A stretch of 7,352 nucleotides of DNA from a virus (lineage: Duplodnaviria; Heunggongvirae; Uroviricota; Caudoviricetes): the IMG/VR virus record IMGVR_UViG_2563366829_000008; one strand, 5' to 3'. The number at the start of each line of letters is the position of its first letter. Positions within the stretch are counted from its first letter, which is position 1. This document shows positions 1 through 7,352 of the stretch, one piece after another. The translations under genes and the position numbers were made by a program. Below the pieces are notes generated by a model. That model was not told where the DNA came from. It made no database searches and worked only from the letters and a program-made list of their open reading frames with translations.

Positions 1-176
1 CCGGTATCCCGCTCATGCTGGCGAACCCAGACACGCAGAGTCTCCGGCGTACAGCCAATCTTTGGAGCAATGGAACAAATTGTCGCCCATTGTGAGTCAT
101 ATTCGCTCTGACTTTCCAGAACCATACGGACTGCCCGTTGACGGACTTCGGGGGAAAAACGAGTATTTTTAGTCAT
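1..176 (-). CDS. IS3-family transposase OrfA, N-terminal part (partial; 3' end outside window)
   Basis: Minus-strand ATG at 176..174 preceded by AAGAGG; translation is [59 protein letters not shown], an HTH-containing OrfA N-terminus typical of IS3-family (IS629-like) transposases. Not in the ORF track because it is truncated by the window edge. Confidence 0.8.
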
Positions 177-230
177 CCTGTTTACCTCTTTCTCAGGAAG
201 TTTAGTCTCCAGGATTCCCGGGGCGGTTCA
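1..230 (-). mobile_element. Partial IS3-family insertion sequence (IS629/IS1203-like), left end; terminus at 230, element continues beyond window start
   Basis: Minus-strand read from 230 begins TGAACCGCCCCGGGAATCCTGGAGACTAAACTTCCTGAGAAAGAGGTAAACAGG ATG, matching my recollection of the IS629 left inverted repeat and leader (IS3-family 5'-TG terminus). It is followed by the orfA start. Identity to a specific IS is recalled, not searched. Confidence 0.8.
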
Positions 231-258
231 AACACACCAAATGCATCGGAGTTGATTC

Positions 259-684
259 ATGAAAATCAGGCATGAGCACATCCGCATGGCGATGAATGCC
301 TGGGCGCATCCGGACGGTGAAAAAGTTCCGGCAGCTGAAATAACCCGGGCTTATTTTGAGCTTGGTATGACGTTCCCGGAATTATATGACGACAGCCATC
401 CGGAAGCCCTGGCTCGCAATACCCAGAAAATTTTCCGCTGGGTGGAGAAAGACACTCCTGATGCGGTTAAAAAAATTCAGGCGTTGTTACCAGCGATCGA
501 AAAAGCAATGCCGCCTCTGCTGGTGGCCCGAATGCGCAGCCACAGTTCAGCTTATTTTCGGGAGCTGGTGGAGACGCGGGAACGACTGGTGAGAGACGCT
601 GATGATTTTGTCGCAGTGGCGATCGCTGGTTTCAACCAGATGAATCGTGGTGGCCCTGCAGGAAATATTGTGGCTGTGCATTGA
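259..684 (+). CDS. ydaT: YdaT-like protein (PF06254 family; reported functional analogue of lambda CII in Rac-type prophages)
   Basis: 141-aa ORF with GGAG 7 nt upstream of the ATG. N-terminus MKIRHEHI and C-terminal ...VH, length and position immediately before the replication initiator gene match my recollection of YdaT proteins. Family assignment is from memory. Confidence 0.65.
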   Translation: MKIRHEHIRMAMNAWAHPDGEKVPAAEITRAYFELGMTFPELYDDSHPEALARNTQKIFRWVEKDTPDAVKKIQALLPAIEKAMPPLLVARMRSHSSAYFRELVETRERLVRDADDFVAVAIAGFNQMNRGGPAGNIVAVH

Positions 685-755
685 CTCGCAATATTCATAC
701 CGGATCACTTCCGGCAATTTGTGAGTAAAAAGATTCGGTATCAGAAGAGGTGAGT

Positions 756-1796
756 ATGGCTAACGCCTGGCTCAGATTATGGCATGACATGCCAAATGAC
801 CCTAAGTGGCGAACAATTGCCAGGGTGTCAGGGCAGCCAATTGCAACAGTGATGGCAGTGTATATCCACCTTCTGGTGAGCGCGTCACGAAATGTCACGA
901 CATGTCACGGCGTGTCACTACGTGGTCACATTGATGTCACGACGGAAGATTTAGCAAGTGCGCTTGATGTGACGGAAGAAGTAATTGATTCAATTTTACA
1001 GGCAATGCAGGGGCGGGTACTTGATGGAGATTTAATCACCGGATGGGAAAAACGCCAGGTACTGAAAGAGGACAATGGCAACGTTTCACAAACCGCGAAA
1101 TCCCCGGCAGAGCGCAAGAGAGCGCAGCGCGAGAGGGAAAAATTACGAAAACAGAATGAGGGGTGTCACGACGAGTCACGCATATGTCACGACATGTCAC
1201 GACGAGTCACGACAGATAAAGATACAGATAAAGAATTAAACCCCACACATAACGCGCACGTGCGCGAGAGTGCTCCGACCAGTGAGTCGAGTGGTACGCC
1301 GTTGCAGGCAGCAGAACCTGCATCCCTGGATGGACTGAGCGAACCCATCGGGAAATTTCCGATGGTCGATGACTGGCATCCGTCGCCGGATTTTCGACGA
1401 CGGGCTGCGTTGTGGGGGATGGCTTTGCCGGAGCCGGAATTTACACCTGCTGAACTTGCCGCTTTCCGGGACTACTGGGCAGCGGAGGGGAAAGTTTTCA
1501 CGCAGGTTCAGTGGGAGCAGAAATTCGCCCGTCACGTAAATCACGTCAGGGCGCAGGTTAAGCCAGTCAGCAAGGGGGTAAACCATGCAGCAGCACCAGG
1601 TGGCACCGCATCACGGGCAGTTCAGGAAATTCGGGCAGCACGTGAGCAGTGGGAACGTGAAAACGGATTTATCAGCGACGGAAACGGTCTGGAAGCTGTG
1701 GGAACTCATGGGGGAGGTTTATTCGAACCGCTGGACCCAGAAGAACGGGGCCGCACCTTCGAAGCTCTGGATTGCACAGATTGGCGCGATGACTGA
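756..1796 (+). CDS. Phage replication initiator (O-like) with DnaT-like C-terminal ssDNA-binding domain; 3' end uncertain (overlaps next gene)
   Basis: ATG at 756 preceded by AGAAGAGG (the track's 750 start is a GTG two codons upstream). The C-terminal region GKFPMVDDWHPSPDFRRRAALWGMALPEPEFTPAELAAFRDYWAAEGKVFTQVQWEQKFARHV closely parallels the E. coli DnaT C-terminal region ([29 protein letters not shown]...[20 protein letters not shown], recalled). The coding sequence contains two iteron clusters, as with ori-lambda inside O. Confidence 0.75.
   Translation: MANAWLRLWHDMPNDPKWRTIARVSGQPIATVMAVYIHLLVSASRNVTTCHGVSLRGHIDVTTEDLASALDVTEEVIDSILQAMQGRVLDGDLITGWEKRQVLKEDNGNVSQTAKSPAERKRAQREREKLRKQNEGCHDESRICHDMSRRVTTDKDTDKELNPTHNAHVRESAPTSESSGTPLQAAEPASLDGLSEPIGKFPMVDDWHPSPDFRRRAALWGMALPEPEFTPAELAAFRDYWAAEGKVFTQVQWEQKFARHVNHVRAQVKPVSKGVNHAAAPGGTASRAVQEIRAAREQWERENGFISDGNGLEAVGTHGGGLFEPLDPEERGRTFEALDCTDWRDD
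884..942 (+). repeat. Iteron cluster 1: six GTCAC(G/A/T) core repeats at about 10-11 bp spacing
   Basis: GTCAC cores start at 884, 894, 904, 914, 925 and 936 (spacings 10, 10, 10, 11, 11), i.e. one per helical turn, embedded in the initiator ORF (encodes ...SASRNVTTCHGVSLRGHIDVTT...). Confidence 0.75.
1165..1240 (+). repeat. Iteron cluster 2 (five GTCACG repeats) plus adjacent AT-rich stretch; candidate phage origin of replication core
   Basis: GTCAC cores start at 1165, 1175, 1186, 1196 and 1206 (spacings 10, 11, 10, 10), immediately followed by AT-rich gacagataaagatacagataaagaattaaa (1211..1240). This is the lambda-ori layout of iterons then an AT-rich unwinding region inside the O gene. 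Confidence 0.7.
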
Positions 1797-2250
1797 GCAG
1801 CAAATCCGACAGGTCTGCCGCCAGTGCATGGACCGCTGCCGGGCGGGTGAAACATGGCCTCCGGACCTGGCTGAGTTTGTGGCGCTGATTTCAGAAAGCG
1901 GGGCCAATCCATTTGGCCTGACGGTGGATGCTGTGATGGAGGAGTACCGCCGCTGGCGTGATGAGTCCTGGCGATATGACGGAAGCGACAAATATCCGTG
2001 GCCTCAGCCTGTGCTGTACCACATCTGCCTCGAAATGCGTACCAGAGGGATTGAGCGCCAGATGACGCAGGGTGAGTTAAAACGACTTGCGGAACGGCAA
2101 CTGACGAAATGGGCAAAGCATGTTGGTAACGGGATGAGTGTTCCGCCAGTGCGACGACAACTGGAAGGGGCGAAACACCCGCAAGGGCCAACGCCAATTG
2201 AACGGCTGAAACAGGAATACGAACGCCGGAAGGCAGCTGGTTTTATTTGA
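1585..2250 (+). CDS. Lambda P-like replication protein (DnaB helicase loader)
   Basis: 221-aa ORF; ATG 1585 preceded by AAGGGGG at 7 nt. Blocks such as PPDLAEFVALI and YPWPQPVLYHICLEMRTRGIERQMTQGELKRLAERQL parallel lambda P (PGQFVAWC... and YPWKSNAHYWLVTNLYQNMRANALTDAELRRKAADEL, recalled). The first 212 nt overlap the upstream ORF out of frame, so the true start could be later (e.g. ATG 1708). Confidence 0.75.
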   Translation: MQQHQVAPHHGQFRKFGQHVSSGNVKTDLSATETVWKLWELMGEVYSNRWTQKNGAAPSKLWIAQIGAMTEQQIRQVCRQCMDRCRAGETWPPDLAEFVALISESGANPFGLTVDAVMEEYRRWRDESWRYDGSDKYPWPQPVLYHICLEMRTRGIERQMTQGELKRLAERQLTKWAKHVGNGMSVPPVRRQLEGAKHPQGPTPIERLKQEYERRKAAGFI

Positions 2251-2283
2251 ATCTGAGAAACGATTTTGTCGGAGGAAATTTTA

Positions 2284-3054
2284 ATGGAAACCGTATTTGA
2301 CGCACTGAAAGCAATGGGAAAAGCCACATCGGTAGAACTGGCCGCGCGACTTGATATCAGTCGTGAAGAGGTTCTCAACGAGCTGTGGGAACTCAAAAGA
2401 AAAGGCGTCGTTGATAAAACTGGTCACACCTGGTTTCTGGCTGGCGAAGGTGAATCCCGGGTAACCGAAGAGCGGCCAGTAAAATCTGAAGCACAGGATA
2501 TGCTGACCGGGGAGGTCGAACAAAAAGTTACCGCAGACATGATGATTGAGTTTATCGGTCAGGATGGGGCTAAAACGTGTGAGGAACTGGCGGGTAAGTT
2601 CGGTGTCAGTACTCGCAAGGTTGCTTCCACGCTGGCGGTGGTAACCGCAACGGGGCGGCTGGCACGCGTTAATCAGAACGGTAAATTTCGTTACTGCATG
2701 CCGGGCGATAATTTACCAGCAGAGCCGAAAGCCGCGCTGGTAACGGAAAGTGATGGTAAGGCCTTTCCTCAGCCAGCAGGTGCTGCGTTACCAGTCCGGG
2801 AAGCCGCAACACAGGAAGAAATTAAAACAGAAACTGTGGCGGACATTGTGCAGCCGTTGCCATCGTTTACCGAAACGCAAGCAGATGAGCTGATTTTTCC
2901 GTCCCTTCGCAGGGCAAACCTGGCGCTGCGCAGGGCGAAAAGTGATGTTCAGAAGTGGGAGCGAGTCTGCGCCGCGCTGCGGGAGCTGAACAAGCACCGG
3001 GATATTGTTCGACAGATTACTGATTCTTCCCGCCGTGTTGTATCGGAAAAGTGA
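2284..3054 (+). CDS. Hypothetical phage protein with two tandem winged-helix-like DNA-binding regions
   Basis: ATG 2284 with GGAGG 8 nt upstream (the track's 2266 start is TTG). Two similar segments ([28 protein letters not shown]... and [33 protein letters not shown]...) look like repeated HTH/winged-helix units. No confident family assignment. Confidence 0.65.
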
Positions 3055-3069
3055 TTGCCGGAGGCGCTT

Positions 3070-3495
3070 ATGGCAAAAGTATTTACACAAGAAGAGCGGG
3101 AAAAAATTAAAGGGCAGGTTGTTGAACTTGTACGTCTGAGCGGTCGCGAGACGTTGCGGCAACTGGAAGCCAAGACAGGTGCGACAAGATATCTGATGAG
3201 TGTTCTCGCCAGAGAGCTGGTTGCCAGTGGCGATGTATACAACTCTGGTTACGGGTTATTCCCGTCTGAACAGGCGCGTAAGGACTGGCAAAATGCTCGC
3301 AAAAAACTCTCAAGGGCAAAGGTGAAGAAACCTGCAGTGGTTGATCCGGACCTTATCTGGTCGTTACCAGACGGCGAAATACGCCGCTACGACAGGCGCC
3401 TGAATATAATCTGTCGCGAGTGCCGGAAGAGCGAAGCTATGCAGCGTGTACTGGCATTTTATCAAGGAAATGTTAGGTATTTTAGACGTTACTAG
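3070..3495 (+). CDS. Hypothetical phage protein (nin-region-like small basic protein)
   Basis: ATG 3070 with GGAGG 5 nt upstream, 16 nt after the preceding stop (operon-like packing). 141 aa, basic C-terminal half; no motif recognised. Confidence 0.6.
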   Translation: MAKVFTQEEREKIKGQVVELVRLSGRETLRQLEAKTGATRYLMSVLARELVASGDVYNSGYGLFPSEQARKDWQNARKKLSRAKVKKPAVVDPDLIWSLPDGEIRRYDRRLNIICRECRKSEAMQRVLAFYQGNVRYFRRY

Positions 3496-3648
3496 ATTAA
3501 AGAGCATTAGTTCAGATGTGAATTGACATTTTCATGGCGCAGGGTAGAGCCAGCGTGGTTGTCCGCTTTGCGTCAAAACCAGATATTACCAGATTTAGAC
3601 ATATATTCCCGATAGCCCTGCTCTGATGCTACACTCTGTGCTATTTTC

Positions 3649-4335
3649 ATGACCCCAATAAAAATATTTATGACTATTGCTGATTTCAAACGGCCTAAAT
3701 TGGAGCTCCCAAACGGGGCAAACAAACTACTACTGCACTCTTGCTGTGCTCCATGTTCCGGTGAAGTGATGGAGGCGCTTCAGGCCTCGGGAATCGACTA
3801 CACCATCTTTTTCTACAACCCGAACATTCATCCTCAGAAAGAGTATTTAATTCGTAAGGATGAAAATATTCGCTTTGCTGAACAACACGGCGTGCCGTTT
3901 ATCGATGCTGATTACGACACCGACAACTGGTTTGAACGTGCCAAAGGAATGGAATGGGAGCCTGAGAGGGGGATCCGTTGTACCATGTGTTTTGACATGC
4001 GTTTTGAGCGGACAGCGTTGTACGCTGCTGAAAATGGTTTCAGTGTGATCAGCAGTTCACTGGGCATTTCACGCTGGAAAAATATGCAGCAGGTTAACGA
4101 GTGTGGGCGGCGAGCTGTTGCGCATTATCCGGGTATGGTGTACTGGGATTATAACTGGCGCAAGCAGGGCGGCTCGTCCCGTATGATTGAAATCAGCAAG
4201 CGCGAAAAATTCTATCAGCAGGAATATTGTGGCTGTGTGTATTCTCTGCGCGATACCAATCTACACCGCAAATCTCAGGGACGCCCTCTTATCAAAATTG
4301 GCCAACTCCACTACGGAAAAGAAGAGAAGGAGTGA
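3649..4335 (+). CDS. queH: Epoxyqueuosine reductase QueH (DUF208 family)
   Basis: Contains the motifs I recall as QueH/DUF208 hallmarks: [37 protein letters not shown] and YCGCVYS (conserved Cys cluster). Start uncertain: ATG 3649 or ATG 3670, neither with a strong SD. Confidence 0.85.
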
Positions 4336-4367
4336 TTTTATGGATCACCTTTCTGATTGATTTCATA

Positions 4368-4396
4368 TTGGCGAGGTGACGTGAGTTAAGTAGAAT
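4368..4396 (+). promoter_or_regulatory. Candidate sigma70 promoter of the hok/mok mRNA (TTGGCG-N17-TAGAAT)
   Basis: -35 TTGGCG at 4368..4373, 17-nt spacer, -10 TAGAAT at 4391..4396. The predicted start near 4403 coincides with the 5' element (4401..4414) that is complementary to the mRNA 3' end (4778..4792), as expected for hok-family transcripts. Confidence 0.45.
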
Positions 4397-4449
4397 GGCT
4401 GCGGGTGCTTGAGGCTATCTGTCTCAGGCATGAACACTGAAAGGCAGAT

Positions 4450-4524
4450 AGAGAAAAGCCCCAGTTAACATTTCGCGTCCTGCAAGACGCTTAACATTAA
4501 TCTGAGGCCCAATCTATGTCTCAC
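4450..4524 (-). ncRNA. sok: Candidate Sok-like antisense RNA covering the mok SD and start codon (inferred)
   Basis: Inferred from hok/sok architecture. Minus-strand promoter-like TTGCCT-N17-TAACCT (plus coordinates 4559..4531) would start transcription near 4524. The antisense transcript spans the mok RBS (GAGG 4504..4507) and ATG 4516, contains the hairpin GCGTCTTGCAGGACGC, and ends in CTGGGGCTTTTCTCT. The -10 is weak; boundaries approximate. Confidence 0.3.
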
Positions 4525-4728
4525 AAATGTAGGTTAGCCTCTTACGTGCCGAAAGGCAAGGGGAAGCAGGCTATGAAGCAGCAAAAGGCGATGTTAATCG
4601 CCCTGATCGTCATCTGTTTAACCGTCATTGTGACGGCACTGGTAACGAGGAAAGACCTCTGCGAGGTACGAATCCGAACCGGCCAGACGGAGGTCGCTGT
4701 CTTCACAGCTTACGAACCTGAGGAGTAA
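4516..4728 (+). CDS. mok: Mok-like reading frame (N-terminally extended, in frame with hok; translational coupling element)
   Basis: 70-aa ORF; ATG 4516 with GAGG 8 nt upstream. It is in frame with hok and has a 19-aa basic extension (MSHKCRLASYVPKGKGKQA), the same layout as E. coli MokC (69 aa with HokC at its C-terminus, recalled). Confidence 0.55.
   Translation: MSHKCRLASYVPKGKGKQAMKQQKAMLIALIVICLTVIVTALVTRKDLCEVRIRTGQTEVAVFTAYEPEE
4573..4728 (+). CDS. hok: Hok/Gef-family type I toxin (HokD/RelF-like small membrane peptide)
   Basis: 51-aa product MKQQKAMLIALIVICLTVIVTALVTRKDLCEVRIRTGQTEVAVFTAYEPEE: a single TM helix plus the conserved CE.R..G..EVA.F.AYE motif of Hok family toxins. As far as I recall it is essentially identical to E. 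coli HokD (RelF). Confidence 0.85.
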   Translation: MKQQKAMLIALIVICLTVIVTALVTRKDLCEVRIRTGQTEVAVFTAYEPEE

Positions 4729-4797
4729 GAGACCCGGCGGGGGAGTAATCTCCCGCCACCTCTGATGTGCCAGGCATCCTCAACGCACCCGCACTTA

Positions 4798-4817
4798 ACC
4801 CGCTTCGGCGGGTTTTT
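4798..4817 (+). terminator. Rho-independent terminator after hok (ACCCGC-TTCG-GCGGGT followed by TTTTT)
   Basis: 6-bp GC-rich stem 4798..4803 / 4808..4813 with a TTCG tetraloop and a 5-T run; sits downstream of the hok stop after the fbi-like element. Confidence 0.75.
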
Positions 4818-4829
4818 GCATTAGTCTGG

Positions 4830-4858
4830 TTGACAAAAATAGAAAAATGCGAAAATAT
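4830..4858 (+). promoter_or_regulatory. Candidate promoter for the two-gene cassette (perfect -35 TTGACA; -10 ambiguous in an A-rich stretch)
   Basis: TTGACA at 4830..4835. Downstream, tgcGAAAATATG (4848..4859) offers a TG-extended GAAAAT or AAATAT -10 at 15-17 nt spacing. Lies between the hok terminator and the ATG at 4894. Confidence 0.35.
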
Positions 4859-4893
4859 GTGGTTTACGAATTCTAAAAAAAGCGAAACTTGAA

Positions 4894-5544
4894 ATGAATG
4901 AAAATCAGTTAGCTCCTTGTTGGGAATTTCAACCTTATCTTGCTGAAAACTATGTTCGCCACTTGTTGGCGGAGATCGCTAACGTACTTGAGCAGCTGTA
5001 CTATCATAAGCACGCATTAGACAGCAACTGGTCTGAAGGTGTAAGGGCTTATGATTGGGTCAGAAATCATCTTATTCAAAATGAAGATGCAATTCCTGGC
5101 CTTGAGATGATTTCCAAGGGGTTGGACTATGTAGTTGCTTTAAATAAAGTTCCGCTACAATTTACCAAAGATTGCATTAATAACCCCAAAAAGAAACATC
5201 GTCTGCGTCGAAATAAAGTAGAGTATGAGCAGCTCTCATTGTTTGGTGATGTTGAGGCTGAGCAAGATATTACATGGCGAGTCATAGCTGAGCCTTTTTT
5301 ATCCGAAGAGGGCGATGGTGAATTAGAGTCCACACTGCCTCGTTGGGAGGTAGCTCTTGTTGGATTTAATACTTATGGTGCTCAGATTAGTATAGTTTCT
5401 CATCAATCTACAGCATCGATGCCGCTTATGCCTCTTGATTATAACACACTCCCTGACGAAGCGGAGATTAATAAGGTGCCTCTTCGTCGGCGTACGAAGG
5501 ATAAAGATTTGGATGTGAGCAGTGATGGAACATCAGGTGAATAA
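4894..5544 (+). CDS. Hypothetical protein, 216 aa, no recognisable domain; first gene of AT-rich cassette (candidate toxin/effector partner)
   Basis: Long ORF in visibly AT-richer DNA than the flanking phage genes. Its stop (5542..5544) lies 20 nt inside the next gene, indicating translational coupling. Acidic C-terminal third; no catalytic motif recognised by eye. Confidence 0.75.
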   Translation: MNENQLAPCWEFQPYLAENYVRHLLAEIANVLEQLYYHKHALDSNWSEGVRAYDWVRNHLIQNEDAIPGLEMISKGLDYVVALNKVPLQFTKDCINNPKKKHRLRRNKVEYEQLSLFGDVEAEQDITWRVIAEPFLSEEGDGELESTLPRWEVALVGFNTYGAQISIVSHQSTASMPLMPLDYNTLPDEAEINKVPLRRRTKDKDLDVSSDGTSGE

Positions 5545-6628
5545 CTTCACTGAGTATCGGGGTGATAAGCTCAAACTAGCGAGAATGGCTGTTGGGCTTT
5601 CTTGTGAAGAGTTAGCCGAAAAAATTGGCAAGACAAAGCAATTCGTTAGCAAACTGGAGAAGGGGTGCAGGCCATCGGAGCAATGTCTTGAGTTAATATC
5701 TTCAGCGCTTATGATTAAGTCCAGTTTTCTTTTTACTGAACGAAAATACGCTCTGGAAAGTGATGTCTGCCATTTTCGGAGTAAGAAGTCCAGGACTCAA
5801 ACGCTGACTAATAGTGTATTGGCCAGGGCTGAGATTCTTAATATTATAATTTCTGCTGTTGAAGGTGAAATCGAATTTCCTGACGTTAACATACCGGAGC
5901 ACCCAGGGGCTGAATTACTTACTCCGAATGATATTGAGCGAGTGGCAGAAGATTGTCGCCGTGCCTGGAATTTAGGTCTTGGCCCTATATCATCAATGGT
6001 TAAATTGGCGGAGAGTTTAGGGGTAATCGTTGCGCATGTTACGGGAGTCGATGATCGTGTTGATGCTTTTACTGTTCACAATAACAGGCCTGTTATCATC
6101 AGGAACAATGTTAAAAAAAGCATATGTAGATTTCGCTCTGATTTAGGTCATGAATTAGGGCATTTAGTAATGCATGAGGGCATAACGACAGGTGATAAAC
6201 TTACGGAATCACAAGCCGATCACTTTTCGAGCGCCTTATTAGTTCCCAGGTTATCTTTCATTAAAGAATTTCCACGAATACGAGGTAAGCAATTCGACTG
6301 GAATGCTCTGGTTGAATTTAAACTTAGATGGAAAATCAGCCTTAAAATGTGTATTTATCGAGCCAGCGCATTAGGCTTATTGACCCAGGAACAGGCAAGA
6401 ACTGGCTATATGCATCTTAATTCCAGAGGGTATACGAGAGTTGAACCTGGTGATGAACTTTTGCGCCCTGAAGAACCCGGCATGCTGGCCGAGGCGATTG
6501 AAATGCTGGATGATGCAACCTGGCTAAGAATTCTTATGAAAACTGGCTTGAGCCAAGATTTAATTCGTGAGTTGTTCTCCATCAACAGACCTATTACAAA
6601 TCCAAGAAATATTTTCCAGATTGTTTGA
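5525..6628 (+). CDS. XRE-family HTH domain fused to ImmA/IrrE-family (COG2856 / M78-like) zinc metallopeptidase domain
   Basis: N-terminus LKLARMAVGLSCEELAEKIGKTKQFVSKLEKG is a classic XRE HTH. HELGH (HExxH) at 6149..6163 followed by E...ADHFSSALLVP matches the ImmA/IrrE signature. ATG 5525 (the track's 5522 is GTG). Confidence 0.85.
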   Translation: MEHQVNNFTEYRGDKLKLARMAVGLSCEELAEKIGKTKQFVSKLEKGCRPSEQCLELISSALMIKSSFLFTERKYALESDVCHFRSKKSRTQTLTNSVLARAEILNIIISAVEGEIEFPDVNIPEHPGAELLTPNDIERVAEDCRRAWNLGLGPISSMVKLAESLGVIVAHVTGVDDRVDAFTVHNNRPVIIRNNVKKSICRFRSDLGHELGHLVMHEGITTGDKLTESQADHFSSALLVPRLSFIKEFPRIRGKQFDWNALVEFKLRWKISLKMCIYRASALGLLTQEQARTGYMHLNSRGYTRVEPGDELLRPEEPGMLAEAIEMLDDATWLRILMKTGLSQDLIRELFSINRPITNPRNIFQIV

Positions 6629-6632
6629 GTAT

Positions 6633-6654
6633 ACCCGCTTCGGCGGGTTTTTTG
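6633..6654 (+). terminator. Rho-independent terminator after cassette (same hairpin as 4798..4817, followed by a T-run)
   Basis: ACCCGC-TTCG-GCGGGT stem-loop 6633..6648 followed by TTTTTT; 5 nt after the stop codon at 6626..6628. Confidence 0.75.
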
Positions 6655-6737
6655 TTTTTATTTTCAACGTGTTTGAAGTTTTGGACGGTGCCAGAATAGA
6701 ATCAAAAATACTTAAGTAGCGCGCAGGGAGAAGAGGG

Positions 6738-6959
6738 ATGGACCCCGAACAGGGGGAGTGCTATTTATCTGGAAGGATTCTGTTGATGAAAATCGAAGAA
6801 TTACGTGAAATTTTTAGTGAAGATGGCCTCTATGCTGTGCGCGTTGAGAATGGGGGTATTACCTACACAGCGTTAATTCCTGATGATCATGTAGTGTTAT
6901 CTGTTGAGGCATTCATTGAATACTTGGAAAGACTCGGTTTCAAGGTAGTTCGGGAATAA
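6738..6959 (+). CDS. Small hypothetical prophage protein (alternative start ATG 6786)
   Basis: ATG 6738 has GGGAG 7 nt upstream; ATG 6786 has GGAAGGA 8 nt upstream and begins the AT-richer part (MKIEELREIF...). No family recognised. Confidence 0.5.
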   Translation: MDPEQGECYLSGRILLMKIEELREIFSEDGLYAVRVENGGITYTALIPDDHVVLSVEAFIEYLERLGFKVVRE

Positions 6960-7018
6960 GTTATAATACGTGAGCCAGCCTGAACAACTGGCAACCTGCA
7001 GCGCCATTGGAGATGACA

Positions 7019-7291
7019 ATGGCGCATAATTTCAAATTTCGCAATTCTGATTCTGCCTTTGCCAGCAGGCACGGGTGGCGTTCTCACGCATTCAAATATG
7101 ACTGGTATCAGCACGATCCCTGTACTGAAGAACAGGCCGAATGGCTGATTCATAACTACCGCAGACGTGGATATGAGTTTAGGAAAGCCCTCACCCTCGA
7201 TTATCGTCACTGGATAATCTACGTCAGACTCCCTTATTCCGAACGCCCACCGCGTCCGTCCCGCACATTCCAGCAACGCATCTGGAGGTAA
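7019..7291 (+). CDS. Small hypothetical prophage protein (about 90 aa)
   Basis: ATG 7019 with GGAG 6 nt upstream (the track's 7007 start is an upstream in-frame ATG). Sequence looks like a genuine protein (...EEQAEWLIHNYRRRGYEFRKALTLDYRHW...). The overlapping minus-strand ORF 6887..7276 looks less protein-like. Confidence 0.5.
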   Translation: MAHNFKFRNSDSAFASRHGWRSHAFKYDWYQHDPCTEEQAEWLIHNYRRRGYEFRKALTLDYRHWIIYVRLPYSERPPRPSRTFQQRIWR

Positions 7292-7292
7292 C

Positions 7293-7352
7293 GTGCGGGT
7301 ATTACTTCGACCTGTTCTGGTACCGGAACTCGGGCTGGTGATCGTTAAGCCG
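7293..7352 (+). CDS. Possible start of a downstream gene (partial, runs off window)
   Basis: GTG at 7293, 4 nt after GGAGG (7284..7288) and 1 nt after the previous stop; the frame stays open to the window end (VRVLLRPVLVPELGLVIVKP). Too short to assess. Confidence 0.2.
   Translation, partial: MRVLLRPVLVPELGLVIVKP

Follow-up and report, generated by a model that had tools for sequence, protein, structure and literature searches.

An IS629 element of the IS3 family has inserted itself at codon 78 of ydaS, the cro-like gene of a lambdoid prophage integrated at ompW in Escherichia coli MS 196-1. It duplicated three base pairs of its target, cut ydaS short, abolished the overlap of this gene with ydaT and now parts the pR-ydaS segment from the ydaT-O-P block by 1310 bp. 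Considering the event as a whole, we regard it as very probable that the displaced block is subject to the polarity of the element and that the insertion marks a step in the decay of the prophage.

The window, by which we mean the whole stretch of 7,352 nucleotides that was analysed, is 100% identical over positions 1-7352 to the reverse strand of the MS 196-1 chromosome (NZ_CP146681.1). Features beyond it are given in the coordinates of the surrounding MS 196-1 locus (L001, in which the coordinate equals that of the window plus 9000). Strain 118UI (L002) served as the empty-site reference and E. coli SY033 (NZ_CM185152.1) supplied a further locus (L003), and the ends of the prophages were compared between positions 2818000-2856500 of the MS 196-1 record (L004) and the SY033 counterpart (L006).

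The terminus of the element at window position 230 is exact: hundreds of IS-free genomes begin their homology with the window at base 231, and the ATG of ydaT at position 259 follows 28 bp past the IS end, just as the earlier note had described for an IS3-family element. Its expectation that a cro-like ydaS directly precedes ydaT in related prophages was borne out by the uninterrupted genomes, in which the 28 bp before ydaT are the coding sequence of the ydaS tail. In 118UI the intact ydaS (L002 8770-9045) codes for 91 aa and overlaps the start of ydaT by 17 nt. The empty site of this strain reads ...GGATTCAAGGCT-AAC-ACACCAAATG..., with AAC present once (GGCT-AAC-ACACC), and the occupied site of MS 196-1 reads ...GGATTCAAGGCT-AAC-[IS629]-AAC-ACACCAAATGCATCGGAGTTGATTCATG...; the target-site duplication that the earlier note proposed to seek at the other IS end is thus in place there. 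The base-by-base comparison of the two sites, together with the perfect AAC duplication, establishes that the MS 196-1 event was a simple transposition of IS629 with a 3-bp duplication, in which nothing was deleted or replaced.

These observations alter the picture drawn from the window alone. The IS had been taken to stand where the cro-like gene and the operators would be, and to have replaced them; instead, the insertion is clean when set against the empty site of 118UI, and the cI-like gene, the pR-like promoter and ydaS codons 1-78 lie directly past the far IS end. The divergent control region between the cI-like gene and ydaS measures 107 bp and contains the strongest promoter-like site of the area. 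Of the claim that the replication operon was severed from its immunity region, the distance stands, as ydaT-O-P is now 1310 bp away from pR, but the immunity region itself is still present. Likewise, the possibility that the IS sits in a neutral intergenic site, raised for the case that relatives carry the same 28 bp behind an uninterrupted upstream gene, holds in its premise, as relatives do carry them there, but not in its substance, as these bases are the coding tail of ydaS.

Table 1. Features of the IS629 insertion and its surroundings, in window coordinates or, beyond the window, in those of the MS 196-1 locus (L001)
Feature	Position	Strand	Basis or remark
Left (IRL) part of the complete 1310-bp IS629	window 1-230	-	full element is L001 7921-9230
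Start codon of orfA	window 176-174	-	reads leftward, leaving the window
5' leader and IRL of IS629	window 177-230	-	sequence reading
IRL, 25-nt terminal inverted repeat, TCTCCAGGATTCCCGGGGCGGTTCA on the + strand	window 206-230		pairs with L001 7921-7945, 92% complementarity
Target-site duplication AAC, right copy, ydaS codon 78 (Asn)	window 231-233		left copy at L001 7918-7920, outside the window
Orphaned 3' end of ydaS: duplicated Asn78, codons 79-91 (TPNASELIHENQA), stop at 273-275	window 231-275	+	intact ydaS in 118UI (L002)
GGAG Shine-Dalgarno sequence of ydaT, 7 nt ahead of the ATG, kept	window 248-251	+	sequence reading
OM homologue TTGATTCATGAAAATCAG, TTGATT-N6-AATCAA with 1 mismatch	window 252-269		alignment with the O157 CP-933P-type site
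ydaT, 141 aa	window 259-684	+	Pfam YdaT_toxin PF06254, 1e-9
O-like replication initiator with DnaT-like domain	window 756-1796	+	annotation and Pfam
Replication protein P homologue, last gene of the ydaT-O-P block	window 1789-2250	+	annotation and Pfam
cI-like repressor gene, 153 aa, helix-turn-helix, intact	L001 7118-7579	opposite to ydaS	
pR-like promoter TTGATC-17-TAATAT	L001 7628-7656	toward ydaS	predicted by weight-matrix scan
ydaS codons 1-78, intact up to the IS	L001 7687-7920	+	

The first three bases of IS629, TGA, fall in frame after codon 78 and provide ydaS with a new stop. The YdaS protein of MS 196-1 accordingly comprises residues 1-78 with no foreign residues and has lost 13 residues (TPNASELIHENQA); the annotation of a 78-aa 'YdaS family protein' in this genome agrees with the truncation by TGA. 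In the 91-aa and the 78-aa forms alike, Pfam HTH_3 and YdaS match residues 3-66, so that the helix-turn-helix domain is kept, and residues 1-72 can be aligned with a solved Cro protein. For annotation, this means that the 78-aa entry describes a protein of 91 aa shortened by the IS, and that orphaned coding sequence, not a spacer, fills the 28 bp upstream of ydaT.

Two further observations were made around this junction. A 45-codon ORF with a TTG start (window 138-275, + strand) crosses from the IS to the orphaned ydaS frame and ends at the old ydaS stop over ydaT; if translated, it could partly restore translational coupling to ydaT. In the 3' part of ydaS, 9 bp to the left of the IS, lies an inverted repeat, GAATCCAA-N15-TTGGATTC (L001 7881-7911), whose RNA fold has an energy of -12.4 kcal/mol (z = -2.8 against shuffles); it might serve as a binding site, or its structure might sway the choice of target.

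The element is IS629, as each of the defining features that we tested is present. IS3-family elements measure about 1.2-1.5 kb and have imperfect repeats ending in 5'-TG...CA-3'; the MS 196-1 element has 1310 bp and imperfect inverted repeats, TGAACC...GGTTCA, with terminal TG...CA. Its 108-aa orfA product matches the helix-turn-helix domain HTH_Tnp_1 of Pfam (7e-13), its 296-aa orfB product matches HTH_21 and the DDE domain rve (rve 8e-28), and the RefSeq annotation gives a programmed frameshift with a pseudoknot, in keeping with the -1 frameshifting that fuses the two frames in this family. The AAC on both sides agrees with the 3-4 bp target-site duplication of the family. Over all 1310 bp, the element is 99.5% identical to those annotated by depositors as 'IS3 family IS629' in Stx phage records. 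The isoform level of an IS is usually set at DNA identities of at least 95%. Other genomes hold copies that are 100% identical to that of MS 196-1, and thousands of sites annotated as IS3-family transposase across E. coli genomes match window 1-230. The 1310-bp length, the 25-nt repeats, the orfA/orfB frameshift and the 3-bp duplication are shared with IS629 (= IS1203v) of E. coli O157:H7 and Shigella, from which the element is in no way different, so that what is unusual is the insertion site only. Its location in a prophage is like that of most IS629 copies (PMC3271280): in O157:H7, prophages hold 62% of them, and a sequence-specific hot spot is not known for the element (PMC3271280). As orfA starts on the minus strand at the position given in Table 1, the end at window 230 is the IRL; it is this end that faces ydaT, with the transposase genes on the minus strand directed away from it.

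The consequences of the insertion depend on what lies beside it. On sequence grounds ydaT is a real gene: its product matches PDB 3c4r (E 3e-91) and 8bt1 (E 4e-79) and shares 90% identity with the YdaT of an O157:H7 prophage. By analogy, it is the functional counterpart of lambda CII, and ydaT homologues in isolated phages carry the annotation cII activator. YdaT is no toxin. In the O157:H7 prophage CP-933P, it plays the part of lambda CII, and YdaS that of Cro; the leftward promoter PRE933P, situated between ydaS and ydaT, is activated by YdaT (PMC8630535). YdaT binds a high-affinity inverted repeat, OM (TTGATT-N6-AATCAA), and two weak flanking sites, with a footprint of about 95 nt over the end of ydaS and the start of ydaT (PMC9986795). 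In CP-933P the operator was located with DNase I footprints and ITC measurements (PMC9986795), and the published accounts can be read in two ways, with OM lying near the -35 or covering the start of transcription (PMC8630535, PMC9986795); the IS in MS 196-1 may accordingly interrupt a PRE core promoter or lie downstream of it.

The MS 196-1 prophage has the same order of genes as CP-933P, in which PaaR2, YdaS and YdaT act as CI, Cro and CII with OL-OM-OR, namely a cI-like repressor, a divergent pR, ydaS and ydaT, and an OM inverted repeat at the same place over the ydaT start. It differs from CP-933P in having another repressor/cro-like allele, in lacking the paaA2-parE2 toxin-antitoxin pair, in the single mismatch of its OM and in a low-affinity flank that is not conserved and is split by the IS. 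The OM homologue spans the ydaT ATG, with the IS end 21 bp to its left, and is called from its position and homology, matches with at most 2 mismatches being no commoner than chance in the 19.8-kb locus. On the IS side, the weak site of CP-933P extends from -34 to -9 relative to OM by the published oligonucleotides; the IS entered at about -21 to -18, within the corresponding stretch, whose sequence is not conserved in the MS 196-1 prophage. The PRE reporter fragment of CP-933P starts 18 bp to the right of OM, equivalent to window 287; hence, a PRE-type transcript would start at or to the left of this point and then cross the insertion site leftward. Our weight-matrix scan recognised no PRE-like promoter in the MS 196-1 prophage; low scores are to be expected in such scans for activator-dependent promoters.

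The repressor/cro-like module of this prophage shares 98% identity with its dicA/dicC-like counterpart in phage Rac-SA53. In 118UI, a switch of modules occurs at L002 9019-9052 (equivalent to window 249-282), from the Rac-SA53 repressor/cro type (98%) to a ydaT module shared with several vB_Eco phages (91-93%), so that the mosaic joint falls just where the OM operator and the start of ydaT lie. Within the O-like gene we observed two clusters of 10-bp-phased (A/G)TGTCACG repeats (window 882-931 and 1164-1223), 272 bp apart, and a tandem ACAGATAAAGA x2 after the second cluster (window 1212-1234). The two clusters are probably origin iterons, in a layout that is unusual for their separation.

The ribosome-binding site of ydaT and all sequence downstream of it were left untouched by the IS. 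Transcripts from pR would have to cross 1.3 kb of untranslated IS RNA, antisense to the transposase, in which the longest plus-strand ORF has 106 aa, and the 17-nt ydaS/ydaT overlap that permitted translational coupling would no longer serve. Rho-dependent termination and IS polarity would then sharply lower the expression of ydaT-O-P after derepression, which in turn would weaken lytic replication and the CII-type feedback. In the other direction, a PRE-type transcript, if it exists, would start at or near OM, enter IS629 through its IRL in the sense of the transposase, and meet 1.3 kb of the element ahead of the repressor gene; the insertion also falls at the place equivalent to the low-affinity site beside OM. 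Hence, from the long untranslated RNA and the lost overlap, we posit a reduction of ydaT-O-P; polarity on this block and a loss of function in MS 196-1 are likely, going by what is generally known of IS polarity.

The position of IS629 in Stx prophages is known to alter prophage behaviour (PMC10810198). As in the Stx prophages phiPA2 and phiPA8, where position decides which gene is disrupted and what follows for induction, the same IS here occupies the early/regulatory part of a lambdoid prophage (PMC10810198). In phiPA2/phiPA8, however, a methyltransferase gene was disrupted and a phenotype measured, whereas in MS 196-1 the cro-like tail and the cro-cII junction are affected, as read from the sequence.

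It might be countered that the insertion is functionally neutral, with pR transcripts passing through the IS, the ribosome-binding site of ydaT sufficing for its translation, the shortened YdaS still at work and the prophage unchanged. Our search for an intrinsic terminator on the plus strand within IS629 returned a single weak hairpin, in the IRR (L001 7930-7942) and at chance level; some read-through from pR is therefore possible. Moreover, the ydaT ribosome-binding site, the OM site and the DNA-binding domain of YdaS are intact, and a Q homologue is annotated in the prophage, antitermination functions being often present in lambdoid phages. Nevertheless, 1.3 kb of untranslated RNA within an operon usually provokes Rho-dependent polarity, and the 17-nt overlap of ydaS with ydaT is gone. 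Further, the IS is found here in only 2 genomes as against about 630 carriers of the uninterrupted border, so that tolerance of such an insertion in active phages is not indicated. Nor does any isolated phage with a match to the ydaT module show an annotated IS at the junction. On balance we hold neutrality to be improbable and prefer polarity.

The earlier note had also suggested that an outward promoter of the IS drives ydaT-O-P, which would place the block beyond the control of the phage repressor. A candidate, TTGACG-17-GAGTAT, does occur on the plus strand at window 138-166, 93 nt ahead of ydaT, whose Shine-Dalgarno sequence is intact, and IS3-family elements are able to form hybrid promoters (PMC9330008). 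However, in this family the outward -35 for junction or hybrid promoters lies in the IRR, and the IRL has an inward -10 (PMC9330008); here it is the IRL, not the IRR, that adjoins ydaT. With a weight matrix built on approximate sigma-70 frequencies, the candidate scores 8.3, as against 11.35 for the pR-like site, and it was equalled or beaten by 63 of 300 shuffles. A consensus promoter scan of L001 7500-9800 gave no plus-strand promoter, though the same scan missed the pR-like site too; our literature search found nothing specific reported on an outward promoter of IS629. Hence, we consider the suggestion very unlikely to be right and retain the polar insertion as the account of MS 196-1. Nor was a hybrid promoter directed out of the IRR toward the repressor gene present at the junction among the top minus-strand sites.

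The ydaT-O-P block is present in about 658 of 5426 complete E. coli genomes, and approximately 630 of the 5426 have an uninterrupted ydaS/ydaT border of this type, in which ydaS overlaps ydaT and is followed by O and P. The junction of IS629 with ydaT, searched with a 200-bp query at full coverage, was recovered from 2 of the 5426, MS 196-1 and SY033, and a synthetic query for the junction in the opposite orientation matched none of the complete E. coli genomes. As just two genomes have the junction and about 21 places in MS 196-1 match this IS, the MS 196-1 insertion is a rare and recent event at the level of the strain, which is rich in IS629.

In SY033, the element (L003 1921-3230) has the same orientation, and its IRL adjoins CACCAAATG, 4 bp closer to ydaT and 24 bp before it, a junction consistent with CAC as the target instead of AAC. 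Its IRR adjoins the middle of a hypothetical gene, with no target duplication, and the strain is without 2195 bp equal to L001 5726-7920, which contain ydfA/B/C, the cI-like gene, pR and ydaS. The IS copies of the two strains differ by 1 nt and their flanks are near-identical, with a 16-SNP patch in the O gene, and at their right ends the two prophages have unlike chromosomal neighbours. Taken together, the 4-bp shift of the junction, the 1-nt difference of the IS copies, the 16-SNP patch in O and the unlike right ends lead us to favour two independent insertions over one ancestral insertion, so far as can be judged from the sequences. Deletions adjacent to IS629 that leave the IS itself intact have been documented (PMC9330008), and SY033 is like these in having an intact IS629 beside a 2.2-kb deletion on its IRR side with no target duplication; they do not apply to MS 196-1. 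The weakest reading of MS 196-1 follows the picture of the earlier note: a deletion associated with the insertion would have removed the cro-like gene together with pR and the operators and cut ydaT-O-P off from immunity control. This reading can point to just such an architecture in SY033 and to documented IS629-adjacent deletions that spare the IS (PMC9330008), but with the whole immunity region intact directly beyond the IS and with a perfect 3-bp AAC duplication, the signature of simple transposition, it is hardly credible, and we rejected it.

With 4 bp between them, the two IS629 insertions may reflect a local preference in the choice of target. Their proximity and shared orientation also lead to a more far-reaching proposal, in which the ydaS/ydaT border with its CII-type operator/PRE is a preferred target of IS629, and in which the orientation, by YdaT-driven read-in through the IRL in the transposase sense, couples transposase expression, and with it transposition or an adjacent deletion like that of SY033, to the derepression of the prophage; we offer this as a long shot.

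Beyond the insertion, the MS 196-1 prophage has further signs of decay that make the earlier note's view of a cryptic or defective prophage plausible. Six of its genes are affected in the annotation: exonuclease and lom contain internal stops, and frameshifts are marked in the genes for capsid, decoration, portal and large terminase, although these frameshifts of structural genes could be assembly errors. The prophage starts at ompW and ends beside btsS, whereas its SY033 counterpart ends at an ompW remnant next to yciE; the unlike right end in MS 196-1 suggests a large rearrangement, possibly by recombination with a second lambdoid prophage, which, if true, would block normal excision. Judged from these sequence features, the label 'defective prophage' is plausible for MS 196-1, and the insertion, taken with the disrupted structural genes and the rearranged right end, would bring the prophage a step further in its decay.

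The remainder of the window holds other cargo. A full-length gene for the epoxyqueuosine reductase QueH (window 3649-4335, +; Pfam E 1e-65) is carried by the prophage, as is a hok/sok-type toxin-antitoxin locus (window 4403-4578 and 4516-4728, both +; Rfam sok 120.5 bits), in which hokD is annotated at 4573-4728. Further along lies a 216-aa ORF without a Pfam match (window 4894-5544, +), which overlaps the start of the next ORF (window 5522-6628, +), coding for a 368-aa protein with an N-terminal helix-turn-helix and a Peptidase_M78 (ImmA/IrrE-like) domain. Going by its domains and its place in the late-early region, this pair could be a regulatory or defence-type module.

A known element has thus acted in a known manner at a rare site, and the event is ordinary biology of an already known kind. 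MS 196-1 provides one well-resolved case of IS629 eroding lambdoid prophages, the wider significance of which is small, and the sister strain SY033 displays a follow-up step, with the whole immunity region deleted beside the IS. The IS stands 21 bp away from a sequence homologous to the YdaT operator that experiments have defined, and a PRE-type transcript would run into the element; by virtue of this position, MS 196-1, SY033 and the empty-site strains constitute a natural allelic series for a CII-like circuit.

Follow-up and report, generated by a model that had tools for sequence, protein, structure and literature searches.

Positions 884-1240 of the window, by which we mean the whole 7,352-bp stretch of DNA analyzed here, probably constitute the replication origin of a Qin/Rac-like lambdoid prophage, located within the gene that encodes its own initiator. 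This region carries two arrays of short direct repeats phased with the DNA helix. The downstream array (array B) and the A-rich tract that adjoins it are the likely core, and the reading of these two elements as an origin is well supported by the sequence comparisons presented below; the upstream array (array A) is a putative accessory element. The initial annotation had proposed an origin inside the initiator gene, in which helically phased iterons precede an AT-rich element, and that proposal now finds support. The window lies in a lambdoid prophage of the Qin/Rac-like type that carries dicB and ydfA-D on the upstream side of the window and Q, RusA, and tRNAs on its downstream side, and many E. 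coli chromosomes are 100% identical to the window. Its features are the following.

1 to ~230: end of an IS3 element, at the left edge of the window
259-684: YdaT/CII-like gene
756-1796, plus strand: initiator gene, 346 amino acids (from the ORF list), annotated by PGAP as "DnaT-like ssDNA-binding domain-containing protein" (WP_001262415.1)
884-941, plus strand: iteron array A, six copies of GTCAC(G) at 884, 894, 904, 914, 925, and 936 (spacing of 10, 10, 10, 11, and 11 bp)
1165-1211, plus strand: iteron array B, five copies of GTCACG at 1165, 1175, 1186, 1196, and 1206
1211-1240, plus strand: A-rich, purine-rich tract, a candidate DNA-unwinding element, encoding DKDTDKE
1253-1266, no strand assigned: perfect 14-bp palindrome CGCGCACGTGCGCG, a short distance to the right of the A-rich tract
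1356-1556, plus strand: DnaT-like domain of the initiator (amino acids 203-269 of the ORF that starts at 750; PF17948, E = 9.6e-18)
1708-2250, plus strand: lambda-P-like helicase-loader gene (PF06992, E = 5e-16; phrog_109, "P-like helicase loader")
4403-4728: hokD/sok type I toxin-antitoxin (Rfam sok, 120 bits, at 4403-4578, plus a HokD ORF; PGAP)

The eleven GTCAC-core repeats that had been reported in two clusters at 10- to 11-bp spacing were confirmed both by their positions on the plus strand and by Tandem Repeats Finder, which returned period-10 arrays at 884-929 and 1164-1214. Both clusters are real, and their ends required small corrections: array A ends at 941 rather than 942, and array B ends at 1211 rather than 1210. 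GTCAC is concentrated in these arrays, which hold 11 of the 13 plus-strand copies in the whole 7,352-bp window. The longer core GTCACG is present in nine of the 11 array copies and occurs 10 times in 740-1800, including a stray copy at 1531. The longest phased 5-mer run in the initiator gene has six members, and the maximum in 2,000 shuffles of the gene was three. The spacer between array A and array B is 229 bp long. No sigma-70 promoter was found in or near the arrays within 600-1500.

Since the repeat unit is 10 or 11 bp long, GTCACG is read in all three frames and yields V-T, C/G-H, and S-R peptides, just as expected from the earlier suggestion that the repeats impose VTT/CHD/SRR-type segments on the protein. 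A period that is not a multiple of three marks the repetition as a feature of the DNA and not as a peptide repeat. Two of the six repeats in array A (21 bp, seven codons, encoding TCHGVSL) are extra relative to most relatives, and because they amount to seven whole codons, the reading frame is preserved.

Array B is directly followed by the A-rich tract. The AT-rich stretch that the initial annotation had placed at 1211-1240 proved to be exactly the 30-bp duplex with the lowest stability in the initiator gene, and the second lowest in the whole window, when nearest-neighbor energies were calculated. The 40-bp segment 1200-1239 has a GC fraction of 0.35, and the 12-mer ACAGATAAAGAT occurs twice inside the tract, at 1212-1234. 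Phased direct repeats, an adjoining AT-rich region of low stability, and an initiator encoded in cis make up the general anatomy of an iteron-type theta origin, and all three are found here.

From its N terminus onward, the initiator is composed of a predicted winged-helix domain and a basic helix, which a disordered linker joins to a DnaT-like domain. In PHROG it falls into replication-initiation families 1408 and 3729 (E = 1e-117 to 1e-93), with weak matches over amino acids 3-165 to phrog_4880 "replisome organizer" (4e-5) and phrog_10469 "DnaD-like" (2e-7), and its relatives are named "phage replisome organizer" by NCBI. The protein had been described as O-like, a label that does not hold. 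Pfam Phage_rep_O gave no match to the whole protein at E ≤ 0.01 or to amino acids 1-135 at E ≤ 10, Phage_rep_org_N matched neither the whole protein nor amino acids 1-135, and the sole Pfam match in the N-terminal 135 residues was a weak Crp-type helix-turn-helix (amino acids 57-86, E = 0.03). The C-terminal part is instead DnaT-like and is presumed to be a partner-recruiting or single-stranded-DNA-binding module. Against the NCBIfam DnaT model NF002770, positions 80-166 alone match (E = 7e-28), and with 97 bits versus an equivalog cutoff of 201, the initiator fails as a full-length DnaT equivalog.

The N-domain was also compared with known proteins at the level of profiles and folds. Profile comparison with SPP1 G38P by hhalign, in which the template was a single sequence, gave no match; a profile search of PDB sequences gave no relevant match; and a Foldseek search of the PDB with the N-domain model returned winged-helix matches, none of which was significant. 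The AlphaFold2 model of amino acids 1-165 has a mean pLDDT of 71, with values above 90 in the helical core, and contains three helices, a hairpin (amino acids 47-56), a helix-turn-helix (63-84), a wing (85-95), a basic helix (117-134), and a disordered tail from 136 onward. We therefore regard the N-domain as an unclassified, predicted winged-helix domain, and since it has no significant match to lambda O, G38P, or a solved structure, its predicted DNA binding rests on a model of medium confidence. Array A encodes amino acids 44-62, the beta-hairpin/loop before the helix-turn-helix, and array B encodes amino acids 137-152, the start of the disordered linker, to which the A-rich tract also contributes. 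Both arrays map to loop or linker segments that are modeled with low confidence and are thus located where the protein can tolerate them.

This initiator family is large, with 1,007 protein clusters matching the N-domain at E ≤ 0.001 and prophage hosts among the Enterobacteriaceae, Pseudomonas, Aeromonas, Bordetella, Chromobacterium, Ralstonia, Xanthomonadales, and others. N-domain relatives were collected from phage records and from one genome per species, giving 75 loci with 33-100% protein identity, and an unbiased search was made for any 5-mer phased at 9-12 bp, with equal-size control windows taken from the same loci. A phased run was present at the array-B position in 67 of the 75 loci and at the array-A position in 53 of the 75; in the control windows the count was 31 of 762 (4%). 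The pair formed by array B and an A-rich tract was likewise found in 67 of the 75 related loci. Within the 40 nt past the last array-B repeat of these 67 loci, the mean AT fraction was 0.66 versus a background of 0.42, and the mean purine fraction of the coding strand was 0.76 versus 0.54 (p ~1e-12). The tract usually consists of hexamer repeats that depend on the lineage (GATAAA, GATACA, GAGACA, or GAAGCA) and that encode runs of DK, DT, ET, or EA dipeptides.

The initial annotation had regarded the upstream cluster as unusual and had suggested a comparison with the origins of related phages. That comparison bore out array B as a recurrent element and corrected the view of the second array as an oddity: of the 67 loci with array B, 41 had the same 5-mer phased at least three times in region A as well, versus 0 of 698 control windows. 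Judged from these loci, the two-array layout is the conserved norm in this initiator family. About 18 loci have array B alone and about 8 have no array, from which it follows that array A is dispensable for the family.

The core sequence varies by lineage, and both arrays switch together, a co-variation that is confounded by shared ancestry and includes only about three to four independent core switches. Four cores were found, all sharing the register NNNACG.

GTCACG: enterobacterial, Pseudomonas, Aeromonas, Bordetella, and Chromobacterium elements
CGAACGC: Janthinobacterium, Massilia, Rhodoferax, and others
GCAACG: Ralstonia phage Firinga
GTAACG: one Pantoea element

In two loci (L145 and L154) the A and B cores are partly unlike. 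The distances between arrays A and B (249, 258, 267, and 270 bp) differ by multiples of 3, and the helical phase between the arrays shows no clear conservation. A scan of viral contigs returned relatives with at least 92% identity in every case and is informative for copy-number polymorphism only; close relatives have four or six copies in array A and four or five in array B. An inverted twelfth copy of GTCAC at 969-973 was considered as a third origin element and rejected. It occurs in 24 of the 31 GTCAC-class loci and in none of the 10 GAACG-class loci, and GTGAC is kept in the GTAAC-class locus; from this distribution over the iteron classes, the inverted copy is most likely a by-product of conserved LDVT codons.

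One lineage carries its upstream array at a different place in the gene. In four Xanthomonadales-type loci (L150, L153, L154, and L155), a GTCAC array is inserted between helices 2 and 3, as an insertion of at least 8 amino acids at about +65 to +112 of the gene, and the position that holds array A in E. coli is without an array. Whether by retention or by re-creation, an upstream array is thus present irrespective of where in the protein it falls. In L154, the upstream array has six copies at 9- to 10-bp spacing, and array B is mostly GTGACGC.

We propose the following course of initiation. The core origin would consist of array B, with its five GTCACG copies at one per helical turn, and the A-rich tract at 1211-1240. 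The N-terminal winged-helix domain of the initiator would occupy successive repeats in head-to-tail order along a single face of the helix, and the resulting nucleoprotein complex, together with supercoiling, would melt the A-rich tract. The DnaT-like C-terminal domain could then recruit the lambda-P-like loader with host DnaB. Array A would serve as a second binding array for the same N-domain and would join the complex by looping of the ~230-bp spacer. As some relatives are without array A, we see it as a candidate accessory element that may tune origin firing.

A different role for array A is possible, although we think it unlikely: it may lie outside the origin as a negative-control element that handcuffs with array B in cis or in trans, titrates the initiator, or acts as a transcription roadblock on the initiator and loader genes. 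In such a role it would parallel incA and incC, the iteron arrays of plasmids P1 and F. Its specificity matches that of array B, and its location within the 5' third of the gene is ahead of all that needs to be transcribed. It is dispensable in about one-fourth of the relatives, in relatives from GC-rich hosts it comes without an A-rich tract of its own, and its variation between four and six copies among close relatives would also suit such a role. The in silico data, however, would be the same for positive and negative action of array A, and copy-number control is less obviously needed in lytic phage replication than in plasmids. With comparable hesitation, we consider a bipartite origin of an undescribed kind, in which arrays A and B, written into permissive loops of the initiator, would both be required in cis as a looped double complex. 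The hexameric A/purine tract would then be not merely meltable but a sequence-specific landing site for the initiator on single-stranded DNA, analogous to the DnaA-trios beside DnaA boxes.

Returning to the origin built on array B with array A as an accessory, the arrays appear to be maintained at the level of DNA. Across 20 GTCAC-class genes, the conserved fraction of third-codon positions was 0.87 inside the cores versus 0.56 elsewhere in the N-domain (p = 2e-7), which points to selection acting on the DNA of the arrays. The array-A peptide differs between iteron classes (SRNVTRGH, NASANATERG, or TATQGNADATRGN), indicating that the DNA dictates the peptide and not the reverse. These data make it very improbable that the repeats bind no protein and are slippage products tolerated in flexible protein segments and kept alike by gene conversion between the arrays. 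Such an origin for the repeats would be in keeping with the loop or linker position of both arrays, with a copy number that moves in in-frame 21-bp steps, and with the microsatellite-like hexamer tract next to them. Against it, synonymous sites are conserved inside the cores, the core and its 10- to 11-bp phasing persist from 98% down to ~34% protein identity, the array stands at another gene position in one lineage, and array B adjoins DNA of low stability, namely, the A/purine-rich tract in the loci that have array B and the least stable duplex of the gene in the window.

The replication genes are mosaic, and the joints show what the iterons travel with. Across positions 700-1234, the window shares ~88% identity with Tritos, Evi, and similar phages, whose C-domain differs, and positions 1214-2300 are ~90% identical to ydaU/ydaV of Rac-SA53, where the N-domain is different and GTCAC repeats are absent. 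The window thus has the N-domain and iterons in common with Tritos, but not the C-domain, and has the C-domain and the P-like gene in common with Rac-SA53. From these joints it follows that the iterons are inherited with the N-domain. The iteron class tracks the N-domain clade, and among loci of one iteron class the neighboring genes vary, leaving the N-domain as the only constant partner. That association makes it highly unlikely that a different factor (a host protein, or the phage YdaT/CII-like or DUF1627 HTH protein) binds the arrays while the true origin lies elsewhere, even though the DNA-binding activity of the N-domain is a prediction and several HTH proteins are encoded close by.

The joint at which N- and C-domains recombine coincides with the A-rich hexamer tract, at 1212-1240 in the window, 3490-3530 in L001, and 2995-3030 in L002. 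The presumed unwinding element therefore doubles as a site of domain shuffling. The palindrome at 1253-1266 was rejected as a part of the iteron system; it goes with the Rac-type C-terminal module. A related GC palindrome is present in Rac-SA53, which is without GTCAC iterons, and is absent from phage Tritos.

The iterons of phage lambda are ~19-bp units with dyad symmetry that are bound by dimers of O. The initial annotation had seen the arrangement in the window as a mirror of ori-lambda, and the layout inside the gene does agree. Like ori-lambda, the proposed origin lies in the initiator gene at the boundary between a DNA-binding N-domain and a loader-recruiting C-domain. In each, the iterons precede an A-rich tract that is biased toward purines on one strand, and beyond this tract comes a palindrome, although this resemblance is functional only. 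The two also have in common that N and C domains recombine at the origin and that a loader gene of the lambda P family lies downstream; the P-like gene recognized earlier is genuine by its PF06992 match. The comparison with lambda fails at the repeats themselves, which in the window are 10- to 11-bp direct repeats with an asymmetric GTCACG core, one per helical turn. In addition, the initiator of the window has no O-family sequence match and has a DnaT-like C-domain, and its gene contains two arrays 229 bp apart, whereas lambda has one.

Phage P4 (ori/crr), P1 (oriR/incA), and F (ori2/incC) have two separated arrays of the same iteron that are served by one initiator and that loop or handcuff. 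The window likewise has two separated arrays of one iteron. In those systems, however, the arrays are found on either side of the initiator gene or at a distance of kilobases from it, whereas both arrays of the window lie inside the coding sequence, ~230 bp apart, in protein loops. Staphylococcal RepA_N plasmid initiators, such as RepA of pSK41, have iterons in their own gene that are bound by an N-terminal winged-helix domain. PDB entry 4pta was among the weak fold matches of the N-domain (E = 1.6, not significant). The window's initiator differs from pSK41 RepA in that there is no significant sequence or fold match, and the RepA_N proteins are Gram-positive plasmid initiators with another C-terminal partner. 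In phage SPP1, oriL lies in gene 38, with repeated boxes bound by G38P beside an AT-rich unwinding element (PMC5737612). The repeats of the window are likewise inside the initiator gene and beside a candidate unwinding element. A quick repeat scan of gene 38 found one mid-gene repeat region and not two matching arrays, and SPP1 differs further in having its second site, oriR, far off in the genome.

A search of the open-access literature, which is weak evidence because subscription journals were outside its scope, found no description of these iterons or of the origin of this family. As far as we found, the placement of both arrays within the coding sequence, written into protein loops, has not been previously described. 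The family offers a clean case of a DNA signal that overrides protein sequence, in which the peptide is set by the array and the array can take up a place in another loop. It also explains the shuffling of initiator domains at the A-rich tract. These origins hold a ready-made specificity code, in which no fewer than four iteron classes are each matched to a separate N-domain clade, and because classes and clades are paired, both recognition and the role of the second array can be tested by swaps. A practical use lies in annotating prophage origins and the types of replication modules.

In 1585-1796, the initiator ORF shares its DNA with the long P-like ORF, which is read in another frame, and PGAP starts the P-like gene at 1789. 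Among 49 related sequences, variable sites in 1585-1700 fit the initiator frame better. In 1701-1788, the variable sites number 2, 3, and 12 at codon positions one, two, and three of the P frame and 12, 2, and 3 at those of the initiator frame. Because these substitutions fall at the third position of the P frame, the P-like gene probably has its start near the ATG at 1708 rather than at 1789 and would then overlap the 3' end of the initiator gene, whose last ~30 codons look unconstrained.

Several further observations concern the copies of this module in databases and in the source strain. Database copies of the initiator are very often "partial," some with hundreds of member sequences, which hints at frequent breaks within the initiator gene in draft E. 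coli assemblies; the repeats could be the cause, or the presence of several related prophages per genome. In phage 204576 (L005, 2001-2560) and Pseudomonas phage PACT201 (L009, 1968-2560), the initiator frame is frameshifted and both arrays are intact; these frameshifts could be sequencing errors or could mark decaying genes. In strain MS 196-1, an IS3-family element is inserted between the cro-like (YdaS) and YdaT/CII-like genes, and in other strains the match begins at 231. In the source strain, the element separates the replication module from the promoter on the cro side, so this copy may be cut off from its early promoter and may be silent.

Downstream of the loader gene, the gene order is DUF1627, DUF977/Ren-like, QueH, hokD/sok, an ORF of unknown function, and an HTH-M78 gene. 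QueH (epoxyqueuosine reductase, 3649-4335; Pfam E = 1e-65) is unusual cargo for a prophage early region, where it lies beside the replication module. At 4894-6628, a 216-amino-acid ORF without a Pfam match overlaps the start of the HTH plus M78 (ImmA/IrrE-type) peptidase gene, and a tandem repeat with a 20-bp unit at 6141-6183 falls within the metal-binding motif region of that peptidase gene.

Follow-up and report, generated by a model that had tools for sequence, protein, structure and literature searches.

A QueH-family gene on lambdoid prophages of Escherichia coli and its probable role in cobalamin-independent queuosine formation

The stretch of DNA analysed in this paper, a window of 7,352 nt from a lambdoid prophage of Escherichia coli, carries a gene whose product belongs to the QueH family by sequence, conserved residues and fold. 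This product is predicted to be a functional QueH, a cobalamin-independent iron-sulfur epoxyqueuosine reductase, which in E. coli would convert epoxyqueuosine (oQ) to queuosine (Q) at position 34 of tRNA-Tyr, -His, -Asn and -Asp. E. coli always possesses the B12-dependent enzyme QueG and, as is well established, is unable to make B12 de novo, so that the prophage QueH most likely helps when cobalamin is scarce. We assign a probability of roughly 70% to the reading that an active prophage QueH lets lysogens finish queuosine without B12, completing Q-tRNA under cobalamin limitation and being redundant when B12 is available.

The identity of the protein as QueH is not new, since exactly this protein is already named QueH in RefSeq and the family is known. 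What appears to be unreported is the vehicle, an ordinary enzyme being carried as temperate-phage cargo. No account of QueH on phages or prophages was found in the literature searched, most subscription-journal papers lying outside its coverage. A survey of viral queuosine-pathway genes recorded no homologues of QueA, QueG or QueH in the viruses analysed (Hutinet et al. 2019, PMC6884629).

Start codon and family of the encoded protein

In the ORF list of the window, a 228-aa ORF is found on the + strand at 3649-4335, which is exactly the span that the first-pass annotation had assigned to a prophage-borne queH. The ORF and its end at 4335 stand, but the start has to be moved. In an alignment of the upstream region of 6 copies, the Rac-type copy has ATT in place of the ATG at 3649 and an in-frame TAA after it, and the ATG at 3670 is invariant. 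RefSeq also begins WP_000150294.1, 'epoxyqueuosine reductase QueH', at 3670. Because the ATG at 3649 is not conserved and that at 3670 is common to all copies and to RefSeq, the latter is taken as the true start of queH. The coding sequence therefore occupies 3670-4335 on the + strand (221 aa plus stop), and the 7-codon in-frame extension at 3649-3669, which belongs to the longest ORF, is probably untranslated. The GC content of queH is 48% and does not stand out from that of the neighbour genes.

An HMM comparison had been proposed as a check on the assignment to QueH, and its outcome supports the assignment strongly. In a Pfam profile search of the window ORFs, PF02677 (QueH, DUF208) matched the queH product with E=1.1e-65 and 221.5 bits against a cut-off of 23.5. 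This match, which spans positions 1-174 of the 175 in the profile, is far beyond chance. A scan of 10 window ORFs with NCBIfam gave no model matching the queH product, a result that neither supports nor contradicts the assignment. The nearest relative with a solved structure is the QueH of Thermotoga maritima (PDB 7lc5, E=7.8e-22).

Conserved residues and fold agree with the profile match. Homologues of the queH product were searched for among 1.84 billion cluster representatives, and conservation was read from an alignment of the window protein with 39 homologues of 35-86% identity. Throughout this set, 16 columns are without variation, and the window protein matches all of them (16/16): C25, C26, C29, N52, Y59, R62, E99, R103, C104, C107, R111, K137, Q184, C187, G188 and C189 in the 221-aa numbering. 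The cysteine motifs of QueH are all present, CCAPC (C25, C26, C29; the CCxPC pattern) near the N-terminus, RCxxC (C104, C107) in the middle of the protein and YCGC (C187, C189) near the C-terminus. In work by Li et al. from 2021, QueH cysteines are said to bind a [4Fe-4S] cluster and an adjacent iron.

The cysteines of the window protein align with those of T. maritima QueH. When the T. maritima sequence is added to the alignment, the sole cysteine column that varies is C29, which corresponds to Asp13 in T. maritima. Since C29 is invariant in the 39 homologues, CCAPC represents the family norm and T. maritima the exception. Entries for C9S and D13N mutants of T. maritima QueH are held in the PDB, indicating that the first motif has been studied functionally.

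An AlphaFold2 model of the window protein, built on the homologue alignment, reached a pLDDT of 95.7 and a pTM of 0.91. The best 5 matches in a Foldseek search against the PDB were all T. maritima QueH, with target-normalised TM scores of 0.90-0.92 and rmsd values of 1.2-2.0 A, and the first of them was 7lc5 (TM 0.92, rmsd 1.2 A). TtuA was the next fold (E about 5e-5), nine orders of magnitude weaker in E-value. It can be seen that the window protein has the QueH fold, with an adenine-nucleotide-alpha-hydrolase-like Rossmann core, and that it shares with T. maritima QueH (COG1636) the constellation of CC, CxxC and CGC cysteines.

Prophage setting and limits of the queH module

The whole window is 100% identical to the chromosomes of several E. 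coli strains. Its copy in MS 196-1 lies in a lambdoid prophage integrated beside ompW. The order of this prophage begins with integrase, excisionase, exonuclease, dicB, repressor and cro-like genes, an IS3 element, YdaT and a DnaT-like protein. It continues through a P-like protein, DUF1627, DUF977, QueH, hokD and two cassette genes to DUF968, RusA, the Q antiterminator, tRNA-Ile/Arg/Arg, lysis genes, terminase, portal and capsid. The prophage location claimed in the first-pass annotation is thus borne out by integrase and excisionase at ompW on one side and by Q, lysis, terminase, portal and capsid genes on the other. The accessory-cargo setting was also recognised correctly, queH standing after the replication module and beside hok/sok and a RosmerTA pair. 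The prophage of MS 196-1 is in decay: its exonuclease gene has an internal stop, and its terminase, portal, decoration and capsid genes are frameshifted, yet queH is intact in it.

Two further features of this prophage lie apart from queH. Positions 1 to about 230 of the window are the end of an IS3-family element inserted between a ydaS-like gene and ydaT, and in many genomes that are otherwise identical the match starts no earlier than window position 231. Outside the window, further cargo is found between the Q antiterminator and the tRNA-Ile/Arg/Arg cluster, namely the gene of a serine/threonine protein kinase and, after it, that of a PP2C phosphatase.

The constant upstream neighbour of queH in every annotated context is the DUF977 gene (3055-3495, + strand; PF06163, E=7.4e-28), the last gene of the replication module. 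DUF1627 (262 aa) and DUF977 (146 aa) form a conserved tandem at 2266-3495 that closes this module. The profile phrog_142, 'Ren-like exclusion protein', is matched strongly by DUF977 and weakly by DUF1627, and weak Pfam matches give DUF1627 two winged-helix-like HTH regions.

Downstream of queH, a hok/sok type I toxin-antitoxin locus occupies 4403-4728 on the + strand. It consists of the sok RNA at 4403-4578 (Rfam RF01794, 120.5 bits, E=7.5e-28) and the hokD coding sequence at 4573-4728 (Pfam PF01848 Hok/gef, E=3e-23; named hokD in RefSeq). The longest ORF at this place, 4516-4728, is an in-frame N-terminal extension of hokD. A terminator scan placed a terminator-like hairpin followed by a T run at 4797-4814 (+ strand), after hok. 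Next comes a RosmerTA-type defence pair at 4894-6628 (+ strand), previously described simply as a cassette, which comprises rmrT at 4894-5544 and rmrA at 5522-6628. Both were matched in PADLOC, RmrT with E=4.6e-25 and RmrA with E=6.2e-105. RmrT has 216 aa and is without a Pfam match; RmrA has 368 aa with HTH and M78-peptidase regions.

Comparison of prophages indicates that queH is a discrete insertion between conserved modules, found in some related phages and missing from others. Homology of the window with the Rac-type prophage is limited to 3621-4339, from 49 bp 5' of the start codon to 4 bp past the stop, so that queH moves as a tight single-gene unit. With Qin-type prophages the homology extends from 3554 to 4341. 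The segment from about 4819 to 6632, which contains RosmerTA, is absent from the Qin-type and O104:H4 copies, and RosmerTA is an independent insertion outside the queH module.

A conserved leader at 3621-3669 (+ strand), beginning where the Rac-type homology begins, accompanies queH in every prophage background, and its block CTCTGATGCTACAC is invariant in 6/6 copies. The alignment can be read as holding two candidates for extended -10 elements, at 3627-3635 (TGcTACACT) and at 3639-3647 (TGcTATTTT), one of which is without its final T in the Rac-type copy. They are weak and would be putative promoter elements at most. A standard sigma-70 consensus scan detected no promoter on the + strand 5' of queH. 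The terminator scan found no terminator-like site from DUF977 to hok, which leaves queH open to transcription from upstream. A lysogen could express queH from a weak promoter of its own, from the early-right transcript of the phage, or from both. Riboswitch control was considered and rejected: Rfam at E<=1 matched only sok, with no cobalamin or preQ1 riboswitch before queH, and the fold of the leader RNA is no better than that of shuffles (z=-1.07). Nothing in the sequence, therefore, ties queH expression to B12 status.

In its sharp homology boundaries, its single-gene size and its retention in defective prophages, queH resembles the lambdoid morons. It occupies a variable cargo slot that follows the replication module and precedes the Q antiterminator, and in which hok/sok, relBE, RosmerTA and Kiwa-like genes also occur. 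It differs from the morons in showing no clear promoter or terminator of its own in the scan, and in what it encodes, an enzyme of tRNA modification instead of a toxin or a function in exclusion or defence.

Distribution, loss from K-12 and origin

Among 5,426 complete E. coli genomes, queH was found in 995 (18%). The gene is thus less unusual than had been implied at first, and it is known by the name QueH in RefSeq. Identity is at least 99% in 707 genomes, 95-99% in 181 and 90-95% in 107, and the gene is nearly always chromosomal and single-copy. At least 80% of its length is held by 985 of the 995 genomes. In a spread sample of 60 records, 59 match at coverage of at least 97% and 1 at 65%; the feature under every listed match is called 'epoxyqueuosine reductase QueH', a check that concerned the name, with pseudogene flags outside it. 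A survey of related prophages, suggested earlier as a further step, identified carriers in at least 3 backgrounds: the ompW-site type, which includes the window and O104:H4, the Qin type, and the Rac type, with recE, racC, kilR, sieB, racR, ydaS/T/U/V and trkG.

The gene is also present in viral collections. The isolated phage HannyBb carries queH (PP925841, 33011-33697), where it is listed as hypothetical, and 215 IMG/VR viral contigs encode a QueH relative. Neighbourhoods were counted in the best 80 of these 215 contigs, all 100% identical at the protein level. Within this set, DUF977 lies at most 700 bp upstream of queH in 73 of 75 loci and hok at most 700 bp downstream in 53 of 76, RosmerTA is found in only about seven contigs, and the replication modules vary. 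In PHROGs the queH product falls into phrog_3217 (E=1.7e-138), labelled 'unknown function'. The profile has 188 positions, the first of which corresponds to residue 34 of the 221-aa protein, so that the CCAPC motif falls outside it; the starts were probably mis-called. Two records named 'Acinetobacter phage MD-2021a' (CAKLQH020000001.1 and CAKLQF020000001.1, 328-379 kb) encode a QueH of 77.7% identity annotated 'putative prophage protein'; they were set aside as QueH phages, their size and naming making phage status doubtful.

Laboratory strains differ in their content of queH. The Qin-type gene is found in REL606, E. coli B, ATCC 11303, E. coli C and ATCC 8739 (Crooks), 100% identical over 2.2 kb. 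BL21 assemblies are absent among the best 60 matches to the E. coli B allele, from which no conclusion on BL21 is drawn. REL606 is the ancestor of the long-term evolution experiment, the medium of which is to our knowledge without B12. In another Qin-type prophage with queH, a hypothetical gene and a 'Kiwa anti-phage protein KwaB-like' gene replace hok and RosmerTA after queH, and the position thus behaves as a variable defence island.

A tblastn search of the Qin region of K-12 found no QueH. Alignment of the cryptic Qin of K-12 with a fuller Qin-type prophage breaks off midway through ydaT and is taken up again ahead of ydfW. Relative to the fuller prophage, it has a clean 5.95-kb deletion, corresponding to 7193-13147 of the fuller sequence and to the junction 19358/19359 of K-12 Qin. 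The deleted segment comprises the end of ydaT, an O-like gene, DUF977, queH, a hypothetical gene, the KwaB-like gene and an IS. K-12 has thus lost queH through the Qin deletion. The gene ydfX looks like a remnant at the junction.

Outside the prophage cluster, the closest homologues, at 79-90% aa identity, are annotated QueH proteins of Enterobacterales, among them Citrobacter koseri, Klebsiella, E. albertii, Erwinia, Gibbsiella, Photorhabdus, Providencia, Proteus and others. Wherever their surroundings were inspected, these genes have non-phage neighbourhoods, in part among housekeeping genes: tmcA, purC, bamC and dapA in Providencia, benE and fimbrial genes in Photorhabdus, and purL in Erwinia sp. 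On a further contig, a QueH of 90% identity lies beside moaA, LysR-type and dehydrogenase genes, again in a non-phage neighbourhood, and it clusters with the QueH of Citrobacter koseri, Klebsiella and E. albertii. The simplest history would be that a lambdoid phage took up the chromosomal queH of another Enterobacterales member, as a single-gene module corresponding to window 3621-4339, and that modular exchange then spread it, so as to bring it to its present cargo slot just after the replication module. Compared to chromosomal QueH, the gene described here thus has a temperate phage or prophage as its vehicle instead of a housekeeping locus, and its host already possesses QueG.

Redundancy with QueG and the beneficiary of prophage QueH

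QueH is the non-orthologous alternative to QueG (PMC5372724), and the reduction of oQ in E. coli needs cobalamin, according to the account of Frey et al. 1988 given in PMC4646009. The starting premise that K-12 uses QueG, with QueH as its non-orthologous alternative, agrees with both sources. With the K-12 gene b4166 as query and thresholds of at least 95% identity and at least 80% coverage, queG was present in all 5,426 complete E. coli genomes. The prophage queH thus adds a second enzyme and never replaces QueG. Complementation of queuosine modification by the prophage, one of the two effects first suggested for this gene, can for this reason be conditional at most, for example when B12 is lacking. 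The predicted reaction of both enzymes is the same, from oQ34-tRNA to Q34-tRNA (PMC5372724, PMC4646009). Their folds and cofactor sets are unrelated, and queG (5,426/5,426) is a core gene while queH (995/5,426) is accessory and prophage-borne.

A comparable pair is known in Staphylococcus aureus, in which QueG and QueH coexist with different cofactors and expression patterns, and which the authors read as an adaptation to cofactor availability (PMC13443448). E. coli lysogens would likewise combine, within a single cell, two enzymes for the last step that duplicate each other but differ in the cofactors they require. The pair in S. aureus is presented as characteristic of the species; in E. coli the second enzyme varies among strains and comes with prophages.

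Pairwise Nei-Gojobori comparisons of the ompW-, Qin- and Rac-type alleles gave dN/dS values of 0.046-0.094 at dS up to 0.44, which shows that QueH has been under strong constraint during long prophage residence. A low dN/dS shows constraint on the protein and does not show who benefits. The gene is intact not only in the decaying prophage of MS 196-1 but also in the Qin remnant of E. coli B, and its retention in prophages unable to make particles points to selection at the level of the host.

A different beneficiary would be the phage itself, if early-right expression of QueH in lytic growth kept Q-tRNA mature or altered the decoding of NAU/NAC codons. Such a role would be favoured by the position of queH on the same strand as the replication genes and directly 3' of them, with no terminator-like site between, so that early transcription should read through queH, and by its presence in the isolated phage HannyBb. 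The tRNA turnover within one lytic cycle is limited, which counts against it, as does the intact state of queH, under strong purifying selection, in prophages that cannot form particles. Codon usage gives no support for a phage codon demand either: NAU makes up 0.558 of the NAY codons in prophage genes versus 0.633 in flanking host genes, in a small sample. A benefit to the phage is accordingly considered unlikely, and the manipulation of NAU/NAC decoding that had been suggested earlier is speculation.

Another substrate or role for QueH, such as 7-deazaguanine in DNA or a part in defence or counter-defence, would fit the neighbours in the cargo slot, which are defence or addiction modules (hok/sok and RosmerTA here, KwaB-like Kiwa elsewhere, relBE in Qin). 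Phages with 7-deazaguanine gene sets (FolE/QueD/QueE/QueC and DpdA) also carry queuosine-pathway genes, and they put preQ0-type bases into DNA via DpdA (Hutinet et al. 2019, PMC6884629). The queH prophage, by comparison, has only the tRNA-specific enzyme of the last step. DpdA/TGT, FolE, QueD, QueE and QueC were found neither in 10 window ORFs scanned with Pfam, nor in 10 scanned with NCBIfam, nor in the annotated prophage contexts, and modification of DNA with 7-deazaguanine was rejected for the window on this ground. A part of QueH in a defence system was likewise rejected. QueH gave no PADLOC match at E<=0.01, although the adjoining RmrT and RmrA match strongly, and the queH module and the defence cassettes are independent insertions. 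Moreover, the protein shares 79-90% identity with the chromosomal QueH of other Enterobacterales and lacks none of the invariant residues, which makes a role other than that of QueH highly improbable.

That queH is a neutral passenger on successful prophages, with no selected function, would suit the presence of QueG in every E. coli genome and the loss of queH from K-12 without obvious harm, but there is very little chance of this, since neutral drift would not give dN/dS of 0.05-0.09 with dS reaching 0.44, and the gene is so rarely truncated among its carriers.

Cobalamin-independent completion of queuosine for the lysogen is therefore preferred. How far this can be generalised is a more evenly balanced matter. 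We give even odds to the wider proposition that prophage QueH is a widespread, selected function of lysogenic conversion which frees queuosine from B12 in about a fifth of E. coli strains. If so, the strains concerned would include REL606, E. coli B, C, Crooks, ST131 and O104:H4 strains, with K-12 left without queH.

A prophage-delivered, strain-variable second oQ reductase and its loss from K-12 would be mildly surprising to a specialist in tRNA modification. The impact is modest, since the enzyme is ordinary, oQ and Q are not established to differ physiologically, and no new mechanism is implied. The literature searched yielded no phenotype that distinguishes oQ from Q. Phage resources could be corrected, as phrog_3217 is labelled 'unknown function' and the HannyBb gene hypothetical.

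If QueH is active, prophage content sets whether E. coli strains need B12 for the completion of queuosine. The oQ/Q state of tRNA, together with any linked decoding or stress phenotypes, would in that case differ with the prophage content of the strain. This would matter for reading the phenotypes of queG mutants and measurements of oQ and Q across strains, K-12, the basis of most work on queuosine biosynthesis in E. coli, being without queH. Temperate phages would then be vectors of tRNA-modification capacity, and a tRNA-modification enzyme would join the host-beneficial genes that they spread.

What the first reader, a model, noticed from the sequence alone, without database searches (positions are those of the whole stretch)
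4368..4817. Complete hok/mok/sok-type type I toxin-antitoxin locus with visible 5'-3' (tac/fbi-like) complementarity, and not next to relBE
The toxin is HokD/RelF-like, but the locus has the full regulatory architecture: an in-frame Mok-like extension with its own SD, a promoter whose predicted start (about 4403) is at a 5' element GCGGGTGCTTGAGG (4401..4414) that is complementary, with one bulged G, to CCTCAACGCACCCGC near the mRNA 3' end (4778..4792), then a terminator. That long-range pairing is the hallmark fold-back inhibition of hok mRNAs. It sits after queH rather than after relBE as in the E. coli K-12 Qin arrangement I recall, so it may be an active post-segregational or abortive-infection module rather than a remnant.
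Basis: partly seen in the sequence, partly recalled or inferred. Interest (0 to 1): 0.6.

Follow-up and report, generated by a model that had tools for sequence, protein, structure and literature searches.

The report
Intact prophage hok/mok/sok toxin-antitoxin locus
This is a structurally complete copy of the well-known hok/sok RNA-controlled toxin-antitoxin module, carried on a lambda-like prophage of E. coli; it is found in most E. coli genomes and a 93% identical copy has already been characterised, so it is ordinary.

Summary
Window 4368-4817 holds a complete hok/mok/sok type I toxin-antitoxin locus. It has a promoter, a 5' tac element (4403-4414) that pairs with a 3' fbi element (4778-4790, bulged C4784), a mok leader ORF, and hok (51 aa, identical to K-12 HokD). 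It also has a predicted 71-nt antisense Sok (4524-4454, minus strand) and a terminator. Rfam's sok/hok-leader model scores 120.5 bits against a threshold of 59. The tac/fbi, ucb/SD-mok and metastable-hairpin pairings all show compensatory changes across 37 homologues from several genera. K-12 hokD shares only the part from about 4559 onwards, because relE replaces the 5' half, so K-12 is the derived remnant.

None of this is new. About 70% of complete E. coli genomes carry a near full-length copy, and 943 share the same queH-hok junction. The 93% identical hokW-sokW locus of prophage Sp5 is annotated and experimentally validated.

One caveat on activity: the hok Shine-Dalgarno reads GGGG instead of GGAG. 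This is the same change as R1 A163G, which was recovered as a loss-of-toxicity suppressor.

A Rosmer (RmrT/RmrA) defence pair lies directly downstream.

The parts
4368..4396 (+). hok/mok mRNA promoter: -35 TTGGCG (4368-4373), 17-nt spacer, -10 TAGAAT (4391-4396)
   Evidence: Only sigma-70-like site found in 4250-4950. The predicted start, about 4403-4404, coincides with position 1 of the Rfam RF01794 match.
4403..4817 (+). Full-length hok mRNA (about 415 nt, inferred ends)
   Evidence: Bounded by the promoter and the terminator. The fold has z = -7.7. Homology with other genomic contexts spans about 4338/4384 to about 4816-4818.
4403..4414 (+). tac (translational activator element) at the mRNA 5' end
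   Evidence: Pairs with fbi in the MFE fold. Position 4 (U4406) covaries with its fbi partner: CG 17, UA 16, UG 3, other 1.
4421..4431 (+). Partner of tac in the 5' metastable hairpin (4405-4415 with 4421-4431)
   Evidence: The hairpin forms when fbi is absent. In 37 homologues 87% of cells are paired, against 28-50% when partners are slid, and 4 pairs have changes on both sides.
4415..4451 (+). Leader hairpin I
   Evidence: Present in all predicted folds. The column 15/65 pair switches between AU (18) and UA (17).
4456..4464 (+). ucb (upstream complementary box, the anti-SD of mok): AAGCCCCAG
   Evidence: Pairs with CUGAGGC (4502-4508) in the centroid and closed fold. The 4463/4503 pair covaries: AU 17, GC 17. 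The alternative pairing with tac (4403-4410) is 94% paired but invariant.
4454..4524 (-). Predicted Sok antisense RNA (71 nt): roughly 9-14-nt single-stranded 5' tail, long hairpin, U-rich 3' end
   Evidence: Maps base for base onto the sokW misc_RNA annotated in AP000422. The fold is -29.6 kcal/mol with z = -4.8. sokW was detected by Northern blot in PMC8621323 with a probe covering the equivalent of 4496-4525.
4531..4559 (-). Sok promoter: -35 TTGCCT (minus strand of 4554-4559), 17-nt spacer, -10 TAACCT (minus strand of 4531-4536)
   Evidence: Read directly from the sequence. The -10 is the element mutated in the sokW 'pro-less' construct (primers YO-421/422). TA..CT and TTGC are conserved in the alignment. 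The consensus scan did not detect it because the -10 matches only 3 of 6 positions.
4504..4507 (+). Shine-Dalgarno of mok (GAGG), 8 nt before the mok ATG
   Evidence: Read from the sequence. It corresponds to the GAGG mok SD of R1 described in PMC9841398. It pairs with ucb or with dcb.
4516..4728 (+). mok leader ORF (70 aa), in frame with hok, 19 codons upstream of the hok ATG
   Evidence: ORF list. It has the same position and length as the annotated mokW.
4520..4526 (+). Loop of the Sok-target hairpin (CUCACAA), opening with the YUNR motif CUCA; complementary to the Sok 5' end
   Evidence: Hairpin 4511-4519 with 4527-4535. The loop is CUGA.. in hokW and R1. The role of YUNR is taken from established knowledge of hok/sok.
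4537..4541 (+). dcb (downstream complementary box, GCCUC), which pairs with the mok SD region 4504-4508
   Evidence: Folds. This helix is 93% paired in 37 homologues.
4558..4564 (+). Shine-Dalgarno of hok, AAGGGGA; G4562 replaces the family-consensus A
   Evidence: Alignments: 1 of 37 sequences has G here. The position is equivalent to R1 A163G.
4573..4728 (+). hok toxin gene (51 aa)
   Evidence: Pfam HOK_GEF 3e-23. It is 100% identical to K-12 HokD and 92% to HokW. RefSeq annotates it as hokD.
4736..4757 (+). 3'-UTR hairpin GGCGGGGGA-GUAA-UCUCCCGCC, the expected 3' end of the processed mRNA
   Evidence: Present in all folds. It corresponds to the last stem-loop of truncated R1 hok mRNA, which protects against 3' exonucleases (PMC9841398).
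4778..4790 (+). fbi (fold-back inhibition element), with bulged C4784
   Evidence: In 59 of 64 distinct homologous loci a strong tac partner lies 35-65 nt after the hok stop.
4797..4817 (+). Intrinsic terminator (7-bp stem, UUCG loop, U run)
   Evidence: Homology with most other E. coli copies ends at 4816-4818.

Best explanation
The region is a structurally complete hok/mok/sok type I toxin-antitoxin module. It sits as an accessory cassette in the early-right region of a lambdoid E. coli prophage, between the replication genes with queH and a Rosmer defence pair.

The mechanism below is inferred from the R1 and hokW paradigms; only the sequence and structural features were shown here.

1. A constitutive promoter produces an mRNA of about 415 nt.
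2. While the mRNA is being made, the 5' tac element is held in a metastable hairpin.
3. In the finished mRNA, tac pairs with fbi near the 3' end, and the ucb box covers the mok Shine-Dalgarno. The mRNA is then neither translated nor bound by Sok.
4. Slow 3' exonucleolytic trimming back to the 4736-4757 hairpin removes fbi. tac then takes ucb, and the mok SD moves into the dcb hairpin. mok can now be translated, and hok is translated by coupling.
5. The short-lived antisense Sok (4524-4454, minus strand) pairs with the mok start region of this processed form and triggers its decay.
6. If Sok supply stops, through loss of the element, a transcription block or prophage induction, the stable mRNA pool yields Hok. 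Hok damages the inner membrane.
For: Toxin and leader:
- The Hok/Gef domain scores 3e-23, and the toxin is identical to K-12 HokD.
- Rfam RF01794 matches 4403-4578 at 120.5 bits, against a gathering threshold of 59.

Fold-back pairing:
- tac/fbi appears in the MFE fold, z = -7.7. The complementarity was reached by 1 of 300 shuffles.
- In 59 of 64 distinct homologous loci, tac has a strong partner 35-65 nt after the hok stop.

Covariation:
- Compensatory changes occur in tac/fbi (U-A 16, C-G 17), in ucb/SD-mok (A-U 17, G-C 17) and in the metastable hairpin (U-A 17, C-G 7).
- 81-87% of cells are paired, against 28-51% when the 3' partners are slid.

Energy model:
- The closed full-length fold (-166.8 kcal/mol) is about equal to the MFE, and the open fold is 10 kcal/mol worse. 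Removing fbi shrinks that gap to 3.4 kcal/mol.

Sok:
- It folds as a 5' tail plus hairpin plus U tail, z = -4.8.
- It maps exactly onto the annotated sokW.

Experimental analogue:
- The 93% identical hokW-sokW locus was shown to be a toxin/RNA-antitoxin pair, with Northern-detected sokW (PMC8621323).
- The R1 mechanism is as summarised in PMC9841398.
Against: - Nothing was measured for this allele. Transcript ends, Sok expression, processing and toxicity are all inferred.
- The energy model does not by itself favour the open (tac/ucb) form after truncation (-139.2 against -142.6 kcal/mol).
- The tac/ucb stem is conserved but invariant, so covariation cannot support it.
- The hok SD carries G4562 (GGGG instead of GGAG). 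This is equivalent to R1 A163G, recovered as a loss-of-toxicity suppressor.
- Intact chromosomal hokA, hokB and hokC loci were reported unable to mediate post-segregational killing (quoted in 10.1101/2025.08.07.668861).
Confidence: 0.9

Rival explanations
1. The locus is complete in architecture but functionally attenuated or silent. It is transcribed and regulated like hok/sok, yet produces too little Hok to kill. It would then be a tolerated passenger rather than an active addiction or defence module.
For: - G4562 turns the hok SD from GGAG into GGGG. The same change in R1 (A163G) was selected as a suppressor of Hok toxicity. Only 1 of 37 aligned homologues has it.
- At most 493 of 4566 matching E. 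coli records share the exact 60-mer around it.
- Tyr47 (TAC) needs TadA editing to become the conserved Cys, and hokD is edited at only 6% in K-12.
Against: - The allele is not a singleton. Records that match the whole 525-nt query exactly come from unrelated human, wastewater, marine-sediment and bird isolates. The E. albertii locus L006 encodes the same Mok/Hok and gives the same Rfam score.
- Every other regulatory element is intact and pairs correctly.
- GGGG still pairs with the anti-SD through a G-U wobble (inference).
- Overexpressed HokD/RelF is toxic according to the literature.
Confidence: 0.25
2. Its main role is in the phage life cycle rather than in addiction. As proposed for hokW-sokW, prophage induction removes Sok, and Hok then helps lysis and phage release.
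For: - hokW-sokW, which is 93% identical, doubled the release of Sp5 progeny after mitomycin C, with RecA-dependent HokW production.
- Here the cassette lies co-directionally inside the early-right operon, between the replication genes and Q. Read-through transcription on induction would therefore run head-on into the Sok promoter (inference).
Against: - The context differs. hokW sits at the prophage end next to the attachment site, not in the early region.
- The effect reported for hokW was only two-fold.
- Nothing was tested for this prophage, and whether it is inducible is unknown.
Confidence: 0.2
3. It acts as an abortive-infection or exclusion module against other phages, as part of a small prophage defence island together with the adjacent Rosmer pair.
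For: - RmrT (4.6e-25) and RmrA (6.2e-105) lie directly downstream.
- The same order, hok followed by Rosmer, occurs in phage Tritos behind a different upstream gene.
- R1 hok/sok on a high-copy plasmid reduced T4 plating (quoted in PMC8621323).
Against: - A survey of thousands of hok loci found no enrichment near defence systems.
- The hok-Rosmer junction occurs in only 232 of 5426 genomes, so the two are not an obligate unit.
- Hok matches no PADLOC model.
Confidence: 0.1

Closest known systems
hokW-mokW-sokW of Stx2 prophage Sp5 / VT2-Sakai / 933W (AP000422; Takada et al. 2021, PMC8621323)
   Same: - 388 of 417 aligned bases are identical (93%), and Hok is 92% identical.
- The two loci share identical tac and fbi, the same 70-aa in-frame mok, the same Sok coordinates and promoter, and the same 3' hairpin.
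- Both sit on lambdoid prophages.
   Different: - hokW lies at the prophage end near the attachment site, not between the replication genes and Q.
- Five of the 29 differences fall within 4519-4526, which is the Sok 5' tail and target loop.
- The sequence after fbi, which forms the terminator here, is unrelated.
- The hok SD is GGAG in hokW and GGGG here.
- The Hok C-terminus is VDYESEK in HokW and TAYEPEE here.
hokD (relF) of the E. coli K-12 Qin prophage
   Same: The toxin is identical. The DNA is nearly identical from about 4559 through hok, the 3' hairpin, fbi and the terminator.
   Different: - In K-12 the 3' end of relE abuts at about 4559. The promoter, tac, ucb, the Sok RNA region with its -10 and the mok start are therefore all missing.
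- No RF01794 match is found in K-12.
- The literature describes K-12 hokD as inactivated by rearrangement (PMC12214031).
hok/sok (parB) of plasmid R1, the paradigm of the family
   Same: The order and spacing of all elements are the same: tac, metastable hairpin, ucb, Sok, the GAGG mok SD, a 19-codon mok leader, dcb, hok, the 3' hairpin and fbi.
   Different: - Hok is only 43% identical.
- tac/fbi reads GGCGCUU/AAGCGCC without a bulge.
- Judging from the published numbering (116 against 174), R1 mok is read in a different frame from hok, whereas here it is in frame.
- The hairpin on the Sok-terminator side carries a 16-nt insertion here.
- R1 hok/sok is plasmid-borne and mediates post-segregational killing.
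hokC/mokC/sokC (gef) and other chromosomal hok loci of Escherichia
   Same: The tac sequence is the same (GGGUGCUUGAGGC). The fbi is bulged in the same way (CUUCAACGCACCC). mok is in frame.
   Different: - Hok is about 80% identical.
- These loci lack the leader-hairpin insertion.
- They occupy a fixed chromosomal position rather than a prophage.

Membership tests
hok/mok/sok type I toxin-antitoxin family | Small Hok/Gef-family membrane toxin ORF (about 50 aa) | tested here: met
   PF01848 HOK_GEF scores 3e-23, 81.6 bits against a cut-off of 22. The toxin is 100% identical to K-12 HokD.
hok/mok/sok type I toxin-antitoxin family | Conserved structured mRNA leader (Rfam RF01794, the model of the hok 5' region and Sok) | tested here: met
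   120.5 bits against a gathering score of 59, E = 7.5e-28, full model 1-157, at 4403-4578 on the + strand.
hok/mok/sok type I toxin-antitoxin family | Long-range 5'-3' tac/fbi pairing that closes the full-length mRNA, supported by covariation | tested here: met
   - The pairing is in the MFE fold.
- 1 of 300 shuffles gave an equally good partner.
- 59 of 64 distinct homologous loci have a tac partner 35-65 nt after the stop.
- The position-4 pair counts are CG 17, UA 16, UG 3, other 1.
hok/mok/sok type I toxin-antitoxin family | ucb box that sequesters the mok Shine-Dalgarno in the closed form | tested here: met
   GCCCCAG (4458-4464) pairs with CUGAGGC (4502-4508) at 6 of 7 positions. This pairing is in the centroid and in a fold within 0.2 kcal/mol of the MFE. 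One pair covaries AU 17 / GC 17.
hok/mok/sok type I toxin-antitoxin family | Switch to the open form after 3' trimming (tac/ucb stem plus mok SD/dcb hairpin) | tested here: inconclusive
   - The complementary sequences exist and are 93-94% paired in homologues, but tac/ucb never varies.
- The energy model narrows the gap from 10 to 3.4 kcal/mol on truncation, but still prefers a closed-like fold.
hok/mok/sok type I toxin-antitoxin family | Metastable 5' hairpin that sequesters tac in the nascent transcript | tested here: met
   4405-4415 pairs with 4421-4431 when fbi is absent. In homologues 87% of cells are paired, against 28-50% when slid, and 4 pairs have changes on both sides.
hok/mok/sok type I toxin-antitoxin family | mok leader ORF with its own SD that starts upstream of hok and overlaps it | tested here: met
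   GAGG at 4504-4507, ATG at 4516, 19 codons before the hok ATG, 70 aa in total. It is co-linear with the annotated mokW. Translation itself was not testable.
hok/mok/sok type I toxin-antitoxin family | cis-encoded antisense Sok RNA with its own promoter, overlapping the mok start region | tested here: met
   - Sequence features are present: -35 TTGCCT, a 17-nt spacer and -10 TAACCT on the minus strand.
- The 71-nt RNA folds as a tail plus hairpin plus U run, z = -4.8.
- It maps exactly onto the annotated, Northern-verified sokW.
- Expression from this allele cannot be tested with these tools.
hok/mok/sok type I toxin-antitoxin family | Toxicity of Hok, neutralisation by Sok, and killing on loss of Sok | not testable with these tools
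   Supported only by analogy with hokW-sokW (PMC8621323) and R1. G4562 in the hok SD is a caution.
K-12-type hokD/relF remnant (relBE-hokD operon) | hok ORF fused behind relE, with no leader, mok or Sok | tested here: not met
   The window carries the full leader, and queH lies upstream. Homology with K-12 starts only at about 4559.

The most novel reading that the evidence does not exclude
The G4562 allele (hok SD GGAG changed to GGGG, the natural counterpart of the R1 suppressor A163G) could be a selected, down-tuned version of hok/sok. Its Hok output would be set for a prophage-specific job: lysis timing on induction, or abortive infection alongside the adjacent Rosmer pair. Head-on read-through from the phage early-right promoter would then act as the trigger that silences Sok.
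Probability: 0.1. Interest if true: 0.35.

Novelty: already known. Interest (0 to 1): 0.1.

Why it matters
It matters little for discovery. The family, its fold-back mechanism and a 93% identical prophage copy have all been described, and RefSeq already labels this gene hokD.

It is useful mainly as annotation. RefSeq marks only the 51-aa ORF, whereas the functional unit is about 450 bp and includes mok, Sok and the RNA switches. It also gives a clean illustration that K-12 hokD/relF is the truncated derivative of a common intact prophage cassette.

The SD polymorphism gives a cheap, testable handle on whether prophage hok copies are naturally attenuated.

Tried and rejected
- The consensus promoter scan did not report the Sok promoter, because its -10 TAACCT matches only 3 of 6 positions. 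I located it by homology with the sokW 'pro-less' mutagenesis primers instead.
- Folding the 3'-truncated mRNA did not give the textbook open form. It gave the metastable-type 5' hairpin with ucb still on the mok SD. The switch step therefore remains an inference.
- Column-wise pair counts for the distal half of tac/fbi are depressed (about 80%). The bulged C shifts the MAFFT register between subfamilies. Per-locus duplex folding handles this better.
- The own-versus-foreign tac/3'UTR energy comparison gave only a modest difference (-20.6 against -17.7 kcal/mol), because tac is highly conserved.
- PADLOC has no model that matches Hok.
- I considered whether the in-frame mok is anomalous. It is not: mokW, mokC-type loci and an R1-type plasmid copy are also in frame. 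R1 itself appears to be out of frame by the published numbering.
- I considered whether the locus was a K-12-like remnant, and rejected this.
- The count of the G4562 allele (at most 493 records) is only an upper bound, because short exact partial matches fall into the same identity band.

Full report
**Where the window comes from.** The 525 bases around the finding are 100% identical to many complete E. coli chromosomes, where the ORF is annotated as hokD. In strain 118UI the window lies in a lambdoid prophage. The gene order is: exonuclease, dicB, ydfC, repressor-like genes, DnaT-like/P replication genes, DUF1627, DUF977, QueH, hokD, a hypothetical gene, an HTH/peptidase gene, DUF968, RusA and Q. 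Related phage genomes share parts of the window at 88-91% identity.

**Check of the observation.**
- The only sigma-70-like site in 4250-4950 is TTGGCG-17-TAGAAT at 4368-4396. The only terminator-like site is 4797-4814.
- The ORF list gives a 70-aa ORF at 4516-4728. Its last 51 codons (4573-4728) are hok.
- GCGGGTGCTTGAGG (4401-4414) and CCTCAACGCACCCGC (4778-4792) form 14 pairs at -25.1 kcal/mol with one bulge. Only 1 of 300 dinucleotide shuffles of the remaining transcript offered the 5' 14-mer an equally good partner.
- The minimum-free-energy fold of 4401-4817 (-172.8 kcal/mol, z = -7.7) contains exactly this pairing.

Two corrections are needed. The bulged base is C4784 of the 3' element. 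With a start at 4403/4404, the first two pairs are not part of the RNA.

**What it is.** Rfam's RF01794 model describes the structured hok leader that contains the Sok region. It matches 4403-4578 on the plus strand at 120.5 bits (gathering score 59), covering the full length of the model. The ORF carries the Hok/Gef domain (3e-23) and is identical to K-12 HokD.

VT2-Sakai (AP000422) annotates mokW, hokW and a 71-nt sokW antisense RNA. A base-by-base alignment (388/417 identical) maps these features as follows:
- sokW maps to window 4454-4524 on the minus strand.
- The mokW start maps to 4516.
- hokW maps to 4573-4728.

That minus-strand RNA folds into a free 5' tail of roughly 9-14 nt, a long hairpin and a U-rich end (-29.6 kcal/mol, z = -4.8). 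Its promoter, read on the minus strand, is TTGCCT (4559-4554), a 17-nt spacer and TAACCT (4536-4531). The -10 is the element that Takada et al. mutated to silence sokW, as their primers show.

**Test of the RNA switches against relatives.** I fetched 80 hok loci from one-genome-per-species contigs (Escherichia, Shigella, Kluyvera, Photorhabdus, Pantoea, Erwinia, Enterobacter, Buttiauxella and others). I located their leaders with Rfam.

In 59 of 64 distinct loci, the first 13 nt of the leader find a strong partner 35-65 nt after the hok stop. On a 37-sequence alignment, the pair counts were:
- **Closed form** (tac/fbi, hairpin I and ucb/SD-mok): 85% of cells paired, against 37-49% when partners are slid, with 14 pairs changed on both sides. 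The tac position-4 pair reads CG 17 / UA 16. The ucb/SD pair reads AU 17 / GC 17.
- **Metastable 5' hairpin**: 87% paired, against 28-50% when slid. The same tac position 4 switches between UA (17) and CG (7). This is the 'coupled covariation' known for hok mRNAs.
- **Open form**: 81% paired, but the tac/ucb stem is invariant, so covariation is silent on it.

The window's own bases form standard pairs in all of these helices.

**Energetics.** For the full-length RNA, the closed fold with tac/fbi and ucb/SD-mok enforced is -166.8 kcal/mol, against an MFE of -167.0. The open fold is -156.6. After removal of fbi (RNA ending at 4776), the open fold is -139.2 against an MFE of -142.6. Loss of fbi therefore removes most of the penalty on the open form, but not all of it. 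The switch is consistent with the R1 model (summarised in PMC9841398), but the energy model does not prove it.

**Relation to K-12.** The K-12 relE-hokD-rem region aligns with the window only from about 4559 onward: the hok SD, hok, the 3' hairpin, fbi and the terminator, all nearly identical. Upstream of that point lies the unrelated 3' end of relE. No RF01794 match exists in that K-12 stretch. K-12 hokD therefore lacks the promoter, tac, ucb, the Sok RNA region with its -10, and the mok start. This agrees with published statements that it was inactivated by rearrangement (PMC12214031).

**How common it is.**
- 3802 of 5426 complete E. coli genomes hold a place covering at least 80% of 4336-4860, with a median of 2 and up to 9 matching places (full or partial) per genome.
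- The queH-hok junction occurs in 943 genomes and the K-12 relE-hokD junction in 1165.
- Across contexts, homology runs from about 4338-4384 to about 4816-4818. The mobile unit is therefore essentially the transcription unit.
- Seventy-nine phage records and 620 plasmid records also match.
- A recent survey reports Hok in almost 80% of Enterobacteriaceae genomes, with enrichment in prophages (10.1101/2025.08.07.668861).

**Function.** hokW-sokW was shown to be a toxin/RNA-antitoxin pair. Mitomycin C removes sokW, HokW appears in a RecA-dependent way, and phage release doubles (PMC8621323). By homology, the window's cassette most likely works through the canonical hok/sok mechanism. Whether it serves prophage retention, lysis timing or phage exclusion is open.

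One caution emerged. The hok SD reads AAGGGGAAG, where hokW, K-12 hokD, R1 and 36 of 37 aligned homologues have an A at the position of G4562; most read GGAG. G4562 lies 11 nt before the hok ATG. This is the position of R1 A163, and A163G was recovered as a loss-of-toxicity substitution in a Sok-less selection (PMC9841398). At most 493 of 4566 matching records share the exact 60-mer. This allele may therefore be attenuated.

**Verdict.** Novelty: already known. Interest: low.

Noticed in passing
window 4894-5544 and 5522-6628 (+): The two overlapping ORFs directly after the hok terminator match PADLOC RmrT (4.6e-25) and RmrA (6.2e-105). RmrA also carries HTH_3 and Peptidase_M78/ImmA-IrrE domains. 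Together they form a Rosmer toxin-antitoxin-type anti-phage defence pair. The same order, hok followed by the pair, occurs in phage Tritos behind a different upstream gene. The junction is present in 232 of 5426 E. coli genomes.
   Followed up: partly
window 4562: G replaces the family-consensus A in the hok Shine-Dalgarno (GGGG instead of GGAG). The position is homologous to R1 A163G, a loss-of-toxicity suppressor. It is a minority allele in E. coli, with at most 493 of 4566 matching records.
   Followed up: partly
window 3649-4335 (+): A prophage-borne epoxyqueuosine reductase QueH (PF02677, 1.1e-65) lies immediately upstream of hok. This is a tRNA-modification gene carried in the phage early region.
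   Followed up: no
window 4711-4714: The Tyr47 codon TAC is followed by G, giving the TadA editing motif UACG. A-to-I editing of A4712 would recode Tyr47 to the Cys that is conserved or editing-encoded in Hok proteins. K-12 hokD is reported as 6% edited (PMC12214031).
   Followed up: partly
window 4519-4526, compared with L004 4136-4143: Differences between this locus and hokW cluster in the Sok 5' tail and target loop (5 of 8 positions there), while the YUNR start of the loop is kept (CUCA against CUGA). This may insulate paralogous hok/sok pairs that coexist in one genome.
   Followed up: no
L003 344-403, compared with the R1 numbering in PMC9841398: mok is in frame with hok in the window, in mokW, in mokC-type loci and in an R1-type IncFII plasmid copy (57 nt between the two ATGs). 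The published R1 numbering (mok ATG at 116, hok ATG at 174) implies a different frame. In several other loci the in-frame extension is closed by a stop.
   Followed up: partly
L058 250-397 and L074 362-389: In Erwinia sp. CGal63 and Kalamiella sp., CRISPR-DR4 repeats lie roughly 100 nt upstream of the hok leader.
   Followed up: no
L015, L025, L031, L063-L065: hok loci identical or nearly identical to the E. coli or plasmid type appear on short contigs labelled Veillonella, Acinetobacter, Xanthomonas, Streptomyces, Ferruginibacter and Oscillibacter. These are most likely assembly contamination or plasmid carry-over.
   Followed up: no
L004 1311-1399 and L085 976-1065: Rfam sRNA-Xcc1 matches (69 and 61 bits) lie near hok loci in VT2-Sakai and in Erwinia tracheiphila.
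   Followed up: no

Follow-up and report, generated by a model that had tools for sequence, protein, structure and literature searches.

Introduction

The idea that temperate phages carry additional genes was developed on the lambdoid phages HK97 and HK022 and gave rise to the concept of morons (Juhala et al. 2000; reviewed by Cumby, Davidson & Maxwell 2012, PMC3594210). A moron is extra DNA that separates genes which are neighbours in related phages. It deviates in GC content, is equipped with a sigma-70 promoter, expressed from the repressed prophage, and with a factor-independent terminator, and carries a cargo that is beneficial to the lysogen; gene 15 of HK97 occupies such a position in the tail operon. 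A second system is represented by the PeSL (promoter-early stem-loop) cassettes, which bring about shuffling in phages of the T4 type (Arbiol et al. 2010, PMC2839356; Comeau et al. 2014, PMC4122927). In these virulent myoviruses a composite of about 50-70 bp joins a strong early promoter to a terminator stem-loop. Each genome contains many such units, which lie on both sides of non-essential ORFs in its plastic regions; the indels and replacements that distinguish close relatives stop at a PeSL, and the DNA lying between two copies is lost when these recombine. Concerning lambdoid phages, De Paepe et al. 2014 (PMC3945230) described a mosaicism between phages and defective prophages (Qin, Rac, DLP12) due to Rad52-like recombinases, which work on short or diverged homology; the homology tracts considered there extend over hundreds of bp and contain perfectly matched segments of 23 bp or more. 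Lastly, P2 and P4 harbor fixed slots between conserved phage genes, where alternative anti-phage and toxin-antitoxin systems are rapidly swapped (PMC9122126; PMC13586616).

Two toxin-antitoxin systems are also relevant to this work, that is, the type I hok/sok system (Gerdes and co-workers) and RosmerTA, a two-gene operon in which a toxin whose function is unknown is paired with an antitoxin containing a Zn-peptidase domain (Millman et al. 2022; bioRxiv 10.1101/2022.05.11.491447).

Here we report the analysis of a DNA stretch of 7,352 nucleotides (hereafter, the window) from a Qin/Rac-type region of a lambdoid prophage. The mok/hok ORFs, the sok match, the tac/fbi pairing and the 3' terminator hairpin are those of the described hok/sok systems, and hok itself is ordinary; the difference is that its terminator also bounds a cargo slot. 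The slot is occupied by a cassette with the two-gene layout and the Zn-peptidase antitoxin of RosmerTA, known here by sequence membership. The cassette also resembles a moron, since it lies between genes that are adjacent in relatives (the locus L016 and the Qin prophage of K-12), deviates in GC content, possesses a promoter-like element and a factor-independent terminator of its own and embeds a cargo that, again by membership, would be of benefit to the lysogen. The moron concept, however, is silent on a terminator identical to that of the upstream unit, or on one hairpin common to many cargos. In this respect the locus is closer to PeSL, in that a repeated terminator stem-loop brackets non-essential ORFs in a plastic region and a counterpart with a single copy exists, but the shared element is limited to a terminator of 20-23 bp in two copies per locus. 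Likewise, the joint proposed here is a single hairpin of 20-23 bp, to be compared with the long tracts of De Paepe et al. A fixed slot with swapped anti-phage systems is shared with P2 and P4, whereas the phage family and the slot (hokD to ydfU in lambdoid prophages) are different, and terminators are not mentioned as joints in the P2/P4 paper. A search of the literature on the hokD-ydfU hotspot, or on terminators as joints of defence hotspots, found nothing specific. On the whole, the locus is a new example of a known mode of phage genome evolution.

Results

Organization of the locus

The features of the region are listed in Table 1. We use T for the 20-mer ACCCGCTTCGGCGGGTTTTT, a predicted intrinsic terminator with a UUCG loop.

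Table 1. Features of the hok-ydfU interval in the window (positions refer to the whole stretch)
Feature	Position	Strand	Basis or remark
hok/mok promoter-like site, TTGGCG-17-TAGAAT	4368..4396	+	consensus scan, prediction
hok/sok regulatory region	4403..4578	+	Rfam RF01794 sok, 120.5 bits, E 7.5e-28
mok ORF, 70 aa, containing hok, 51 aa, from ATG at 4573	4516..4728	+	ORF list, Pfam
fbi-like 3' element of hok mRNA	4778..4791	+	pairs with 5' end in fold
Terminator copy 1 (T)	4798..4817	+	predicted hok mRNA terminator; left edge of variable region
Inserted segment, 1835 bp: promoter region, rmrT, rmrA, copy 2	4818..6652	+	comparison with empty sites
Cassette 5' control region, TGGTTGAC	4827..4873	+	conserved upstream of rmrT
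rmrT, 216 aa, RosmerTA toxin-like component	4894..5544	+	PADLOC RmrT, PHROG 5786
rmrA, 368 aa, XRE-HTH and M78/ImmA Zn-peptidase, antitoxin-like component	5522..6628	+	PADLOC, Pfam
Terminator copy 2 (T)	6633..6652	+	predicted rmrTA operon terminator; joint to downstream rem-like module
rem-like module: promoter-like site 6673-6702, 73-aa ORF 6738-6959	6673..6959	+	ORF list, scan, PHROG 340
Right edge of variable region: TATAAT box, then conserved hairpin GCCAGCCTGAACAACTGGC	6962..6992	+	comparison of loci
Conserved 94-aa gene preceding ydfU (DUF968), right conserved flank	7007..7291	+	PHROG 1212, 5e-37

On the left side of the cassette, the promoter-like site agrees in position with the start of the Rfam sok/hok match, the mok/hok product matches Pfam HOK_GEF (3e-23), and the gene is annotated as hokD in homologous loci. 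In the established model of hok/sok, the toxin mRNA is inhibited by fold-back of its 5' end onto the 3' fbi element. The MFE and centroid fold of 4402-4817 (-168 kcal/mol, z -5.9) contains this pairing, the 5' end with the tac element at 4402-4414 being joined to the fbi-like element. The latter lies 5 nt upstream of the stem of copy 1, and for this reason copy 1 can be considered part of the hok module.

The inserted segment, whose limits might equally be set at 4798-6632 given the symmetry of the repeat, was found in 237 of 5426 complete E. coli genomes, ML35 (NZ_CP025747) being an example with the identical cassette; these genomes contain roughly 12,700 hok places. The GC content of the segment is about 0.41 (0.40-0.43 over 4801-6600), against about 0.50 (0.47-0.55) in its flanks. 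The rmrT product matched the PADLOC model RmrT PDLC03929 (4.6e-25) and PHROG 5786 (8e-85), and had no match in Pfam. The rmrA product, in whose translation a HELGH motif is present, matched RmrA PDLC03943 (6.2e-105) and the Pfam families Peptidase_M78 (6.4e-11) and HTH_3 (5.2e-7). These profile models, the adjacency of the two genes (which overlap by 23 nt) and the combination of Zn-peptidase and XRE HTH in the antitoxin-like component point to a RosmerTA system, which would be expected to act in anti-phage defence. The 5' control region is conserved upstream of rmrT whether the cassette lies at hok or elsewhere (L230, L270), and other RosmerTA subtypes have it as well; it embeds a perfect -35-like TTGACA at 4830-4835, maintained in all the contexts compared, and a second TGGTTTAC motif at 4860-4867. 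No full sigma-70 -35/-10 consensus was called by the scan of the cassette 5' region, which may nonetheless hold the promoter, and an operator, of the two genes.

On the right side, the rem-like module is homologous to the rem region of K-12, which is located there directly 3' of a single T. The edge motif that follows it sits upstream of the 94-aa gene and ydfU; in homologous loci the former is annotated as a hypothetical protein and precedes DUF968.

The two copies of T

The initial annotation had claimed that identical 20-nt hairpins, with different flanks, follow hok and the HTH-peptidase gene, and this proved to be exact in both position and fold. The two copies are on the + strand and represent the sole direct repeat of at least 20 nt within 4600-6800. 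A chance origin of the repeat can be ruled out within the window, given that it contains no third match to T even when 2 mismatches are allowed, and that none of 200 dinucleotide shuffles of it contained the 20-mer. The repeat is exactly 20 nt long: the neighbouring base differs on either side (CTTA-T-GCATT vs GTAT-T-TGTTT), which excludes a longer concealed repeat enclosing it.

Both copies were called terminator-like by the terminator scan, and both fold into a stem (CCCGC/GCGGG) capped by a UUCG loop, with a U-tract next to it (-15.1 and -10.9 kcal/mol; z about -3). They display the sequence traits of intrinsic terminators, that is, a stem of 6-7 bp, a UUCG loop, a T5/T6 tract and a location 3' of a transcription unit, copy 1 being 69 nt past the hok/mok stop codon (4728) and copy 2 only 4 nt past that of rmrA (6628). 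Hence, transcription is predicted to terminate at both of them in vivo. The identity of the two copies, although beyond chance inside the window, is when taken by itself weak evidence of common descent, because T is a widespread generic terminator.

The empty site in related prophages

The comparison with prophages lacking the cassette revealed that a single terminator marks the empty site. When the cassette was deleted in silico, the window was 97.4% identical to L016 over 1135 bp across the junction, with one T, whose left flank is that of copy 1 and whose right flank is that of copy 2; the same empty arrangement, with a single T followed by the rem module, is exhibited by the Qin prophage of K-12. 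In other words, the window corresponds to the empty site of L016 plus 1835 bp bracketed by a 20-bp repeat. All the comparators diverge right after the T-tract of copy 1, while the sequence past copy 2, including the length of the T-tract, equals that past the single T of the empty sites. The insertion or recombination signature that had been suggested is in agreement with this exact empty site; recombination itself is what such a signature would imply.

A discrete insertion between direct repeats, with a precise empty site, might also be left by a site-specific or transposon-like element, the 20-mer representing a target-site duplication, an att-like site or a hairpin recognized by a dedicated recombinase (of the IS200/IS605, integron-like or homing type); hairpins are indeed substrates of some ssDNA transposases. 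Yet profile searches assigned to the cassette only rmrT and rmrA and no integrase, transposase or nuclease domain, and terminal inverted repeats were not found. In addition, a repeat of 20 bp would make a long target-site duplication and has the sequence of a generic terminator, and cassettes outside the hok site have a different loop and no upstream copy, with a single T in L270. Lacking both inverted repeats and a recombinase gene, a transposon with target-site duplication is largely refuted, and we consider this whole class of explanations very improbable.

A cargo hotspot after the hok terminator

From the hok terminator to the ydfU operon promoter, the DNA constitutes a hotspot for cargo. 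Indeed, 124 junctions between hok and T fall into about 15 content classes that diverge just past the T-tract, including empty loci (48), loci with rem (38), AT-rich ones (10) and several cargos; since many of the surveyed prophages are nearly identical, these counts do not correspond to independent events. The right-edge motif is found at +44 past T in the 48 empty loci and also after every type of cargo. That the left edge of variation coincides with T is expected anyway, because T ends the conserved hok module.

Six types of cargo are bracketed, namely four RosmerTA variants, an HTH/M78 module and a Fic/Doc module, and at the 3' end of each there is T or a 1-nt variant of it. The exact T terminates the RosmerTA of the window, that of L150, the HTH and M78 peptidase of L137 and the Fic/DOC of L117 and L180, with direct repeats of 20-23 nt (0-3 additional flanking bases), while the terminal hairpin of the Tritos RosmerTA and of the 94% variant in L231 is a 1-nt loop variant. 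Accordingly, at least four RosmerTA variants distinct at the DNA level (window, L231, Tritos and L150) have occupied the hokD-ydfU slot. Moreover, one and the same cargo plus T can be joined to unlike downstream sequences, the switch falling exactly at T (L117 vs L180; window vs L231), and unlike cargos plus T can precede one common downstream sequence. Among close relatives, whose flanks are more than 90% identical across hundreds of bp, indels and replacements at the hok slot are bounded by T, as they are by PeSL in T4-type phages. A TGGTTKACA box occurs 9-21 nt past T in RosmerTA cassettes and in the empty site, and is absent shortly past T from the rem, L006, L093 and L117 classes. Tandem arrays of three or more T-bracketed cargos, as in integrons, were not observed among the 124 junctions.

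A second site was detected in a lambda-like tail operon, between the tape-measure and the gpM-like genes, a position recalling that of HK97 gene 15. It harbors either a RosmerTA (L270) or a lipoprotein cargo (L041/L062), both of which end in the exact T and have a GC content of 0.42 vs 0.51-0.53 in the flanks; the left junction has no hairpin, and L270 contains a single T.

It might be argued that cargos landed at random by illegitimate insertion, that only those falling past the hok transcript and before the next promoter survived, and that later exchanges used the long conserved flanks (hok on one side, the 94-aa gene and ydfU on the other), T being a passenger that marks the ends of modules. 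This would be in line with the classical Hendrix-type view, as cited in PMC3945230, with the extended identity of the flanks, with the tail-operon junction devoid of a hairpin and with the role of T as functional 3' end of the hok module, past which variation must start. It leaves unexplained, however, why unrelated cargos share the same hairpin and loop at their 3' ends and why unlike downstream modules switch exactly at T; furthermore, the conclusion of De Paepe et al. was that lambdoid mosaicism arises predominantly from homology-dependent exchange (PMC3945230). We therefore regard this scenario as rather unlikely. It should be noted that ordinary recombination in the conserved flanking genes can also swap cargo with no role for T.

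How informative is the hairpin?

More than 120 matches to the 20-mer were obtained in viral contigs, and for about 100 of these the context was unrelated (contig GC 0.30-0.67); bacterial genomes of several phyla gave more than 120 as well. Its use as a specific marker of the inserted element is thus ruled out. This ubiquity goes part of the way towards what the initial annotation had named as refuting evidence. At the hok locus, however, with its roughly 15 contents, the proposed association with variable cargo is tight. Two other genomic loci with two copies turned out to be unrelated to the window, one being a tandem tRNA-associated terminator and the other a longer csp-associated repeat (L286 and L341).

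The stem is just as common, CCCGC/GCGGG accounting for about 60% of the strict terminator-like hairpins in these prophages; hence the shared stem was rejected as evidence of descent, and only the loop is informative. The loop depends on the context. At non-hok sites, relatives of RmrA with 90-92% identity are mostly devoid of an upstream hairpin and end in CCCGC-loop-GCGGG-T6, with loops of 5-6 nt (TATAT, TGCTT, TGCAT, TTCAT and others), whereas the loop of hok-site cassettes is TTCG (about 30 loci) or TACG (4). In the 1.0 Mb of hok-bearing prophage loci, the sense TTCG loop is present in 0 of 66 CCCGC-stem terminators outside the hotspot, so that, unlike the dispersed PeSL, no further copies occur there; within the hotspot it is found in 6 of 14, two more having CTCG. 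The suggestion that the cassette carries its own terminator copy is borne out by the same stem lying 3' of it in non-hok contexts, although with other loops.

These data bear on the possibility that hok and the cassette independently hold an optimal generic terminator (a 5-bp GC stem, a UUCG tetraloop and a U-tract), the identity being incidental to a selection that favoured strong termination and insulation, without any recombination at the hairpin. The wide distribution of the 20-mer, the dominance of its stem and the same-stem terminators of non-hok cassettes are all compatible with convergence of this kind. On the other hand, the TTCG/TACG loop appears only where a resident T exists, even among cassettes that are so similar; four unrelated cargos share the exact T plus up to three extra bases, and the sequence past copy 2 coincides, T-tract length included, with that past the single T of empty sites. 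In our opinion, convergence as the sole explanation is improbable. Some of the identity could still be convergent, the 20-mer being ubiquitous and probably convergently favoured, and its stem dominant.

Discussion

The interpretation that we favor, to which we assign a probability of about 60%, is that T acts as a short-homology joint between the terminators of two independent units and that the RosmerTA cassette is a moron residing in a cargo hotspot. According to this interpretation, the two copies would be the rho-independent terminators of adjacent, independently transcribed units of a Qin/Rac-type lambdoid prophage, the first ending the hok mRNA and the second the operon of the RosmerTA anti-phage toxin-antitoxin. 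The cassette, a low-GC moron with its own TTGACA promoter box and terminator, would have been inserted directly past the hok terminator, at a joint where cargos may be gained, lost and recombined. Its native terminator presumably already had the CCCGC/GCGGG stem and a U-tract, and the copies would have become identical when it recombined with, or was converted by, the hok terminator already in place, which left the 20-bp direct repeat. Likely agents are phage recombinases of the Red-beta/RecT type, which anneal single strands, or else copy-choice at the hairpin. Conversely, if the two copies recombined, the cassette would be removed precisely and the empty site restored with a single T. The initial annotation had proposed, as one of two alternatives, that the terminator is a hotspot for cargo exchange; the hok terminator is indeed a recurrent joint of such exchange, whereas the recombination mechanism, that is, the enzymology and the direction of the events, is what we infer from the comparison of sequences.

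The minimal segment for efficient pairing is reported to be 23-27 bp for Red-beta and 31-34 bp for RecA (PMC3945230). With its 20-23 bp, T is at or below this minimum, so that crossovers at T would be rare.

A broader scenario, in our view doubtful, can also be envisaged, in which the generic UUCG terminator, possibly together with the TGGTTKACA box, represents a PeSL-like mobile regulatory joint of temperate lambdoid phages. Low-GC defence and toxin-antitoxin morons ending in T would then form a common pool, shuttled between T-bearing slots (hokD-ydfU; tape-measure/gpM) by annealing of the Red/RecT type or by copy-choice; circles closed at a T junction might be involved, and the repeat of the window would be the footprint of an integration.

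As regards the meaning of these findings, the locus offers a base-resolution example of how defence cargo is slotted and swapped among lambdoid prophages, with one fixed slot past the hok terminator, where no fewer than six types of bracketed cargo (including four RosmerTA variants) are accommodated, and a generic hairpin as their common joint. It also calls for caution, in that the identity of 20-mers belonging to a generic terminator says little about common descent when it is not backed up by the comparative context. The two anchors, hok-T on the left and the leader of the ydfU operon on the right, might be used for mining thousands of E. coli prophages for unknown cargo, unannotated classes included. 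Finally, if the joint is mechanistic and not a mere marker, terminators would supply, in a simple and general way, the short homology needed for modules to be exchanged in temperate phages, and the PeSL idea would be extended beyond the T4-type phages.

Results

The 20-nt hairpin terminator ACCCGCTTCGGCGGGTTTTT, hereafter T, is found twice on the + strand of the window (see table), with no third match even when up to two mismatches are allowed, and is absent from 200 of 200 dinucleotide shuffles. The repeat is exactly 20 nt long because the adjoining bases differ on both sides, and it is the sole direct repeat of at least 20 nt within 4600-6800; the initial annotation was thus correct in placing two identical 20-mers around the cassette (4818-6652, that is, rmrT, rmrA and copy 2). 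Both copies are called terminator-like, and the predicted fold of either comprises a CCCGC/GCGGG stem, a UUCG tetraloop and a U-tract, with folding energies of -15.1 and -10.9 kcal/mol and z about -3.

The window belongs to the early-right region of an E. coli lambdoid prophage of the Qin/Rac type, in which YdaT-like, O-like initiator (with a DnaT domain), lambda P-like, DUF1627, DUF977, QueH and mok/hok genes precede the cassette in this order, and a rem-like ORF, a conserved 94-aa gene and the start of ydfU (DUF968) follow it. Within the gene of the O-like replication initiator (750-1796), GTCACG repeats form two dense clusters (880-950 and 1165-1215, e.g., ATGTCACGACATGTCACGGCGTGTCAC) that look like lambda ori-type origin iterons. 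The slot 5' of hok is variable too (window 3496-4335, L003:1-443, L231:1-955): QueH (epoxyqueuosine reductase), with an AT-rich stretch before it, occupies it in the window and in the comparison locus L001, RelBE in K-12 Qin (L003), and other content in L231. When 4402-4817 is folded in silico, nucleotides 4402-4414 at the 5' end base-pair with 4778-4791, which we take to be the tac/fbi fold-back of hok mRNAs; since this pairing stops 5 nt short of the terminator stem, copy 1, as the predicted transcript 3' end, is integral to the hok module.

Features of the window and of comparison loci
Feature	Position	Strand	Remarks
sok/hok regulatory region	4403-4578		Rfam match
Terminator copy 1	4798-4817	+	predicted 3' end of hok transcript
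TGGTTKAC motif regions	4827-4834 and 4860-4873; L230:1185-1270; L270:1790-1875; L004:772-860; L002:729-815		
rmrT	4894-5544		PADLOC RmrT 4.6e-25
rmrA	5522-6628		PADLOC RmrA 6.2e-105; HTH_3 and Peptidase_M78 domains; HELGH motif
Terminator copy 2	6633-6652	+	4 nt past rmrA stop codon
Window RosmerTA			3' hairpin = exact T
L150, third RosmerTA subtype			3' hairpin = exact T
L137, XRE-HTH and M78-peptidase module			3' hairpin = exact T
L117 and L180, Fic/DOC module			3' hairpin = exact T
Phage Tritos RosmerTA			3' hairpin loop CTCG
L231, variant 94% identical to window cassette			3' hairpin loop TACG

By profile match and domain content, rmrT-rmrA is a predicted member of RosmerTA, a toxin-antitoxin defence system with a Zn-peptidase domain in the antitoxin (bioRxiv 10.1101/2022.05.11.491447). 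The GC content of the cassette is about 0.41 vs. about 0.50 in the flanks, and a perfect -35 box (TTGACA, 4830-4835) is predicted as a promoter element. Deviant GC, own promoter and own terminator characterize a "moron" (PMC3594210), and by four of five defining features the cassette is one, its promoter activity being a prediction. It is contained in 237 of 5,426 complete E. coli genomes, with at least 99% identity in 224; in E. coli FDAARGOS_1249 (NZ_CP069459.1, 1256021-1260099) an otherwise identical cassette is split by an IS5-family transposase. Two TGGTTKAC motifs, about 33 nt apart, lie 5' of rmrT in all the RosmerTA variants examined, including those in non-hok contexts, and represent a candidate operator of RmrA (HTH) overlapping the -35 box. 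The proximal copy, TGGTTTACGAATTC, is very similar to TGGTTTACAATTC, which "empty" sites (loci where no cargo follows T) carry in the promoter region of their 94-aa/ydfU operon; this likeness could stem from shared regulation, from a composite joint of terminator and promoter or from an earlier cassette that left a remnant.

When positions 4818-6652 were deleted in silico and the cassette-less window was searched against the fetched loci, one of them (L016) crossed the deletion junction, 97.4% identical over 1135 bp, with only one T; it shares the left flank of copy 1 (93-95%) and the right flank of copy 2, the T-tract being T5 rather than T6. The window is therefore an L016-type arrangement plus a 1835-bp insertion flanked by a 20-bp direct repeat. 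K-12 Qin also exhibits hok, one T and then the rem module. The insertion proposed from the duplicated terminator is thus shown directly by the single-T empty site of cassette-less relatives.

As for the origin of copy 2, relatives of the cassette (RmrA 90-92% identical) are also found at sites unconnected with hok. In L230 and others, for instance, the slot is bounded by a DUF550 gene and a truncated DNA methyltransferase gene; here the conserved putative promoter box TTGGTTGACAAAA is kept and no hairpin is present upstream of the cassette. At non-hok sites the 3' hairpin has the same stem, a T6 tract and loops such as TATAT, TGCTT, TGCAT and TTCAT; therefore, the cassette brings its own generic-stem terminator, as had been surmised. 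The 4-nt TTCG/TACG loop is found only where the cassette abuts a T already resident at the site. A sense TTCG loop occurs in none of the 66 CCCGC-stem, T-tailed hairpins forming the baseline outside the hotspot (the variable interval from the hok terminator to the ydfU operon) and in 6 of 14 hairpins up to 2.5 kb downstream of hok-T, two more having CTCG, counts that are indicative and do not represent independent events, because the loci are redundant.

The survey of hok-terminator junctions (n = 124) revealed about 15 content classes 3' of the T-tract, including the "empty" class (48 loci, with the conserved ydfU operon leader hairpin 44 nt past T), the rem module (38 loci), an AT-rich 335-bp insert (10 loci) and several cargo cassettes. 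The AT-rich insert (L006:770-1105 and nine similar loci) contains no annotated gene and may represent a small RNA, a small ORF or a remnant. All the inserts of at least 800 bp bracketed by the conserved right-hand sequence end in a second hairpin copy (last six rows of the table), and the direct repeats around bracketed cargos measure 20-23 nt. The joint at T is combinatorial: the Fic/DOC cargo plus T is joined to different 3' sequences in L117 and L180, window-type RosmerTA plus T leads to a rem-like module in about 30 loci and to the empty-type leader in four, and the same leader is found after differing cargos plus T. At the right edge of the hotspot (window 6962-7003), a TATAAT/TACAAT box is followed by a conserved hairpin, GCCAGCCTGAACAACTGGC; in relatives the leader of the 94-aa/ydfU operon contains a second one, CTGCTGCGCCAGCAG, and the hairpins at the start of this operon possibly represent a regulatory leader.

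T also occurs in a second slot. In L270, a member of the same RosmerTA family lies in a lambda-like tail operon between tape-measure and gpM-like genes (L270:1777-3650), with one exact T directly 5' of the ribosome-binding site of gpM and none upstream. Two further loci (L041 and L062) harbor in this slot another cargo likewise ending in exact T directly 5' of that ribosome-binding site, a 267-aa lipoprotein-like gene with an N-terminal match to DUF6694. The tail-slot cargos have a GC content of 0.42 vs. 0.51-0.53 in the flanks, and their left junctions start right past the tape-measure stop codon, without a hairpin. Therefore, in at least two slots, low-GC morons recurrently have T as their 3' joint.

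The scan of viral contigs retrieved at least 120 contigs with 124 occurrences of the 20-mer among the matches listed; among these, only about 20 of the 124 are next to hok, the others lying in unrelated contexts on contigs with a GC content of 0.30-0.67. The bacterial matches listed include Pseudomonas, Serratia, Burkholderiales, Nitrosospira, Bacillota, Bacteroidota and Saccharibacteria, and in 1.0 Mb of hok-bearing prophage loci about 60% of the strict terminator-like hairpins have the CCCGC/GCGGG stem. Thus, identity of the stem or of the 20-mer alone is no proof of common descent. The association of T with variable cargo suggested by the initial annotation is real at the hok locus. The 20-mer as such is a generic terminator, informative only through its comparative context, which is the main qualification on the insertion or recombination reading.

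Two exact 20-mers lie 151 bp apart after tandem tRNA-like repeats on a Serratia chromosome (L286), and 992 bp apart on a Stutzerimonas chromosome (L341), in a longer repeat flanking a csp-like gene. In 21 of the 124 viral occurrences (L007-L126, among the matches listed), a GCCYGGAG-type motif lies a few bases 3' of the 20-mer, with a start codon 5-9 nt later. The frequent position of a terminator-like hairpin just 5' of the Shine-Dalgarno sequence, in phage late/tail operons that differ widely in GC, suggests that hairpin plus RBS is a recurrent intergenic design.

Discussion

A first question concerns the mechanism by which the two copies became identical. We suggest that the same-stem terminator brought by the cassette probably underwent recombination or gene conversion with the one resident at hok, and that T probably acts as a short-homology crossover point for the gain, loss and reassortment of cargo; recombination between copy 1 and copy 2 would delete the cassette precisely and restore an L016-type site. 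Copy-choice at the hairpin would be an alternative route. The mosaicism of lambdoid phages depends on homologous recombination by Rad52-like phage recombinases tolerating short or diverged homology, the minimal efficient pairing segment being 23-27 bp for Red-beta and 31-34 bp for RecA (PMC3945230). A joint of 20-23 bp would therefore be inefficient, but is plausible over evolutionary time. The idea of the terminator as an exchange joint is borne out by the sharing of T by unrelated cargos and with the combinatorial joints, from which we infer the crossover itself. The cassette carries neither transposase/integrase genes nor terminal inverted repeats, which argues against a dedicated mobile element.

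Among documented mechanisms, the PeSL system of T4-type phages comes closest. PeSLs are cassettes composed of a promoter and a terminator; they flank non-essential ORFs, delimit the indels that distinguish close relatives and yield mini-circles by recombination (PMC2839356, PMC4122927). As in PeSLs, a repeated terminator bounds exchangeable modules at the hok locus; unlike them, T is not present in many dispersed copies and probably does not belong to a composite conserved unit, since TGGTTKACA follows it within 9-21 nt in the RosmerTA cassettes and the empty site, and not in the rem, L006, L093 or L117 classes. The locus is therefore better kept apart from the PeSLs. Temperate phages might even possess a terminator-anchored shuttle of defence morons that resembles the PeSL system, a reading of low probability.

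Defence hotspots are known in P2 and P4 prophages; we found no description in the literature of the hokD-ydfU slot, nor of terminators as joints of defence hotspots. Overall, the interpretation of the duplicated terminator as an insertion or recombination signature is supported. The locus is not a new kind of system; it adds a clear and well-resolved case to principles already known, namely morons, modular exchange at short conserved regulatory sequences and prophage defence hotspots.
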